From contig JBCCHT010000023.1 of the NCBI GenBank assembly GCA_039028615.1, positions 128,001-192,000 of the forward strand: 64,000 bases of DNA, written 5' to 3'. The DNA comes from Myxococcota bacterium (lineage in GTDB: Bacteria; Myxococcota_A; Polyangia; Nannocystales; Nannocystaceae). Below, piece by piece: positions 1 to 64,000 of the stretch. The notes under the pieces were generated by a model. The model saw only the letters and a list, made by a program, of their open reading frames with translations, searched no databases and was not told the origin of the DNA. A program made the position numbers and the translations under genes. Each line of letters begins with the position of its first letter. Within the stretch, counting starts at the first letter, position 1.

Positions 1-116
1 CATCGCTCATTCCGCGATTCGGGCCCGCCACCGGGCCGGGCTGGGTGATCCCCCCACTGCACGAAACTGACACCGATTGAAATCGACACTGTATTCTATG
101 ACGCGAGACTCTTCGG

Positions 117-2072
117 ATGGTGATGGAGGACGACGGTACGGACGACACGCCCCTCGGTGACGAAGAGCGTCCCGCACAGACGGACCCACCCGTCGACGAG
201 TCGGAGCCCTCCCCTGAAGACGAGCAAGCAGGGCCGGAGCCGGAAGCGGAACCAGAGCCAGAGGCCGACCACCCGAACTTCCTCCACCGCCTGGGACTCC
301 GACACGAGCGTCGGCAGGCCAACGGGTGCGTCCTCGTCAACAATACCGGGCGTCGCATCGGCGTCTGCCCGAGCCCCAAGCACGGGCCCAAGTGCTCGCC
401 CTTCAAGCACCAGCTCCACGGGCACCTCGTGCTCGCGCCCTTCGGCGAACGCCAGCTGGCCGAGCACGAGGTCGAAGGCTTCGACACCGAGCCATGGGAG
501 GTTCGCAACCTCATCGAGATTTCCAAGGCCTCCGATCAGAACGAGGAGCACCAAGAGCGACGGCGCATCGCGTACATGGCCTTCGTGCGGCTGTGGATCC
601 TCGCCGGGCTGGTGTTCCTGGGCCTCGAGGTCCCGTGGCTCGGCTCGACGACGTGGTACTGGCTGGTGCTCGCCGGGATCGTGCTCGGCCTGAGTTCATC
701 GTTTGCCGAGATCCCCGCGGCCCGGGTCTGGGCTGCACGTGCCGCGAGCTTCTGGGTCACGCTCACCATCGGCGTGGGGCTGCCGCTGGCCGGCGACTGG
801 CTGGTCGGCGGCGGCGTAGCGATCTTCAGCGAGCCCCCCGAGCTGCTGGTGGGGCGCATGGTTCAGCTCATCTTCGTGAGCATCGCCGCCGTGCTGCCCG
901 CCATGCTCTACTACCTCTTCGATCGCCAGCAGGTCGGCACCCTGCGCGAGTCGTTCTTTCGCAACGTCATCGAGCTCGAGCCGAAGATCCTGACCATCGA
1001 AGACGCCAAGAGCGCCTACGGAGGCATGGTCGCCGAGGTCTACGGCAGCGAGGCGGATGCCGATCCGCACGTACGCTTCACCGCGAGCAGCCGGCTCCCC
1101 ATCCTCATCGCCACGCTCGCGCTGACCTCGGGTTGGCTGCTCGTGCTGCCTCCGCTCGCCCGCCCCGAGGCGGACCTGCTGCTGCTGCCCACGCCCACCC
1201 CGGTGAGCTTCGGATTCCTCGGCGCCTACTTCTTCTCCATCGGGATGATCGTCCGCCGCTACACGCGGTCCGACCTCAAGCCGAAGACCTACGGCCACGT
1301 CACCGTGCGCCTGTTGCTGACGGTGGTCCTGGTGTGGGCGCTGTCCGCCCTGCCGCTGTGGACCGACGCGGCCCCCGGGGGCGCCAGCCCCTACCTGCTG
1401 GCGCTGTCGTTCATGGTCGGCATCGTGCCCGACACCGGCCTGATGGTGATTCGTCGCTTCCTCAACACCACGCTGCTGAAGGTGCGCATCGACTCCATGC
1501 ACGAGCGCCTGCCCCTGAGTCGTCTCGATGGCATCACGCTGTACGAGCAAGCCCGGCTCGCCGAAGAAGGCATCGAGGACGTTCAGAACCTCGTGTACTA
1601 CCACCTGGTCGAGCTGGTGCTGCAGACCCGGATCCCGCTGTATCGGCTGATCGACTGGGTCGACCAGGGCATCCTCATCATGCACCTGGGCTCGTCCAAG
1701 GACCTCGAGACCCTGCGCGCCCACGGCATTCGCAACGCGTCCGATCTGAACGCCGCCAACGAAGCCGCGCGGCGACGCGGCAAGACCGACGACTTCTTGG
1801 CGCTGCTCGGCAAGGCGGAGGGCTCGGACCTCAACCGGCTCCAGATCGTCTACGACGCCCTGCAGAACGACGAGTGGTTCGAGAACATCCTGCTGTGGCG
1901 CGAGCGGGCACGCCTGCCGGGTGAGCATGTCTTCACCCTCGAGGAGATGTTCCTGTCGCACCGCGAGATCCTCCAGACGATCGGCATCTCGCACACCACC
2001 CTCGCCGCCCGAAAGGCGAACTCCAGCGGTGCCCCGCCGCGCGAGCTGGACGTCGTCAAGGGCGGCGCGTAG
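117..2072 (+). CDS. Multi-pass membrane protein with C-terminal soluble, possibly helix-hairpin-helix-like domain
   Basis: 651-aa ORF with an acidic N-terminus, several hydrophobic segments (LWILAGLVFLGL, FGFLGAYFFSIGMIV, YLLALSFMVGIV) and C-terminal LDGITLYEQARLAEEGIEDVQNL...LRAHGIRNASDL. Confidence 0.8.
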   Translation: MVMEDDGTDDTPLGDEERPAQTDPPVDESEPSPEDEQAGPEPEAEPEPEADHPNFLHRLGLRHERRQANGCVLVNNTGRRIGVCPSPKHGPKCSPFKHQLHGHLVLAPFGERQLAEHEVEGFDTEPWEVRNLIEISKASDQNEEHQERRRIAYMAFVRLWILAGLVFLGLEVPWLGSTTWYWLVLAGIVLGLSSSFAEIPAARVWAARAASFWVTLTIGVGLPLAGDWLVGGGVAIFSEPPELLVGRMVQLIFVSIAAVLPAMLYYLFDRQQVGTLRESFFRNVIELEPKILTIEDAKSAYGGMVAEVYGSEADADPHVRFTASSRLPILIATLALTSGWLLVLPPLARPEADLLLLPTPTPVSFGFLGAYFFSIGMIVRRYTRSDLKPKTYGHVTVRLLLTVVLVWALSALPLWTDAAPGGASPYLLALSFMVGIVPDTGLMVIRRFLNTTLLKVRIDSMHERLPLSRLDGITLYEQARLAEEGIEDVQNLVYYHLVELVLQTRIPLYRLIDWVDQGILIMHLGSSKDLETLRAHGIRNASDLNAANEAARRRGKTDDFLALLGKAEGSDLNRLQIVYDALQNDEWFENILLWRERARLPGEHVFTLEEMFLSHREILQTIGISHTTLAARKANSSGAPPRELDVVKGGA

Positions 2073-2080
2073 CGGCTCGC

Positions 2081-2253
2081 GGAGCGCAACGACAGTGGTC
2101 GTTCGACCACTCGCTCGCCGCTCGGGGCGCGGCGCATTTTCGGTCGCAGGCGGCGGTTCCCGGGCGAATCGCCCGCTGTGGCACGATTGGCGCGAGGGCG
2201 TTTTCGTCCCCCCGAGGCCCCGCCTACGGTCGAACGACCACTGTCGGCGCTCC
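2081..2253. repeat. Intergenic inverted repeat pair (REP/MITE-like)
   Basis: CGACAGTGGTCGTTCGACC (2090-2108) is the exact reverse complement of 2228-2246. Pairing extends outward via GGAGCGC/GCGCTCC with a 2-nt bulge. Confidence 0.7.
2179..2193 (+). promoter_or_regulatory. Possible sigma54 -24/-12 promoter
   Basis: TGGCACG-ATTG-GCGC: perfect -24 box and GG-N10-GC spacing, but a poor -12 box. Confidence 0.25.
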
Positions 2254-2296
2254 ACCTCGCTCGACCATAGTCGATGGCACCTGGAGCGTTTCCCCA

Positions 2297-2752
2297 ATGA
2301 GTATCCGTAGTATCGCCGCCACGTCATCCGCCCTTCTCATCTCGCTCGCCGTGCTCGGCTCGGCCTGTGACACCACCGAAGATTCGACCGGAGACGACAG
2401 CCTCCGTCACATCCACTTCGAAGCCACCGAGGTCAACGACATCCTCGCCGAGCATCCCGACACCAAGTTCCTCGTCGATCTGCGCGAAGGCAACGTCGTG
2501 CACTTCGACCAAGAGGGCGAGGACTTCGATCTTTCCGCCTTCGAGGCGATCTGCCCCTCGATGCCCGCCCCCATTCCCTTCACCGACATGCTCGAGTCGC
2601 TCGATCTCGAGGTCGATGACGAGTCCGCGTGGTCGATGCGCTCGGAGCTGACCGAGACGAACGACTTCCGCTTCATGGGTGGCTGCGGCGGCGGTGAGCT
2701 CGTGTGCAACTGGTGGGGCCTCGACTGCATCTTCATCGAGACCGCCTGCTGA
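2297..2752 (+). CDS. Hypothetical lipoprotein with Cys-rich C-terminal tail
   Basis: Signal peptide ending LGSAC, acidic body, tail FRFMGGCGGGELVCNWWGLDCIFIETAC. Confidence 0.8.
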   Translation: MSIRSIAATSSALLISLAVLGSACDTTEDSTGDDSLRHIHFEATEVNDILAEHPDTKFLVDLREGNVVHFDQEGEDFDLSAFEAICPSMPAPIPFTDMLESLDLEVDDESAWSMRSELTETNDFRFMGGCGGGELVCNWWGLDCIFIETAC

Positions 2753-3007
2753 GATGCACGTCCCGTCGGCATAGGTCGCGACGGGTCACCGAGGCCGGGC
2801 CTCACCGCATGAGTGAGCTCCGGCCTCTTCATTTTCGAAGGCCGACGTCTTACACGGTTCTTACCCGGACGCCCGGCCGCGAATTGCGGTGCTAGGTTGC
2901 TCGAAGCTCGGCGATGTGCCGGGCCTCGTCGAACAACAGGAGTGACGGCCACGGTGCCGCCTGCCCGAGGATTCTCGGGAGGCATCACCGATGTCGGCCG
3001 GATCTCG

Positions 3008-4570
3008 ATGCATCTCGAGCGAAACGACACCGTGCAACCATTGAACGCCCCCGCCCGTATTCTCCTCGGACTCGCCCCCATCGCTGCCCTCGGCCTCGTC
3101 GCCGCAGCTCCGGGCACCTCGTCCGCCTACATCGTCGATCAGACCAACGACTCTCCCAGCGTCACGCCCATCGATTGCAGCGTCTGCGAGTCCGTCGCAG
3201 GTGGCTGCACCCTGCGTGCCGCCGTCGAGACCGCCAATGCCTGCAACGTGCTGCCGACGCTCGACGATCGGATCGACTTCGACACCTCCGCGCCCATCCT
3301 GCTGACGATCCCGGGCTCGGGCACCAGCAGCGCCGCCACCGGGGACCTCGACGTCACCTCGCCTCTCGTCGTGAGCGCGCCCGCCCAGCAATTCGTCATG
3401 CAGACGGCCATGGACCGCATCTGGGATGTGCACGCGCCGCTCACCCTGGAGAACATCAACACCCAGGACGGGATGGGTACCGACGACGGCGGGTGCCTGC
3501 GCAACGACTCCGGCTCCCTGCTCACCCTCACCAACAGCAGCTTCTGGTACTGCAACGCCGACAACAATGGCGGAGCGGTCTACTCCGATGGCCCCGTGAT
3601 CTTCGACGGTGGCGTGGTGGCGCATAGCCGCGCGGGCAACAACGGCGGTGGGATCTTCGTGATCAACGCCGACGCGGACATCTTCGCCAACGTCATCAGC
3701 AAAAACATGGCGGACAACAACGGCGGGAACGTGTTCCTGTGGGAGTCGGGCAGCAACGTCATCACCGCCAACATCGCCGTGCCCGAGCTCAGCCGCGGAT
3801 ACGCGGCCGCCGGCCATGGGGGCAGCCTCTACACCACGCTCAGTCAGACCTTCATCGACGACACCAACATCGAGCGCAGCACCGCCGAGCGGCACGGGGG
3901 CGGCATCTATAGCGGCACGGGCATGCTGACCATCCACGACTCGGCGATCTTCGACAACGAGAGTCGCAGCTCGGGTGGTGGCATCAGCAAGCGCGAGGGC
4001 GACATGCTGCTGCGCTACGCCGCCGTCTACGGCAACGATGCCGAGCACAGCGGCGGCGCCATCGAGCTGTGGGCCCGCAACGGACGGTGGGCCAACGCCT
4101 CCCTGGAGAACGTGACCATCGGCCAAAACACCGCCGACTATCAGGGTGGTGCCGTGCTCTTGGCGCGCGACACTGGCATCGAGCTGCATTCGGTGACCAT
4201 GGTCGACAACGTCGCGGGCAGCTACGCGGGAGGCATCGCCGCGACCAGCAACTCGTACGGCGCTCGCATCAACCGCGTGGCCATGTCCGGCAACGCCGCG
4301 CCCGTGGGGCCCGACTGCACAGGTGACGTCGAGATGTTCCCGGGCACCGAGAGCCTCGTCTCGGACACCAGCGGATGCAACGTCATGGGAAGCGGCGCGT
4401 ATCTCAATCTGCCGCTCCAGCACACCACGAGCGGTTTTGGCCTCAGCTACCACGCCGCGCTGCTCCCGGGCAGCCCCGCGCTCGATGTACCGGGCGTGTG
4501 CCTGCCCGACGATCAATTCCACACCCCGCGCTCGCCCACGCTGTGCGAGCTGGGGGCCTTCGAGCAATAG
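3008..4570 (+). CDS. Secreted CSLREA-type / parallel beta-helix repeat protein (choice-of-anchor Q-like C-terminus)
   Basis: Signal peptide, CTLRAAV motif, repeated N-x-A-x-x-x-GG(A/G) units, C-terminal LLPGSPALD...CELGAFE. Start is 3008 or GTG 3032, not 2813. Confidence 0.85.
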   Translation: MHLERNDTVQPLNAPARILLGLAPIAALGLVAAAPGTSSAYIVDQTNDSPSVTPIDCSVCESVAGGCTLRAAVETANACNVLPTLDDRIDFDTSAPILLTIPGSGTSSAATGDLDVTSPLVVSAPAQQFVMQTAMDRIWDVHAPLTLENINTQDGMGTDDGGCLRNDSGSLLTLTNSSFWYCNADNNGGAVYSDGPVIFDGGVVAHSRAGNNGGGIFVINADADIFANVISKNMADNNGGNVFLWESGSNVITANIAVPELSRGYAAAGHGGSLYTTLSQTFIDDTNIERSTAERHGGGIYSGTGMLTIHDSAIFDNESRSSGGGISKREGDMLLRYAAVYGNDAEHSGGAIELWARNGRWANASLENVTIGQNTADYQGGAVLLARDTGIELHSVTMVDNVAGSYAGGIAATSNSYGARINRVAMSGNAAPVGPDCTGDVEMFPGTESLVSDTSGCNVMGSGAYLNLPLQHTTSGFGLSYHAALLPGSPALDVPGVCLPDDQFHTPRSPTLCELGAFEQ

Positions 4571-4613
4571 CGCTCCCGGGCCGTACTCCCTCGGCCCGTG
4601 GCGACTTTGGTCG

Positions 4614-5345
4614 TCACGGGTCGATGCCGTAGAGGCGGTTGAGCGCCGCGGCGATCGCTTGCTTCTGTTCGTCGTTGTACTCGATCGCTGCTTCGTTGTC
4701 GGAGTCCACGCTGCCGCAGACGCCCGTGAACGCGCCCGAGCCCAGCTTGGCGTCGCATGCATCGCGGATGTCGCTGGGGATGGCAAAGGGCGCGACGCCG
4801 TAGTCCTTGGCCTCGAAGCGCAGGTGCTCGTGGAGCCCGTGGGCGATGGCGAGCGCGTCGGCGTGGGGGATGCTGTTGATGACGCCAACGTTGGCCCGCC
4901 CGCCGCAGAGGGTGTACCGACGCAGGAGCTCGGCGAGCGCATCGTTGCCCTCGCATACGCTCGCCACCGTGCTGCTGCCGTCGGGGCGCGGGATGATGAA
5001 CGCCTTGCCGTTGCCGCCGTCGAAGACGCGCCAGTACTCGCGCTCGAGGACGGGCGAGCAGTCCATCAGCCAGGCGTGGCCAGCCGCGGCGTGATATCCG
5101 GGGCGGCTGCCGTCACCGGGCGCCGTGCAATCGCGCTTGGGTGGGGGGCTGACACTGTCGGTAGAATCGGGGCCGGGCGCAGCAGGCGGGAGCGCTTCGG
5201 GACCGGGCTGAGACCCCGGCGACTCGGCCGGGGCCTCGGGTCGAGCCGCGGCCGGCTTCTCTGCTCCATCCGCCTTCGTGTTGTGGCATCCCGCGGGGAG
5301 AACGGAAGTCAGCGCCAGGAAACAACCGAAGGAGTGCCACCGCAT
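4614..5345 (-). CDS. Hypothetical lipoprotein
   Basis: Lipobox-like LPAGC, Pro/Ala linker, Cys-containing domain. Confidence 0.75.
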   Translation of the reverse strand: MRWHSFGCFLALTSVLPAGCHNTKADGAEKPAAARPEAPAESPGSQPGPEALPPAAPGPDSTDSVSPPPKRDCTAPGDGSRPGYHAAAGHAWLMDCSPVLEREYWRVFDGGNGKAFIIPRPDGSSTVASVCEGNDALAELLRRYTLCGGRANVGVINSIPHADALAIAHGLHEHLRFEAKDYGVAPFAIPSDIRDACDAKLGSGAFTGVCGSVDSDNEAAIEYNDEQKQAIAAALNRLYGIDP

Positions 5346-5519
5346 CGTCGAACCATACCGCGAGGCACTCCCGCGCGCCGTGGTGCAAATGCGCCGAACT
5401 GCCAGCGCGCGAAGGCTCGCGTGGCCGCACTAGCACGGCGCTCCCAGGGCGTCGATTGACCACGGGGTCAGCATTCCCGAGGTGCTGCGACTCCGTTGGT
5501 GGCGAATAGTCAGCGATGG

Positions 5520-6416
5520 ATGCATGCCTTCGCCCGCCTCCGTGCCCCCGACGGAGCCGCCCACACGCTGTCGCACGGAGACTTCATCGGTCGTCTGGAA
5601 CGCGCGGCGCTGGCCATCGACGACGGTCGGGTCAGCGAGGCCCATGCGATGGTGAGCCTGCGTGAGCGTGAGCTCCGGCTGATCGCGCTGAGAGGCATGT
5701 TTGCCCTCCGCGGCAGCCCGACGCGAGAACTTGCGCTGAAAAGAGGCCAGCGGATCGAGCTGGCGACCGGCTTGTTCGTCGAGGTCGAAGAGGTGGCGCT
5801 GCCCACCGAGGTGCTGGGCATCGAGGGGCCCGGCCTGCCGCGACAGATGCTGCCCCCGGTCGCGTCGATCCTCGATGGGCCCCGCCCGCAGGTCGCCGCG
5901 GGCTGGCTGCCCGACGCGGCGGTGCACGTGTGGACCACGGGGCGCGGCTGGAGCCTGCGCGATGGCCAGAGGACCCATCGGCTCGACCCCGGGACTCGTC
6001 ACGCGTTCGGTGAACACACGCTCGATTTCGTCGCGGTGCCCCTGGCCGCCGCGAGTGGCTCACCGACTCGACGCAAGGGCGGGGTCGACGAGCCGCTGGC
6101 CCTCGTGGCGAGCTTCGACTCGGTGCACGTGCGGCGAGCGGGCGGTGAACAAGTGGTGCTCATGGGGCAGCGCGCCCGGGTGATCTCCGAACTCGTGGCC
6201 ATGGGTGGCCCGGTGAGCTGGGAAGTGCTGGCGGGAGAAGTGTGGCCCGGCCATCCCGACGTGGCCCGGCTGCGGGGGCGCCTGGACACCTGTCTGACGC
6301 GGCTGCGCCGTCAGCTACGAGAGGGCGGCATCCGAACCGACCTCGTACGCATGGATGGCTCGGGTCGGGTCGAGCTGCTGCTCTACGCTCACGACACCGT
6401 CGACGACCGCACATGA
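5520..6416 (+). CDS. FHA-domain transcriptional regulator with C-terminal winged-helix domain
   Basis: FHA motifs IGR...VSEAHA; C-terminal VSWEVLAGEVWP...RLDTCLTRLRRQL resembles an OmpR-type wHTH. The stop overlaps the next start (ATGA). Confidence 0.8.
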   Translation: MHAFARLRAPDGAAHTLSHGDFIGRLERAALAIDDGRVSEAHAMVSLRERELRLIALRGMFALRGSPTRELALKRGQRIELATGLFVEVEEVALPTEVLGIEGPGLPRQMLPPVASILDGPRPQVAAGWLPDAAVHVWTTGRGWSLRDGQRTHRLDPGTRHAFGEHTLDFVAVPLAAASGSPTRRKGGVDEPLALVASFDSVHVRRAGGEQVVLMGQRARVISELVAMGGPVSWEVLAGEVWPGHPDVARLRGRLDTCLTRLRRQLREGGIRTDLVRMDGSGRVELLLYAHDTVDDRT

Positions 6417-9340
6417 TCTTCGACGAGCGACCCGACGCGATCAGTGGGCTCCCGTTCGCGGTCGATGACGGGCCGGGGCCCGACGACGAGCCCAGCCCGC
6501 TCGATCTCGCCGAGGAGGTCCGCTACCGCGGTGGCGGCTTGCTGGGCACGGGAGGGATGGGGGAGGTACGGGTCGCGTGCGACCGCCGACTCGACCGCAG
6601 CGTCGCGATCAAGCGCGCCGCGGTGCCTCATCCCGCGGCCGAGCGAGCGTTGCTGCACGAAGCGACCATCACCGCTCGACTCGACCATCCCGGCATCGTC
6701 CCCGTGCTCGGCGCGGGGCGGGACGCACAGGGGCGGGCCTACTACACGATGCCCGTGCTTCAGGGTCGAACCTTGGCCGAGCGAGTCGCAGTCGCCGAAG
6801 GGATGCCCACCCGACTGCCCTTGCTTCGGCCGTTTCTGCACGCGTGCGAAGCCGTCGCGCACGCGCACCGCCGGGGCGTGCTGCATCGCGACCTCAAGCC
6901 GGACAACATCCAAGTCAGCGAGCACGGCGGCACGGTGGTGCTCGATTGGGGGCTCGCGTGCACGGTGGACGATGCACGTACGGGCGGCGGGCCCACCGGG
7001 ACTCCGGGGTTCGCATCTCCCGAACAGAGCGAAGGACGGCCTACGGATGCCCGTGCCGACGTGTTCGGGCTGGGAGCGACCCTCGCCGCGTTGCTCGGAT
7101 CCGATGCTACCGCGATTCCCCCGGAGCTGGTGGCCATTCGCGACAAAGCTCGCGCCACCGATCCCGACCACCGATACGCGGACGCAGCCGCACTCGCCGA
7201 CGATGTCGCGGCATGGCTCGACGGACGAGTGGTCGCCGCTCATCGCTACGATCTGTGGTCGTTGGCGCGACGGGCCTGGCGAGAGCGACGAACGACGATC
7301 CTGATCGCCGTCACCATGGTCGCGGTGGTTTCACTCGCGGTGGTGGTGGGCTGGATCAACACGCGACGCGAGCGCGATGCGGCGCAAGCAGCCGAGCGCT
7401 CGGCGATCAGAGCCCGGCGGCAGTCGGATCGACACCTCCAGCGGGCCCTCACCGCCCAGGCCATGGTCGCGGCCGCAGCCGATCGCCCCGTGAACGCCCG
7501 CGAAGCCGCCTCCCGGGCGCTGGCGCTGGGACCCTCCCCCCAGGCACTCGGCGTGTTGGCTCGGTACGGCTACGGGGCGTCTCCCCGCGCCGCAGGCCAC
7601 CATTCGCCGGGGTCTTGTCGTCGCATTGCGTTGTCTGCCCAAGGTACTCGCAGCGCATGCATCGACGCCGACGAAGCCCGGCTGAGTACGATGCGCGGCG
7701 GAGACACGACGACGATCGCCGGGCACTTCGAAGACGCGATCATCGGCGAGCAATGGACGGTGCTGGTGGCCAGCGGCGACACGATCGTCGCGCACGGACC
7801 CGCGGGAGTGCGGACGCATGTCCTCGACCACCCTCCGGTCCCGATCGCGCTCGATGGCTCCCGTGCGTTGATCCAACGCCACCGCCGCGCCACGTGGCTC
7901 GATCTCGACTCCGGTACGCCGACGATGGCCGTCGACTGCCGCCCCCACTACGTCCAGGGGCTCGCGGTCTCGGCCACGGGCTCGGTCGTCGCCGCATGCT
8001 CGGACGGGCGTCTGCGGGGCACGGCGCAGCCACGCCATCTCCGGCTCGAGCAGCCCGAGGACGCCGGGCCCATCGTGCAGCTGGCCACCGATCCAGAAGG
8101 GAGGCGCCTGGCCGTCGCCACCGTGCACGGCGTGATCACCCTGGTCGATCGCACGACCGGCCGCGTGCGCCTCGAGATCGCGCACGGAGGCTCGGTCCAC
8201 ACCATGGCGCTGCACGCCGATCGCCTGGCGGTGAGTGACGCCGAAGGCGACGTCGCGGTCTACGACGCGACCACGGGACGACGGCTCGCCACCCTCCCGG
8301 GCCCGGCCTCCGACCTGCGCTGGCTCGACGACCGCCGGGTCCTGCGGATCGCCGCCACGAGCGTGCAAGACTGGCGATTGCCGAGCGAGACGCTGCCGCG
8401 GCGAATGACCTCGAACTCGGGCATCGCCGCCATCGACATCTCTCCCGACGGCACGCTCGTGGCCAGCGTGCACGGTGACGGCACGCTGCGAGTGCGGCGA
8501 CGGTCCGACGGCCACGTCGTCACCCATGCGCGCTGGCAAGACGGGGTGCTCAAAGACGCGGAGTTCTCCCCCGACGGCCGGCACCTCGCCGTGAGTGCAG
8601 CCCAGCACGCCGGGGTCTCGCTGTTCGACACCAGCACCTGGCAACGCGCGTGGCTTCCCGGTCCGCACCACTACCCGCGACTGGCGTGGCTGGGCGACGA
8701 CCAGCTGCTCGCGATGGCGTACGAGCGTGTGCTCGAGCGCTGGACCCCCGACGGTCGCTTTGCCCGGGTCGAGTCGATGGCACGCAACAAACCGGAGGAC
8801 TTCGAGCTCGCCAACGACGGCCGTTCCGCGCTGCTGCTGAGCATCGATGGCATGGTCCAGCGGATCGACCGCGACGGGACGGTGACGCGCCTGGCCGACC
8901 ATCCCGACGCAGAGGCGATCGCCAGTGGTCGCTCCGTGCTGGTCATCGCCGAGCGCGACGCGCTGGTGGTCACGACCCCGTTCGGCGATGTGCTCCGCCA
9001 CGACCTCGACCACGGCCGCCCCGTCGATCTCGCGGTATCCCCGGGCGACGAGTTCATCGCGGTGGGGCATCTCGATGGCCACGCCACTTTGTGGAGGACT
9101 CGCCCGCTGGAGCGGCTGGCCGAGCTTCCGGGCCATCGCCAGCGGGTGTCGGCGCTGGCCTTCGACCCCGCGGGCTCGTTCGTGGTCACGGGCAGCTGGG
9201 ACGGCGACCTACGGTTTTGGTCCCTCGATGCGATACGCCGAGACCCCGGTCCGCGCCCCGGGGCATGGATTCCCCGCGTGGGCCGGACCGAGGTCCTGGC
9301 GTCGGCCGAGCTCGGCACGACGTCACCTCGTGGCGAGTGA
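6413..9340 (+). CDS. Ser/Thr protein kinase with TM segment and WD40 repeats
   Basis: GTGGMG, VAIK, HRDLKPDN, DWG, GTPGFASPE; TM helix; WD40 repeat GHRQRVSALAF...TGSWDGDLRFW. ATG 6413 overlaps the upstream TGA. Confidence 0.9.
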   Translation: MIFDERPDAISGLPFAVDDGPGPDDEPSPLDLAEEVRYRGGGLLGTGGMGEVRVACDRRLDRSVAIKRAAVPHPAAERALLHEATITARLDHPGIVPVLGAGRDAQGRAYYTMPVLQGRTLAERVAVAEGMPTRLPLLRPFLHACEAVAHAHRRGVLHRDLKPDNIQVSEHGGTVVLDWGLACTVDDARTGGGPTGTPGFASPEQSEGRPTDARADVFGLGATLAALLGSDATAIPPELVAIRDKARATDPDHRYADAAALADDVAAWLDGRVVAAHRYDLWSLARRAWRERRTTILIAVTMVAVVSLAVVVGWINTRRERDAAQAAERSAIRARRQSDRHLQRALTAQAMVAAAADRPVNAREAASRALALGPSPQALGVLARYGYGASPRAAGHHSPGSCRRIALSAQGTRSACIDADEARLSTMRGGDTTTIAGHFEDAIIGEQWTVLVASGDTIVAHGPAGVRTHVLDHPPVPIALDGSRALIQRHRRATWLDLDSGTPTMAVDCRPHYVQGLAVSATGSVVAACSDGRLRGTAQPRHLRLEQPEDAGPIVQLATDPEGRRLAVATVHGVITLVDRTTGRVRLEIAHGGSVHTMALHADRLAVSDAEGDVAVYDATTGRRLATLPGPASDLRWLDDRRVLRIAATSVQDWRLPSETLPRRMTSNSGIAAIDISPDGTLVASVHGDGTLRVRRRSDGHVVTHARWQDGVLKDAEFSPDGRHLAVSAAQHAGVSLFDTSTWQRAWLPGPHHYPRLAWLGDDQLLAMAYERVLERWTPDGRFARVESMARNKPEDFELANDGRSALLLSIDGMVQRIDRDGTVTRLADHPDAEAIASGRSVLVIAERDALVVTTPFGDVLRHDLDHGRPVDLAVSPGDEFIAVGHLDGHATLWRTRPLERLAELPGHRQRVSALAFDPAGSFVVTGSWDGDLRFWSLDAIRRDPGPRPGAWIPRVGRTEVLASAELGTTSPRGE

Positions 9341-9955
9341 GTCGATCTCTCGGGCGAGGATCTCGTCGGCATGCTCGGCCTCGGCCCGACGCCGCACCGC
9401 CCGGGCGATGGCCATCAAGCCGGCGACGACGAAGATGAACAAGGCGGAGGCGAACAACATCAGGCGCTGGCGTCGAGTCTTCGCGTCCTTCAGGCTCCCG
9501 GCGAAGCCCCCCGTCCCGCGCAGGCCCTCGCTGTGGACGTAGTGAGCCGTCGTGTCCTTGCGCGGGCGACCGAAGGCCATGTCCACCCGGCGAATGTCGG
9601 CGCGGTGAACGTTGCGACCGACCGCCCGAGTCCCCCGCGGGGCGAGCTCGAGCGAGGGGTCGGGGCGAAACGAGATCCGGTGGTCGAAGGTCACCCGATG
9701 AACCCCGTCGCCGGGGGGCAGCGGCAGCGGCAGCACGTCGTCGCGCTCGGCCTCGTCCCGCGGCATGGTGACCCGCAGGGTGTGCTCCCCGAGCACTTCC
9801 ATCGTCGCGTCGTCGGGGAGCGGAGTCGCCAGCGGCTCCTGGGTGCTCGCGCTCCACTCGCTGTCGATGACCACGTGCTCGGGCTCCAGGTGGACGTAGT
9901 GCGCCGAATCGGGGATCGGACCCGCGAGGGCGAGCACCAGGGTCGCGGCGAGCAT
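9323..9955 (-). CDS. Hypothetical exported protein with C-terminal membrane anchor
   Basis: N-terminal hydrophobic signal, C-terminal TM (LMLFASALFIFVVAGLMAI); start overlaps the upstream stop. Confidence 0.7.
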   Translation of the reverse strand: MLAATLVLALAGPIPDSAHYVHLEPEHVVIDSEWSASTQEPLATPLPDDATMEVLGEHTLRVTMPRDEAERDDVLPLPLPPGDGVHRVTFDHRISFRPDPSLELAPRGTRAVGRNVHRADIRRVDMAFGRPRKDTTAHYVHSEGLRGTGGFAGSLKDAKTRRQRLMLFASALFIFVVAGLMAIARAVRRRAEAEHADEILAREIDSLATR

Positions 9956-10584
9956 CAGTGCGCTCCCTCGGACGCGACCACGTCGACGCCCTCATCGAAC
10001 ACGGTGTGCTCGGGCAGGATGGGCGAGGCCAAGGCGATGAACTGTGGCATCACGCCGAGGGTGACGATGGCCAGGACCAGCTTGGGGATGATCCGCGAGC
10101 GACGCTCCTCGCGGGACACGCCCTTGAACGCGCCGTGCAGGAACAGCACGCCCGCCACGGCGACAGAGACGAACGCGGAGCCCATGCCGAGGTAGGGCCC
10201 CGCCCACTCGCTCGTCAGGTAGTAGACCGCGACGATCGGCGCCAAGACGGCCGCACACAGGGTGCCCGCGAACACGCTGCCGGAGAACGACAGCAGCAGC
10301 GAGCGCGTGGACTCCGTGCTGTCGGAGAGGCGATGGGCGAGCACGCCCGCGGGCAGTGCGGCGAGCACGGAGAACAGCACGACCATGGGGACCTTGGCCA
10401 AATTGCCGAGCGCCAGCAGGGGCGCGGTGCTGCCCGCCGCCAGGCCCCACACCGCGGCGAACACGAGCGAGGACAGGGCCGCCCCCGTGATCAGCCGAAC
10501 GCGCCGGGCTGGGCCGAGGTCCTCGGGGACGCGGCCGCGGGAGATGTCGAGGAGCTCGGAGAGCATCTTTGCCGTCTTGTTCAT
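9955..10584 (-). CDS. Hypothetical integral membrane protein (about 5 TM)
   Basis: Multiple hydrophobic helices; ATG 10584 preferred as start. Confidence 0.8.
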   Translation of the reverse strand: MNKTAKMLSELLDISRGRVPEDLGPARRVRLITGAALSSLVFAAVWGLAAGSTAPLLALGNLAKVPMVVLFSVLAALPAGVLAHRLSDSTESTRSLLLSFSGSVFAGTLCAAVLAPIVAVYYLTSEWAGPYLGMGSAFVSVAVAGVLFLHGAFKGVSREERRSRIIPKLVLAIVTLGVMPQFIALASPILPEHTVFDEGVDVVASEGAH

Positions 10585-10651
10585 GGCCCCCAGCAAAGCG
10601 CGGCGAGATGAACCCCCGTCGCGCGTCCTCCGAAAACGCGATGACGAGAGT

Positions 10652-10667
10652 GTGAAAATCGTGTGAA
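10652..10667 (-). promoter_or_regulatory. cre/blr-tag direct repeat (TTCAC-N6-TTCAC), response-regulator binding site
   Basis: The minus strand reads TTCAC-ACGATT-TTCAC, between the kinase stop and the membrane-protein start. Confidence 0.75.
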
Positions 10668-10677
10668 AGGAACCGGC

Positions 10678-11661
10678 TTACGGGAATAGGGCGACCATCG
10701 AGGTGCCCGTGCCCGCCCGTGCCCGCGCCTCGATGGTGCCCCCGTGAGCCTGGACGACCGCCCGGACCATGGCCAGGCCCAGCCCCGTTCCCTTGCCGCT
10801 CGCACGCCGCGTGAAGTAGCGGTCGAATACCCGCTCGCGATCGGGCTCGGCGATGCCGGGGCCGTCGTCGTGCACCACCAGCTGCGTGCCTCCGCCGTGA
10901 CGGACCTCGACCTGCACCCTCGACTCGGCAAAGGAGGCCGCGTTCTCGAGCAGGTTGTCCACCACCGTCTGCAAGCCCGCCTCGACGCCGGGCAGCGAGG
11001 CGGGCTCGGCATCGACCGCGAACTCGACATGAGCGAAGCGCTCGTCCTCGGCGAACCGCTGCGCGCGGGCCTGCACCAGCTCGTCCAGCTTCACCGGAGT
11101 GCGCTCGTCGGCGGCCAGCCCCGCCTCGGCCCGGGCCAGCTCGAGGAACTGGGTCACGAGCACGTTGAGCCGCTGGCTGCTGTCGCCGAGCACCCGAGCG
11201 AGCCGCTTCATTCGCGCCGCATCGGTCGAGCCGGACTCGAGCGCATCCGCGGCGGCTCGGATCGCCGCCACCGGGTTCTTGAACTCGTGCGCGAGGTCGG
11301 CCACGAAGGCCTCCTTTTCTCGCGCGCGCCCCCGCAGCTCGGCGAGCAGGCGATTGAAGGCCCCCGCCAGCTCCCCGAACTCGTCGGCCCGCACCAGCTC
11401 GAGGTCGGCCCCGGGCGACAGCGCCCGCGCTTGCTCGAGGGCCTGGGTCCGCAAGCGCTCGATGGGCCGGATGAGGCGCCAGCCCAGCCACCACCCGACC
11501 AACGCGGCCGAGGGCAGCACGATCGCCGCGAGCTTCCAGAACGTGTAGTGACGGCTGTACAGCGCCAGGGCCAAGCCTGCCACCACGAAGGTGACCGCGA
11601 ACGAGCGCACCCGCAGCGACCTCCACCACCACACGTCGAGTCGGCTCAGCCCTCGGTCCAT
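10678..11661 (-). CDS. HAMP-domain sensor histidine kinase (CreC/ChvG-like)
   Basis: H-box DLAHEFKNP, N-box NLLENA, DDGPGI, GTGLGL; two closely spaced TMs then HAMP. Start ATG 11661 overlaps the regulator's 3' end. Confidence 0.9.
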   Translation of the reverse strand: MDRGLSRLDVWWWRSLRVRSFAVTFVVAGLALALYSRHYTFWKLAAIVLPSAALVGWWLGWRLIRPIERLRTQALEQARALSPGADLELVRADEFGELAGAFNRLLAELRGRAREKEAFVADLAHEFKNPVAAIRAAADALESGSTDAARMKRLARVLGDSSQRLNVLVTQFLELARAEAGLAADERTPVKLDELVQARAQRFAEDERFAHVEFAVDAEPASLPGVEAGLQTVVDNLLENAASFAESRVQVEVRHGGGTQLVVHDDGPGIAEPDRERVFDRYFTRRASGKGTGLGLAMVRAVVQAHGGTIEARARAGTGTSMVALFP

Positions 11662-12335
11662 CGGTACCCGGCCCCCACCACCGTCTCGATGTGCGAAAAG
11701 CCGGGATCGATGCTCTGGAGCTTGCGCCGCAGCCGACGGACGTAGGTGTCCACGATGCGCTCGGCCACCACCGTGTCGCCGCGCAGCCGGTCGAGGATGA
11801 CGCTGCGCGAGAGCACGAAGCCCGGTCGCTCGACCAGCACCTCGAGCAGGCGAAACTCGGTGACGGTGACCACCAGCGGCTGCCCGTCCCACTGCACCTC
11901 GAGTCGCTCGCCGTCGAGGCTGAGCTTGCCGATGCGACGGGGCTCGGGCGTTGAACTCTTGCGCTGGCGCAGCTGCTCGCGTCGCACGAGTGCGGCGACC
12001 CGGGCCAGTAAGATCCGCGTGCTGAAGGGCTTGGTCACGAAGTCGTCGGCCCCGAGCTCCAGGCCCAGCGCCTCGTCAATCTCGCTGTCGCGGGAGGTCA
12101 GCAGCACCAGCGGGACGAGGTTGCCCTCCTGCCGGAGCGTCCGACACAGCGCATAGCCGTCGATGCGCGGCATGTTGACGTCGGACACCACCACGTCGGG
12201 CGCGGCCTCGCGGATGCGGGCCAGGCCTTCGCTGCCGTCCGGGGCCGTGGTGACCGCGTAGCCGGCATCTTCGAATGCGAGGCCGAGCACGTCGAGCAGG
12301 GACGGATCGTCGTCGATGAGCACCACGGCAGGCAC
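11646..12335 (-). CDS. OmpR-family response regulator (CreB/ChvI-like)
   Basis: LIDDD, SDVNMP, KPF receiver motifs; wHTH ending IETVVGAGYRW. Confidence 0.95.
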   Translation of the reverse strand: MPAVVLIDDDPSLLDVLGLAFEDAGYAVTTAPDGSEGLARIREAAPDVVVSDVNMPRIDGYALCRTLRQEGNLVPLVLLTSRDSEIDEALGLELGADDFVTKPFSTRILLARVAALVRREQLRQRKSSTPEPRRIGKLSLDGERLEVQWDGQPLVVTVTEFRLLEVLVERPGFVLSRSVILDRLRGDTVVAERIVDTYVRRLRRKLQSIDPGFSHIETVVGAGYRWTEG

Positions 12336-12360
12336 CCCGATAGCCTACGCCGTGGAGCGC

Positions 12361-13116
12361 CTATTGTCCGCTGGCGCCTTGATCAATCCAGTCGGCGATG
12401 TCGTCGATCGAATTGCTGCTGAGCGGCTCCGCCCCCATGCCGCGGGGCATCCGGCCGCCCATGCCACCGACCGAATTATGCGTGCCGTTGACCTTGTGCC
12501 AAAAGTAGCTGGCTTCGTGGTCGCCCGGCTCGATGAGGTTGAGCGTCGATTGCTGCGAGGCCACCTCGTAGATGGCGAAGTAGGCGTTGCCCGTCAGGTC
12601 GAGCACGGCCCCCTGCCCCCCGGGCTCGTGGCATCCCCCGAGGCAGCTCCCGGCAATGATCCCTTGAATGCGGGAGTACGGGATGAACTCGTCCGGGTCG
12701 CAGACGGCGGGGATCTCCTCGCCCGCCGCGTCGGCCTCGGCCACGAGCTCGTCCAGCCCGGTGACGCATCGGTCGTCGCAGAGGTTGGCCTCGTCCCAAG
12801 TCTCTTGCCAGCACTCGGCGTCGGGACCATAGGTCTGCTCGATGGCCTCGAGTTCGTCCGACTGCAGTGCCGCCGCGCAGGCGACATAGGTGGCACAGGA
12901 CTGGGTCTGGCTCGGGTCCGGCATGCCGCCCGCGGTGGACGGCGGGAAGGGCGACGTGGTGCTGCTCGAGTCGGCGCCCTCGTCGTCCGAGCCCGTGGCC
13001 ATGTCCGACGTACTGCCGAGATCGGCGTCGGTCGTGTCTGTCGACTCCGTGCCTCCGCATGCGAGCGCCAGCACGCCGATGCCGAAGCTCACCCGCCTCA
13101 ATCCCGCCCAGACCAT
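12361..13116 (-). CDS. Lipoprotein with C-terminal cytochrome c-like domain (CX3CH)
   Basis: Lipobox ALAC; CLGGCH; GGRMP...IADWIDQGA typical of class I cytochrome c-like domains. Confidence 0.7.
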   Translation of the reverse strand: MVWAGLRRVSFGIGVLALACGGTESTDTTDADLGSTSDMATGSDDEGADSSSTTSPFPPSTAGGMPDPSQTQSCATYVACAAALQSDELEAIEQTYGPDAECWQETWDEANLCDDRCVTGLDELVAEADAAGEEIPAVCDPDEFIPYSRIQGIIAGSCLGGCHEPGGQGAVLDLTGNAYFAIYEVASQQSTLNLIEPGDHEASYFWHKVNGTHNSVGGMGGRMPRGMGAEPLSSNSIDDIADWIDQGASGQ

Positions 13117-13390
13117 CGCTCGATCGTACGCGAGGACGAGGCCGCTTTCGGCCGGGCAGCGGCGGTGGTGGCGTTACCCAGCGCGATGCCCAAAGGCCCC
13201 AACCGCTCGAGCGATGGGGCCTGCGGCCGACGATTCGCCGCGTGGACTGCGAAAACCGCCGCGGTGCAGCGCATGAAACGGTCGGCTCGGCACAGTGAAC
13301 ATTGCGGATGGACCCTCACCGGCCCGTCACCGCGCGTGAAATTCTGGAGTGGGATGAAGAATCGATCGACCCGGTGGTTACTACCGACAT

Positions 13391-14533
13391 ATGGACGCTA
13401 CGCCCCGGTCGTACTTGGTCGAAGCTTTGCGCTGGGACGCAGCCGGGCACCCCCAGCGCGCGATGCAGCTGTACGCGGCGGCCGTCCACTACCACCCGAA
13501 GGACACGTTGCTGCGCATGCAGCTGGCCGACTGCATGGCCCGGTGTGGTCGCGATTCGCATGCGGCCGCCGAGTACCTCCGCATCGCGATTCACTGTAGC
13601 CAGCAACACCGCGACCACGAGGCGCTGGCTCTGCTGTCCCGGGCGCTCCACCTCGACTCGAGCCACCTGGTCTACGTCGTGCTCGTCGATGTGTTGCGTC
13701 GCGTCGGTCCCGAGGCCCAGAGCCTCTGTGGCTCGGTCGCCAAGGCCCACCTCGCCGCGGGCCGGCTCATCGATGCGTTGTACATGCTGCGGCTGAGTGT
13801 AGAGCTCGGTCCCAGCAACCCCGAGCCCCGTCGTCAGCTCGCAGCGCTGTATCGAATCAAGGGCATGAAGCGCGACGCGGTGGCTCAGCTCGCAGACGCG
13901 GGGCGGCTCTTGCTCGCGGCCGGCAATCGCCGCGAGTACATCGTGGTGGCCGAGCAGCTGCTGGCCCTCGATCCCTACCACCTGGCGACGCATCGCGGGC
14001 TGTGTCACGCGCTGCTGCTCGAGCGTGAGACGCAGCGCGCCGTGGCCCGCCTCGCCCAGCTCATGCGCCTCAACCCCGGCGATGCGATCGGCTACGAGCT
14101 CCTCGGCCACGCCTACGCCGTGCTCGATCGCCGGGTGACCGCCCTGCTCACCCTCGAGCGCTTGGTCGACGAGCTGCGTGCGAGTCACCGCGTCTCGATG
14201 GCCAATGCCGTGCTGATGCGCGCACGCGAGTGGCGGCCCGAGGATCGGCGCTTCACCGCCGCCGTCGAACGCATGCTCGAGCCGTCCTCTCCCTCGATGG
14301 CGGTTCGAGTCGCCCCCTCGGAGAGCACCGTGGCCCTCGATCTGTGCGACGTGGTCGAGCTCGACGCCCACGACGAAACGATGCCCTTGCACATCGACGA
14401 GATCATCGAGATCGACGGGGTCGAGGACTCGGTGGCCGCCGCCGCCGCAAACGAGCCCTCGGTGGTCCATGCTCACCGACCGCTTCGCTTCTCGACCCAG
14501 ATCACGGTGCGATACGTCGCGCAGGCCGGTTAG
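13391..14533 (+). CDS. Tetratricopeptide repeat protein
   Basis: TPR-like helical repeats (ELGPSNPEPRRQLA, ALDPYH, LNPGD); acidic tail. Confidence 0.8.
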   Translation: MDATPRSYLVEALRWDAAGHPQRAMQLYAAAVHYHPKDTLLRMQLADCMARCGRDSHAAAEYLRIAIHCSQQHRDHEALALLSRALHLDSSHLVYVVLVDVLRRVGPEAQSLCGSVAKAHLAAGRLIDALYMLRLSVELGPSNPEPRRQLAALYRIKGMKRDAVAQLADAGRLLLAAGNRREYIVVAEQLLALDPYHLATHRGLCHALLLERETQRAVARLAQLMRLNPGDAIGYELLGHAYAVLDRRVTALLTLERLVDELRASHRVSMANAVLMRAREWRPEDRRFTAAVERMLEPSSPSMAVRVAPSESTVALDLCDVVELDAHDETMPLHIDEIIEIDGVEDSVAAAAANEPSVVHAHRPLRFSTQITVRYVAQAG

Positions 14534-14801
14534 CGCCAGCGTTCGCGGCGGAACACGATGCCCGGGGGCCGAAGCACGACGCGTGCCCACGGGCATGTGC
14601 ATTTAATGTCGACGAACCCTCGCCGACGATTCGTACCGCGACGCCCATGCCCCACCGCGGCGTCGCGACATGAAAGGTCACCCGCCGAGTCGCCCCGACC
14701 TTAAATCGACGAACCGAAGAGTCCGTGCGTCTGGACCCCCCGATGTTTGGTGCAAGGCTGCGAAATCCGAACACCCCCCAACCCAAAGACGCACGGACAT
14801 C

Positions 14802-15770
14802 ATGCAATCACGTCCCCTTCGAGTCCTCATGGCCGGAACGCTGGCCGCGGCCTGTTTCGGTAGCCTCGCCTGCGACCCGCCGGTCTTCACCCCGTTCCCC
14901 GAGGCCGACCTCTACTACACGACCTTCAACTCGGTCCGCATGATCGACACGATGGGGGACGAGCACACCGTCTACGCCCCCAGCGGCGCCGACTTCTTCG
15001 GACTCGAGCTCGAAGGCAACTCGGTCTTCGTGGCCGACAACGCGCTGACCTTTCGCGGTTTTCAGCCCAACGACCAGAACCTGTCGATGAACCCCGACTG
15101 GGACGCGTGCTCGCCCAACGGCGTCACCTGTGACGCGGCGACGGACATCGAGCTGATCCCCGGGCTCGACGACGCGATCGCCTGCGCCGACGAAGCGGTC
15201 GTCTACGTCAACATCCCGGGCGCCTCGAGCTTCGGCGGCGGCACCCGGGCCTCGGTCATCACGCAGGCCGACGACGTCGCGCTGCCCTTCAGCGTCGCCA
15301 TCAACGATGCCCGATATGCCTTCGTCGTCGGCGTGGACGAGATGTCGGTCACCGACCTCAACGACCCCATGTTCAACACCGCGCCCGTGACCGGTCATGG
15401 CCTCACCCTCGGTGGTTTCTCGGTCTTCGACCCCGCGGGCAACTTCTACGTCTGTGATCCGGGCGCGGACGAGATCCGCATGTACACCGCCGCGCAGATC
15501 ACCGACATCATGTTCGACCTCGACAACGGCAACACCATCACCGAGCCCATGGCCGTGCTGTCCACGGGTGGCTTGCTCGCAGGGAGCATGGGTGCCGATG
15601 CCAGCGTGCGCGGCCCGGTCGGCATCGACTTCCGCGGCGGCATGCTGTGGGTGACGGTCGATGTGGGTACGGGCATGGCCGGGCACATCGTGCAGGTCGA
15701 CCCGGCCGACGGGGCGCAGACGATGTGGCGGACGGGCCTCGAAGGTCCGCGAGACATCCACATGGACTGA
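14802..15770 (+). CDS. Lipoprotein, beta-propeller-like (NHL/SMP-30-like)
   Basis: SLAC lipobox; FDPAGNFYVCD, GPVGIDF, GLEGPRDI repeats. ATG 14802 preferred. Confidence 0.75.
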   Translation: MQSRPLRVLMAGTLAAACFGSLACDPPVFTPFPEADLYYTTFNSVRMIDTMGDEHTVYAPSGADFFGLELEGNSVFVADNALTFRGFQPNDQNLSMNPDWDACSPNGVTCDAATDIELIPGLDDAIACADEAVVYVNIPGASSFGGGTRASVITQADDVALPFSVAINDARYAFVVGVDEMSVTDLNDPMFNTAPVTGHGLTLGGFSVFDPAGNFYVCDPGADEIRMYTAAQITDIMFDLDNGNTITEPMAVLSTGGLLAGSMGADASVRGPVGIDFRGGMLWVTVDVGTGMAGHIVQVDPADGAQTMWRTGLEGPRDIHMD

Positions 15771-15828
15771 ATCCGTACCAAAGGCCGATGCCCCGCCGAG
15801 GGCCGTCTGCTACGATCCGGTGGTTTCG

Positions 15829-17337
15829 ATGGTCCCTCGTTCGGTGCCGTTCGCATGTGGCCTGCTCGGCCTCGCGTCGTGCGGACCGAGCGTGAACCCC
15901 CCCAGTGGCGCAAGCTCGGGTTCGGACACGGGCGCATCCCAGAGCGCCGAGTCGACCGGGCTCGAGGATCCCTTTGGCCTCGAGCCCTTCGGCGGCGGCA
16001 GTCGGCTGCTCGCGCGCGTGCTCGAGGTCCCGGGTGGCGCTCGCCGAGTGCAGGCGTTCCACGACCAACAGCTCGGCATCGACTGCCGCATCTTCGACAC
16101 GCCGCAGGGCCTCCACTGTCTGCCCACTACCGAAGACCTGGGCATTGCGAGCGCCGACGGGCCGCTGCTGTTCGCGGACAGCGAGTGCACCATCCCCGCG
16201 CTGAAGGTACCCGCGGGCTACCCCGTTCCGAGCATCACCTCGCTGCGCCCAGGCGATCTGTTGACCACGCCCTTCCCGGGGCGCTGTCCCGGGCTGCCTC
16301 ACCGGGCAACGGTGCATCGGCTCGTCCGCGAGGTCTCGACCGCCTATCGCGGCGAAGACTGCGAGTCCGCCTCGTCTCCCGACGATCGGGTGTACTCCCT
16401 CGAGGAAGTCGACCTGAGCATGTTCGTGGCGGGGCAGCTGGTCGACGCCGACGGCATTCGCCGACTCGTCACCGACGATGGAGCCTGGCACAACGCGTAC
16501 CCGCTCGACGATGCCGGGCAGCCCTGCAACGTGGGGTGGGTCGACGGGGAGACCATGTGCAGCCCGCTACGGATGCCGCTCGCCGGCCTCACCGACATGA
16601 CGTGCCACGAGGGCAGCGCGGGTACCTGTGACGGGCAGCGAGTCGCCAGCTCTGTAGACATCCCCGACTACTGCGACCACGACCCCCCGTTCGCGTTTTC
16701 GTACACGGACGACCCCTGGGCCCATCTGTATTACCCCGTGGTCGGCGTGACGGAGTCCGCCGAGTGCTCGGTCGGCGGCGAATGTGGGCCCGCCGAAGAC
16801 CGCGCCACGTTCAGCGGCCCACCGCTGTTGGTGGGTGAACCGGTGCTCGACCCGGGCTTCCCCGCGGTGGAGGTCTTCGAGCTCGGTGAAGGCCCGGTGG
16901 TGGCCGATTGGATTCGGCGCTTCCCGGGCGATCCACCCAGCGGCTTCGGCATGCCCAGCGAGCTGGACGGGTTCTTCGACACGCGGCTCGGCTCGGACTG
17001 CTACCCCGAGGCGGTCGACGACGAGTGGTGGTGCCTGCACCCTCTGACCGTGTGGGTCGACGAGTGGGTCAACTTCTCGGACTCCAATTGTCAGCACCCC
17101 GTGCACGCCGTGAACCGCAACGTCAGCACCTTGATGCTCACGGGTGAGGCTGCGGTCGAAGGGGCCGGCCTCCACGGCCACTCCTATTGGACGGTCGACA
17201 TCCTCGAGAACGAGACCGTCTACGAGATGTTCTACGGCGAGTGTCGCGTCGACCCGGTCACCCACGGCTCCAGCTTTGCTCGCCCGGTGGCCGAGCTCGC
17301 GATCGAGCCGATCCGCATCACCGAGCATCTCGAGTGA
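15829..17337 (+). CDS. Cys-rich hypothetical lipoprotein with internally repeated domain
   Basis: LASC lipobox; FHDQQLGIDC...FADSEC and FFDTRLGSDC...FSDSNC repeats. Confidence 0.8.
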   Translation: MVPRSVPFACGLLGLASCGPSVNPPSGASSGSDTGASQSAESTGLEDPFGLEPFGGGSRLLARVLEVPGGARRVQAFHDQQLGIDCRIFDTPQGLHCLPTTEDLGIASADGPLLFADSECTIPALKVPAGYPVPSITSLRPGDLLTTPFPGRCPGLPHRATVHRLVREVSTAYRGEDCESASSPDDRVYSLEEVDLSMFVAGQLVDADGIRRLVTDDGAWHNAYPLDDAGQPCNVGWVDGETMCSPLRMPLAGLTDMTCHEGSAGTCDGQRVASSVDIPDYCDHDPPFAFSYTDDPWAHLYYPVVGVTESAECSVGGECGPAEDRATFSGPPLLVGEPVLDPGFPAVEVFELGEGPVVADWIRRFPGDPPSGFGMPSELDGFFDTRLGSDCYPEAVDDEWWCLHPLTVWVDEWVNFSDSNCQHPVHAVNRNVSTLMLTGEAAVEGAGLHGHSYWTVDILENETVYEMFYGECRVDPVTHGSSFARPVAELAIEPIRITEHLE

Positions 17338-17369
17338 TCGAGGTGTGAGTTTTGCGGAATACTCGGTGC

Positions 17370-17397
17370 TTGAATCGGCGGCGAATCCCCGTAGGGT
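17370..17397 (+). promoter_or_regulatory. Putative sigma70-type promoter for the leader-aspS transcript
   Basis: TTGAAT (17370-17375) - 16 nt - TAGGGT (17392-17397), 30 nt before the leader ATG. Confidence 0.45.
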
Positions 17398-17427
17398 CAA
17401 ATTAGGCGACCCCTGAAAGGACCACGC

Positions 17428-17472
17428 ATGGACCACGACGACGACGGTGATGATCGGAGGGGGCGCGCCTAG
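17428..17472 (+). CDS. Asp-rich leader peptide MDHDDDGDDRRGRA
   Basis: ATG GAC CAC GAC GAC GAC GGT GAT GAT CGG AGG GGG CGC GCC TAG, preceded by SD-like GAAAGGA. Six of the first nine codons are Asp, directly upstream of an AspRS gene. Confidence 0.85.
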   Translation: MDHDDDGDDRRGRA

Positions 17473-17547
17473 ATTTCATTTCACGAATCGGCCCCGGGCG
17501 CGTGCCCTCGCGTGCAACGACCGCGGGCCGATCGAAGGAACGAAATC
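17457..17547 (+). promoter_or_regulatory. Putative translational attenuator (RBS-sequestering hairpin and competing stem)
   Basis: Sequestering stems: GATTTC 17472-77/GAAATC 17542-47, TTTC 17479-82/GGAA 17537-40, ATCGGCCC 17487-94/GGGCCGAT 17525-32. Competing stem: 17457-69/17497-509. Confidence 0.75.
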
Positions 17548-18855
17548 ATGGAGAACAACCGAATTCGCACCGTACAGGTGCGTCAGCATATTGGTGAGCG
17601 CGTCACGATCTGCGGCTGGGTGCACGCGATACGACGCCTGGGCAAAGTCGCATTCGTCATCGTCCGCGACGGCTTCGGCACGATTCAGGTCGTGGCGAGT
17701 CGAGCGGCGCTGGCCCCCTTGGAACGTACGCGGGCCGGCCCCGAGTCGGTCGTACGCATTGAGGCCGAGGCGGTCGCCAATGCGGGCTCCCCCGGCGGCA
17801 TCGAGCTGGTGGCGCCGCAGATCGAGGTCTTGGTGCCCGTCACCGAGCCCTTGCCCGTCGAGCTGAACAAGCAGCTGCGCACCGCCAAGCTGCCCACGCT
17901 GCTCGACCATGCGCCGACCGTCCTACGGGCACCGACTCGGCGAGCGGTGCTCGAGCTTTCGGCCGGAGTGATGGCCGGCTTTCGGCACACGCTCACCGAG
18001 CGGGGCTTCACCGAGATCCAGACGCCGAAGCTGGTGGGCGCCGCGACCGAGAGCGGCGCCAACGTGTTCGCACTCGAGTACTTCGGAGGGCATGCCTACC
18101 TGGCCCAGAGCCCGCAGCTGTACAAGCAGATGATGGTGGGGGTGTTCGAGCGGGTCTTCGAAGTCGGCCCCGTGTTTCGAGCCGAGCCGCACGCCACGGT
18201 TCGTCATCTATCGCAGTACGTCAGCCTCGACGTCGAGCTCGGCTTCATCGAGGACCACGGCTGCGTGATCGAGCAGCTCGAGGCGGTCCTCGCGGGCATC
18301 CTCGAGACTCTGCGAGCACGGTGCAGCCCGGCCCTCGAAGCGCTGGAGGTCGAGCTTCCCGCCGTCGAATCGCCGCTGCCGAGGATCGAGTTCGGCGAAG
18401 CGCGGGCCATGCTGGCCGCCGAGGGCATCGGGCCGCGTGAAGCCGAGGACCTCGCTCCGGCCGAGGAGCGCTGGCTGGGGCAGTGGGCGCAACGCGAGCA
18501 CGGCAGCGCGTGGTTGGTCGTCACCGGCTATCCCATGGCCAAGCGTCCCTTCTACACGCACCCCGCCCCGGGTCGCCCGGAGGTCTCGAACTCGTTCGAC
18601 CTGTTGTTCCGGGGCACCGAGCTGGTCACGGGAGGTCAGCGACTGCATCGCCACGAGGCACTGCTCGCGGCGATGAGCGCGGCGGGGGTCGACCCCCTAC
18701 TGCTGGCCGGCTACCTGGAGTCGTTTCGCTTCGGTATGCCTCCGCACGGTGGTTTCGCCATCGGGCTCGAGCGCTTCGTGACGCAGCTGCTCGGTCTCGA
18801 CAACATTCGGCTCGCGACGTTGCTGCCGCGCGACCCCGGACGGCTCACCCCATGA
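17548..18855 (+). CDS. aspS: Aspartate--tRNA(Asp/Asn) ligase, archaeal-type non-discriminating AspRS
   Basis: 435 aa; OB fold GWVHAIRRLGKVAF, FTEIQTPKL, YLAQSPQLYKQ, FRAE, GMPPHGGFAIGLER. No bacterial GAD insertion; short NAGSPGG loop. Confidence 0.93.
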   Translation: MENNRIRTVQVRQHIGERVTICGWVHAIRRLGKVAFVIVRDGFGTIQVVASRAALAPLERTRAGPESVVRIEAEAVANAGSPGGIELVAPQIEVLVPVTEPLPVELNKQLRTAKLPTLLDHAPTVLRAPTRRAVLELSAGVMAGFRHTLTERGFTEIQTPKLVGAATESGANVFALEYFGGHAYLAQSPQLYKQMMVGVFERVFEVGPVFRAEPHATVRHLSQYVSLDVELGFIEDHGCVIEQLEAVLAGILETLRARCSPALEALEVELPAVESPLPRIEFGEARAMLAAEGIGPREAEDLAPAEERWLGQWAQREHGSAWLVVTGYPMAKRPFYTHPAPGRPEVSNSFDLLFRGTELVTGGQRLHRHEALLAAMSAAGVDPLLLAGYLESFRFGMPPHGGFAIGLERFVTQLLGLDNIRLATLLPRDPGRLTP

Positions 18856-18984
18856 ACCGAGCGGGCGCGGGTGCTCGGGGCCTCAGCCCTGGGGGCCCGC
18901 GCCCTCCCGCGCTCGACCTTCGATCGAAACCAACTGCAGTCGACGGTAGTGCCTCTTCCGTCGGCCAGATACGATGGAAAAATC

Positions 18985-20133
18985 GTGAAGTCCGGTGCGT
19001 TGATCAAGGGCGTCCTGTTGCTCGGCTCGTTGCTGCTCGGGGGTTGTCCCGGCTCGTCCGGCAGCGGGGACTCGGCGGCCGCCGACGACGGGACCAACGA
19101 GACCGGAGAGCAGGAGCCCTCGGTCGGCCCCGACGGCACCGTGTGCGCGCCCGGGTACACCTGCTGGGCCGATCCGAGCGACGACGTCGTCTGGGTCATG
19201 AAGGACGACGGCAACGTCAACGGCCCCTCGTGCAAGTCCGTGTGCGAGAACGCCTTGAGCGACAACTGCGAGTTCAACGGCTGCGATGCCGGTCGAGCCG
19301 TCGCGTATACCGATATCCCCAGCTTCGCCCCGGTGGCGGAAGGGCTCGGCTTCAGCTGTCGCGAGGGCGGATGCTGGTGGCCCGACGCTCCCGGCGAGGG
19401 CCTGTATCTCGTGTCGATCGATACCGACGAGGACGGCAGCAAGTCCTGCTACTTCCCCACCCAAGAGCAGCTCGAGTGCAACACACACCCCGGCAACGCC
19501 AACTGCTTCGGTGAGCGCTACGCGGCCGTGTGCCCCTGCGTTCCCAAGGAGCTCGACCAAGCCTGCGAGTGGGAGTGCCCGCCTCAACACACCACGCGCG
19601 CGACCTGGAAGACGGACGGCACCAGCTGCGTCGAGCGGATCAACTACTGGCGTCGGGTCGCATGCGAAGAAGGCTGGGTCGAGTGTCCGCCCGCTGGCCT
19701 TCCGCCCATGGTCGAGTGCACCGCGTGCCACGAGTGCGCCAACTCTGAGGCCCAGTACGACTCGGAGAACGGCGCCCACGCCTCGTTCGGTCGCTGCGGC
19801 GAGAACGTCCAGGGCGAGGGCGGAGGCGCGACCTGTGCCGACGTCATCGACTCGTTCGTCAGCGAGCGCGCTCCCGACGAAGACGGCGTGATGCGCTGCC
19901 AAGGCCACTGCGGCCCCATCCTCGCCCCGGGCTGCCAGACCTTCTTTTGGGGCAAGGCCATGGACTCCGGCTTCCACACGCTGAACTGGCGCTCGTGCAA
20001 CGTCGAGGCCTGCACGTCGTACTGCGACGAGAACCCGGGCGATTGTTTCACGCACGAGACCTCCCCGGACCTGACCTGCGACGACCCCGACGAAGGGGCC
20101 GAGCCCGGCCCGGACATCCTGGCCTGCGGCTGA
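18985..20133 (+). CDS. Cys-rich lipoprotein with CAP/SCP-like C-terminal region
   Basis: LGGC lipobox after GTG 18985; CVERINYWR...AHASFGRCGEN...GH pattern. Confidence 0.7.
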   Translation: MKSGALIKGVLLLGSLLLGGCPGSSGSGDSAAADDGTNETGEQEPSVGPDGTVCAPGYTCWADPSDDVVWVMKDDGNVNGPSCKSVCENALSDNCEFNGCDAGRAVAYTDIPSFAPVAEGLGFSCREGGCWWPDAPGEGLYLVSIDTDEDGSKSCYFPTQEQLECNTHPGNANCFGERYAAVCPCVPKELDQACEWECPPQHTTRATWKTDGTSCVERINYWRRVACEEGWVECPPAGLPPMVECTACHECANSEAQYDSENGAHASFGRCGENVQGEGGGATCADVIDSFVSERAPDEDGVMRCQGHCGPILAPGCQTFFWGKAMDSGFHTLNWRSCNVEACTSYCDENPGDCFTHETSPDLTCDDPDEGAEPGPDILACG

Positions 20134-20137
20134 TCGC

Positions 20138-20169
20138 CTCGAGCGAGACCTCCCTCGGTCTCGCTCGAG
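20138..20169 (+). terminator. Perfect 13-bp hairpin after stop codon (no U tract)
   Basis: CTCGAGCGAGACC-TCCCTC-GGTCTCGCTCGAG. Confidence 0.5.
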
Positions 20170-20239
20170 TCATGGGCCTGATGCAGGGGCCATCGAAGGC
20201 CAGGGACGAGAGTGTGCGGGCCCGCTGCCGATCCCCCCT

Positions 20240-20938
20240 CATGCATCGCTGACCGGGAACGCGGGGTACCACTGCGCGCGGGTGGGGACGAAGGCCGAGT
20301 GTGCCGGGCTCAGCCCCTTGGGCCACAACCCGACCGAGCTGTGGACGCGAGCCGACATCCACGCGATCGATGCGGGACCGCGCCTGACCAGCGACCCCAT
20401 CATCGCCGGGTTGCGCGGGCGGGGCGGCGATACGGCGATCGTTCGGCTCGACGAAGATCCGCCGGCCTCGCCCTGGCTCGAGTGGCCCGGCATCGTGTCG
20501 TTCTCCGTCGGCGTCACCCAGGCCTGCGCGATCGTGAAGGGAGGCGAGGTGGTCTGCCGCAATCGCGACCTGGGCATGCTGAAGATCGAGGCGGGGCAAG
20601 CGGGCATCCCCGGCGACGGGTTTCGCGTGGGACGCGTGCCCGGGGTCTCGAAGGCGGTGGAGATCGAAGCCGCCGCCAAGGCGACCTGCGTGCTGACCCA
20701 CGAGCATCGGATCACCTGCTGGGGAGACAACGACCACGGGCAGCTCGGCCTGGCCGACCCGGCCGCGCGGTCTCGGCCAGTTCGCGTCGAGGGCCTGCCG
20801 CCGCTCACCAACCTGCTGGGCAACGACGGGCACGCGTGCGGCCTCGCCGACGATGGCCGGCTGATGTGCTGGGGCTCCGATCGCCACGGGCAGCTCGGCG
20901 GCGAGACCCAGATCGTGACCGGATGCCGAAGGGCTAGA
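20240..20938 (+). pseudogene. RCC1-repeat protein fragment
   Basis: ITCWGDNDHGQLG and HACGLADDGRLMCWGSDRHGQLG. Repeat-like sequence begins upstream of the first start codon, and the frame runs on antisense into the kinase gene to 21301. Confidence 0.6.
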
Positions 20939-23902
20939 TCACTCGCCGAGCGGATTCTCGTCGAGCCACTCCTGGAGCTGATCGCGGAGCACCTGCGGGC
21001 TGTCCTCGGCCTCTCGCCACAGCCGCCAGGCCTCTTCGTTGAGCACCTTGGCCCGGCCACGATCCCGAGCCGGGCCTTCGATCTTCCACAGCGCCTGCGC
21101 GAGGTTCTGGGCTCCTTCCACCCGCATCTCCAGCGTCGATCCGTCGTTCTGTCGGCGAGCGTAGACCTCCTCCAGCATGGGCAGGGCTTCGGCAAACTCG
21201 CCCTTGTCCAGCAACAAGACGGCCAGGTTCGAACGCACCGCCGTCGTGTACCGATGATCGGGGCCCATGGACTCCACGAGCCGCGGAAGGATGTCTCGTG
21301 ACTCGGCCTCGACTTCATCGAGGCGTTCGAGCTGGTACAGCACGCTGGTCAGGTTGATCCGGGCGCCCAGCACATGATGGTGATTAGGGCCCAGCCGCTC
21401 TTCGAGCCGCTTCGCTGCGATTCGTTGCTGGACCAGCGCTTCTTCGTGTCGACCCATCCTCACGAGCAAGCTACCCAGGTTGGCGCGCGCCAGATCGCCG
21501 TAGAACACCTCCGCATCCTGGGCCTCGTCTCCCGTCTCGATGAGGGCGCGAAACTCAGCCTCCGCCTCTTCGTACTTCCCCCGGCTTCGCAGCACGATGG
21601 CGAGATGCTGCCGGGTCGCCGCCGCTTGGGAGTGCTCGCGGCCCAAGGCCTGAACCTGCATCTCGAGCGCCGCCCGAAGCTCGGTCTCCGCCTCCTCGTA
21701 CTCCTCGAGCTTGATCAGCGTGACGCCGAGTCGATCGCGGAGCGTGGCCACCGAGGGGTGGCGCGGGCCCAAGGATGCCTCCATCTGAGAGATCGCCGCC
21801 CGGTGCTCGGCCTGTGCCTCCGCGTCTTTGCCCTTCGCCTCGAGCACGCTGGCCACGTTGCTCCGAACGAAGGCCACCTTGTGATGCTCGGCCCCGTACG
21901 CCTGCGCATACAGGTCTGCCGCCAGTCGATATCCGGCCTCCGCTTCGTCGTATTTGCCCTGCGCACGCAGAGTGGCCGCGATGATGTCTTGCACCCGCGC
22001 CTCGTCTTGAGCTCGACCGCGAGCGAGACCCAACGCGACGCGACGGTACTGGAGCGCCTCTTCGAAGCGTCGTTGTTCGGGGCCCAGCACGCCCATCACG
22101 TGGGCGGTGGCATCACGCATGGCATCCCACAGACGCAGGGCCGACGCCTCTTCGAGCGCATCCAGCGAAACCTCGACCGACTCGTCGTACTCACCGACCG
22201 CCGACAGCAGGTGAGCCTGTTGAAGCTTCACCTCGACCTGAACCGGTCGATAGTCCACCGCGGCGAGTCGGACCTTGGCGTGCTCGAGCTCGGTGGCCGC
22301 GGCATCGAAGCGAGCGGCCCGGCGAAGGTTGCGTACCCGCGACAACGACTCGCGAATCGCGGCGACCGTCTCTTCGTCCTCGGGCCGGGGTGGCTCCACC
22401 GCCGCCGACAACGCCTGAGGGTCCGAACACCGAGCCAGCGGACGCAGGCCTCCGACGAAATCGTGAGCGTTGCTCGCCACGTCGACGTCCGCGTCGGCCA
22501 GCATGTCGACGGTGGTTCGCAGATCGACCGCGGCCCGGCTCAAGCAGCTCATGCGGAGGTCCAACATCTGGGCCGACTGCTCCCCGCGGACCGTGGTCGC
22601 CCGGCAGGCCTCGGTGTGCGTCGCCACCCAGTCGTCGGCGTACGCATCGAGTTCTGCCGAGGTCTTGTCCCAGACCTCGGACGCGAACGGTGTCGTCAGG
22701 CCTTGGAACACGGCCGCGACCTCCTCCCGTCGCGCGTCGTCCCAGACCCCGACCAGCTGTTGCTCCGCGCCCGAGCACCGCTCGGACTGCGCGGTCGCCA
22801 GGACTTGCGCCATCAACCCGCCACCACCCAGCACCCCGACTCCCAGCACGCCCAGCACCCATCGCTGACGCCGACGGCCGGGGTCCCAGGTGAGGGCTTC
22901 GAGCAACGGTTCCATCGATGGCCAGCGGTCATCGGGCGCCACCGCCAGGCCGCGTCGGAGGGCCTCCACCATGCGCCGAGGCACGGCCGGAGCCCGCGAA
23001 GGCCAACTCGGCGCCCCCGCGCGCTTGGCCTCGACGAGCTCTTCGATGGTCTCGCCCCCGAAGGGCATCTCGCCCGTCAGCCCCTGCCAAAGCGCCACGC
23101 AGAAGCTGTACTGGTCGGTTCGAGCATCGGGCACCGCCCCTTCGTGCTGCTCGGGAGACATGAACCGAGGCGTGCCGAGCACGATGCCCGGCACGGTCAG
23201 AAACGACGCGCTGTTGACCCGACCCGAGCTCGTGAGCCTCGTACCTTCGGACTCCGCCAGCGGAGCGGACTCGGGTTCGTCCAGCGATCGGGCCAGCCCG
23301 AAGTCGAGGACCTTCACCACTCCGTCTTCGCCACGCATCGCGTTGTGGGGCTTGAAATCGCGATGGACCAAGCCGGCATCGTGCGCGGCCAGCAGCCCCC
23401 GACCCGCTTGCAGATAGACCCGCACGATCTCCGGCCACGGATGCTCGCGCCGACGCCAAGCGTCGAGGCTCTCGCCCCGAACGAACTCCATCGCCAGGAA
23501 CATCTGGCCGTCGTCGCTCTCCCCCACCTCGTGCACGGTGACCACGTTGGGGTGAGAGAGCCTCGCTTGGGTCTGTGCCTCCCGTTGGAAGCGCAGGCGG
23601 CTCTCCTCGTTGGGCAGCTCGTCTTCGCGGAGGACCTTGACCGCCACCTTGCGGTCGAGCTCCTCGTCATAGGCAGCGTAGACCATGCCCATGCCGCCCT
23701 GCCCCAGCTCGTCGAGCACGGTGAACCGACCGAAACGCACCGCCATGGCCTTCGGGGCGAAGATCCGCGACCGCACCCGCACCTCGATCGCCCGCTGAGC
23801 CCCGCGATCGGTGTCGGCCCCGTCCTGGTGCCTGCACGTGACCGCGTCCTCGTCGTTGGCGTCGGCTACGCCTTCGGGGCGGCTCGGACTGTCGGAGGCC
23901 AT
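20939..23902 (-). CDS. Ser/Thr protein kinase with TM and TPR repeats
   Basis: GQGGMG, VAVK, HRDFKPHN, DFG, GTPRFMSPE; LGPxHP-type TPR repeats. Confidence 0.95.
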   Translation of the reverse strand: MASDSPSRPEGVADANDEDAVTCRHQDGADTDRGAQRAIEVRVRSRIFAPKAMAVRFGRFTVLDELGQGGMGMVYAAYDEELDRKVAVKVLREDELPNEESRLRFQREAQTQARLSHPNVVTVHEVGESDDGQMFLAMEFVRGESLDAWRRREHPWPEIVRVYLQAGRGLLAAHDAGLVHRDFKPHNAMRGEDGVVKVLDFGLARSLDEPESAPLAESEGTRLTSSGRVNSASFLTVPGIVLGTPRFMSPEQHEGAVPDARTDQYSFCVALWQGLTGEMPFGGETIEELVEAKRAGAPSWPSRAPAVPRRMVEALRRGLAVAPDDRWPSMEPLLEALTWDPGRRRQRWVLGVLGVGVLGGGGLMAQVLATAQSERCSGAEQQLVGVWDDARREEVAAVFQGLTTPFASEVWDKTSAELDAYADDWVATHTEACRATTVRGEQSAQMLDLRMSCLSRAAVDLRTTVDMLADADVDVASNAHDFVGGLRPLARCSDPQALSAAVEPPRPEDEETVAAIRESLSRVRNLRRAARFDAAATELEHAKVRLAAVDYRPVQVEVKLQQAHLLSAVGEYDESVEVSLDALEEASALRLWDAMRDATAHVMGVLGPEQRRFEEALQYRRVALGLARGRAQDEARVQDIIAATLRAQGKYDEAEAGYRLAADLYAQAYGAEHHKVAFVRSNVASVLEAKGKDAEAQAEHRAAISQMEASLGPRHPSVATLRDRLGVTLIKLEEYEEAETELRAALEMQVQALGREHSQAAATRQHLAIVLRSRGKYEEAEAEFRALIETGDEAQDAEVFYGDLARANLGSLLVRMGRHEEALVQQRIAAKRLEERLGPNHHHVLGARINLTSVLYQLERLDEVEAESRDILPRLVESMGPDHRYTTAVRSNLAVLLLDKGEFAEALPMLEEVYARRQNDGSTLEMRVEGAQNLAQALWKIEGPARDRGRAKVLNEEAWRLWREAEDSPQVLRDQLQEWLDENPLGE

Positions 23903-24059
23903 GCATGTTCATGGTCCCCCGCGCCGCTCGTCACTGACAAGCGCTCATCCGCCTTCGAGCCATTTCTGCACGGTCGGCGAACACCGAAACCTCGGACCGA
24001 ATACTCAGTGCCCCTCGGTAGGTTTTGCAGGGCGGACATCCTGAGGCAGATTGCGCATC

Positions 24060-24581
24060 ATGGAATTGTTCGGCACGCGGCGCTTCTTGGTTCGCCTGTG
24101 GCGTGACGACGACGACGATGTCGACGCCTGCTTCGCGATCTATCGCGACGAGGACGTCTCGCGCTGGCTCGAGCGCCCGCCCTTTCACTCGCGCAGCCAG
24201 GCCCGCGAAGCCAACCTCCGCCAGCTCGATCACCAGGCGCGGCACCCCGGGCTCGGCTGGTGGCCGATCGTGAACCGAGCCGATGCGGAGATCGTGGGTC
24301 AGGCCGCGTTGATGCCCATCCCCGATGCACCCGACGATCTCGAGCTCGGCTACCACGTCGCGCGCCCCTGGTGGGGACGCGGCGTAGCGACCGAAGTGGC
24401 GCGCGGCGTGCTCGACTACGCGGCGCAGCACTTTCCCGCCCGACGGGTCATCGCCGTGACCCGCCCACACAACGCCGCATCACGCCGCGTGATGGAGAAG
24501 ATCGGCCTGCGCTTCGCGGGCGAGACCGTGTTCAAGGGGCTGCACTCGGTCGAGTACGTGGCCGGCCCGCCTACGGAGTGA
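24060..24581 (+). CDS. GNAT N-acetyltransferase (RimJ/RimL-like)
   Basis: ELGYHVARPWWGRGVATE, NAASRRVMEKIG. Confidence 0.9.
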   Translation: MELFGTRRFLVRLWRDDDDDVDACFAIYRDEDVSRWLERPPFHSRSQAREANLRQLDHQARHPGLGWWPIVNRADAEIVGQAALMPIPDAPDDLELGYHVARPWWGRGVATEVARGVLDYAAQHFPARRVIAVTRPHNAASRRVMEKIGLRFAGETVFKGLHSVEYVAGPPTE

Positions 24582-27558
24582 CCTTCGCCCGGCGCTCGGC
24601 CAGCCATTGCTCGATATTCGCCCGCAGCCCGTCGCTCCCCTCGATCTGCGCCGCGGTCTCGGCGAGCTCGAGTGCACGCCCCCGGTCTTTGCTCGATTGC
24701 CACAGCACGTCGGCGATCACGAACTGCGTCTCGGCAATGAGCGCCGCGCTGGCGTCGGCCGCCTCGTAGATCTGCAGCGCCTGCTCGGCCTGGCTCAGCG
24801 CGACCTCGAAGTTCTTCTCTTCGAGCTCCAGCTCCGCCAGCCACAGCAGGTGCTGCGCCACGTCGAGGTGCTGGGGGCCGAGCGCCTTGCGGTGGATCTC
24901 CAGGGCTCGAGTGCGAAACTCCCGTGCCTCGTCCATCCGCCCCTCGCCATGGTGCACGACGGCGATGTTCCCCAGGGTATTGGCCACGCGAGGGTGCTCG
25001 GGGCCCAGCGCGGTCTCGCGGATCTTCAGCGCGCGGTGATGGACCTCCAGCGCGCCTTCGGCATCGCCCTCGGAGCGGAGGATCATCGCCAGGATGTTGA
25101 GCCCAGCCGCCAGCGTGGGGTGGTTGGGCCCTCGGACCTTCTCGTTGATCTCCAGCGCCTGCATGGCGTGGACCCGTGCCTTCGCCAGGTCTCCTTGCAA
25201 CCGATAGACGATCGCCAGGTTGTGAAAGCTCGCCGCGACCCGCGGGTGCTCCTCGCCGTAGGCCGCGATGCGAATGTCCTTCGCCTGCTGATACAGCTCG
25301 ATGGCCCGCGGATAGTCCCCCGCCAAGTCGTAGTGGATGGCGATGTTGTTGATGCTATCCGCGACGTAGGGGTGCGCGTTGCCCAGCGCGCGCTTGCGGA
25401 TCGCGAGCGCATGCTCGTGCTGCTCGAGCGCGAGCTCGGCCTCGCCCTGCTCCCGTAGGACATTGGCCAGGTTGTTCATGCTCGCCGCCAACACGGGATG
25501 CCCCTCGCCCAGCAGCTCGCGTTGCAGCGCGATGTTCTGCTCGAAGAGTTCGCGCGCCCGCTCGAAGCGCCCGGCTCGTTTGTGGGCCAACGCCAGGTTG
25601 TTCACCGCGATGGCCACCGAGGGGTGCTGGGGCCCGAGGACCTGCTCGCGAAGCTCCCGTGCGCGCTGGGCCAGGGCGAGCTCTTGCTCGGAGTTGGCGG
25701 CTTCGCCCTTGACCGCCCCGAGCGACGCATCGAGGTTGGCCTCGCGGATCGGATCGTCACCGATCCGCGACAGCTCCACCCGACCCAGCTCTGCCCAGTG
25801 CTCGGCCGTCTCCAAGTTGGCCTGGAGCCGATGCACCCACATCACGGCCATGGCGGCATCGAAGGCGAGCTCCGAGTCTCCGGCCTCGGCCGCATCGAAG
25901 TAGGCCTGCTCCCCGTGTTCGCGGGCCTGGTCGAAGTCGGAGATCTTCACCAACGCATTGGCCAGCACCACCCGCGCGGCCGAGGACAAGGGCGGCCAGG
26001 CGATCGGCTCGGCCTCGGCCAGGGCGCGCTCGGACTCCTCCTTCGCTCGATCGAACTCCCCGCCCACGAACATCGCCCGCGCACGGTGCAAGCGGGAACG
26101 AACCTCGCGGATCCCCTCGATGCGATCGACGGGCGGGGCGGGCCGAGCATGCAGGATGGCCTCGTCGAGGCAGGGCTCGATCGCCCGCAACCCAGCCGCG
26201 CTGGCGATGGCGCGTCGCAGCGTCTTGGGATCGACGACCCGCAGGCGATCGACCAAGGCGACCAGCTCTCCGCGACGCTCTTCGAGACACCACATCGCCC
26301 GGCTGACGGTGTCGGCCTCCCAGGTCTGGGTGACTCGCCCGTGTCGGCAGACCTCCGTGCGAGCCGATCGCCACGCCTCCGCCTGGCGATCGAGCCACGG
26401 CAGGGCCTTGTCGGCGGTGGTCTCGGCGTAGGACGCCTTCGTCGCCAGGAACGCGTCCCGAAGCTGCACCCGCGCCTGGTCGCTCCAGTGTTCGTCGATC
26501 TCGTCGCCCGCCTCGTTGCAGGCCACGATCACCCGCTGGCGCTGCAGGTGCTGCGCCACGAACACGCCTCCGACCACGACCGCCGCACCGAGCCCGAGCC
26601 CCGCGAAGATCCGACGTCGCCCGCTGTCGCGGCCCTTCGCCAGCGCGTGGAGCAACGCATCGAGCGACGCAAAGCGCATGTCGGGATCGCGACTGAGGCC
26701 CCGCTCCATGATCCGCTGCAGCCACCGGGGCGCGGGGCGCCCAGGTGGACGGAGATTACCCGCCAGAACATTGCCCGCCAGCTCGACCAACGTCGTGCCC
26801 GCGGTCGGGCGCTCGTGGTGAATGGCCTCCCACAACGCGACACAAAACGAGTACTGATCGCTGCGCTCGTTCGCCGGCTTGCCCTCGAAGCACTCGGGGG
26901 CCATGTAGCCCGGCGTGCCCACCAACGCGTCCGCACGGGTGAGATCGGTGCTGAGCAAGTCGTTGCGCCGCGCCCCCGTGGGAGCCGGCACCGCCTCGGA
27001 CTCCGCGTCGGTGTCACTGGGGCGCGCGAGCCCGAAGTCCATCACCACCACCCGACCGTCGTCCCCCACCATGACGTTGTCCGGCTTGAAATCGCGATGC
27101 AGCAGCTTCTTGGCGTGGGCCGCCGCCAACCCGGCCCCCGCCTGCGCGAACACGTCGACCACCGCGGACCACGAGGGCCGCGGATCCTGTTCCATCCACT
27201 CCGCCATCGTCTGCCCCTCGACGAACTCCATCGCGACGTAGACTCGCTCGCCCAGGGTCCCCACGTCGTGCACGGTGACCACGTTGGGATGGACCAAGCG
27301 CGCGAGGGCCTGGGCCTCGCGAAGCAACCGCGTCTGCGCCTGCTCGCCTCGCGTGTTCGGCAGCAACAGCTTGATGGCCACCCGCCGATCGAGATCGGGA
27401 TCGTAGGCCGCGAACACCACTCCCATCGCGCCCGAGCCCAGCTGCCCCAGCACGACATAGCGCCCCACCGGATCCCCGCGCTCGAGCCTCGCGTCGCGGC
27501 GGGCGACCTCGGAGACGTCGTCGCCCGCGATCGTCTCTTCGAGAGACGCCGTGCTCAC
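24571..27558 (-). CDS. Ser/Thr protein kinase with TM and TPR repeats
   Basis: GSGAMG, HRDFKPDN, DFG, GTPGYMAPE; repeated LGxxHP..A..xNNLA units. Confidence 0.95.
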   Translation of the reverse strand: MSTASLEETIAGDDVSEVARRDARLERGDPVGRYVVLGQLGSGAMGVVFAAYDPDLDRRVAIKLLLPNTRGEQAQTRLLREAQALARLVHPNVVTVHDVGTLGERVYVAMEFVEGQTMAEWMEQDPRPSWSAVVDVFAQAGAGLAAAHAKKLLHRDFKPDNVMVGDDGRVVVMDFGLARPSDTDAESEAVPAPTGARRNDLLSTDLTRADALVGTPGYMAPECFEGKPANERSDQYSFCVALWEAIHHERPTAGTTLVELAGNVLAGNLRPPGRPAPRWLQRIMERGLSRDPDMRFASLDALLHALAKGRDSGRRRIFAGLGLGAAVVVGGVFVAQHLQRQRVIVACNEAGDEIDEHWSDQARVQLRDAFLATKASYAETTADKALPWLDRQAEAWRSARTEVCRHGRVTQTWEADTVSRAMWCLEERRGELVALVDRLRVVDPKTLRRAIASAAGLRAIEPCLDEAILHARPAPPVDRIEGIREVRSRLHRARAMFVGGEFDRAKEESERALAEAEPIAWPPLSSAARVVLANALVKISDFDQAREHGEQAYFDAAEAGDSELAFDAAMAVMWVHRLQANLETAEHWAELGRVELSRIGDDPIREANLDASLGAVKGEAANSEQELALAQRARELREQVLGPQHPSVAIAVNNLALAHKRAGRFERARELFEQNIALQRELLGEGHPVLAASMNNLANVLREQGEAELALEQHEHALAIRKRALGNAHPYVADSINNIAIHYDLAGDYPRAIELYQQAKDIRIAAYGEEHPRVAASFHNLAIVYRLQGDLAKARVHAMQALEINEKVRGPNHPTLAAGLNILAMILRSEGDAEGALEVHHRALKIRETALGPEHPRVANTLGNIAVVHHGEGRMDEAREFRTRALEIHRKALGPQHLDVAQHLLWLAELELEEKNFEVALSQAEQALQIYEAADASAALIAETQFVIADVLWQSSKDRGRALELAETAAQIEGSDGLRANIEQWLAERRAKVTP

Positions 27559-27789
27559 GGCTCCCCGCTCCTCGACGGGGGCTTGGCGGGGATCGACGAT
27601 CGCACGGAGCAGGATCTTAGCCCGGGCGCGAGCAGGGGTCGCGCGCCCATGCCCCGGTCCCGCGGCAACGAAGTTCGGACACCTACGACCCGAGTTTCAC
27701 GACCGGTCGCACCTCGAACCACAACGCGTCTCGGCCCTGTGGCTTGGATCGGAGAGGGCTGGTCGCGGCCCCGAAGCAACGGCGCAGCG

Positions 27790-29175
27790 CTACCGTTTCA
27801 CGTCGCCACCGCTGCACTTTGGAATGGCCTCGGGATCTTCCTCGATGTAGCGAGCGTTCTCTTCCGCGCGCCGGACCACTTCGGCCGATGCAGACGAGTG
27901 CGTCGCCGCCACACGAAAGGCAGCCGCCGCGTTCTTGCACTCCCCTCGCCGAAAGAACGACAGCCCCGCGTAGTAGAGGCCTTCTGCGGTCTGGGGAGTA
28001 TCGGTCAAGTGGTAGCCGAACAGGCCGAACGTCTGCAGCGCAGCCCGGTACTGGCCCGCGTTGAAGAAGCTCTTTCCAATCAACAACTCGATCCTCGGCC
28101 GGTCTTCCTTCGGGCTGCGCGTCACGAGAGCAGAAAAGAGTGCGCGCGCTCGTTTGTCGCCGCCATTCGCGAGCAAGCCACTGGCCTCGTCCAGCAGTGC
28201 GTCCTCCGTGCTCGGGGCGTCTTCCGCCGCCGCTCCGAGCCCCATCGGAGGAGGCCATCGAGGACGCTCCTTCTGCGGCATGGTGATGGAGTTGACACAC
28301 CCCCGTCCCTCGACGGGCTCCTGGCCGGAAGGACAACGAGTCGCCACGGACTCGGCATGCTGCTCCCCCTCCGAACAACCCTCGTCCCCCGGCTCGCACT
28401 CGTCCTGCTCGGCGGCCAAGGCCGTCTCGATCTCGACCTCGACGATCTCCTCGACCTCCAGCCTCAGCGGTGCACCGCAGTGAGCCGGAGGTGCATCGTC
28501 TCCCGGCTCCGCGAGACCGCACTTGGACGGGTCGCCGTCTTGCTCGAGTTCGTCACGCTGTGCACCCGTGCTCGCTCCGACCCCCACCGCGGGCGTGTCG
28601 GCCTTCGCAGCGACCTGGGCGGCCTGATTGGCAAAGAACCCATACGCGCCGACTTGGATCCCCGTGACGACGTGGGTCGCCCCGCCGCACCGCCCCGACA
28701 GCTTCGGCCGCTCGACATGGTAGCTGCTGGCCCGATACATCCCCACCGTGTGCAGCTCTACCGAAAAGGACTCGATGCGCTCGAGCGAGCCCTCCAAGCG
28801 TGCCGCCCCCGTGGGTAGCTGAGCATAGAGTTCGTCGGCGGTTCGCATGGTGACCACGGACGACTTGGGGGTGAACCCGCGGTACCCGTACGCCTCGCCC
28901 TGAACCCGACAGTCGCGCAAGACCTCCATCTCGCAGCCGACGTACCGGACCACGATCAAGCCGTCTTGAATGCTCTGCTCGAGCGCGCCCCGTTCGACGG
29001 CGGCCCACTCGACGATGAGAGGCTTCTTCTGACTCGGCCGGACGGAGCACCGCTGCTCGGACCCCGCCCGGGTCGATCCGTCGACGTCACTGAGGGTCTC
29101 GGACGCGATGTTCCGCCCGGGCGCACAGCAACAAAGCAGCGACGCGAACGAGACGAGGCACGGCCGAGCGAACAT
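27790..29175 (-). CDS. Exported/lipoprotein with unknown N-terminal domain and C-terminal TPR (YbgF/BamD-like)
   Basis: Signal ending LLCCC; C-terminal helical repeats (EGLYYAGLSFFRRGECKNAAAAF). Confidence 0.75.
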   Translation of the reverse strand: MFARPCLVSFASLLCCCAPGRNIASETLSDVDGSTRAGSEQRCSVRPSQKKPLIVEWAAVERGALEQSIQDGLIVVRYVGCEMEVLRDCRVQGEAYGYRGFTPKSSVVTMRTADELYAQLPTGAARLEGSLERIESFSVELHTVGMYRASSYHVERPKLSGRCGGATHVVTGIQVGAYGFFANQAAQVAAKADTPAVGVGASTGAQRDELEQDGDPSKCGLAEPGDDAPPAHCGAPLRLEVEEIVEVEIETALAAEQDECEPGDEGCSEGEQHAESVATRCPSGQEPVEGRGCVNSITMPQKERPRWPPPMGLGAAAEDAPSTEDALLDEASGLLANGGDKRARALFSALVTRSPKEDRPRIELLIGKSFFNAGQYRAALQTFGLFGYHLTDTPQTAEGLYYAGLSFFRRGECKNAAAAFRVAATHSSASAEVVRRAEENARYIEEDPEAIPKCSGGDVKR

Positions 29176-29243
29176 TGCCTTCGAGTATACGAGAGCCCCG
29201 AGCGACGTGCTCCCTGGGCCGAGCACTCCCCGCGACCTGCCCG

Positions 29244-31070
29244 CTAATGATCCGGCGGCGGGTCATCGGCGCCTTCGAGACGCTCGACCAGCGGCGAGCG
29301 GATGGCCATGAGCGCGTCCTGGACCTCTTGCGGCGGCGGAGCGGTGAACTTGGAGACCACGCCCATGACCATGAAGTTCAAGACCATGCCGACGACCCCG
29401 ATGCCTTCGGGGCTGATGCCCCACAGCCAGTGCTCGGCGGTGTTCATCGAGGGGTTCAGGAACTTGAAGTACAGGATGTAGACGGCGGTGAAGAGGATGC
29501 CCGTACACATGCCCGCGATGCCGGCTTCCTTGGTGACCCGACGGCTGAAGATGCCGAGCACGATCACGGGGAAGAAGCTGGACGCGGCGAGCCCAAAGGC
29601 GAACGCGACGACCTGCGCGACGAAGCCGGGAGGATTGATACCCAGGTAGCCAGCCACGATCACGGCGAGCGCAGCCGCGGCCCGGGCCACGAACAGCTCG
29701 CGCTTCTCCGACATGTCCGGCATCAGGATCCGCTTGCCCAGATCGTGGGCGACGGCCGAAGAGATCACGAGCAGGAGCCCCGCCGCGGTCGACAGCGCAG
29801 CAGCCAGGCCTCCCGCCGCGACCAAGGCGACCACCCACGCGGGCAGCCGCGCGATCTCGGGATTGGCGAGCACCATGATGTCGCGATCGACATAGAGCTC
29901 GTTGGGGCCCGCGGTCAGCTCGTTGTCGAGGCGCCGCTGCCCGAGCTCGCCGCGGACGGGCTCGCCGCTGGGCTCGTTCACGAACGACGGGGAGCCAGAG
30001 AACGCATCCCCCGGGCGATAGTCGATGCGCCCGTCCTCGTTCTTGTCGACCCACGCGATGAGCCCCGCGTCTTCCCAGTCGCGGAACCAGGGCGGCGCCT
30101 CGCCGTAGGGGGTCTGGTGGACCGTCTCGATCAGGTTGACGCGAGCAAAGACGGCCACGGCGGGCGCGGTGGTGTACAGGGTGCCGATGAACAGCAGGGC
30201 CCAGAACGCCGACCAGCGCGCTGCCCGGGCGTTGGACACGGTGTAGAAGCGAATGATGACGTGGGGCAGGCCCGCCGTGCCGGCCATGAGCGCCAGGGTG
30301 ATGGCGAACACGTCGATCATCGACTTCTTGCCCTCGACGAAGGCGGCCGTGTACTCGGGGAAGCCGAGTTCGCGGTGCAGCTCGTCGATGAGGTGCAGCA
30401 CCGTCTTGCCCGCGTGCTCGCCCTCGACCACCGTGCCGCCGAACCCGAGCTGCGGAATGGCGTCGCCCGTGAGCTGCCACGAGATGCCGATGGCGGGGAT
30501 CAGGAACGCGACGATCAGCACGCAGTACTGGGCGACCTGAGTCCAGGTGATGCCCTTCATGCCGCCGAGCACCGCGTAGAAGAACACGATGCCCACGCCG
30601 ATCAGCACGCCGCTGGTGATGTCGACCTCGAGAAAGCGCGAGAACACGACCCCCACGCCGCGCATCTGGCCGGCCACGTAGGTGAAGGACACGAAGATCG
30701 CACAGAACACCGCCACGAGGCGGGCGACGTCGGAGTAGTACCGGTCGCCGACGAAGTCCGGCACGGTGTACTTGCCGAACTTGCGCAGGTAGGGCGCCAG
30801 CAGCAGGGCGAGCAGGACGTAGCCGCCCGTCCACCCCATGAGGTAGACGCCGCCCGTGTAGCCCATGAAGCTGATGAGGCCGGCCATCGAGATGAACGAG
30901 GCCGCGCTCATCCAGTCGGCCGCGGTGGCCATGCCGTTGGCGATGGCGGGCACGCCCTGCCCGGCCACGTAAAAGCCCTTGGTGCTCCCCACCCGCGTCG
31001 CGACCGCGATGCCGATGTACAGCAGGAACGACAGGCCGACGAACAGCAACGTCCAGCTCTGGATGTCCAT
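29244..31070 (-). CDS. Sodium:solute symporter (ActP-like cation/acetate symporter family)
   Basis: NGMATAADWMSAASFIS, KFGKYTVPDFVGDRY, GTAGLPHVIIRFYTV. True start is ATG 31070. Confidence 0.93.
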   Translation of the reverse strand: MDIQSWTLLFVGLSFLLYIGIAVATRVGSTKGFYVAGQGVPAIANGMATAADWMSAASFISMAGLISFMGYTGGVYLMGWTGGYVLLALLLAPYLRKFGKYTVPDFVGDRYYSDVARLVAVFCAIFVSFTYVAGQMRGVGVVFSRFLEVDITSGVLIGVGIVFFYAVLGGMKGITWTQVAQYCVLIVAFLIPAIGISWQLTGDAIPQLGFGGTVVEGEHAGKTVLHLIDELHRELGFPEYTAAFVEGKKSMIDVFAITLALMAGTAGLPHVIIRFYTVSNARAARWSAFWALLFIGTLYTTAPAVAVFARVNLIETVHQTPYGEAPPWFRDWEDAGLIAWVDKNEDGRIDYRPGDAFSGSPSFVNEPSGEPVRGELGQRRLDNELTAGPNELYVDRDIMVLANPEIARLPAWVVALVAAGGLAAALSTAAGLLLVISSAVAHDLGKRILMPDMSEKRELFVARAAAALAVIVAGYLGINPPGFVAQVVAFAFGLAASSFFPVIVLGIFSRRVTKEAGIAGMCTGILFTAVYILYFKFLNPSMNTAEHWLWGISPEGIGVVGMVLNFMVMGVVSKFTAPPPQEVQDALMAIRSPLVERLEGADDPPPDH

Positions 31071-31327
31071 CAGTCGTTGCCCCCGCGGAAGCGGGCCTCG
31101 ATGCGATCCATGACCACGCAGTAGACGAGGATCAGGCCGATGAACACGTAGATGGAGCCCTGCTGCGCGAACCAGAACCCGAGCGGGAAGCCGAGCAGGT
31201 ACACCTCGTTGAGCTGCTCGACGAAGAGGATGCCCGCCCCGTACGAGACCAGAAACCACACCCCCAGCAAAGCGCCGACGAGGCGAAGGTTGGCGCGCCA
31301 ATACCGTAGTTGGTCGTCTTCGTTCAC
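31070..31327 (-). CDS. Small symporter-associated membrane protein (DUF4212-like)
   Basis: YWRANLRL...GFPLGFWFAQQGSIYVF; stop overlaps the symporter start. Confidence 0.9.
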   Translation of the reverse strand: MNEDDQLRYWRANLRLVGALLGVWFLVSYGAGILFVEQLNEVYLLGFPLGFWFAQQGSIYVFIGLILVYCVVMDRIEARFRGGND

Positions 31328-31341
31328 GATGGCCTCGGCTT

Positions 31342-32754
31342 CTAGTCGACCACGCCGTCGATCATGGACTCGAAGGACTCGCAGAGCATGGGCTCACAGA
31401 CGGAGTACTCGTTGTCGATGCCGGGCAAGGCCGCGGCTTCGGCCACCTCGCGCAGCCGCACGGGCGGATACGCGACGATCCCGTCGCCCGTGCAGCCGGG
31501 GCCGATGCCGAAGTCCAGCTGCTCGTCGGGGTTGCGAGCATCGGCGTAGATGATGTCACCGGTCGCCGGGAACCCAGCCATGACCGCAAGGTGCACCGAC
31601 GCGGGCCCGTTGTCGGCATCGATGTCCGCCAGCACGTCGGTGTAGCGCGCCAGATCGTGGAGCACCGCGTCCTGGGGGGTGCTCGGGTTGCCGTCGACGT
31701 CGTAGTTCTGGGCGTGACACTCGTCGTAGATCCCCGGCCCCCCCGTGCACTCGACCCCGGCGTTCCAGCACACCGAGCTCGAAGGGCCGATCGTGAAGGG
31801 GTCCTCCCAGAACACACGATTGCCATCGGGCAGGAAGATCGTGTCCGCATCGGGATCGGACGAGCAGTCGTACTCGTCGGTCACGAGCACGACCAGCAGG
31901 TCGGCGCTGGACCGCAGGAAGCCGTAGTTGGGCTCGCCGTTGATCTGCGCCCGCAACAAGGCCATGCGCATGCCCTCGAGCGTCCGTTCGAAGCCGCAGC
32001 CGTCGATGCCCTGGGGCACGATGCAGCGCAGCGCTTCGCCCGGGGTCACGCCCTCGGGCAGGTTGGTGGTGCCGTCGATGCGCTCGATCCACGGGCGGAC
32101 CTGCGGCGTGGCGTCGAGCTCGGTCGGCGTGGGCAGCAGCGGGATCGTCTGGTGCGGGCAGATGTCGGTGCAGGCTTCTTCCCGCACGTCGATGCCCGGA
32201 TCACCCAGGAACTGGAACTCGCTGAGGCGCTGCCGACAGGTCGAGGCCACGAAGGTCCCGGCCTCGGGGGTCGAGGCGACGCACCAGGGATTGCCCACGT
32301 CGGAGGTGGTCACCCCGATCCGATAGTCGAGCCCCTCGTTGTCGAGGCGAGCCACCAGGCTGTCCATGGCCGCGCCGAGGTTGGCCTGCACGAAGCCCAT
32401 GCCGGACGAGTTGTCGACCACGAACAAGACGTCCAGCTCGCCCTGGGTGCCCGGATAGGTCGCGGTGTCTGGATCGGCGCAGGGGCCCTCCGAGATCCCG
32501 GTGGTGGTCGGCTCTCCGCTGCTGTCGCCTGACGTGGTGTCCGCCGCCGAGGTCTCGGACTGGGTCGTCCCGCCGCCCGCCGTGGAGCCGCTGCTGTCGT
32601 CGACCGCGGCGGTGGTGCTCGTGCTGGTGGTCGTGGTCGTCTCGGGGCCCGTGTCGCTGCCGCTGTCGGTCGAGCTCACGGTCGGTGGATCGGTGAAGCA
32701 GCCGACCACGCTCAGCGCACACAACGAAAGCCAACCTCTCGAGCCTCTCGCCAT
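31342..32754 (-). CDS. vWA-domain lipoprotein
   Basis: VVGC lipobox, Ser/Thr linker, DVLFVVDNSSGM, YRIGVTTSD, VVLVTDEYDCS. Confidence 0.85.
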   Translation of the reverse strand: MARGSRGWLSLCALSVVGCFTDPPTVSSTDSGSDTGPETTTTTSTSTTAAVDDSSGSTAGGGTTQSETSAADTTSGDSSGEPTTTGISEGPCADPDTATYPGTQGELDVLFVVDNSSGMGFVQANLGAAMDSLVARLDNEGLDYRIGVTTSDVGNPWCVASTPEAGTFVASTCRQRLSEFQFLGDPGIDVREEACTDICPHQTIPLLPTPTELDATPQVRPWIERIDGTTNLPEGVTPGEALRCIVPQGIDGCGFERTLEGMRMALLRAQINGEPNYGFLRSSADLLVVLVTDEYDCSSDPDADTIFLPDGNRVFWEDPFTIGPSSSVCWNAGVECTGGPGIYDECHAQNYDVDGNPSTPQDAVLHDLARYTDVLADIDADNGPASVHLAVMAGFPATGDIIYADARNPDEQLDFGIGPGCTGDGIVAYPPVRLREVAEAAALPGIDNEYSVCEPMLCESFESMIDGVVD

Positions 32755-32777
32755 GGCTTCAGCCTACCACCCCCCCA

Positions 32778-33590
32778 TCAGCCGAAGTCGTGCGCGCTCA
32801 CGGGATAGCCGTTGGTCGACCCCTGCCAGCGCACGCGGCCCGGGTCGGACTCGGCCGCCCCCGCGGCCACGAGCAGCGGGATCAGGTGCTCTTGTCGCGG
32901 GTGACTCTGTCGTGCTCCCGGGGCGCGCTCCCATGCGATCAGCCGTCGTGCCCGCTCGGCTGGTGCCGCGGTCACGGCCGCGTTCAGCCACGCGTCGAAC
33001 TGGGTGGCGTGCTGGCGCGCGGTGGCATCGGAGCGAAAGAGCCTCCCCAGGTTGTGATACGAGTTTCCGCTTCCGATGATGTACGCCCCTTCGTCGCGCA
33101 GCGGGGCGAGGGCCTGGCCCAAGGCGAAGTGCTCGGCGGGATCGAGGCCGCGCTTCAACGACACCTGCAAGACGGGAACGTCGGCCTGCGGATACGCGAG
33201 CATGAGCGGGATGAAGGTGCCGTGGTCGAAGCCGCGCTCCTTTTCCACGTCGACGCGCAAGCCCGCGCCGCGCAGCAGCTCGATGGCCTGTTCGCCTCGC
33301 TCGGGCGCTCCCGGGGCGGGCCAGTCGAAGGTGTAGGCCTCGGGCGGAAAGCCGCCGTAGTCGAAGTACATCGAGGGTGCGGAGCCCAGGTGCACGGTGA
33401 AGCGCGGCGCCTCCCAGTGCGCGCTGACGACGACCAGGAACGAGGGCGGTTGCGCGGGGACCTCGGCGATGGAGCGCATGTAGCCGGCGAGCGCCTCGGT
33501 CTCCGCAGCGTCGATGGGCCCAAGCGGCAGGACGGGCCAGGGCCCTCCCCCGTGGGGAATGAACGCCGTGGGTGGGCGTGAGACGGCCAT
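32778..33590 (-). CDS. Class III extradiol dioxygenase (DODA/LigB family)
   Basis: PHGGGPWP, VSAHWE, RGFDHG, GSGNSYHNL, HPRQEHLIPL. Confidence 0.93.
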   Translation of the reverse strand: MAVSRPPTAFIPHGGGPWPVLPLGPIDAAETEALAGYMRSIAEVPAQPPSFLVVVSAHWEAPRFTVHLGSAPSMYFDYGGFPPEAYTFDWPAPGAPERGEQAIELLRGAGLRVDVEKERGFDHGTFIPLMLAYPQADVPVLQVSLKRGLDPAEHFALGQALAPLRDEGAYIIGSGNSYHNLGRLFRSDATARQHATQFDAWLNAAVTAAPAERARRLIAWERAPGARQSHPRQEHLIPLLVAAGAAESDPGRVRWQGSTNGYPVSAHDFG

Positions 33591-33790
33591 CAGTTCACCA
33601 CCGTGTTCATGGCGCCGGCGAGCAGCGCGATGCTCGCTGCACGGGGCTCATCACCACAGGCCTCCAAGCGCAGCGAGGGGCCGAAAATGGCCGAAAACGA
33701 AGAGTTGGGGGTCGGTCGAGCGAGCATGGATGCAACCTGACACCGTGCCGCCCATTGAGTCAGATCGCATTTTCTGTACAGAGTGGACGC

Positions 33791-34672
33791 ATGAGCGGAA
33801 CACCCGACGACGACCTCTCGATCGACGACCTGCGCACGTTCGTCACCGCGGTCGAGGAGGGTTCGTTGGGCTCTGCGGCGCGTCGTCTTCAGCAACCCAA
33901 GAGCACGGTGAGCCGGCGGCTCCACCGTCTCGAGGAGCAGCTCGGCACGCGCTTGCTGCATCGAACCCCGCGTGGACTCGGGCAGACGGATGCGGGACGG
34001 GTGGCGTTCGCTCCCGCCCGGGCCATCCTCGAAGACCTCGCGTCGCTGCGCGAGCTGGCGCGCGCGGGCATGGCCGAGCCCCGCGGTCACCTGAAGGTCT
34101 CGATCCCTCGCGACCTCGCCGGGCTGCCGTGCTGGATGGCCTTCGCACAGGCTCACCCGCAGGTCGTGACCGAGCTCGAGTTCACCAATCGCTATGTCGA
34201 CGTGGTGGGCGAAGGCTTCGATCTCGCGCTGCGTGGCGGCCGAGGGGAAGACACCACGCTCATCGTGCGACGGGTCGGCACCTATCGCCTGCGCGCCGTC
34301 GCGTCACCCGCCTGGCTCGAAGAACACGGCCCCATCGAGGATCCCGACGAAGTGCGCACCCAAGAATGCGTGCTCTTTGCTCCGTTCCGGCAGACGGGTC
34401 GTCGAGGTCGAGCCCACCGACGCCACCTGATCGCCAACGATCTATCCACCGTGCTCGACGGAGCGCTGCGCGGCCTGGGCATCGCGTTCCTGCCCGATCA
34501 CCTGTGTCTCGAGGCCTTGGGGGACCAACGATTGATCGCCGTGCATCCCGACTACGACCCGCTGGAGATCCCGCTGTACGCCGCGTACCCCGACCGCCGC
34601 ACGATGCCCGCCGCGTCGTCGGCGTTCATCGATGCGGTCGCGGAGTTCTTCGGCGCACCCGACCGTCCCTGA
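33791..34672 (+). CDS. LysR-family transcriptional regulator
   Basis: FVTAVEEGSLGSAARRL...STVSRRLHRLEEQLGTRLLHRT; divergent from the dioxygenase. Confidence 0.95.
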   Translation: MSGTPDDDLSIDDLRTFVTAVEEGSLGSAARRLQQPKSTVSRRLHRLEEQLGTRLLHRTPRGLGQTDAGRVAFAPARAILEDLASLRELARAGMAEPRGHLKVSIPRDLAGLPCWMAFAQAHPQVVTELEFTNRYVDVVGEGFDLALRGGRGEDTTLIVRRVGTYRLRAVASPAWLEEHGPIEDPDEVRTQECVLFAPFRQTGRRGRAHRRHLIANDLSTVLDGALRGLGIAFLPDHLCLEALGDQRLIAVHPDYDPLEIPLYAAYPDRRTMPAASSAFIDAVAEFFGAPDRP

Positions 34673-34679
34673 CCCGCCG

Positions 34680-36299
34680 TCAGCGGCGAGGCTCGGCGAC
34701 CGCGTGCAAGCGATCGTCGGCATCCCACTGGAGGCTCAGGTGCGTCTGCACCGTCGCGTCGTCGAGCGAGACTTCGAGCTCGCCGTCGTCGAGTCCCTCC
34801 GGCCAGGGTAGCTCGAAGAGCCCGACATCGACGTGAGAGACCCGGGAAGCGTAGATCGGCAACGTCCGCTCGCCACCCACGCCCTGCACTCGAGCGTGCC
34901 CGATCATCCCCCCGTTTTTGCCACGAGCCGTCGACGTGAGGCCCTCGGTCACCCACCAACCCACGCTGCCGTCGGTGCGTCGGATCCCGTGCAGGGTGTG
35001 GCCCGACGCCGCCGCGTCGCGGGAAAACGAGCTGCCCTCCCAGCTGGTGACGGTGGCGATGCGTGCGGCGTTGAGCCCGTAGACGTAGTCGCTCGTCCAC
35101 TGGTTGCCGATCTCGTAGCTCATGTAGTCGAAGGTGTACTCCTCGAGGCGCAGGGCCCCGTCGAGCACGCCGTAGCCTTGCGCCGCGATCCGGCAATCGG
35201 GATGGGGGTAGCCGGGAATGTGCGGACTGGGGGCCGAGCACGGGGCGTGGTCGAGGCCTTGGTTGTGGCCGATCTCGTGGGCGAAGATCACCACGGGGTC
35301 GTTGCCCGCGGGGATCTTGGCGATGGAGATGCGGTTGGGCCCGTCCTCCATCTCGTCGCTGGCGACGAAGCCCATGCCGCCGCCCACCCCGGGCGCGCAG
35401 CAGCCATCACCCATGACCCCGAGGTAGTAGTCCCCGGGCGCCGCGTTGCCCTCGGACCGGGCCTCCGCCACGAGCTCGATGGCCTCACCGACCGCCCCGA
35501 GCGGCTGGGGCCAGCTGCGCGCGGCCGCGACCTCGACCTCGAGCGACTGCAGCGGGTTGGCCTGATAGACCTCCTCGTGCACGCGCTCGGCCGCCTTGTC
35601 CATGTCGGGCCCGACACCGCCAACCTCGATCGGCACGAGGACGATCTTCATACGGCGGGGGGTGTCGTCGAACTCGAGCGGGGCGTGGCCGCTGGCGGGC
35701 AGCCTCGGCCCCGTGGAGCCCGAATTCGACTCGGAGCCATCGTCCTCGAACAGCGCGAGGCTGAACTCGGTGTCGGGCCCGACGGACTCGGCGGGTACCT
35801 GGAAACTGAATGCCCCCGCGAGGGTCAGGGGCTGCGGCGGTCCGTTGATCTCGCGCGACTCTTCGAGCACGTCGACCAGGGTCTCGCCCTCGTACAGCGC
35901 CAGCCGAGCCACGATCGGCCGCGGGCTGAAATCGGCGTCGAGAGCCCAGTGCACGCGAATCAGCGTCGGACGCTCGGTGAGCAGCGGCCCGCTGCGACTG
36001 CCGGCCGCGAGCCAGCTGCCACTGGCATCGGTGAGATCGATCGCCGTGCCCTGGTTGGCCTCGACGTGTGCGATCTGGATCCCCTGCGCGGGCGTGCCTT
36101 GCTCGGGATCGGGCAGCGCGGTCTCTTCTCCGTCCGTGGCGCCGTCGCCCTCGGTCTCCATGCCTCCGCCGCCGCTACCATCGAGCGAGACTTCGTCGGC
36201 CGTCGCATCGTCACCGCCGCACGCCAGCGCGTGGGCCATGGCCAGGGCACAGAGCGATCGCCAACGAGCAGTGGCTCTCGAGTCGAATTTCGTTCGCAT
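34680..36299 (-). CDS. Zinc metalloprotease lipoprotein (metzincin, M66-like)
   Basis: ALAC lipobox; HEIGHNQGLDH; Met-turn DYMSY. Confidence 0.85.
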   Translation of the reverse strand: MRTKFDSRATARWRSLCALAMAHALACGGDDATADEVSLDGSGGGGMETEGDGATDGEETALPDPEQGTPAQGIQIAHVEANQGTAIDLTDASGSWLAAGSRSGPLLTERPTLIRVHWALDADFSPRPIVARLALYEGETLVDVLEESREINGPPQPLTLAGAFSFQVPAESVGPDTEFSLALFEDDGSESNSGSTGPRLPASGHAPLEFDDTPRRMKIVLVPIEVGGVGPDMDKAAERVHEEVYQANPLQSLEVEVAAARSWPQPLGAVGEAIELVAEARSEGNAAPGDYYLGVMGDGCCAPGVGGGMGFVASDEMEDGPNRISIAKIPAGNDPVVIFAHEIGHNQGLDHAPCSAPSPHIPGYPHPDCRIAAQGYGVLDGALRLEEYTFDYMSYEIGNQWTSDYVYGLNAARIATVTSWEGSSFSRDAAASGHTLHGIRRTDGSVGWWVTEGLTSTARGKNGGMIGHARVQGVGGERTLPIYASRVSHVDVGLFELPWPEGLDDGELEVSLDDATVQTHLSLQWDADDRLHAVAEPRR

Positions 36300-36307
36300 C
36301 GCGTCGT

Positions 36308-37756
36308 TCAGCCCTCGGGCGGGTTGACCACCAGGTTCAAGGCGGCGCCGGTCATGTCGGAATAGGTGTAGGGATCGACCAGGCCGGTGACCTCGGCGAG
36401 GATCTCCACCCCGAGGCCCGGCTCGTTGGGCCGCATCTTCAGGGCGCGGTTGGCCTCACGATCGACCACCCACACGTGCCCCTCGGCGTCGATACTGACG
36501 CCGACCGGCTCCATACAGCCGTCCCAGGGCAAGTGAGGATCGACCCAGGTGAGGGTCGCGAGATCGAAGCGGGCGATGCCGCAGGGGTCGTTGGTCACCA
36601 GCCACAGGTACTGATCCTGGTCGATGGCGATGCCGCGGTCATAACCCCCGGCCGCACCCACGAACACATCGACTTCATACCCGGCGTCGATGTCGGTCTG
36701 GGCCACGCGACCCGAGCCCCAGCTGCCCCAGGGATTGCCTTCTTCGTCGAGAGCGAAACCATAGCCTCCGCCGTCGTGCAGCGACCACTGGAAGGTCTCG
36801 CGATCGACGAAGATCGCGACCCCGTTGTTGTTGCCCCAGAAGTTGCCGTCGCCATCCGCCGCCCCGCCATAGATTCCATAGCCATCCGCGGGGTAGGTGG
36901 GATCGTCGATCACCACTTGCTCGATGAGCGTGCCCTGGTCGCCGTCGACCAGATCGATGCGCACGAAGCCGTCCGTGTGTCGATAGCCGACCCACACGTT
37001 GGGCTTGTCGATGAAGCCGCACTCGTCGAGGCCCGCGTCCCAGGCCACGGCCCGGGCATTGTTGGAGGGCACGACGTAGTTCCACTCCACGCAATCGTCC
37101 TCGCCCCAGGGCAGGACATCGTTGGGTCCCTGCGAGGTTCGGATCTCGCCGTCGCCGTTGCGGTCGGGGCAGATCTCGGCCTCCCCGGTGATCTTGGTGA
37201 ACGAGCTGGCCTCGCCCCAGGTGGAGCGATTGGCGACCACCACGTCTCCGCGCAGGTTCACCGAGGTCCGCGAGGGATCGTGCAGCACATAGTCGCCGTC
37301 CTCGGGAGGCCCGGTGTAGTAGCGAGCCAGCTCGGTGGCGGTGATGGTGTCGATCTTCGAAACCGTGCCCTGACCGGAGTTGGCGATCCAGATCACGGAG
37401 AACTCGTAGTCGCCCTCCTGCCCGCCGCCGGCCGAGCCCTCGGGGCACGCCGCCCCTTCGGTGTCGTCCATGTTGACGTCGAGCTTGGGCCCGGTCTCGT
37501 CGGCAGCCGAGGCATCGTCGGCGCCGGAGGTGGAGTCCTCGGGAGTCGATGGACCGACCCCCGAGCCAAAGCCACCGCTGAGCCCGGTGTCACGGACATC
37601 GCCGCCACACCCGAGCGTGGCGACACCCAGCGTCGTCGCCACGAGTGCGACCGAGCCCCATCCATCGCGCCAGCGAACCCGCGACGAGCTTCGGCTTCGC
37701 CTGCTCGGCCGGTCGTATTGAAATGCGCGCACGACAATCCCCGCGATGGTGTCCAT
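36308..37756 (-). CDS. Beta-propeller lipoprotein (Vgb-like repeats)
   Basis: TLGC lipobox; IWIANSGQGTVSKIDT, DPSRTSV, GVSIDAEGHVWVVD, PYTYSDMTG. Start uncertain. Confidence 0.8.
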   Translation of the reverse strand: MDTIAGIVVRAFQYDRPSRRSRSSSRVRWRDGWGSVALVATTLGVATLGCGGDVRDTGLSGGFGSGVGPSTPEDSTSGADDASAADETGPKLDVNMDDTEGAACPEGSAGGGQEGDYEFSVIWIANSGQGTVSKIDTITATELARYYTGPPEDGDYVLHDPSRTSVNLRGDVVVANRSTWGEASSFTKITGEAEICPDRNGDGEIRTSQGPNDVLPWGEDDCVEWNYVVPSNNARAVAWDAGLDECGFIDKPNVWVGYRHTDGFVRIDLVDGDQGTLIEQVVIDDPTYPADGYGIYGGAADGDGNFWGNNNGVAIFVDRETFQWSLHDGGGYGFALDEEGNPWGSWGSGRVAQTDIDAGYEVDVFVGAAGGYDRGIAIDQDQYLWLVTNDPCGIARFDLATLTWVDPHLPWDGCMEPVGVSIDAEGHVWVVDREANRALKMRPNEPGLGVEILAEVTGLVDPYTYSDMTGAALNLVVNPPEG

Positions 37757-38105
37757 TCGACCCACTCCCGAGCGCAGCCACGGCTCCACGGGACCACTCA
37801 ACCAACCACCGCCGTCCGGCCATATCCGGACGACGCGAACCGATCATGGGACTCGCGGAACGATGACTCGCTCCGACATCCACTATAGCGGATGCTCTCG
37901 AATGAACAAGATGAAAGACGTGTGGCCGAAGATTCGAAAGGATCCCGTTCAGCCGCCGTTTCTCGGCATCGCCGTCAGAGAACCCCCGAACCCCGTCTCT
38001 CCACCCACGCTTTAGCGTGGAACCGCCGTTTCGCCGGGCGAGACCCATCGAGACACCCGAGACCGACGCGATGGATCGCGACCGCCTCGGGTGCTCGTGT
38101 GCCAC

Positions 38106-39209
38106 CTACGGCATGCAGCAGACGGTCGTCGGCTGGACCAACACGGCCTCGCCCGTGGGGAACACGGACGACGCGGTGCACGAGGGGCCCGCCACGTCGG
38201 GGGCTTCCCACTCCACCGACATCGGCGTGGAGGCTCCGAAGGCATCGGCGCTCAGCCCCGTGCCCGACACGGTGATCTCGCTCGTCTCGTTCGAGCAGCT
38301 GCCGTCGTCGAAGATGTGCAGCTGGGTCTCGCAGATGACGTCGCTGGCTGCGGGCGCGTTGCAGGTGCACGTGGCACAGCCGCGCTGGTCGTCGACATCC
38401 TCGGCCCCGAACATGCGCAGGGGGAAGGCGGTGGGACAGGCCACGTCACCTTCTTGGTAGATGCACGCCGAGCCCAGCTGGCTGCCCGCGCCTTCGGGGA
38501 AGCACTGCTCTCCCGCGTCGCAGCCGAGATCGGTCAGCTCGCCCTCGCACACACGAAGGCTCCCCCCCCAGGAAAGCTCGGGGATGGTGACCGAAGGCTG
38601 TGCCGGACACGAAGGCGATGAGGCGGGATCCGCGAACACCCCGCGACCGCAGATGTGTCCTTGTGCCACCGACGTGCAGACCCCCGGCCCCGGAGTATCG
38701 ACGCCCGTGGCCCCGACGCACGCGGCGGGCGGGCCCTGCAGCACGGTCACGTCGCCGCAGTCCGCGGTCAGCGACCCGCAGGTGCAGCCGCAGGTTCCGT
38801 CGGGTGCGAACAGCTCGGTCTGGAGATCGAAGGCGCTGCCGAAGCGAGCCGAGCAATCGCCCTGCTCGGGATCGACGACCTCCACCGGTCCCGTCCATCC
38901 CGCGGGCACGGCGACGCAGGTCCCGTCTACGCGGCAGCCCTGGGCGGGGCCCGTCTCCGTCGTATCGTCGGCAGTCGTGGGATCATCGGCCGAGCTGGTC
39001 GAGCCCGTGGTGCTGCCCGAGTCGCCGTCTCCGGTCGCCGGCGGATCGTCGCTCGTCTGACCATCGCTGGTCGCCACGTTCGAGGTTGCATCGGTGGCAC
39101 CGGCTTGGGTCCCCGAGCTCCCCTCTTCGTCATCGGTGGCCTCGGGAGGGTTGAAGCACCCGCCAGCAACGACGGAAGAACACAGCAAGAGCACGCGAAC
39201 GTAGTCCAT
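38106..39209 (-). CDS. Cys-rich lipoprotein
   Basis: AGGC lipobox, Ser/Thr/Asp linker, many Cys, ends TVCCMP. Confidence 0.85.
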   Translation of the reverse strand: MDYVRVLLLCSSVVAGGCFNPPEATDDEEGSSGTQAGATDATSNVATSDGQTSDDPPATGDGDSGSTTGSTSSADDPTTADDTTETGPAQGCRVDGTCVAVPAGWTGPVEVVDPEQGDCSARFGSAFDLQTELFAPDGTCGCTCGSLTADCGDVTVLQGPPAACVGATGVDTPGPGVCTSVAQGHICGRGVFADPASSPSCPAQPSVTIPELSWGGSLRVCEGELTDLGCDAGEQCFPEGAGSQLGSACIYQEGDVACPTAFPLRMFGAEDVDDQRGCATCTCNAPAASDVICETQLHIFDDGSCSNETSEITVSGTGLSADAFGASTPMSVEWEAPDVAGPSCTASSVFPTGEAVLVQPTTVCCMP

Positions 39210-39300
39210 GGCGAGGTGATTTGCCGGCGAGGCCGATGGCTTGTCAAGGGGCCAGAAGCCCTCGCGCTCGCCGCCATGTAGTCCAGCGGAGCACGAGGGC

Positions 39301-39870
39301 CTACGACGCCAGCCGCCTCGCCTGCCCCAGCCCGTGGCCCGGTACCCCCATATCGCGCCGCAACAGGTTCAGACCGCGATGCAGTCGGCTACGAACGGTG
39401 GCCACCGGGAGATCGAGATCACGGGCGAGCCGCGTGCCCGTGTGCCCCATGAAGTGGTAGCGCTCCATGGCATCCCGGTACGACTCGGGCAGCCGGGCCA
39501 CGTGATGGCGCACGGCTCGAAGCTCGGGCAGCAGGGCCAGGCTCGCCGCACCGCACAACTCGTCGGGCTCGTCGCTGGCGCGGTGGAACTTGGTCTCGAT
39601 CCGCTGCCGTGCGCGATTCGGATACAAGACCCGACGCGCGATGCACAAGACGAAGGTCGTGACCCGGCTGTCGCCGCGGAAACGATCGCGCGCCTGCACG
39701 CACGCGAGGATGGTCTGCTGGGTCAGGTCTTCGGCCTGCTCGGGGCAGCGGGAGCCGAAATAGCGGAGCAGAACCTTCCGCAAGGCACGAAATAGGCGGT
39801 CTCCCGCCACGGCATCGCCGTGGCGCCACAGGTCCCAGTCACGCTGGAGTTGCTCGGATTCCGTCATCAC
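39301..39870 (-). CDS. ECF RNA polymerase sigma factor
   Basis: AEDLTQQT, RFRGDSRVTTF, region 4 LPVATVRSRLHRG. Confidence 0.9.
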   Translation of the reverse strand: MMTESEQLQRDWDLWRHGDAVAGDRLFRALRKVLLRYFGSRCPEQAEDLTQQTILACVQARDRFRGDSRVTTFVLCIARRVLYPNRARQRIETKFHRASDEPDELCGAASLALLPELRAVRHHVARLPESYRDAMERYHFMGHTGTRLARDLDLPVATVRSRLHRGLNLLRRDMGVPGHGLGQARRLAS

Positions 39871-39929
39871 CCCTGAGGCGACGCCCGGAGCCGAAACCCA
39901 ACACGCGAGTCACTTTTTTTTCGAGTCGC

Positions 39930-40583
39930 TCAGAACACGCGCACGGTCTCGCCCAGACGCACCGTCGCCCCGGCCTCGCGAGCCTGGCGAAGGTCGGCGC
40001 CGAGCGTCCCCGAAGCCGGGAGGGGAGCACCCGACACGGCCCGCAGGATGACCGGCTGATAGCGACCCGGCTGCGGGACCACGAACGAAAGGCGCAGGCC
40101 CTGCGGACCGGTTTCGCACGTGGCGGACGTACAGCGGGCGAGCAACTCGCGGCCGTTGCGATAGATCCGCAGCTCGGCCCCCCCCTGCGCGGGCACGTCC
40201 AGGGTGATGGTGCTGCCCACCGCCGCGTGACCACGAACGCCGTCGGGGCCCTCGATGGAGACGCGCAGCAGACCCGAGCCGTGGCTCGAGCCCGGATCCA
40301 CGGGCGGAGCGGGGCTGGAGAGCACGAGCACCAACGCCGCGGCCGCGGCCACCACGATGCCGATGGCCACCCCGTTGAAGCGTGAGGGCTCGGGCTGTGC
40401 CGTCGCCAAGGCGCGCTCGAGCACTTCATCTTTCCAGCCGTCGTCGTCCTCGGCGGGCGCGCGGTCGAGCCCTTCCAGCAAGCCGACCACCTCGGCGTGA
40501 CGCTCGGCCCACCCTTCGGATCCGGGCGGGACCGGCTCCCCGCGCTCGATCGCGAGATAGGCCTCGAGCTCCTCGTCGCTCAT
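39930..40583 (-). CDS. Putative membrane anti-sigma factor
   Basis: Short cytoplasmic N-terminus, single TM (VAIGIVVAAAAALVLVL), beta-rich extracytoplasmic domain; ATGA overlap with the upstream sigma gene. Confidence 0.7.
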   Translation of the reverse strand: MSDEELEAYLAIERGEPVPPGSEGWAERHAEVVGLLEGLDRAPAEDDDGWKDEVLERALATAQPEPSRFNGVAIGIVVAAAAALVLVLSSPAPPVDPGSSHGSGLLRVSIEGPDGVRGHAAVGSTITLDVPAQGGAELRIYRNGRELLARCTSATCETGPQGLRLSFVVPQPGRYQPVILRAVSGAPLPASGTLGADLRQAREAGATVRLGETVRVF

Positions 40584-41158
40584 GCCCGAGCTCCGTGGGT
40601 ATCGAGGCACTGCCGCAGCGACCGAAGGGAACGAGCGACGCGCATCTGCGCGGCCGCGGTCGAGGCCCGCACCACCGCGGCGATTTCTTCATAGCGCAGG
40701 CCGATGATGTGTCGCAGCCACACCACCTCGCGGTTCGGCACCGACAGCTCGCCCAGGCACCGATCGATGATGCTGCGCAGGGCCAGGCGATCGGCCGGAC
40801 CCTCGTCGACTGCGCTCGACTGCTGCGCTTCGACCACGGCCAGTCGCGCGGCCCGGCGTCGGTCGGCCTTGCGACGATCGAGCGCCCGGTTGCGAGCGAT
40901 GCTCAGCAGCCAGGTGCGCCAGGTACTCCGGCCTTGGAACGAAGACAGGTCGCGGTAGGCCTCGATGAACACGACCTGGCGCAGGTCTCGGGCCTCGGCC
41001 TCGCTGTCGGTGAAGCGACGGCAGAAGGCGAGCACCACCCCGCCGTGCATATCCATCAGCGCCCGCATGGCCGTCTCCACGTCGCCCGCCCGTACATGGC
41101 GATCGATCTCGGCCTCCTCGGGCGGATTCCGCATGTCGACCGATGATGCCGGGCTCAC
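40580..41158 (-). CDS. ECF RNA polymerase sigma factor
   Basis: EARDLRQVVF, FQGRSTWRTWLLSIARNRALD, YEEIA. Start could be ATG 41134. Confidence 0.92.
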   Translation of the reverse strand: MSPASSVDMRNPPEEAEIDRHVRAGDVETAMRALMDMHGGVVLAFCRRFTDSEAEARDLRQVVFIEAYRDLSSFQGRSTWRTWLLSIARNRALDRRKADRRRAARLAVVEAQQSSAVDEGPADRLALRSIIDRCLGELSVPNREVVWLRHIIGLRYEEIAAVVRASTAAAQMRVARSLRSLRQCLDTHGARA

Positions 41159-41191
41159 CCCCGCGAGGAAAGACCCCGCGAGGGACGGACC

Positions 41192-42016
41192 TCAGCTACA
41201 GCTGCACTGCTCCTTCCAGAAGCTGTTGCATTCGCTCTTCTTCACCGTGTCGATCTTGTCGCAGACGTAGCTGCACGGCTCCGCGCACGTGTCCTTGCAG
41301 GTCGCTGGATCGCACGCATCGGCGCACGCGCTCTCGCACTGCTCGGGATTGTCCTCTTCTTTGTCCTCGCAGATCATGAGGACCTCGCCGGGGGGCTTGA
41401 GCGACGCGCAGACGCCTTCGGTGCAGCCCGCCCACGCCGAACATGTCCCCCCGGGGGGCTCCCCGGTCTCGCTGAACGAAACCGGGATCCCCTCGACGTT
41501 CTGCAGCGTCCAGACGACATCCGGGTCGTCGACCCCGGGCAGCGAATCGATGATGTCCGGCGTCCCGACGACCAGCGTCAGCGGCGTCTGGAAGCTCCAG
41601 CTCGACAGGTCGCCGATGACCTCACCCGCGGAGGGCGCGAACAGAAACCAGCAATTGCCCCAAAACCCATCGCTGCCTGGCTGACCGCCTTCGTCGCCGG
41701 CACCTTCGGCGATCATGGCGGTGAAATCCCAGTTCATGCCGCTTGCGCCCGCGAAGGTCGGTCCTCGGAGCGTGAACTCGAGGCTCCGGTCCTGCTTCCG
41801 AATGGCCCCGATGTTCTTCCCTCCGGCGTAGGCCCCGAACGACTCCAGCGTACGATCGAGTCGCGGCTTGGCCTGCGACGTCTGCGTCGGTCCCGGCTCC
41901 GTGGTGGTATCGGGGCCCTCGGTCTTGTTCTTGCCCGGAACACAGCTGGCACCCATCGCCGCGGCGAGGGCGATGCCGATGATGCACGTCAGGCGGGTTC
42001 GGCTCTCGTCGTTCAT
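41192..42016 (-). CDS. Hypothetical lipoprotein with Cys-rich C-terminus
   Basis: MNDESRTRLTCIIGIALAAAMGASC; ATGA overlap with the CHAT gene stop; CxxxC repeats at the C-terminus. Confidence 0.8.
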   Translation of the reverse strand: MNDESRTRLTCIIGIALAAAMGASCVPGKNKTEGPDTTTEPGPTQTSQAKPRLDRTLESFGAYAGGKNIGAIRKQDRSLEFTLRGPTFAGASGMNWDFTAMIAEGAGDEGGQPGSDGFWGNCWFLFAPSAGEVIGDLSSWSFQTPLTLVVGTPDIIDSLPGVDDPDVVWTLQNVEGIPVSFSETGEPPGGTCSAWAGCTEGVCASLKPPGEVLMICEDKEEDNPEQCESACADACDPATCKDTCAEPCSYVCDKIDTVKKSECNSFWKEQCSCS

Positions 42017-44343
42017 GGTTCCTCTGGTTTGTACGCGTCCTGGCCGGATCGATTGACAAAAGGCATGCCGATGACGACGTAGGGGCTCCATCGCTCGGGA
42101 GACCACCCTTCGGCGTGGAGCTCCCGCTGCGCCTGCGCCAGCGCCCCGACGGGGTCGACCGCCCCACCTCGGGCATGGAAGCGACCGAGCAGCTCGGCCG
42201 CGTCGGCGTCGTCGACCGAGCGCAGGGTCGCCACCACCCGCTGACTGCCCGCCGCGACGAAGGCCGCCGGCAGAGCGCCCCAAAACCCGGGCTCGTCGTC
42301 GAAGGCAGAGCGGCACCCGGCCAGCACCACGTGCCGCGGCGCCGCGGGCCACTTGGCGATCTCGTCGGCGTAGACGCGGCCATCGGCGAGCTCGAGCCAC
42401 GCGCCCTGGGCATCGGTGCCCGTGTGCACGGCGATGTGCCACAGCCCGAGATCGGCCGCCGACAGGGCCCCGCGATCGGCCTCGAGCCCGCTGACCACGG
42501 GCAGGCCGAGCTGAAACCCGAGGGTGTCGGCCGCCGCTCGAGCGGCGGGCAGGTCGAGCTTGGCGTCGGCCATGACCAGCCCTCCCCCGTCGTTGGCTCG
42601 GCCCGCCTCGTCCTGCGCCCAGGCGACCGCGCTGGTGAGGCTCGGCATGAGGCTCAGCGAATGCTCGACGAGCAAGGGCTGCCCCGCGACACGGAGCGCG
42701 GCCCACGGAATGCCTTCGAGCCCCGGCTCGGTGACGATCAACACGGGCATCCCCGCGGGCAGACGCTCGGGCAACGGCGCGAGGACCTGCTCCAGCTGGG
42801 CCCATGCCTCGGGGGACTGGCCCATCGCCCGCTCGACCACGCGCCGGAGCTCGTCTCGGCCCATCCCCACGCTCCGCGAGTGCCAGCCCTGCCCGTCGTA
42901 GGTCAGCTGAAAGGTCTCGTCGGGCGTGACCATGTGCGCGACGACGGCGATGCCCGGCGGCAACGACAACGACGCCGCATGCTCGGGGCCCGTGGCCTGC
43001 CCGGGCTGGGCCCAGGCCTCGACTCGGGACGACAGGGTCTCGAGCCACGCGGCGACCGATCGAACGCGCAGCGACTGCGGGTCCTTGGCCCGCAGCGCCT
43101 CCACCAGGGCCCGGCCTCGCGCCAGCTCGTAGACTTCGAGCGCCTCTTCGATGCGCGCGCCCTCGAGCAGCCGCGCCACCAACCGCTCGTAGGGCTCTCG
43201 TCGCTCCTGCGCCGTCCAGCTGCGAAAGTCGTGCCCGGAGGACTCCCCGCGGAGGTGTTCGACGGTGGCCACGGCCGACCGCAGCACGGCCTCGGCCCGC
43301 TCTGCGTGCCCCTGCGCCGACAAGGCCCGCGCCTGGATCGTCTCGAGCTTCCACCGCCAGTCGGGCACGACCTCTCCGTCGAGCCCCTCGGCGACCCGCT
43401 GGAGGGCCGCCGCCGGATCGCTCGTGGCAAGCTCGACCCGCGCGGCGTACCACGCGGTGGAGGAACGCTGATTGTCGCTGGGAACGAAGTCGGGGTCTTC
43501 GTCTCGAACCAGGAAACCCGCGGCGGCATCGAGGCGCTGGCGAGCCTTCACCGTGTTGCCCAGCCGCAGCTCGTCCTCCACGAGGTTGAGGGACGCGGCC
43601 CGAGCCTCGAACCAACCCCCCGCCTGCTCGAAGTGCTCGAGCGCTTGCTCGAACGCCACCGCGGCTGCCTCCCACTCGTGGTCGAGCTCGGCGTGGATGC
43701 CCTCTTGAAAGAGCAAGCGCCCGTGCAATAGAGGATCGTCCGGGGCCACGCCCGCGCGCGCATGGGCCAGCCACTGCCGGGAGAGCCTCTGGGCCCCCAC
43801 GTCGCGCAAGAACTCCGACAGCGAGAGTCGATGCTCCAGCATGAGCGCCGGGTTGCCCGAGCGCTCGGCCACCGTCACCGCCGCCGCGTAGTGCTCGTGC
43901 GCCGCGGTGTGCTGCCCCGCGTCCCACAGCAGGTATGCCATGCGGGACTCGGCCACCGCGGCCTTGTTCCACACGCGCGCCTGCTGAAACCCGGTGGACG
44001 CCGCCCGATAGTGGACCAAGCCCGCCTCCAGCTCACCCTGGCGAAGCTCGATGCTCCCCAGCAAATAGTGGATGCCCGCCTGTTGCTCGCCCGGCTCGAC
44101 GCGCTCGAGCCACGCGGGCACCTCTTCGAGCCGCCCGGTGAGAAAGCTGCTCTTGGCCGCGTAGGCGCCCGCGTCCTTGCGCTCGTGGACCTCGAAGGCC
44201 TCGGTGCACTCGGTGCGGGCCGCTTCGTAGTCGCGCGCATCGAAGGCGGTTCGACACTCGGCCATGGCCTGGACCGCTTCGCTGCTGCCGCAACCCGAGG
44301 CCACCGTGAGCACCAAGATGCCGCGCCGTACGAGCCCTGCCAT
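42013..44343 (-). CDS. TPR-CHAT (caspase-like) protease with lipoprotein-type signal
   Basis: Start MAGLVRRGILVLTVASGC; TPR region; LEGIPWAAL, WHIAVHT (His), VVLAGC (Cys), VVATLRSVDD, WSPYVVIG. Confidence 0.88.
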   Translation of the reverse strand: MAGLVRRGILVLTVASGCGSSEAVQAMAECRTAFDARDYEAARTECTEAFEVHERKDAGAYAAKSSFLTGRLEEVPAWLERVEPGEQQAGIHYLLGSIELRQGELEAGLVHYRAASTGFQQARVWNKAAVAESRMAYLLWDAGQHTAAHEHYAAAVTVAERSGNPALMLEHRLSLSEFLRDVGAQRLSRQWLAHARAGVAPDDPLLHGRLLFQEGIHAELDHEWEAAAVAFEQALEHFEQAGGWFEARAASLNLVEDELRLGNTVKARQRLDAAAGFLVRDEDPDFVPSDNQRSSTAWYAARVELATSDPAAALQRVAEGLDGEVVPDWRWKLETIQARALSAQGHAERAEAVLRSAVATVEHLRGESSGHDFRSWTAQERREPYERLVARLLEGARIEEALEVYELARGRALVEALRAKDPQSLRVRSVAAWLETLSSRVEAWAQPGQATGPEHAASLSLPPGIAVVAHMVTPDETFQLTYDGQGWHSRSVGMGRDELRRVVERAMGQSPEAWAQLEQVLAPLPERLPAGMPVLIVTEPGLEGIPWAALRVAGQPLLVEHSLSLMPSLTSAVAWAQDEAGRANDGGGLVMADAKLDLPAARAAADTLGFQLGLPVVSGLEADRGALSAADLGLWHIAVHTGTDAQGAWLELADGRVYADEIAKWPAAPRHVVLAGCRSAFDDEPGFWGALPAAFVAAGSQRVVATLRSVDDADAAELLGRFHARGGAVDPVGALAQAQRELHAEGWSPERWSPYVVIGMPFVNRSGQDAYKPEEP

Positions 44344-44405
44344 GGCGGCATGGAGCGTGACACGGCACCGCGGCCGTTCACAAGTCACGCGTTCGGGAAC
44401 GGTGA

Positions 44406-45797
44406 TCAGCCGGGGTCGAACACCGACAGCACCGACTTCGAACCCGGTTCGAGCACGACCGTGTCGATATCGACGTTCGGGTTGCCCGGGTCGTTGAGCG
44501 TGAGCCCCAGGTTCGGGCTCACCAGCTCGATGCCCCATCGGGGTCGTCCCGGCCCCTTCGATCGCCACGCTCGCCAGCGCTTGAAGTGGAACCCGGGGTT
44601 CGGATCGGAGATCACGCTGAAGCCCTCGGGCGGCGAGTCGGGGTCGTTGCGACGGGCCACGAAGACCTTGCTGCCGAGGTACCTCGTGGACAAGGCGAAG
44701 ACCCCGTCTTCGCCGGGCAGGCACTCGACCTTGAACCGCTGCTGCTCGGTGATCTCCGCCGTCGAGCCCAGCGCCCAGGCCTGGAGTCGCTGACCCGGAC
44801 CGCGACCGGTGAGCCATCGATTCTGGTTTCGCATGCGAACGGCGATGGTGCGGCCGTCGAGGGTCTCGCAGAAGTTGGGCGAGTAGAGCACGCGCAGGGC
44901 CTGCTGGTCCGCCGCCGTCCACTGGGTGCCGTTGCCTTCGAAGTTGGTTGCCATGATCGACTGCGTGGCCGCAGCATCGTCCGCCCGAATGGAGAAGGGC
45001 ACCTGCAAGGGCAGCGAGCCAGGGGTGCACTCGCGGGACTCGTTGGTGTCCGAGGCCCAGCCGCACCAGTCGGTGTGATGAAGTCCCGCGGTGTGCCCCA
45101 GCATGTGCATCATCAAGTTCGTGGCCTGCGGCACGTCGAGGCTGGGCACCGTGCAGGCATTGAGCATGATCGTGCTGCCCGCCCGACCGCTGGCCGGCAT
45201 GTTCGCGAACGCGTGCTTGCCCCCGGGCACGGGTGAGGAGGTATCCAGCGTGATCTTTTGTCCGTCGCCGCTCGAGCACCAGCTCTTGGCCACGAACTGC
45301 AGCCCCAGCCCCAGCTCGGCCGAGTTCCACGCCGCGGTGGCGTTTTCCAGGCCGACCCGCAGGGCCTGCCACCGATGAACCCCGGCAATGTCGCCGAGCT
45401 CTACACAGACCGAGGTCCGCTCGCCCGTCTGGTTCAAGTGATCATAGTCGACGTCGATGGTGTTCCAGTCGCCGCTTTGGCGGCTGACGAAGTGGCGAAA
45501 GGCATGTCCCTCCCCGCCCTCCGACCCGCCGTGCCCGGCCAGCGTGCGCGAGGCGTCGAGACCGACGATGGCGTCGCCCCCGAGCACGACCCGCGACTGG
45601 CCCGCGAGCGTCATCACCTCGAAGGCATCGTCTTCGAATCCCGCGGTACGAAGATTGGCCACGATCTCGTCCGTGACCTGCGTCGCCTCATCGGCGCTCG
45701 CAGGATCCGAGGTGGTATCGCAGCCACCCAAGGTCAGCACGAGGACCACCGCTCGCACGGCGGTCCTCTGTGGAGATCGATCATCGGCTCTACGCAT
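44406..45797 (-). CDS. M57 (protease B)-like lipoprotein lacking the catalytic Glu, with C-terminal beta-trefoil/fascin-like domain
   Basis: LGGC lipobox; IVANLRTAGF...GDAIVGLDASR pro-region; HMLGHTAGLHHTD; SIM Met-turn. Confidence 0.75.
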   Translation of the reverse strand: MRRADDRSPQRTAVRAVVLVLTLGGCDTTSDPASADEATQVTDEIVANLRTAGFEDDAFEVMTLAGQSRVVLGGDAIVGLDASRTLAGHGGSEGGEGHAFRHFVSRQSGDWNTIDVDYDHLNQTGERTSVCVELGDIAGVHRWQALRVGLENATAAWNSAELGLGLQFVAKSWCSSGDGQKITLDTSSPVPGGKHAFANMPASGRAGSTIMLNACTVPSLDVPQATNLMMHMLGHTAGLHHTDWCGWASDTNESRECTPGSLPLQVPFSIRADDAAATQSIMATNFEGNGTQWTAADQQALRVLYSPNFCETLDGRTIAVRMRNQNRWLTGRGPGQRLQAWALGSTAEITEQQRFKVECLPGEDGVFALSTRYLGSKVFVARRNDPDSPPEGFSVISDPNPGFHFKRWRAWRSKGPGRPRWGIELVSPNLGLTLNDPGNPNVDIDTVVLEPGSKSVLSVFDPG

Positions 45798-45829
45798 ATC
45801 GTCTAACTAGTCGCGCGTAGTCCGGCTCA

Positions 45830-46077
45830 CTATTCACGGCGCACCTGGTTTTCGGCGCTTCAGCGGGCCGCGAAACGGATACCCGAGCGCTTCCGCCCGC
45901 GTCGTGGGGAGCCCGATGAAAAGAGGGCGCAGCGCTGAATAGAACCCGTGGGGGTAGGTGACTACACCGTTGCAAGCGGGGACGAAGGCCATGAGGGCCT
46001 CCCCCGGACCGAGTGGTCCGTCGGCGACCTCGCTCCGAAGCGAGCGGGATCGCAAGCGACGAAGAGGGCGTAGTCAC
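45830..46077. other. Tandem fold-back intergenic element (structured RNA or MITE/REP-like)
   Basis: Two units closed by CTATTCA/TGAATAG and GTGACTAC/GTAGTCAC; both contain AAGAGGGCGYAG near the 3' end; several perfect internal hairpins. Confidence 0.55.
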
Positions 46078-46112
46078 GGCGAGGCTGCGCAGAGTTTTTT
46101 CGAGGAACAACG

Positions 46113-47297
46113 ATGGTCGTATCGAACAGAATGTGTGGTCTGTTGGCGCTGAGCATCACTCTCGCGGCATGCGGGGGCGACGATGAACGAGGCTTCGGCT
46201 CGGGAGAGTCCGGCATCAATACGGCGGGCGCTGCCGACGAGACCGGAGTCGCCACGGGCGACGGCGGCGAGGACGAGGTCGAGACCATGGGCGCCGACGG
46301 GACCGGCGGCGACGGAGCCGAGGACGAAGATACCGGCTACATGCCCAAATTCGACATCGGACCGGGCAATACCGGCACCGGCGAAGAAGAGGAGTGCGCC
46401 GAGTTCGACGAGCAGGCCGAGCTCATCCCCGTGCCCGCCGACATCATCATCGTCGTCGACAACTCCGGCTCCATGGGGTTCGAGGCCAGCGAGGTCCAGG
46501 CCCGCCTCAACGACTTCTCCAATCAGATCATCGCCAGCGGCGTCGACGTCCGCGTGGTGCTGATCTCCAGCTACCCCGACGACGGCAACGGCATCTGCAT
46601 CGACGCCCCGCTGGGGAGCGGCGGCTGCCCCAACTCCGACAACGCTCCGCCGACCTTCACTCACGTGGACGAGGAAGTCGGCAGCCACGATGCGTGGGAG
46701 CGACTGGTCGACACCCATGGCCAGTGGTCGAGCGTGATCCGGCCGGGGTCCATCAAGCACCTGGTGGTCGTCACCGACGACACCTCGCATACCGACCTCG
46801 ACGAGTTCACGGACGACTTTGCCGCCCTGAGCCCCGACTACGTGGACTACGTGCACCACTCGGTGGTGTGCCACTCGGACTGCGAGAGCGCAGCGGGCAT
46901 CGGCGAGAACTACATCAACCTCTCCAACAACACGGGCGGCGTGGCGGCCGACCTGTGTGACCAGGACTTCCAGGCGGTCTTCGACGTGCTCACCACCGAG
47001 GTGATCGGCGGCAGCCAGCTGTCGTGCGAGTTCCAGCTCCCCGAGCCCCCCGAGGGCTTGGAGTTCGACCCCGACGAGGTCAACGTGGAGTTCGACGACG
47101 GCATGGGCGGCGTGCTGCTCATCGGCCGCGTCGAATCGGCGGCCGAGTGCGAGGCCGTCGCCGACGGCTGGTACTACGACGATCCCGTCGCACCGACCTC
47201 CATCATCATGTGCCCGCAGACCTGCGAATCGTTCCAGGGCTCGATCTCTGGATCGGTGAACTTCGAGCTCGGTTGCGCAACCGTACCCGCCGGCTGA
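46113..47297 (+). CDS. vWA-domain lipoprotein
   Basis: LAAC lipobox; MIDAS DNSGS; VVVTDD; C-terminal FDPDEVNV...GWYYDDP...CPQTC. Confidence 0.88.
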   Translation: MVVSNRMCGLLALSITLAACGGDDERGFGSGESGINTAGAADETGVATGDGGEDEVETMGADGTGGDGAEDEDTGYMPKFDIGPGNTGTGEEEECAEFDEQAELIPVPADIIIVVDNSGSMGFEASEVQARLNDFSNQIIASGVDVRVVLISSYPDDGNGICIDAPLGSGGCPNSDNAPPTFTHVDEEVGSHDAWERLVDTHGQWSSVIRPGSIKHLVVVTDDTSHTDLDEFTDDFAALSPDYVDYVHHSVVCHSDCESAAGIGENYINLSNNTGGVAADLCDQDFQAVFDVLTTEVIGGSQLSCEFQLPEPPEGLEFDPDEVNVEFDDGMGGVLLIGRVESAAECEAVADGWYYDDPVAPTSIIMCPQTCESFQGSISGSVNFELGCATVPAG

Positions 47298-47309
47298 TGC
47301 CGGTGGCGA

Positions 47310-47373
47310 GGGCTTTCGGGCCGGGGCGGATCCTCCACACGCCACCCTCAGGATCCGCTCCGGTTCGGAGCCC
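47310..47373 (+). terminator. Long imperfect hairpin downstream of the vWA gene
   Basis: GGGCTTTCGGGCCGGGGCGGATCCT pairs with AGGATCCGCTCCGGTTCGGAGCCC using G-U wobbles. Confidence 0.45.
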
Positions 47374-47397
47374 GCGATAAATTCGAGGAATGTCGTC

Positions 47398-47826
47398 ATG
47401 CTTGCCCTACGCTCGACCCAGTCGGATCTGCTGCACGAATCGTGGGCGGAACGCATCGTCCCCGTGGCTCTCGGATACGCCCGCCGCTGTCATGCGCAGG
47501 CGCTGACGGGCCTGGACGAGCATGAGCGAGAGCACCGGGTGACCGTCGCGCTCGAGCGCGGCTGGGCCTACGGCCTCCGCTCCGACCGGGCCCGCATCGC
47601 CTTCGTGGGCCTCATGCTCGAGCTCGGCCCCGACTTCGATCGACACCCCGCCTTCGCAGAGCGGCTCTGCGAGCCGATCGTCGATGGCGACGAGGACCGC
47701 TTCATTCGTCGCCTCTGGGACGAGGTCTCCGACGAAGCCTGGATCGAGGCGTGGTCGACCCCGCACGGGGACGGCTGGACTCGTCGCGAGTCGCTGCCGA
47801 CGACCGCCATGGGATTCATCTCGTGA
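47398..47826 (+). CDS. Hypothetical cytoplasmic protein (resembles small toxin-locus adaptor-like proteins)
   Basis: RGWAYGLRSDRARIAFVGLMLELGPDFDRHP; SD-like GAGGA; GTGA overlap with the lipase. Confidence 0.7.
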   Translation: MLALRSTQSDLLHESWAERIVPVALGYARRCHAQALTGLDEHEREHRVTVALERGWAYGLRSDRARIAFVGLMLELGPDFDRHPAFAERLCEPIVDGDEDRFIRRLWDEVSDEAWIEAWSTPHGDGWTRRESLPTTAMGFIS

Positions 47827-48980
47827 AGATCGCCCCGCTCGCGACCCTGTTCGCCACCATGCCCGTGGCGGGGCAGGCCTTCACCCCGATCGCTCAGACG
47901 AGGCCGCACGCACCGATCGCGACGCCGCCCGGCACCTCGCGGTTGATGATGGGCAAGCTCTTCGACCAGGAGATCGCCCCGCAGTTCTCGGACGATCGCA
48001 ACCCGGCCCAGCGATGTGGGACCAAGCCCGTGCCCACCCGTGGGCTGGGGCGTGGCTCCGATCCCGAGGGCCCGCGCATCCCCTGGCTGCGTAATCGGGC
48101 GGACGGCGAGGGCGTCTCTCCGCTGATCGAGGGCGCCAGCCCTCCCGCGGGCCGGGAGTCCTTCGACATCACCACCGGTCTGGCGCGGCTCATCTACGAG
48201 CCCGACTTTCGCGAGGCCATGGGCGGCTACGATCACCTGGCGACGCTGTCGCTGGCCGACCACGACCGGGTGTCTCCTTCGCGCATCCACGAGGGCTCGG
48301 CCGTGCACGCGGTCACCGACAACATCCTGCTGCTGCGCAGCGTGGAGCGAGCCCCCGACGGGTCGCGCTATGTCCATACCCGGGTCGTGTTCCGCGGCAC
48401 CGACTTCTCCGATTCCCGCGACCGTTCGGTGGACCTGCACTCGTTCTTCTCGTCGTCGATCACCATGCCGCTGGGCGAACCGCAGGGTCGCTCCGTCGAG
48501 GTCGGCCAGGGCTGGGTCGAGCGCTACGAAGAGCACCGCGCCGCCATTCGCCGGGCCATCGACGAGGATCGGGCCGCCGCGGTGGCCAATCGCCTCCCGC
48601 ACCACATCACCTTCGTCGGGCATAGCCTCGGCGGGGCGGTGTGCGTGCTCGCGGCGACCGACGAGGCCTGCCGCCACCGCCGAGAGCGACGCGGCGATCC
48701 GCCGATCCACGTGGTCGCGCTGTCCCCCGCTCGAGTGGGCTATGGCCAGAAATTCGGCGCGCTCGCGCTCGAGCTGCAGGACGCCGGTCACCTCGACGGC
48801 GTGCAGGTGCGGCAGAGCTGGGACCCGGTGTCCTCGGGCCCGCCGGGAGCGCGGGAGCCCGAGGTTCCGCTGGTCGAGCTGCGCGGCGTGGCCCCGACGC
48901 CCTTGCAGGCGCTCGACAACCACGACGTCGACCACGTACGCAACCGCCTCGGCACGGTGCTCGACGGCGGCAAGCTCTGA
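47823..48980 (+). CDS. Class 3 lipase family protein
   Basis: VVFRGT, ITFVGHSLGGA (Ser), WDPV (Asp), DNH (His). GTG start 47823. Confidence 0.85.
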   Translation: MKIAPLATLFATMPVAGQAFTPIAQTRPHAPIATPPGTSRLMMGKLFDQEIAPQFSDDRNPAQRCGTKPVPTRGLGRGSDPEGPRIPWLRNRADGEGVSPLIEGASPPAGRESFDITTGLARLIYEPDFREAMGGYDHLATLSLADHDRVSPSRIHEGSAVHAVTDNILLLRSVERAPDGSRYVHTRVVFRGTDFSDSRDRSVDLHSFFSSSITMPLGEPQGRSVEVGQGWVERYEEHRAAIRRAIDEDRAAAVANRLPHHITFVGHSLGGAVCVLAATDEACRHRRERRGDPPIHVVALSPARVGYGQKFGALALELQDAGHLDGVQVRQSWDPVSSGPPGAREPEVPLVELRGVAPTPLQALDNHDVDHVRNRLGTVLDGGKL

Positions 48981-49102
48981 ACGTCGCGGCGCAGGGCGGC
49001 GCAACCAACGAGAGCGTGCCGCCCAGACACCGTCGGTGGAGGTCCGTGGCGTGACCGCGAACTTCACCGACCGTGTCTGAGCGGCACCGAAGCTGCCCCC
49101 GG

Positions 49103-49744
49103 CTACGAGCTGTGGGCTCGAAAGGGATCCGAGCGCCGGAAGATGAGCGTGACTTCGTCCATCTCGTCCGAGTACTCGGGCGGCGTGCAATCGAAGACGA
49201 CGGCGGAGGGAATCGGGGGTGGCTCGCCGGGCTTGCGCGCCGACGAACTCCGGCGACTCGGGCCCGGCATCGAGGTGACCACGGTGCGGTCGGGATCGGA
49301 GACCTCGTCCCAACCCGCCGCCAGACGCACGAGCTCCGCCGCCGCAATCACCTCGCCCGACTCGATCAGCTCGGACGCGAGGTCCTCGGCGAACTCGATC
49401 GCCTGGGTGCGCGCCGCGTTGGGCGTCTCGGTCGCGACGGTGGTGGCAAACCCGCGACGTAGGCACACCGTGGCCGCCCGACGCTCGTCGGCCAGCCGAT
49501 ACGCCCGAGCCCACATCAACATCGGCGCGATGGACCGCGGCTCGAGCTCGTCGGTGAACGCCCGCGTGCGCGGGAAGACCAAGCCGGGGTTCGTCGACGC
49601 CTCGGAGGCGAGCAGGCTGGTCGGGCCGTGGGTCATCGTCGTGACCAAGGCCGAGCTGTCGGCAGCATCCGGCCGCCCCCAAGTGAAACCGTCGGGTCGG
49701 GTGGGCGCGCAACGTTGTCGATCCATCGCGGGGTAAGTCACCAC
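49103..49744 (-). CDS. Hypothetical protein
   Basis: Fills the gap between two genes; helical mid-section; no recognised motif. Confidence 0.45.
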   Translation of the reverse strand: MVTYPAMDRQRCAPTRPDGFTWGRPDAADSSALVTTMTHGPTSLLASEASTNPGLVFPRTRAFTDELEPRSIAPMLMWARAYRLADERRAATVCLRRGFATTVATETPNAARTQAIEFAEDLASELIESGEVIAAAELVRLAAGWDEVSDPDRTVVTSMPGPSRRSSSARKPGEPPPIPSAVVFDCTPPEYSDEMDEVTLIFRRSDPFRAHSS

Positions 49745-49780
49745 CGTCCGGTCGATCTATTCAGCCTCCACGGCCCCGAT

Positions 49781-50380
49781 TCAGAGCACATACTGGCAGA
49801 TCTTGCTGGTGGGCGAGCACGTCATGGATTCGGGGCAAGTTCGGTCGTCGCCACAACGCAAGATGCAGTGGGTGGGCTCGAGCAAGCAGCCGCGCTGACC
49901 CATGCCCATGTTGCCGCAGCGCTCGCCCTCCACCGTGCAGTCGGAGTTGTCTTGGCAAGACTCGGCACTGCTGAAAGGGTTGGTGGCGCATCGGCCCCGC
50001 GCATCACCATCGAAGCCCGAGGGGCACGTCGGCGAGCCATCGCCCGAGCACGCGGGGATGCAAACCCAGCCCTGCATGTCGAAGGTGATCGGGCCATGGA
50101 AGCCCGGCGGACACTCGCCCCCGCCGTCGAGCGGGGTCGGACGCGGGTAGTCGGGATCTTCAGGGAGCTCCACGCCGCCGTCCCCCGACGACGAGGGCTC
50201 TTCGGCCTCCCCCGTGGTGCTCGCGTCGACCTCGTCCGTGGTGGTCTCGTCCTCGGGGATCGACGTGGTGGCCAGCCCGCTCTCGCTGATGAAGACCTCG
50301 CTCGGCACCGGCTGCGGGCCACAACCGAGCAGCCAGCCCAGCGCGAAGGGAAGCGACGAAAGTAGAGTTCGGGTCTTCAT
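49781..50380 (-). CDS. Cys-rich lipoprotein
   Basis: MKTRTLLSSLPFALGWLLGC; acidic linker; Cys-rich domain. Confidence 0.85.
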   Translation of the reverse strand: MKTRTLLSSLPFALGWLLGCGPQPVPSEVFISESGLATTSIPEDETTTDEVDASTTGEAEEPSSSGDGGVELPEDPDYPRPTPLDGGGECPPGFHGPITFDMQGWVCIPACSGDGSPTCPSGFDGDARGRCATNPFSSAESCQDNSDCTVEGERCGNMGMGQRGCLLEPTHCILRCGDDRTCPESMTCSPTSKICQYVL

Positions 50381-50771
50381 CACGGTGCGCGTCCACCCCC
50401 GGGCCACGACCACCGCCATCGCAGCGGTCGTCGGCGCTCGATGTATCGACGGCCGATCCACCGCCCGTGGTCACCTCGCCGTCGGCGCTCGGGCTTGGGC
50501 CTCCACCGTCCGGGCTGGTGTCCCCTGCGGTCGAGGCACCGTCGCTGGCTTCCCCATCGCCCGTCCGACCCCAGCGAGGTCTCATCATCGTGACCGCCAG
50601 CATGAAGATGACGACGACAATGCCCCGCGATCGAGTGCGGCCTGCGAGGGAGCTGGTTCATGGTTTCGCTGTGAGCGCCGAGGAGGGCGCTCGAGTGGGG
50701 AGTCACCACCTCCCGGGTCGATCATTCATGGTTTCTTCGATTTGTCGTCCGACGTGGGAAGGCGACGCCGA

Positions 50772-52007
50772 TCAGCTCGCGTCGCGCTCGTGCACCCGGG
50801 CCAGCCCATCGAACACAAGCTGGACCCACCGCGGGTCGCGGGCGCCCTTGAAGCGGTAGCCGTTGACGAAGAACGTCGGGGTGGTCTCGATGCCCATGCC
50901 CCGCGCTCGACGGATGCTTCGACGAACCTCTCGCTCCGTGTCCGGATCGTCGAGACACGCCCGGAACTCGTCCTCAGGCAGCCCCAGCTCCACCGCGTAC
51001 TCGACCAGCTGCTCCGGCTGGAACGCGGGTTGGTTGCGGAACAGCAGCTCGCCGTACTCGAAGAACGCGTCATGACGATGGGCACACTGCGCCGCCATTG
51101 CGGCCGCACACGCGCGCGGATGGGTCTGCTCGACGCCCGGGTTGCAGGTGGAATCGAGCGGGAAGTGCACGAACACCACGCGGACGCCAAAGGAGGTCTG
51201 CTTCAGGTACTTGCCCACCGCGGTCCACAGCTGGAGGCAGAAGGGGCACTCGAAGTCGGCGAGCTCGACCACCGTGAGCGGAGCATCCGCCGGACCCATG
51301 CTGGGCAAGCCCTCGAGGTCGAGATCGATGGGCTGTTCGTCTTGCAGCACCCGTTCGAGCACCGCCTCCGCGATGCGATCGAGCGCCTGGGCGCGACGAT
51401 GTTGATAACCCCAGTAGCCCGCGGACACGCCCAGCACGAAGATGGCGGCAGCCACCGCGCCAGGGCGCCCGACGACGCTGCGCAGCACTTGCCGCACCGA
51501 CCCGCCACGGCCGACCCGCCACGCCGCGAAGGCACACAGCGCCATCGCGACGTTGATCCCGTACCAAGCCACGCAGAACGGGCAGAACGAGCGCTCGATG
51601 AACGAGAAGGTGCCCATGAGCATCGAGGCCATCAGGCTCACCATCGCGAGGCCGAAGGCGAGGTTTCGCCAGGGGTCGCGCGCCGCGGCTCGGTGGCGAC
51701 GGGCCCTGGCCGCGACGATGGCGGTAGCCGCCGCTCCTCCCAAGCCAATTACGGAGACGGGGATGCCCGCGAGGTCGCCGAAGCGCCCGGTGGTGACGGC
51801 ACAGCCGTGGGTCGTCAACGCGCCGCAGACCTTACGAAGCTCCGAGCCCGGGCTGAACTCGTAGTCGACGTGGATCATGGTGAGGTACCAGCCGTTGACC
51901 ACGCCCAGCATGGCCAGGACCACCACCGCCCCCAATAGGATCCCGCGCCAGCGTTGCTGACGAATGATGGCCGACGAAAGTTCGGTTGGCGCCGCTCGGT
52001 CTCGCAT
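50772..52007 (-). CDS. VKOR-DsbA (thioredoxin) fusion, disulfide bond formation protein
   Basis: VKOR loop cysteines (VCGALTTHGC) and CPFC; second CPFC after ADFE; HFPLDSTCN; TPTFFVNG. Confidence 0.92.
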   Translation of the reverse strand: MRDRAAPTELSSAIIRQQRWRGILLGAVVVLAMLGVVNGWYLTMIHVDYEFSPGSELRKVCGALTTHGCAVTTGRFGDLAGIPVSVIGLGGAAATAIVAARARRHRAAARDPWRNLAFGLAMVSLMASMLMGTFSFIERSFCPFCVAWYGINVAMALCAFAAWRVGRGGSVRQVLRSVVGRPGAVAAAIFVLGVSAGYWGYQHRRAQALDRIAEAVLERVLQDEQPIDLDLEGLPSMGPADAPLTVVELADFECPFCLQLWTAVGKYLKQTSFGVRVVFVHFPLDSTCNPGVEQTHPRACAAAMAAQCAHRHDAFFEYGELLFRNQPAFQPEQLVEYAVELGLPEDEFRACLDDPDTEREVRRSIRRARGMGIETTPTFFVNGYRFKGARDPRWVQLVFDGLARVHERDAS

Positions 52008-52280
52008 TGTTCACACCCTCAGGGGATCTTCCCCTCCCAGTCTTCAGTCACCCCACGGACCCATCCTCATTCGGGCTCGACGCGGAATTGTCGGAGACGC
52101 GATGGCCCTCAGGAGCACCTCGCAGCGGCTCGTAGGAGGCTTTTTTCGCCCACTGTCACGATAACCTCGCACCGGGCTGAACAAGATCGGGCAGAGCCCG
52201 TGACTGAAAGATTGTGTGCATGACCGGAGCGGAGCCGCCATCCGGAGCACGAAGAGAATCTCCACGAGAAGGAATAGAGG

Positions 52281-53234
52281 ATGGATAGTTCAGCACGAAA
52301 CACGAAGAAACCGACCCGGCGCTACTCGATCGTAGGCCAGGCCCTCGCCGCCACCCTATGCCTGTCCGCATACAGTGCGTGCGACCAGGGGCCCGAGGAC
52401 CGAGACCTGCTCGACGACCTCGATCGCGGCGACGGAGACGAGTGTCCCGTCTCGGACGTGCCGGTCGCATTCCACCGCGCAACGTTCAACTACTCCACGT
52501 GGGACTATGAGTTCGGCTATAGCGATGTCATCGGGCTCAAGGGAGCCCCCGTCGATACCGACGAGGGGCGATGGGCCAGCCTGCACGATGGGAATGACGC
52601 CTATGTCTACTTCATGAACGATGGCGGCACTGCGCTCCACCAGTTCCGCTACGCAGAAGCCGATGATGATGGCTTTGGCGGGGGATTGGGCGGCCTGCCC
52701 GGCTTGGGCGGCTTCGCGTTGCCGAGCTTCGAGTATCAGCGGACGATCTCGTTTTTCGGCTATCCCAGCGATGCCGACAAGTCCAGCTTCGCCATGCTGC
52801 ACGACGGGGGTGCCACACGGCTGTACTTCCTGAACAACGGCAAGAATCAGCTCATCCAGGGCGCGCTCAACCCCGGCTCCGGCCGCTTCGAGTACGGTCA
52901 CAACTCGATTCCGAAGATGACCATCGCGGACATTCCCGGCGACGCCGACTGGAGCGGATGGGGCATGCTGCACTCCGGCGACGAGTATCGCCTGTACTCC
53001 CTCGGTGCCAACGACGCGAAGATGCACGAGTATCTGTGGAGCGACGGGGCCTATCGAAACCTCGACCACTTCGAGCCCTTCGACATCACCAACCACCACC
53101 CCGATACGGTCCGCGGTGACTTCGGCATGCTGCACGGCGACGGCGAATATCAGCTGCTGATGCACATGACGGTCCACGAGCACCCGGGTCTCCCGGACTT
53201 CCCCGGCTGCGACGGCCCGCTCTGCTTCGAGTAG
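52281..53234 (+). CDS. Lipoprotein with four (M/S)LH(D)G repeats
   Basis: YSAC lipobox; WASLHDG, FAMLHDG, WGMLHSG, FGMLHGDG. Confidence 0.8.
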   Translation: MDSSARNTKKPTRRYSIVGQALAATLCLSAYSACDQGPEDRDLLDDLDRGDGDECPVSDVPVAFHRATFNYSTWDYEFGYSDVIGLKGAPVDTDEGRWASLHDGNDAYVYFMNDGGTALHQFRYAEADDDGFGGGLGGLPGLGGFALPSFEYQRTISFFGYPSDADKSSFAMLHDGGATRLYFLNNGKNQLIQGALNPGSGRFEYGHNSIPKMTIADIPGDADWSGWGMLHSGDEYRLYSLGANDAKMHEYLWSDGAYRNLDHFEPFDITNHHPDTVRGDFGMLHGDGEYQLLMHMTVHEHPGLPDFPGCDGPLCFE

Positions 53235-53255
53235 GCACCCAAGACGGCACGACTC

Positions 53256-53299
53256 GGCCATGCCCTCCGCTTCATCGTCGGAGGTGCATGGCCTTTTTT
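53256..53299 (+). terminator. Intrinsic terminator
   Basis: GGCCATGC-CCTCCG...CGGAGG-T-GCATGGCC followed by TTTTTT. Confidence 0.75.
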
Positions 53300-53326
53300 C
53301 GTTCGTGATCACGAGGGAACGGACCC

Positions 53327-54223
53327 TCAATCGCGGCGTCGTATCGCCAGGGTGACGAGCAGCGCGAAGGCCCAGCCTCCGAACTCCGGTCGCTCGCCCA
53401 CGCGACAGCCCGCCTCTTCGTCGGTGGCCGGCTCGAGCTCGAGGCAGCCTCCGTTTTCGCAGCCCGGCGGCAGCAGCTGGGCTCCGGTCAGCGTCTGCAC
53501 CCACAGCAAGGCGGAGTAGGGCACGCCGTACCAGCCTCCCGCGCCGCAGGGGTTGGAGCCCCGCGAGGTGACGCCGGCGAGGCGATAGCCTCCGCGACCG
53601 AGCGGCACGACGGCCGCGCCCCCCGAGTCTCCGCTACACGTGTCGCGCTGTTGACCCCCGGCGTAGAACTCGATCCCGTTGTCCGAGAACTCGCTGATGG
53701 TCGTGGTCACCTTGCGCTTGAGCGGACTGGCCGCCATCTGCTGGTGGGGATCGTCGGTGCCGTACCCCGCGAGCAAGACCACGTTGCCGATCCGCATGGT
53801 CTCGTCCCACTCGCGGGGGTCGGTCAGCGGATGCAGGTAGCCACCCGCGGGCTCGTAGTCCCGCGGCAGCTCCACGTAGGCGAAGTCGTAGGCCTCCTCC
53901 TGGCACAGCACGCAATACTGCGGGTGAATGCCGAAGCCCTCGGCGACCATGGAGTCCTTGGTGCCCCGCGGGCCGAAGCCGACGGTGACCGTCGCGTCCT
54001 CGTCGAGGTCATCGAAGCAGTGCGCGGCGGTGAGCACGACGCGAGGGGCGATGAGCGTGCCCGAGCAGCTCCCGTAGTTGGTGGTCAGCAGCACCACCGC
54101 GTCGAGCTCGTCCTCTCCCGCTTCCACCCCGCCGATGATCGGCACCGCGTCGGGCGGATCCGTCAGCTCGTCGGGCTGGGCCGAAGCCACGCCCGGGGCC
54201 GCCAGCAGGCCCGCCAGTGTCAT
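53327..54223 (-). CDS. Trypsin-like S1 serine protease with MYXO-CTERM-like tail
   Basis: IIGG, CSGTLI, TAAHC, DFA, DTCSGDSGG; tail GCRVG...WAFALLVTLAIRRR. Start uncertain. Confidence 0.92.
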   Translation of the reverse strand: MTLAGLLAAPGVASAQPDELTDPPDAVPIIGGVEAGEDELDAVVLLTTNYGSCSGTLIAPRVVLTAAHCFDDLDEDATVTVGFGPRGTKDSMVAEGFGIHPQYCVLCQEEAYDFAYVELPRDYEPAGGYLHPLTDPREWDETMRIGNVVLLAGYGTDDPHQQMAASPLKRKVTTTISEFSDNGIEFYAGGQQRDTCSGDSGGAAVVPLGRGGYRLAGVTSRGSNPCGAGGWYGVPYSALLWVQTLTGAQLLPPGCENGGCLELEPATDEEAGCRVGERPEFGGWAFALLVTLAIRRRD

Positions 54224-54535
54224 TCCCGGCCACGCGCGCGCGCGTCCAACCCATGCGCGTTGTCGAGCCACTCGTCGATGGTCCTTGCGCAATTCACGCT
54301 CATGAGGAGGCCCCGCGCTTGCTTGGTCAAACCCACCGAACCGTCGACGCGAGGCCGGTTCGGGGCCGGGCCGCGGCGATGCCATACCGTCGTCGTTCGC
54401 CATCTCCCCTGTAGGTAACCCACCGCCGCCGAGATCATTCACCCCGAGACAATTTCTCGATGCCGCCGAGTCACATTCAGCGACCACGGGTCACACCGTG
54501 CTTGGATCCCGATCAATCTGCTACGGTGTCGGCAC

Positions 54536-55183
54536 ATGGGTCGGGAAGCGGTTCGAGACTTGGATGACTGGGAGCTGCTCGAACGGTGGCGCAGTGGCGA
54601 TGGCGCCTCCGGCGAGGCGCTCCTGGGCCGCTACCTACAAGTGCTCACCCGCTTCTTCGGCAACAAAGTCAGTAATCCCGACGACGTCGCCGACCTGATC
54701 TCCGAGACCATGCTGGCCTGTACGCGCAGCAAGCAGCAGGTGCGGGACTCGGCCGTGTTCCGGTCGTTCCTGTTCGCATCGGCCATGAACATGCTTCGCC
54801 GGCACTATCGCAAGAAGGCGAAGCGCGATCGGGAGCTCGACGACTTCGCCAACATCTGCGTCGGAGACTCCGATCACCCCCGCTCGATGACCTCATTGGT
54901 CTCGCTGCAGGAGGAGGGGCGCCTGTTGGTCCGAGCCCTGCGGAGACTGCCACTCGACTACCAGATCGTGCTCGAGCTGAGCTTCATCGAGAGCCTCTCC
55001 GGGGCCGAAATCGCCGAGCTACTCGATGTTCCGCAGCCCACCGTGTACACGCGACTTCGGCGCGGCAAAGAGAAGCTGCGCGTGGTGATGGTCGAACTGG
55101 CTCAATCGGCCGAGCTCGCCGACTCCACCATGACCAGCCTGCGCACCTGGGCGGCACGGCTGCGCGACGAGTTCACGCCCTAG
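54536..55183 (+). CDS. ECF RNA polymerase sigma factor
   Basis: ELLERWRSGD, FRSFLF, EIAELLDVPQPTVYTRLRRG. Confidence 0.92.
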   Translation: MGREAVRDLDDWELLERWRSGDGASGEALLGRYLQVLTRFFGNKVSNPDDVADLISETMLACTRSKQQVRDSAVFRSFLFASAMNMLRRHYRKKAKRDRELDDFANICVGDSDHPRSMTSLVSLQEEGRLLVRALRRLPLDYQIVLELSFIESLSGAEIAELLDVPQPTVYTRLRRGKEKLRVVMVELAQSAELADSTMTSLRTWAARLRDEFTP

Positions 55184-55474
55184 TTGTGCCACCGAGCGGC
55201 TCATCCCGAGAGGCGCACGGCGCCCCCGCCGGGGTCTGAACATTGATAGAGCGCGGCGAATCGAAGTTCGGCGTTTCTTCCGAGAAAAATACGCGAGCCT
55301 GAATGATCTTTGGGCAGCCGGGGCACTTAGAACCTGCATCGACGGTGGCCCACAACGCGAGGGGTGACGAGGTCCATGGCGGGACCGGGTCGGCTCCACG
55401 AACATCGCGACGGGCTCGGACGATCACGCCGGAGGGCAAGGGTGGCGCTCCATGGTCGAGGATGCGGGGGATTG

Positions 55475-56506
55475 ATGATGGAGATCCGTACTGCCATTCG
55501 ATTGGGAGCGTTCGCCTTCACGCTGGGCGCCGTATTGGGAGCCTGTGACTCGGGCGTCTTCTCCTGCAGCGATCACCAGGACTGCACCGACGGCAGCCGC
55601 GTGGGACAGTGCCAGCCCGATGGGTGGTGCAGCTTCTCCGACCCGTCCTGTCCTTCGCAGCAACGCTACGCCGGCCTGTCGGGGGACGAGGTGGCCGGCC
55701 TGTGCGTGCCCGAGATGGGGGAGCTGCCGCCCGAGCCGGAGGTCCCGGCGGGCGGCACCTGGGGCGGAGACGATGGTGCCGCCGACGACGGTGACGACGA
55801 CGGGTTCGGGAGCGACGACGGATTCGGGAGCGACGACGGAGTTCTCGATGGCGGTGACGGGGATGAGTCCACGGGCACAGGAGGTGCCCCGGAAGACCCC
55901 GTCGCCGCCGATTGCCCGGCCGACCCCACGCTCGCCTTGTGCCTGAGCTTCGATGCGGTCGAGGGCAGCACCGTCTACGACGACACCGATCCCACGCTCG
56001 CTGGCGAGCTTCGGGGCGACGCCGAGATCAACGAAGGGCTCATGGGCAACCTGCTCAACCTGCCCGGCGCGGACGGCTATGTCACCCTCGACAACGCGCC
56101 CGACCCCGACGCTTCGTTCAGCATCGACGTGTGGGTCTGGATCGACGCGCAGTCTCCCGAGTGGGCGGGGATCATCGACAAGTGGCGCGGCGACGACGGG
56201 TACTGGCTCGGCGGCACCGAGGTGCCGGGTGGCCTGACCTTCTGGGTCGACAACCACCACATCGACGTCGCTCAGGTACCGACCGAGCAGTGGATCCGCA
56301 TCGTCGCGACGTACGACGACGACGCCGGTCGCATGTCGCTATACGTCGACGGTGAGCTCGTCGCCGAGGGTAACCACGACCAGCAGCCGACCCCGAGCGG
56401 CCATGCCCTCGAAGTCGGGCGAGCCGTCGACGACCAGAGCTGGTTCGCCGGCCAGGTCGAGACGGTGCGAGTCTGGAATCGCGTGCTGGACCCCAGCGAG
56501 ATGTAA
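55475..56506 (+). CDS. Lipoprotein with LamG/concanavalin A-like domain
   Basis: LGAC lipobox; Cys-rich N-domain; FSIDVWV, WIRIVATYD, LYVDG, FAGQVETVRVWNRVL. Confidence 0.88.
   Translation: MMEIRTAIRLGAFAFTLGAVLGACDSGVFSCSDHQDCTDGSRVGQCQPDGWCSFSDPSCPSQQRYAGLSGDEVAGLCVPEMGELPPEPEVPAGGTWGGDDGAADDGDDDGFGSDDGFGSDDGVLDGGDGDESTGTGGAPEDPVAADCPADPTLALCLSFDAVEGSTVYDDTDPTLAGELRGDAEINEGLMGNLLNLPGADGYVTLDNAPDPDASFSIDVWVWIDAQSPEWAGIIDKWRGDDGYWLGGTEVPGGLTFWVDNHHIDVAQVPTEQWIRIVATYDDDAGRMSLYVDGELVAEGNHDQQPTPSGHALEVGRAVDDQSWFAGQVETVRVWNRVLDPSEM
55795..55840 (+). repeat. In-frame 18-nt tandem repeat (DDGFGS, about 2.5 copies)
   Basis: CGACGACGGGTTCGGGAG CGACGACGGATTCGGGAG CGACGACGGA. Confidence 0.8.
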
Positions 56507-56543
56507 CTGGTCGCCGTCGCTTCTCATACGAGCGTGAGTAGAG

Positions 56544-59500
56544 ATGAGCACGCCGGATGACATTGAACTAGGCACCTCGGCAGACGCACCAACATTCGGA
56601 CACCGCCCGCAACCGGGGGCCTGCGATGCGCTGACCCTCACCCCGCGCTTGGCCGAAGACGGCGATGGCGTCCGCAGCATCGCGATCGAGGAGGTGGAAG
56701 CGAGGGCCCGGATGCGCTTGTTCGGCCACACGCCGGAGCCCGCTCCTCGCATCGGCCGATTCACCGTGCTCGAGCAGATCGGGCACGGCGGCATGGGCTT
56801 GGTCTACGCCGCCTACGACGAGCATCTGGATCGCAAGATCGCGGTCAAGGTCCTGCGGGCCGAGCGAGCGAGCGACGACGAAGAGCAAGAGCGGCTGTGG
56901 CGAGAAGCCCAGGCCATGGCTCGCCTCTCGCACCCGAACATCGCCACCGTGCACGAAGTCGGGCTCAACGACGGCGAGGTGTTCGTCGCCTTGGAGTTCC
57001 TCGATGGCCAGTGCCTCAGCACCTGGCTGAAGACCCGCCCCGCCTGGCCGCAGATCGTCGATGCCTTCGAGCAAGCGGGCCGGGGCCTGCTCGCTGCCCA
57101 CGACTCTGGCCTCGTTCACCGCGACTTCAAGCCCCACAACGCAGTGCGGCTCGACGACGGCGTGGTGAAGGTCCTCGACTTCGGTCTCGCGCGCAGCACC
57201 TACGAGCGGGTCAACCGCTCCTCGAGCACGCTGTCGGGCCCGCTGTCGACGACCAACTCGCTGACCTTGCCCGGCACCGTGGTGGGCACGCCCGCGTACA
57301 TGCCCCCGGAGCAGCACTTCGGCAAGGACGTGGATGCCCGCGGGGACCAGTACGCCTTTTGTGCCGCCGTCTGGGAGGGGCTGACCGGCACGCACCCGTT
57401 CCGCCAGCCCACCTTCGACGAGTTGCTCGACGCCAAGCTGCTGGGCGCCCCCACCTGGCCCGACGACGCTCCCCGCGTCCCCCGGAGGATCGTCGACGCC
57501 CTGCGACGCGGCCTCGCCCCCGAGCCCGACCGACGCTGGCCCAGCATGGCGCCGCTGCTCGAGGCGCTCGCCCGTGGCCCCCAGCGTCGTCGCAAGCGCT
57601 GGCAAGTCGGTCTCGCCAGCGTGTTCGCGATGGGGGTGGCCGGCATGGGCGCCACGTCGTGGGTCTGGGCCCAGGCCCAGCGCTGCTCCGGGGCCGCCGA
57701 GCACCTGGCCGGGGTCTGGGACGAGACCCGCCGCGCCGAAGTGGAGGCCGCGATCCTGAGCGTCGACCGGGCCTATGCCACCGACGTCGACCTCCGCACG
57801 CAGCGGGAGCTCGACGCCTACGCGCAGCTCTGGCAGCAGAGCCACACCGAGGCCTGCGAGGCCACCACCCTGCGCGGCGAGCAATCGTCCCAGATGCTCG
57901 ACCTGCGCATGCAGTGCCTCCAGCGCTCGGCGATGGACCTGCGCGCGGTGGTCGACACGCTCGCCCTGGCGGACCACGACGTCGTCCGCAAGGCCCACGA
58001 GCTCGTGCTCGGCCTCCCCGCGCTGTCGCGATGTGACGACGTGCCTACGCTGGCCACCGCCGTCGAGCCTCCGCCATCCGAAGACGCGCCCGCGGTATTG
58101 GCCGCACGCCAAGAGCTCGCCCACGCGCAGACCCTGCAGACCTCCGGCCGCTTCGGCCCCGCCCGAGAGGCGGTGAGCATGGCCGAGCACCTGCTCCACG
58201 AGACCACGTACGGACCGGTCCGGACCGAGCTGATGCTCATGAAGGGCCAGCTGCTCGAGGCCGAGGGCAAGTACGACGACGCCGAGGCGGCCCTCACCGA
58301 GGCCATGTCCCTCGCCGCGCAGTGGAAGCAGCACGACGCCATGGCCACCGCCGCGGTCGAGCTGATGGAGGTGGTGGGCGTCGACCAGAAGCGCTTCGAC
58401 GCCGGGCTTCAGCACTGGGCGGTCGCCGAGGGCCTGTCTCGCTCGCACCCCTTGCTCGAAGCCGCCGCCCGCAGCTCTCGCGGCTTCGTGCTCGCCGCGC
58501 AGGCCCACTACGACGAGGCGGAGGTGGAGTACCGAGCCGCCTTCGAGCTGCGCGTCAAAGAGCTCGGCCCCGACGACTTCCTCGTCGCCAAGATCCGCAG
58601 CCGACTCGCCTTCACCCTCGGGGCGATGGGTCGCTCCGAGGAGGCCGAAGCCGAGTTTCGTCGCGCCCTGGAGACCCTCGAGCGGGACCTGGGTCCCGAG
58701 CACCCCAGCGTCGGCTCGCTCCGCCACAACCTCGCCAACCCCCTGTTGGCCATGGGTCGGCTCGAGGAAGCACAGCGGGAGTATCGGGCCGCGGTGTCGA
58801 TCCTCGACCGCGCCTACGGGCCCGTGCACCCGCAGATCGCCAACTCGCACGCGGGCATCGCCAACACCCTGTACAAGCAGGGGAAGTACGCCGAGGCGGA
58901 GTCCGAGTACCGCATCGTCGTGTCCATGCTCGAGCAGAGCCTCGGCCCCGACCACCCCAACCTCGCCCGCTTGCGGGGCAACTTCGCCAACATCCTCAAG
59001 ACGGTCGGCAAGCTCGGCGAGGCCGAAGCGCAGTACCGGGCCGCGCTCACCGTGAACGAGCAAGCGATGGGCGCCGACCATCCCGACGTCGCCCTGCTCC
59101 GCCTCAACCTCGCCAACTTGCTCTTCGAGCGCGGTGACTCGCGACGAGCGGAGATCGAGTATCGCGTCGGCCTGGCCAGCATGACCGAGTCGCTCGGGGC
59201 CGAGCCCCCCAAGGTCGCGCTGTTGCGCTCCAACTTCGCCGTCATCCTGCTGCACGGCGACCAGCCTGACGAGGCCGAGGTCGAAGCCCGAGCCGCGCTC
59301 GAGATCCGCACCAAGGCCCTGGGCCCCAGCCACCCCGATGTGTCCGTGTCTCGTCACGCCCTGGCCGATGTGCTCCGCGCCCAAAGCCGCCACGAAGAAG
59401 CCGAGACACACTACCGGGACGCGCTCACCGCCCTCGAAGCCGAACTCGGCCCCGACCACGCCGACGTCGCCACCCGCCGCAACGGCTTCGCTCTCACCTT

Positions 59501-59936
59501 GCGTGCGCTCGGAAAGCACGACGAAGCCGAGGCCGAGTACCGCAAGGCCCTCGCCGCGCTGCGGACCTCCTTGGGCACCGAACACGCGACGGTCGCCAAG
59601 CTCCGCAGCAACCTCGCCAACCTGCTGCTGAACACCGACCGAGCCGAGCGGGCCCTGCCGCTGGCCCAACGAGCCTGGATCCGGCTGAAGGCGGACGGAG
59701 TGTCCGACAGCTCCCGGGCCCATGCCGCCTTCGTGCTGGCCCAAGCGCTGTGGGGCGCAGCCGAGACCCCACGCAACCGCAAGCGCGCCCGCACGCTGGC
59801 CGAGGATGCGCTCGGGGCCTATCGCGAGGCGGGCGAGCACTACGCGACGGAGCAGGCCGAGGTCCAGCAGTGGCTCGACGAGTTCATCGCCTGCACGGGG
59901 CCCGGTCGACGCCCTCGCGAGTGTCGGCGACACTGA
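56544..59936 (+). CDS. Ser/Thr protein kinase with TM and TPR repeats
   Basis: GHGGMG, HRDFKPHN, DFG, GTPAYMPPE; about nine 42-aa LGPxHP repeats. Confidence 0.95.
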   Translation: MSTPDDIELGTSADAPTFGHRPQPGACDALTLTPRLAEDGDGVRSIAIEEVEARARMRLFGHTPEPAPRIGRFTVLEQIGHGGMGLVYAAYDEHLDRKIAVKVLRAERASDDEEQERLWREAQAMARLSHPNIATVHEVGLNDGEVFVALEFLDGQCLSTWLKTRPAWPQIVDAFEQAGRGLLAAHDSGLVHRDFKPHNAVRLDDGVVKVLDFGLARSTYERVNRSSSTLSGPLSTTNSLTLPGTVVGTPAYMPPEQHFGKDVDARGDQYAFCAAVWEGLTGTHPFRQPTFDELLDAKLLGAPTWPDDAPRVPRRIVDALRRGLAPEPDRRWPSMAPLLEALARGPQRRRKRWQVGLASVFAMGVAGMGATSWVWAQAQRCSGAAEHLAGVWDETRRAEVEAAILSVDRAYATDVDLRTQRELDAYAQLWQQSHTEACEATTLRGEQSSQMLDLRMQCLQRSAMDLRAVVDTLALADHDVVRKAHELVLGLPALSRCDDVPTLATAVEPPPSEDAPAVLAARQELAHAQTLQTSGRFGPAREAVSMAEHLLHETTYGPVRTELMLMKGQLLEAEGKYDDAEAALTEAMSLAAQWKQHDAMATAAVELMEVVGVDQKRFDAGLQHWAVAEGLSRSHPLLEAAARSSRGFVLAAQAHYDEAEVEYRAAFELRVKELGPDDFLVAKIRSRLAFTLGAMGRSEEAEAEFRRALETLERDLGPEHPSVGSLRHNLANPLLAMGRLEEAQREYRAAVSILDRAYGPVHPQIANSHAGIANTLYKQGKYAEAESEYRIVVSMLEQSLGPDHPNLARLRGNFANILKTVGKLGEAEAQYRAALTVNEQAMGADHPDVALLRLNLANLLFERGDSRRAEIEYRVGLASMTESLGAEPPKVALLRSNFAVILLHGDQPDEAEVEARAALEIRTKALGPSHPDVSVSRHALADVLRAQSRHEEAETHYRDALTALEAELGPDHADVATRRNGFALTLRALGKHDEAEAEYRKALAALRTSLGTEHATVAKLRSNLANLLLNTDRAERALPLAQRAWIRLKADGVSDSSRAHAAFVLAQALWGAAETPRNRKRARTLAEDALGAYREAGEHYATEQAEVQQWLDEFIACTGPGRRPRECRRH

Positions 59937-60330
59937 CCGAGTCCGAGCCCCCGTCTCCCACTCCCGAGCATCAGCGCTACGACGCGATGTAGCGGGAGAT
60001 ACAGGCATTTGGCCAGAGGAACGACCACGCACGGGAGGGGCGACCTGCGCACCTGGCAGAGGGTGCATGGCTACGAGAGTCGCCATATCGATCGCGCCTC
60101 GATGCCGCGTTCGCGGCGACGCCGAGCTCCAAACTCGGTTCGATCGCAGGCGAACATCGAAGCGATCGAGCGAGGTCCGGGCAACGACCATTGCCACTAC
60201 GCGCACGACTCGAGGTCTTTTTCGATCGCGTTGGACTTCGGGCGGTGATCGGCTAGCCAGCGCCCATCGCTTCGCATCGTGTCGCCCCGACGACGGGCGC
60301 GAACACGGTCGTGAGAGGACCAACGAAGCC

Positions 60331-62022
60331 ATGAAGATCGAGACCTCGAAACTCGCCGCCCGCCGCTGGCAGTGGATCGTCGCCGGCACCCTCGCCGCCC
60401 CCTTCATGAGCGCCGCCACGGCCCACGCGGACGTCGAGCCCCTGCTCCAGACCCAGTGGGGCCAAGACGGCGACTGGCAAGCCAGCACCCCGCTCAAGGA
60501 CGGCGAGCGCACCTTTCCGGGCTGCACCACCATCGCCAGCGCCCAGATCCTCTACTACTACCAGTACCAGGCGCAGGCCACGAGCGACGTCTGCTACGGC
60601 CTCGACCACGACCCGCTGAGCGGCCCCGACGTCGTCGACGGCGACCTCCTGTGCATCGACTTCGGCAGCAGCCCCGTCAGCTACGACTTCGGTGCGATGG
60701 CCCAGGACGACGCCGAGTCGCGCGCCCGCACCGATGCCGCGGCCGAGTTCATCTACCACGTGGCCGTCACCCTCAACGCCCAGTTCGGCGGCGGCCAGGG
60801 TTCTTCGGCCACCGGTCGCCAGGTGGAGAACGCCTTCCGCTACCAGTGGGGCTTCAACAACAAGAGCCGCCGCTCGATGTCGATCATCGCCAAGGACGCG
60901 TTCGGCTACTCCGACGCCGAGTGGGCAGCATTGATCCGCTCCGAGCTCGATGCCGGTCGCCCTGTGCTCTACATGGCGCAGCAGGCCGACGCCGATGCCG
61001 GCCACGCCTTCGTCATCGACGGCTACCGCGAGTCGGACGGCAAGGTCCACGTCAACTTCGGCTGGGGCGGCTACGCCGACGGCTACAAGGATCCCAACGT
61101 GCTCGAGGATGCCTCGGGCCGCCAGTGGAACCGCGACGCGATGATCTTCCGCGGCCTCGAGCCCGAGGACGGCATGGCGGCCCAGATGCTCGCCAGCACG
61201 CAGCCGAACGTCTCGTCCGGCTACTCGTGGAACGGCAACATGTCGATGATCAGCAAGACCTCGGGCAGCCAGACCGGCTACGGCCTGACCGTCGACGAGT
61301 CGGCCATCCACCCCGGCAGCGTCAGCGACCCGGTGGTGTTCTTGCAGTGGGAGGTCGACACCGCCGACGCCTCGCGCCTTCAGATCTCCGCCGACGGCAT
61401 GGACACCGCGACCATCCGCTATGGCACCTGGAACGACCGTAGCCAGGATCGCGTCTACACCGACGTCAGCCTGCCCTTCGTGCTCGACCCCACCCGGGAC
61501 GGCATGACCGTGGCCGACGGCGAGTGGTTCGTGGTCTCCGTCGCCTTCGACGACAAGCCCGCCACCAGCGTCCCCGTGGTCGCCACCGGGACCACCGCGG
61601 CCGCCTCCTCGGCCACGAGCGCCCCCGCCTCGGCCCTGACCGTCGACGGCGGCACCTGGAACGGCAACGGCTCGCTCATCAGCCTCAGCTCGGGCACCGC
61701 GACCGGCTACGGCCTCACGCGGGACGAGACGATGATCCACCCCACCAGCGACAAGGATCCCATCGTGTTCTTCCAGTGGGAGCTCGACCAGCGCGACGGC
61801 ATGACCGTGGTGCTCGATGCCGAGGGCATGGGCCAGGCGACCCTCACCTACGGCGCGTGGGGTAGCCGCGACGAAGACGTGACCCGCACCGTGGCCCTGC
61901 CCTACACCCTCGATCCCGCCGCCGACGGCAAGAGCACCGCCGATGGCGAGTACTACGTGATCAAGGTGGCCTTCGACGAGGCGCCCAGCCAAGCGACGGC
62001 CGTGACCGCGGTCATCGAGTAG
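60331..62022 (+). CDS. C10 (streptopain-like) cysteine peptidase with duplicated C-terminal domain
   Basis: Signal peptide; PLLQTQWGQ, PGCTTIASAQI (Cys), GHAFVIDGY (His), HVNFGWGG. ATG 60331 follows GAGAGGA. Confidence 0.92.
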   Translation: MKIETSKLAARRWQWIVAGTLAAPFMSAATAHADVEPLLQTQWGQDGDWQASTPLKDGERTFPGCTTIASAQILYYYQYQAQATSDVCYGLDHDPLSGPDVVDGDLLCIDFGSSPVSYDFGAMAQDDAESRARTDAAAEFIYHVAVTLNAQFGGGQGSSATGRQVENAFRYQWGFNNKSRRSMSIIAKDAFGYSDAEWAALIRSELDAGRPVLYMAQQADADAGHAFVIDGYRESDGKVHVNFGWGGYADGYKDPNVLEDASGRQWNRDAMIFRGLEPEDGMAAQMLASTQPNVSSGYSWNGNMSMISKTSGSQTGYGLTVDESAIHPGSVSDPVVFLQWEVDTADASRLQISADGMDTATIRYGTWNDRSQDRVYTDVSLPFVLDPTRDGMTVADGEWFVVSVAFDDKPATSVPVVATGTTAAASSATSAPASALTVDGGTWNGNGSLISLSSGTATGYGLTRDETMIHPTSDKDPIVFFQWELDQRDGMTVVLDAEGMGQATLTYGAWGSRDEDVTRTVALPYTLDPAADGKSTADGEYYVIKVAFDEAPSQATAVTAVIE

Positions 62023-62025
62023 CGC

Positions 62026-64000
62026 TCAGCTCGGCGGGCGCTCGTCCAACCAGGCCGCACAAGCGGCGGCGCTCCGCGCCCACGCCGATCCCCCGGCCTG
62101 CAGGCGAGCCAGGCCCGACTTGGCCTGGGCCCGCAGCTGCTCGCGGGCCTTCGGCTCGCTCTCCCACCGGGCGCGAGCGGCCAAGCACTCGGCTTCGCCC
62201 AGCTCGGGCGGCGTGACCCCGGCTTCGCGTCGCATGTCCAGGGCACGGGTCAACGGCTCGATGGCCTCGGCGTCGCGGCCCAGGGCCAGCAGCGACTCGC
62301 CCACGCCGATCCACGAGTACACCGTGGCCCGCAGGTCGGGCAGCTCCACCCGCTCACACAGGGCGAGCGCCTGCTGGTCCAGCTCGAGGCTGCGCTCGAA
62401 CTGCCCCTGCGCTCGGGCGATGAGCGCCTCGTTGTTGAACACCAGCGCCTCGGTGGAGGAGCCGTCCGGCCACAGCCTCCGCGCCGCGAGCCGAGAGCGC
62501 TCGCACATCCGCAGGGCCTCCTCGTACTCCTCGAGCTGGTACAGGATGAAGCAAAGGTTGCTGACCTCGATCACGTGGTTCTCGTCGAGGGCGTCGGCCT
62601 CGGGAACCGGGTCGCCGAGCAGTCGCATGTAGATCTGCCGCGCCTTGTCGTGGTTGCCGAGCATGTCCTCGACGCTCCCCAGCCGACTGAGCAACATGTT
62701 GAGCCGATCGTTCTCGAGGTGATGCCCCGTCTCCTGCACGCGCAGGAGTCGATTGAGGACCTCCGTCTCCTCCTCGTGGCGCCCGAGAATCGACAGCGCA
62801 TCGGCCCGCATGAGCAAGGCGGTGAAGCCCAGCGGATGATCGGCCCCCACTAGTTCGGTGCGCATCGCGTCGACGCGATCGAGGGTCTCGAGCGACTCGA
62901 CCGGCTTCATCGAGTACAGCTGCGCGCGAGCGCGAAACTCGAGGATGTCGATGGCGTAGGGGTGATCGAGCCCGACCGTCTTGCGCAGAAGCTCGATGGC
63001 GGCGTCCGTCTCGGCCGGCACGTCCTTGCCGCGGCGGTGCTGCCACAGCGCGTGCATGTGCGACGTGTAGCGATCGATCTCGTGCTTGAGCGGGTAGTCC
63101 AAGCGCGCGGAGAGGCTCTTGGCGAGGTCGTTCCAGTGCTCGCGCGCGGCCTCGGAGGTCGGGGTCGGGGTGCCGGCCGAGACCTTGATGATCAACCGGT
63201 TGGCGGCATCGAGGGCGACGTAGTCGTGGCCGCTCGACAGCGCGAGATCGAACGCGACCTTCAGGCGCTCGACCGCCTTGTCCATGTCCCCCCGCACGCC
63301 GATGTCGATGGACTCGAGACGAGCGATCTCGGCCTGCAGGGGCGCATAGCCCAAGGCGTCCGCCTGCGCGGCGAGTTCGGCCAGCCGTGGCGTCAGCTCG
63401 CCCGCCCGGTTGGCCGACAGCTGCGCCCGGAACCCGGCCAGCTCCTTGCGCATCTCGGCGACCTCGGCCGCGATCTCGGGCGGAGGCGGCACGGTGTTGA
63501 GCTGCCGATCGAGGCACTCTTTGGCGTCGGGGAGCCGATTGCTCAGCCGCACCGCATCGTCGACCAGCGCGGCATCGGCCTCGGCCAGCAGCCCGACCAG
63601 CGCCTCGACATGATGGCTCTGGTTGGCCAGGCAGCTCATGCGCTGGTCGTAGCGTTCCGCGGAGCGCTCGTGACGGTCTCGGCACAGCCCGAGATACGCG
63701 TCGCTCCACTGCTTGCCCCACTGCTCCAGCGGCGCCTGAATGGCGCTGAAGCTCGCCTCGCCGTAGCGGCCGCCCACCGTCTGAAAGCGCTCCCCCACCG
63801 CCTGGCGACGCTCGTCGCTCCAGACCTGCTGCACCTGTCGACTCCCCGCGATGCAGGGGTCTTCGGGCTGCGGGGTGGCGTTGCGACCCACGGCGAACGC
63901 GAGCACGGAGGCCCCGACCAATGCGGCCCCCGCCGCGAGGCGACGTCGCCTTCGCACCACCGGGTCGTGGCGGAGGACCTCGAGCAACGCCTTCATCGAG
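62026..64000 (-). CDS. C-terminal part of a Ser/Thr kinase-TPR protein (5' end outside window)
   Basis: Same post-kinase architecture as the other three: RRRR-TM, C...VW..ERR, RMSCL, GxDHP TPRs. Confidence 0.85.
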   Translation of the reverse strand, partial: SMKALLEVLRHDPVVRRRRRLAAGAALVGASVLAFAVGRNATPQPEDPCIAGSRQVQQVWSDERRQAVGERFQTVGGRYGEASFSAIQAPLEQWGKQWSDAYLGLCRDRHERSAERYDQRMSCLANQSHHVEALVGLLAEADAALVDDAVRLSNRLPDAKECLDRQLNTVPPPPEIAAEVAEMRKELAGFRAQLSANRAGELTPRLAELAAQADALGYAPLQAEIARLESIDIGVRGDMDKAVERLKVAFDLALSSGHDYVALDAANRLIIKVSAGTPTPTSEAAREHWNDLAKSLSARLDYPLKHEIDRYTSHMHALWQHRRGKDVPAETDAAIELLRKTVGLDHPYAIDILEFRARAQLYSMKPVESLETLDRVDAMRTELVGADHPLGFTALLMRADALSILGRHEEETEVLNRLLRVQETGHHLENDRLNMLLSRLGSVEDMLGNHDKARQIYMRLLGDPVPEADALDENHVIEVSNLCFILYQLEEYEEALRMCERSRLAARRLWPDGSSTEALVFNNEALIARAQGQFERSLELDQQALALCERVELPDLRATVYSWIGVGESLLALGRDAEAIEPLTRALDMRREAGVTPPELGEAECLAARARWESEPKAREQLRAQAKSGLARLQAGGSAWARSAAACAAWLDERPPS

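Follow-up and report, generated by a model that had tools for sequence, protein, structure and literature searches.

An aspartate-rich leader ORF precedes the aspartyl-tRNA synthetase gene found at 17548..18855 on the forward strand of the window (the whole stretch of 64,000 nucleotides analysed here), and the leader region is probably a ribosome-dependent translational attenuator that, as modelled from predicted folds, would sense charged tRNA(Asp) and control a spare aspartyl-tRNA synthetase (AspRS2). The ORF, its conservation, the two helices, their co-variation, their mutual exclusion and the spacing of the elements are all supported by computation, and from these we infer leader translation, ribosome stalling, the direction of control and a lasting open state. 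The first-pass annotation of this DNA had proposed a ribosome-dependent attenuator that senses Asp-tRNA(Asp), a proposal now supported by conservation, by co-varying alternative helices and by the Asp-specifier T-boxes found on homologues.

Leader ORF and upstream signals

The leader ORF comprises 14 codons (17428..17472, forward strand, with its ATG at 17428 and its TAG at 17470-17472) and has a Shine-Dalgarno-like site, GAAAGGA (17415..17421, forward strand), 6 nt ahead of its ATG. Asp codons occupy positions 2, 4, 5, 6, 8 and 9, six within the first nine (four GAC and two GAT), and would be the sensing codons; the leader stop and the synthetase ATG (17548) are 75 nt apart. The sequence bears out the earlier description of this Shine-Dalgarno-like site, of the 14-codon ORF with its six early Asp codons and of the 75 nt that separate it from the synthetase ATG. 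Across 6,661 crude gene calls, upstream ORFs of 8-25 codons with at least three Asp among their first ten codons were found in 12 cases, with at least four in three cases and with at least five in a single case, which is the aspS leader at 17428..17472.

Further upstream lies a sigma-70-like promoter candidate (17370..17397, forward strand), made of TTGAAT (17370-17375), a 16-nt spacer and TAGGGT (17392-17397), and transcription would start near 17404, about 25 nt upstream of the leader. This site, which the first-pass annotation had also pointed out, is under the threshold of the consensus promoter scanner, by which no site was returned, yet a TTG-N3-N16-TA-N3-T motif occurs 28-32 nt upstream of the leader ATG in all six loci of the host order and in none of 28 coding-region controls (one control was a locus from an unpublished genome, which was used nowhere else). 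An alignment of promoter regions (A2) gave no information because the spacings vary among loci. In L175-L182 and L190, the -10 element ends just 9 nt ahead of the leader ATG, so that their leader mRNA would be nearly leaderless.

Conservation of the leader

Genome searches yielded 38 loci, of which eight duplicates, three without a 5' end and the one from the unpublished genome were set aside, leaving 26 distinct published Myxococcota loci, the window locus included. An ATG-started leader of 12-17 codons containing Asp codons is present in 25 of these 26 loci, so the search for Asp-rich uORFs upstream of orthologous genes that had been suggested as a test came out positive; the lone exception is L184, in which no Asp leader was found. 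Eighteen of the 25 leaders contain 3-7 Asp codons and seven contain two, and the last Asp codon lies 5-7 codons ahead of the stop in 24 of them. Among distant homologous loci (<47% identity), a uORF with three such Asp codons was found in 1 of 99. The Caldisericota/Cryosericota clade of archaeal-type AspRS (L050, L053, L059, L065-L067, L078 and related loci from metagenomes) showed no Asp leader and no T-box motif.

Judging from sequence comparison, selection on the leader looks like coding constraint, because the window leader differs from that of L082 by five synonymous and one non-synonymous codon changes, the leader of L083 is longer by 9 nt inserted in frame, and all three stop codons occur among the 25 leaders (TGA 16, TAG 5, TAA 4). 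Asp makes up 99 of their 342 residues and Asn 9, the latter being absent from the six leaders of the host order. GAT represents 39 of the 99 leader Asp codons, as against 49 of 350 in the aspS genes of the same loci and 21% in the host genome, and at least one GAT is present in 24 of the 25 leaders. Most of L175-L182 and L190 have a single GAC-GAT pair, and this pair is invariant in all 13 rows of an alignment of related loci (A1).

We consider it nearly certain that the ORF at 17428..17472 is a real, conserved regulatory leader. A random origin of the ORF in GC-rich intergenic DNA would fit the genome-wide frequency of Asp codons in the host (6.9%) and the fold of the entire leader region, which is only modestly better than that of shuffles (z -1.5), but no other such ORF was found among the 6,661 gene calls, and its conservation, with the signs of coding constraint described above, makes this reading untenable and next to impossible.

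The synthetase gene and the host complement

The product of the gene at 17548..18855 (forward strand, 435 aa) was assigned by family profiles to the auxiliary archaeal-type aspartyl-tRNA synthetases, with scores of 518.6 bits for NCBIfam PRK05159 (cut-off 353) and 390.5 for TIGR00458 (cut-off 368.4). It lacks the GAD insertion, as members of the archaeal-type family do, and its best solved relative, with which it is colinear, is T. thermophilus AspRS2 (1n9w, E 1e-115). According to our reading of tblastn hits and translations, the host genome (G000) also encodes a bacterial-type AspRS (contig C44) and an AsnRS (contig C20); gatB is present and two asnB are above cut-off. The aspartyl-tRNA synthetase first annotated downstream of the leader is thus indeed an AspRS, and is a spare enzyme of archaeal type rather than the product of the housekeeping aspS, a bacterial AspRS being encoded elsewhere in the genome.

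The same holds for most carriers of the archaeal-type gene, as bacterial aspS was found in nine of ten other genomes (the exception being an 84% complete assembly), and the other carrier genomes tested contain asnS (5/5) and asnB (4/5). One Kofleriaceae-family genome, G483, has two asnS matches above cut-off, on C82 and C72. Archaeal-type aspS is patchily distributed: it was found in 7 of the 73 genomes of the host order, which we presume to be Nannocystales, in 16 of 401 when the class was sampled and in 4 of 401 when the phylum was sampled. In the family of G483, which is Kofleriaceae by its record and belongs to the same class as the host, 10 of 138 genomes carry it. The neighbours of the gene vary between loci; a Pfam scan of 35 of 46 neighbour ORFs found neither GatCAB nor Asn synthetase, and two of the scanned ORFs are GNAT acetyltransferases on the opposite strand. 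The flanking same-strand ORFs at 18871-20133 and 15661-17337 gave no Pfam or NCBIfam match. The former, which is Cys-rich, begins 15 nt past the stop of aspS, with which it may share a transcript.

T-boxes on homologues and the nature of the signal

Homologues from Chloroflexota and Actinomycetota have T-boxes where the leader would be. RF00230 was matched in all six homologue loci tested by E-value (2e-17 to 1e-6), all of them under the gathering score; at the gathering score itself, none of 14 homologous loci gave a T-box call. Using an assumed specifier-loop pattern to scan for GAC and AAC, we obtained GAC in 20 of 34 T-box-motif loci and AAC in none, while 13 gave no match over 520 nt and in one the sole match was inside the leader; the three Rfam alignments displayed have GAC at the specifier position. 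The window leader has no Rfam match (17200-17700, up to E 10) and was thus not called a T-box. T-boxes induce on uncharged tRNA. GAC specifiers on the one hand and leader Asp codons on the other point to tRNA(Asp) charging as the likely common signal.

Both kinds of sensor can be met at one locus. In L002:2451-2880 (Ktedonobacteraceae), an Asp-specifier T-box is followed by a 17-codon Asp leader and then by a hairpin with a U-rich tail, that is, two sensors in series, and L005 combines a T-box motif with an Asp leader (a motif-level call). Past the T-box motif of L040:2864-3160, an Asp-run ORF without early stop continues out of frame into aspS and is possibly a decayed or altered leader. When the leader label was mapped on a quick tree of 86 proteins, it changed six times, at least three of these changes being forced by well-supported branches, which suggests that T-box and leader sensors were exchanged or lost more than once.

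His26 and Pro82 of AspRS2 match T. thermophilus AspRS2 and not the discriminating archaeal enzyme; we take them to be residues of the non-discriminating type of AspRS, charging both tRNA(Asp) and tRNA(Asn). His26 is retained in 10 and Pro82 in 20 of the 25 leader-bearing enzymes. AspRS2 is more likely a backup for Asp-tRNA(Asp) than a source of Asn supply, because of the GAC specifier, the leader Asp codons, the incomplete retention of these two residues and the presence of AsnRS in the hosts tested. In its Table 1, a 2022 review (PMC9437257) gives duplicated AspRS no auxiliary function.

Predicted sequestrator and anti-sequestrator helices

In the predicted closed state, a long irregular hairpin (17472..17547, forward strand, -39.1 kcal/mol), which we call the sequestrator, forms past the leader; in its lower stem, a pyrimidine-rich stretch past the leader stop pairs with the aspS Shine-Dalgarno and spacer, so that the Shine-Dalgarno-like site (17534..17539, forward strand, 8 nt ahead of the ATG) is mostly paired. 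Predicted folds of the different families have a common plan despite differing sequences, the 3' arm of the hairpin containing or abutting the aspS Shine-Dalgarno. The alternative is an anti-sequestrator helix between segment 2 (17457..17470, forward strand), at the 3' end of the leader, and segment 3 (17496..17509, forward strand), which is located in the hairpin apex when the latter is closed. The two segments form 13 core pairs (segment 2 with 17496-17509), and the 2:3 helix and the sequestrator hairpin are predicted to be mutually exclusive. At the window locus the 2:3 duplex has an energy of -30.7 kcal/mol, as compared with -21.7 +/- 2.9 for shuffles, none of 200 shuffles equalling it. 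With segment 2 taken across loci as the 18 nt downstream of the last Asp codon, the duplex was better than shuffles (at most 10 of 200 as good) in only 15 of the 25 loci.

Co-variation was assessed over the 25 loci by an alignment-free swap test, in which cognate partner strands are compared with strands exchanged between loci. For the 2:3 helix, the cognate strands won in 248 of 261 locus pairs, and for the sequestrator base (5' arm and RBS) in 265 of 291, while three controls gave 125/271, 163/262 and 103/271 (38-62%); as the loci are kin, these locus-pair counts overstate independence and are not probabilities. In alignment A1 (13 related loci), 91% of cells pair and eight double-sided changes are seen, a result not reached by any of 500 shuffles; MAFFT put segment 3 out of register there, which left just four 2:3 pairs open to column counting. 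At the window locus, the 5' UTR is also predicted to pair with segment 2 in a 1:2 helix (-19.3 kcal/mol), but a general 1:2 protector is unsupported over the 25 loci (swap test 156/261, control 183/261).

The upper stem is strongly conserved among Kofleriaceae-related loci, and columns 37 and 75 of A1 are mismatched in 11 of the 13 loci, the two others having a G-C pair there; this retained mismatch could mark a contact with protein or a tertiary contact. E. coli ThrRS binds its own mRNA in the autoregulation of thrS, and the hairpin could likewise be a protein-binding operator (for instance for AspRS on its own mRNA) or the leader a nascent-peptide arrest motif, the Asp run being secondary. 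The conserved upper stem with its retained mismatch would suit the former, the Arg found as penultimate residue of most leaders would suit the latter, and Leu codons of the actinobacterial LEU element are reported to be irrelevant to regulation in PMC1262725. Against this, it is the Asp codons and their spacing that are common across families and not the stem sequence, the predicted folds have no common anticodon-like loop, and the terminal Arg codon is part of segment 2. In L182 and L192, Ser or Asp codons take its place and the partner strands still pair, so that the constraint on the terminal Arg looks like RNA pairing. A C-terminal arrest motif as main constraint was rejected on this ground, and we regard an operator or arrest motif as very improbable overall.

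Position of the ribosome and stability of the open state

The folding of the leader region was computed over the 25 loci with a moving ribosome, counting the bases it covers as lost pairs. In nascent RNA extending up to segment 3, with a 13-nt footprint, the 2:3 helix of the window locus has a probability of 0.98 when the A site is on codons 2-7, of 0.30 on Asp8, of 0.12 on Asp9 and of 0 from codon 11 onward; a footprint of 10 or 16 nt moves this boundary by one codon. The low values for Asp8 and Asp9, like the presence of only two Asp codons in seven of the 25 leaders, speak against the model. The 2:3 helix likewise exceeds 0.5 in 21 of 25 nascent RNAs when the A site is one codon ahead of the last sensing Asp, and reaches at most 0.35 in the 25 loci when it is two codons past it. 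In this model, the 2:3 helix would be able to form only with the ribosome at or before the last Asp codons. Imposing it lowers the opening energy of the RBS in 22 of the 25 loci (3.5 instead of 6.6 kcal/mol at the window locus), a comparison that is partly circular because the helix is forced.

At equilibrium, the full-length RNA favours the closed hairpin in 24 of 25 loci, and with a stalled ribosome the 2:3 helix exceeds 0.5 in just one locus of 25 and has a probability of 0.00 at the window locus; equilibrium folding with a moving ribosome thus gave no clean switch. According to a rough estimate that allows a pseudoknot, with an assumed penalty of 9.6 kcal/mol, the open state is still less stable in 25 of 25 loci, by a median of +13 and by +9.7 kcal/mol at the window locus. 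Since the closed fold wins at full length, the open state must be kinetic, or the output differs from the one that we infer. The window RBS is not unusually closed, with an opening energy of 7.7 as against a genome median of 8.8 (36th percentile, 120-nt window); the median of the 25 leader loci is 12.0.

The RBS is also easier to open with a ribosome on the leader stop, at an energy of 4.7 kcal/mol for the window locus and of 2.5-4.5 in L175-L180. This is what a coupling of opposite sign would need, in which ribosomes completing the leader melt the hairpin base and production of the non-discriminating enzyme is confined to times of ample Asp, for instance to supply GatCAB-dependent Asn synthesis, a role for which the presence of gatB and the resemblance of His26 and Pro82 to T. 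thermophilus AspRS2 could also speak. Such coupling nevertheless leaves the co-varying 2:3 helix without a role and is at odds with the Asp specifier of the homologue T-boxes, given the sense in which T-boxes respond to uncharged tRNA; moreover the host already holds AsnRS and two AsnB, and most leader-bearing enzymes have not retained His26. We find it decidedly unlikely and retain starvation-induced opening as the preferred direction of control.

Probable translational output

No terminator-like site was found at the window locus, where no U-tract follows the hairpin, which runs into the Shine-Dalgarno and start codon. Using the same genomes of the host order as above, we found rho in none of the 73, near-closed ones included, with a search control detected in 8 of 14; tblastn of the host genome with Rho from G788 gave only two weak matches (24-28%), and rho was not found in the three genomes of the family of G483 that were tested. 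From these searches the host order appears to have lost Rho, and a literature search on such a loss in these bacteria returned nothing relevant. Among ten leader-bearing genomes from other groups, six do encode Rho. A Rho-dependent (tna type) output was rejected for the host order on the basis of the genome search and tblastn, and a classical terminator-type attenuator (trp, his, pheST) is disfavoured by the absence of a hairpin with U-tract ahead of aspS. Given that there is no U-tract and that rho was not found in the order, the output is probably translational, and sequestration of the Shine-Dalgarno, not a pheM-type terminator, is most likely in view of the predicted folds. The parallel with pheM drawn in the first-pass annotation holds for the cognate leader and probably fails for the terminator.

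The same Asp sensing could still act on transcription, with the hairpin as a U-poor intrinsic terminator or a strong pause and the 2:3 helix as antiterminator. A decision taken once, during transcription, matches the fact that 2:3 is favoured only in nascent RNA; 91 of 145 strong hairpins behind host genes have at most three T in the tail window, and a U-rich stretch stands behind the equivalent hairpin of L002. U-tract terminators are nonetheless common in the host genome, for example behind several tRNA genes, and besides the lack of a terminator-like site at the window locus and of a detectable rho in the host order, the 3' arm enters or abuts the Shine-Dalgarno and start codon with a lineage-specific complementarity that a terminator would not need. 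Control of transcription is in our opinion unlikely, and we keep control of translation in the scheme that follows.

Proposed mechanism

When Asp-tRNA(Asp) is plentiful, the ribosome would pass the Asp codons and cover segment 2, the long hairpin would fold past the stop and bury the aspS Shine-Dalgarno, and little AspRS2 would be made. When it is scarce, because of Asp starvation or because the housekeeping AspRS is inhibited or overloaded, the ribosome would wait on the Asp codons, leaving segment 2 free to pair with segment 3 as soon as the latter emerges from RNA polymerase, when some 35 nt remain to be transcribed up to the aspS start. The 2:3 pairing would block closure of the hairpin, and aspS would be translated. 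The open state would persist as a co-transcriptional kinetic trap, possibly with the support of a pseudoknot.

Comparison with known regulatory systems

The classical leader-peptide attenuator is that of E. coli pheM-pheST. Predicted leaders also precede trpS and leuS (PMC1262725) and hisS (PMC2965389). Like these systems, the window has a short ORF with cognate codons ahead of a synthetase gene, and the 3' part of the leader is predicted to form a 2:3 helix that excludes a downstream hairpin; it differs from them in the amino acid, which is Asp, in the hairpin, which lacks a U-tract and covers the Shine-Dalgarno, and in that a general 1:2 protector is unsupported. In Streptomyces, TrpRS1 is under the control of a leader with cognate codons. 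This indolmycin-resistant auxiliary enzyme is listed in PMC9437257 and is, like AspRS2, a spare synthetase beside a housekeeping one and behind a cognate-codon leader, whereas AspRS2 is a class II enzyme of archaeal type with a probably translational output, and of the two only TrpRS1 is known to resist an inhibitor.

The output is closer to that of ermC-type leaders, described as atypical leaders that control translation without amino-acid specificity (PMC2965389). In these, stalling of the ribosome changes the pairing of the helices so that a masked Shine-Dalgarno is released; the window element is likened to them by its predicted folds. Its trigger would however be starvation for the cognate codon and not drug-dependent nascent-peptide arrest, and its open fold is not favoured at equilibrium. 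With the Asp-specifier T-boxes of the homologues, the window element has in common the gene family and the putative signal, tRNA(Asp) charging, although its sensor would be the ribosome. Sequestration of the Shine-Dalgarno is also the output of the translational ileS T-boxes of Actinobacteria (PMC1262725), and exchange between T-box and leader is known for hisS (PMC2965389). The LEU element of Actinobacteria, as presented in PMC1262725, resembles the window element in its cognate-codon leader, alternative folds, possible pseudoknot, involvement of the Shine-Dalgarno and absence of a terminator; its run of Leu codons pairs with the Shine-Dalgarno, whereas in the window the anti-Shine-Dalgarno is located past the leader stop and the strand that switches is downstream of the Asp codons.

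As in leader-peptide attenuators, the uORF has its own RBS and cognate codons, is conserved and has mutually exclusive helices at its 3' part, and as in translational attenuators, a predicted hairpin sequesters the Shine-Dalgarno of the regulated gene. On these folds, the element would combine the workings of a leader-peptide attenuator with an output of ermC type, and would fall outside the classical terminator, Rho-dependent and T-box classes. We found no published Asp leader ahead of aspS in a search that covered few subscription journals. There was none in sections of PMC1262725, PMC4206432, PMC9437257, PMC11109978, PMC2494555, PMC4833913 and PMC2965389, and 'aspS' is absent from the main text of PMC5737381, whose supplement may describe an aspS RNA motif.

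Biological significance

Microcin C acts as an Asp-adenylate mimic against AspRS. We tentatively consider, as a possible though rather doubtful extension of the model, a role in rescue instead of in a nutrient circuit: leader and AspRS2 would constitute a mobile cassette, induced when charging or decoding of tRNA(Asp) fails and governed by a metastable, possibly pseudoknotted and purely translational attenuator in an order apparently devoid of Rho. The trigger would then be an attack on the housekeeping AspRS by microcin-C-type Asp-adenylate mimics of prey or competitors, or damaged or under-modified tRNA(Asp). This reading would fit the scattered occurrence of the gene, its variable neighbours and the over-representation of GAT in leaders (39/99 against 49/350).

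If the attenuator is confirmed, aspartate would be added to those amino acids which leader peptides sense, and a cognate-codon attenuator would be found with sequestration of the Shine-Dalgarno as its output. The element, of about 170 nt, could act as a biosensor for AspRS inhibitors. For the family itself, a single group of synthetases would make use of two interchangeable sensors of tRNA(Asp) charging, the T-box and the ribosome, both of which are found in L002.

Follow-up and report, generated by a model that had tools for sequence, protein, structure and literature searches.

The window, a stretch of 64,000 nucleotides, carries a gene for an archaeal-type aspartyl-tRNA synthetase (aspS2), which is preceded by a short aspartate-rich leader ORF with its own Shine-Dalgarno sequence (SD) and by a set of alternative RNA helices (Table 1). 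The aspS2 product was annotated from profiles as archaeal-type aspartate-tRNA(Asn) ligase, the scores of NF003483 (518.6 bits) and TIGR00458 (390.5 bits) being both above cut-off, and its best structure match is Thermus AspRS2 (1n9w). In the alignment to 1n9w and 3nel the anticodon domain carries His and Pro as in Thermus AspRS2, not Trp and Lys, at positions which we take to be determinants of non-discriminating AspRS, and the sequence thus points to an enzyme that is probably non-discriminating. Since canonical aspS, asnS, and gatB are all present elsewhere in the source genome, aspS2 is regarded as an accessory copy.

Table 1. Features of the aspS2 leader region, with positions in the window.
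Feature	Position	Strand	Details	Basis
Possible sigma-70-type promoter	17370–17397	+	-35 at 17370–75, -10 at 17392–97, 16-nt spacer	Proposed by eye
Possible protector arm A	17402–17414	+	Would pair with 17458–17472 without a ribosome on the leader	MFE of naked 5′ part
SD of leader ORF	17415–17421	+	6 nt 5′ of leader ATG	Sequence
Leader ORF	17428–17472	+	MDHDDDGDDRRGRA; 14 codons, Asp at codons 2, 4–6, and 8–9	Sequence, genome uniqueness, conservation
Arm B	17457–17469	+	5′ strand of ON (anti-sequestrator) helix; 3′ end of leader ORF	Folding, covariation
OFF hairpin, 5′ strand	17472–17494	+	Anti-RBS 17472–77 and 17479–82, core arm 17487–94	Folding; core covaries in Ktedonobacteria
Arm C	17497–17513	+	3′ strand of ON helix (17497–509); top stem with 17509–13 in OFF	Folding
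OFF hairpin, 3′ strand	17525–17547	+	Core arm 17525–32, SD 17534–40, spacer to start codon	Folding
aspS2	17548–18855	+	Accessory archaeal-type aspartyl-tRNA synthetase, 435 aa, probably non-discriminating	NCBIfam profiles, structure match

The distribution of aspS2 is patchy, with copies in 7 of 73 family genomes and in 7 of 401 genomes sampled from the phylum, where 3 of the 7 belong to a distant (40–44%) clade without the leader; the gene was also found in 126 of 169 genomes from the class of a Ktedonobacteraceae record. In a FastTree tree, whose backbone is weak, the myxobacterial copies are scattered over several positions. Among the 73 of 124 candidate flank ORFs that were scanned, neighbourhoods are not shared between loci, and a role of the spare AspRS alongside microcin-C-type resistance genes was considered and rejected, none of such families being present in the same ORFs. 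Three long ORFs without Pfam match flank aspS2 in the window (14670–17337 and 18871–20133, + strand); two of them are also without NCBIfam match, and two are Cys-rich. A Ser/Thr kinase-TPR gene lies at 20939–23902 on the − strand.

Asp codons account for 6 of about 13–14 codons of the leader ORF. When SD-led uORFs of 8–25 codons were collected before 3402 proxy genes of the source genome (n = 154), this ORF was the sole case with at least four Asp, and a leader scan of the genome for other amino acids returned none that stood out. The putative transcription start lies near 17403–05, with promoter-like spacing similar in homologues; a promoter scanner found no site in the leader region, the sigma-70-type candidate selected by eye being below its threshold. 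The position of arm A, ending 10–12 nt 5′ of the leader ATG, is kept in 5 of 6 family loci, and the protector helix reaches p ≤ 0.05 in only 4 of 63 loci overall; such a protector would be at best lineage-specific, not general.

Alternative helices before the aspS2 start codon

Two alternative folds of this region had been described in the initial annotation, and every helix of both was recovered. The OFF fold is composed of the stems 17472–77/17542–47 (6 of 6 pairs) and 17479–82/17537–40 (4 of 4, one G-U), the core 17487–94/17525–32 (8 of 8), and the top stem 17498–502/17509–13 (5 of 5, one G-U), and forms a hairpin which spans the SD up to the base before the ATG, with purine-rich sequence on its 3′ side. 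The ON helix 17457–69/17497–509 joins arms B and C by 12 of 13 pairs, including one G-U, with one G-G mismatch. A second ON helix 17451–57/17528–34 has 7 of 7 pairs with a terminal U-G and reaches in the window a probability of 0.82 once B:C is forced, G17457 being claimed by both ON helices. None of 1000 mononucleotide shuffles was as stable as the OFF hairpin (17470–17550, −39.1 kcal/mol), and 4 of 2000 were as stable as the ON duplex (−28.3 kcal/mol). The wider segment 17420–17570, taken in full, has a stability within the ordinary range (z −0.25; 74 of 200 shuffles), as would be expected if the pairings were a product of chance in GC-rich DNA and the ORF untranslated; nevertheless, the conservation across two phyla, the covariation, and the codon boundary described below make chance an extremely improbable explanation.

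The two folds had been considered mutually exclusive, which holds for a part of the pairings. The direct or topological competitors of the ON helix are only the top stem 17498–502/17509–13 and the lower SD-covering stems, while the ON helix and the 8-bp OFF core use different bases in the order B, core 5′ arm, C, core 3′ arm, and the exclusion is therefore partly topological. The two helices also abut, with a linker of ≤3 nt in 57 of 60 loci (L217 and L195 being too short for the linker and pseudoknot analysis). Such an arrangement is compatible with the same sensor having as its ON state a standing H-type pseudoknot, in which B:C and the core exist together until the ribosome unwinds B:C and the long hairpin forms; the covariation of both helices in Ktedonobacteria and an arm C with hardly any pairing in the OFF fold at some loci (L187 0.00, L237 0.08, L254 0.09) speak for the same. 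Yet the stems of 11–13 and 8–11 bp each make approximately a full turn, so that their co-formation would need threading, and a rough penalty model preferred the pseudoknot to the nested fold at only 7 of 60 loci, with a median gap of 12 kcal/mol, which leaves a standing pseudoknot unlikely.

Conservation of the module and its putative control codons

The Asp leader is present in 27 of 27 distinct myxobacterial-type loci of this aspS2 clade with an intact 5′ end, a count which includes L212 from the unpublished G688, and none of the 27 loci has a T-box. L212 also enters the stop-counted codon, protector, and terminator tallies, and was left out of the RBS-opening energies, the helix-end codon counts, the linker and pseudoknot analysis, and all alignments. 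Among 72 Ktedonobacteria loci with sufficient upstream DNA, 37 carry both a T-box and, 3′ of it, the leader, 30 have only the T-box (as determined by the filter and including L191 from the unpublished G559), and 5 have neither; in 3 of these 5 the RNA module persists with a single Asp and a single Asn codon. The T-box specifiers before these sister copies, their position checked against three Rfam alignments, are GAC in 91 of 100 loci and AAC in 3, with 6 unparsed. No T-box match was obtained in the window leader or elsewhere in the source genome; more generally, Rfam returned no family in the window, none up to E 10 on 17250–17650, and, across 20 loci, none that reached the gathering score, T-box matches below the gathering score being found in 8 of 10 loci. 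A covariance model of the module detects a single site in the source genome, the window's own, and one site each in 34 of 101 Ktedonobacteria, and its 14 matches outside the training set comprise 13 before aspS2 and one without downstream match.

Several variants were observed among the loci. In a Ktedonobacteria sub-clade (L255, L259, L267, and L294) no T-box was detected and the RNA module is kept, the leaders having near the helix no more than a single Asp (−8) and a single Asn (−6) within a longer Pro/Arg-containing peptide. L194, L234, and L247 have T-boxes with Asn (AAC) specifier before aspS2, to which L234 adds an Asp/Asn leader; in L184 the T-box and the gene are separated by two consecutive Asp-rich uORFs; and L043, L264, and L262 possess apparently decayed modules, with helices retained and leader stop or start lost. 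T-box motifs 55–76 nt before aspS were seen in L011, L012, L014, L018, L033, L047, L055, and others (Actinomycetota, Thermomicrobiales); they have no obvious U tract and are possibly translational, and the scanned ones are below the Rfam gathering threshold. The aspS leaders of L053, L056, L062, L068–L070, and L081 (Caldiserica/Cryosericum) are conserved over ~50 nt, an apparent hairpin separating a promoter-like site from the SD, and have neither T-box nor Asp uORF.

The covariation in homologues that the initial annotation had proposed as a check was obtained for the ON helix. In the 38-locus alignment, where the counts are inflated since kin are not independent and the structure was drawn from the same sequences, 10 of 13 pairs changed on both sides, and 0 of 500 shuffles reached the paired cells, the both-side changed cells, or the covariation score, while 12 of 500 reached the pair count and 135 of 500 the pair types; the helix stood above all six slid controls. 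In 19 Ktedonobacteria loci the ON helix and the OFF core both covary, and the 13-locus Haliangiales/Polyangia alignment gave weak covariation. Exchange of spacers between loci weakened the ON duplex (own −20.8 kcal/mol, between-group −14.3 kcal/mol), swapped spacers being as good as the own ones in 104 of 2234 cases.

Because the uORFs were picked with an Asp filter, their Asp richness is partly built in, but the position of the codons is not. Counted from the leader stop, Asp occurs at −6 in 38 of 63 loci, at −7 in 31, at −5 in 1, and at −4 in none, and the Asp codons stop six codons before the ON-helix end. Counted from the helix end, the myxobacterial loci have Asp at −6 in 23 of 25 and at −7 in 21 of 25, and Asn in none of 25, and the Ktedonobacteria loci have Asn at −6 in 10 of 37 and at −7 in 15 of 37. 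AsnRS is absent in 5 of 5 Ktedonobacteria tested and present in 5 of 5 myxobacterial hosts; in these small and related samples the control codons thus appear to track the charged tRNAs fed by the enzyme. Stalling had been assigned originally to the run of three Asp codons (DDD); the polarity that follows from an Asp stall is supported, but conservation points to codons 8–9 (positions −7/−6), the Asp codons closest to the helix, as the sensing codons, and not to that run only.

Folding around the leader ribosome and the output of the proposed switch

Constrained folding with ribosome footprints, suggested earlier as a way to separate the two states, does not separate them at equilibrium. In full-length RNA OFF is dominant at every stall position, with the SD unpaired at 0.45 for footprints at codons 1–11; the RBS is opened by footprints at codons 12–15 only, and a ribosome parked on the leader stop opens the SD (unpaired 0.85), so that OFF would be complete only after the leader ribosome departs. 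In the full-length window ON (−37.2 kcal/mol) is ~9 kcal/mol less stable than OFF (−46.4 kcal/mol), and in only 5 of 62 loci does it come within 1 kcal/mol of OFF. The barrier between the folds in the window is 30 kcal/mol by findpath, which is an upper bound with pseudoknot routes excluded. Since ON loses to OFF at equilibrium whatever the ribosome does, it is only possible as a co-transcriptional trap, and, being less stable at full length, it makes the switch rest wholly on folding kinetics.

In nascent RNA ending at 17512–17526 the ON helix has a probability of 0.99–1.00 with the A site at codons 2–8, where it still competes as the SD emerges, and of 0.2–0.3 at codon 9, 0.7–0.8 at codon 10, and 0.00 at codons 11–15. 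These values are in line with the polarity proposed from the beginning, namely that an Asp stall frees 17457–69 for ON and a passing ribosome leads to OFF. The predicted cost of RBS opening in the window is 4.1 kcal/mol with ON trapped versus 13.0 kcal/mol. In the ON-trapped as compared with the released state it is more than 2 kcal/mol cheaper in 23 of 25 myxobacterial loci (median 7.7 versus 15.5) and in 25 of 37 Ktedonobacteria loci (median 8.8 versus 13.4), L211 being left out of the energy counts as it has no SD pattern.

The opening of the RBS at equilibrium by footprints at codons 12–15 only could argue for the opposite polarity, i.e., translational coupling, in which the hairpin would be melted at its foot by a ribosome arriving at the leader stop, allowing aspS2 to be translated. 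ON beats ribosome-on-stop by more than 2 kcal/mol in 16 of 25 myxobacterial and only 7 of 37 Ktedonobacteria loci, and in most Ktedonobacteria the opening energies with the ribosome at the stop are as low as with ON trapped. However, such coupling leaves the covarying B:C helix and the sharp Asp boundary unexplained, and it would lower the synthetase under failing charging, contrary to the action of the Asp T-box before these genes; we consider it very unlikely.

Sequence and folding models taken together suggest that the module is probably a leader-peptide translational attenuator, which gauges Asp-tRNA(Asp) charging, is set kinetically, and controls a spare AspRS. This reading is built on the anatomy, conservation, and covariation described above and on ribosome-driven steps that are proposed as follows. 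Leader translation would begin during transcription of the mRNA, and a ribosome that meets a shortage of charged tRNA-Asp would wait on the Asp codons, of which the last useful ones lie 6–7 codons before the helix end. Arm B would be left just outside the waiting ribosome and could pair with arm C once the latter is transcribed. The resulting 12–13 bp B:C helix may serve as a kinetic and topological lock, leaving the long SD-covering hairpin unable to wind up: full co-formation of stems of about one turn needs threading, which the ribosome on one side and the polymerase on the other would presumably prevent. The SD would then emerge open and aspS2 would be translated. At normal charging the ribosome would run over B and the core hairpin would form, and with the departure of the ribosome from the stop codon this hairpin would zip down over the SD to the ATG.

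As to the output, the claims of translational control and of a missing U tract agree with the SD-covering hairpin, the lack of detectable Rho, and the scan of the window leader, in which neither U tract nor terminator was found. A T5 run occurs in 2 of 63 module spacers, and a T4 run in 37 of 37 upstream T-box terminators of Ktedonobacteria. Transcriptional output, with the OFF hairpin as a U-less intrinsic terminator or long pause, is nevertheless conceivable, since U-tract terminators look scarce in the source genome, where by a crude scan a T-rich tail (at least 5 of 8) follows only 10 of 347 strong post-stop hairpins; besides, the lineage has no detectable Rho, and in many Ktedonobacteria the core helix ends 15–70 nt before the SD. 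This explanation has to be set against the window hairpin, which reaches over the SD as far as the last base ahead of the ATG and has a purine-rich 3′ flank, against the T-runs which do follow 31 of 86 tRNA genes, and against the Ktedonobacteria, which use a U-tract terminator slightly upstream in the same leader in 37 of 37 cases, and it appears distinctly unlikely.

Rho-coupled attenuation, suggested in the initial annotation and in keeping with the missing U tract, is rejected in this lineage because rho was found neither in the source genome (96.7% complete; HMM, Pfam domain, and tblastn) nor in any of 73 family genomes, several of which are of 9–13 Mb in 1–5 contigs. In a neighbouring order, 22 of 61 genomes do carry rho, many of them as shortened low-scoring forms, and Haliangium ochraceum is reported to be without rho (PMC11347177). 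Ktedonobacteria and some other module carriers do have rho, and polarity could add to the control there; as a general explanation Rho coupling is extremely improbable, and the output is probably translation initiation, not Rho termination.

Relation to known leader systems and biological meaning

Leader-peptide attenuation has been described for Trp, Leu, Ile/Val, Cys, and other amino acids, mostly with terminators. In classical transcription attenuators a cognate-codon ORF and a ribosome-masked alternative helix are followed by a U-tract terminator; the first two are present here and the terminator is absent, as is, by the searches above, the host Rho of tna-type Rho-dependent attenuators. 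Of the features of rtpA-type translational attenuators, in which a stalled leader ribosome exposes the SD, the SD-sequestering hairpin is present, and the SD is predicted to be accessible in nascent or trapped RNA, not at equilibrium. ermC and cat have drug-induced translational attenuators, where a stalled ribosome on the leader ORF frees the SD; there the drug acts on the nascent peptide, whereas here a cognate codon run precedes the cognate synthetase. The T-box riboswitch (Rfam RF00230) occupies the same place before sister aspS copies, mostly with Asp specifier, but the window leader has no T-box match and the ribosome is the proposed sensor. The module is thus outside the classical terminator type, the Rho type, and the T-box family.

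The Bacillus subtilis at operon (rtpA/yczA-ycbK) combines a T-box with Trp leader stalling for tandem sensing of uncharged tRNA and translational control (PMC10327191), and in Ktedonobacteria T-box and leader are likewise arranged in tandem. In contrast to the at operon, Asp (and Asn) replaces Trp here, the target is a synthetase, a long SD hairpin lies in the 45–145 nt that separate the stop from the start codon, and the window lineage uses the leader alone, having no T-box in the genome. The attenuators of Streptomyces trpS2/leuS and E. coli pheST resemble the module by a short cognate-codon ORF and alternative helices before a synthetase, often an auxiliary copy (PMC1262725; see also Vecchione and Sello 2010); they end in a U-tract terminator, whereas here the SD is covered and neither U tract nor Rho was found. 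Asp is not among the amino acids treated in the portion of PMC1262725 considered. The same portion describes the LEU element before actinobacterial leuA, which is similar by its leader ORF, pseudoknot or alternative hairpin, and SD sequestration without terminator; there, however, SD pairing involves the regulatory codons themselves, and altering codons gave effects unlike those of attenuation, while here the Asp codons precede the pairing arm by the distance of a ribosome footprint. It also reports attenuator-like leaders at Streptomyces ilvB and leuA that failed codon-mutation tests. The part of the 2008 T-box survey (PMC2494555) drawn on makes no mention of leader peptides, and bioRxiv 2020.04.20.051573 and PMC4787780 give context only. 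In the literature searched, which excludes most subscription papers and a supplement possibly listing an aspS motif, no Asp leader before aspS was found. An "aspS motif" has reportedly been published; the main text of the paper to which it is attributed gave 0 matches.

A broader interpretation, which we put forward tentatively and would not yet favour, is that of a portable terminator-free and Rho-free aminoacylation gauge built of two full-turn helices with no shared bases and with topological exclusion, the helix permitted by the stalled ribosome keeping out the SD-covering hairpin, which gauge may travel with the spare AspRS between Chloroflexota and myxobacteria, substitute for the T-box in lineages that have none, and be retuned from Asp to Asp and Asn where the enzyme also supplies Asn-tRNA, giving two-input control over a synthetase of dual specificity.

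In summary, the element would add Asp-tRNA sensing with purely translational output in a lineage without detectable Rho. The natural codon-swap series, with Asp versus Asn and with or without a tandem T-box, would make footprint geometry and kinetic RNA locking accessible to testing. The element also points to the conditions in which a spare synthetase may be useful, i.e., when Asp is short or the main AspRS is inhibited.
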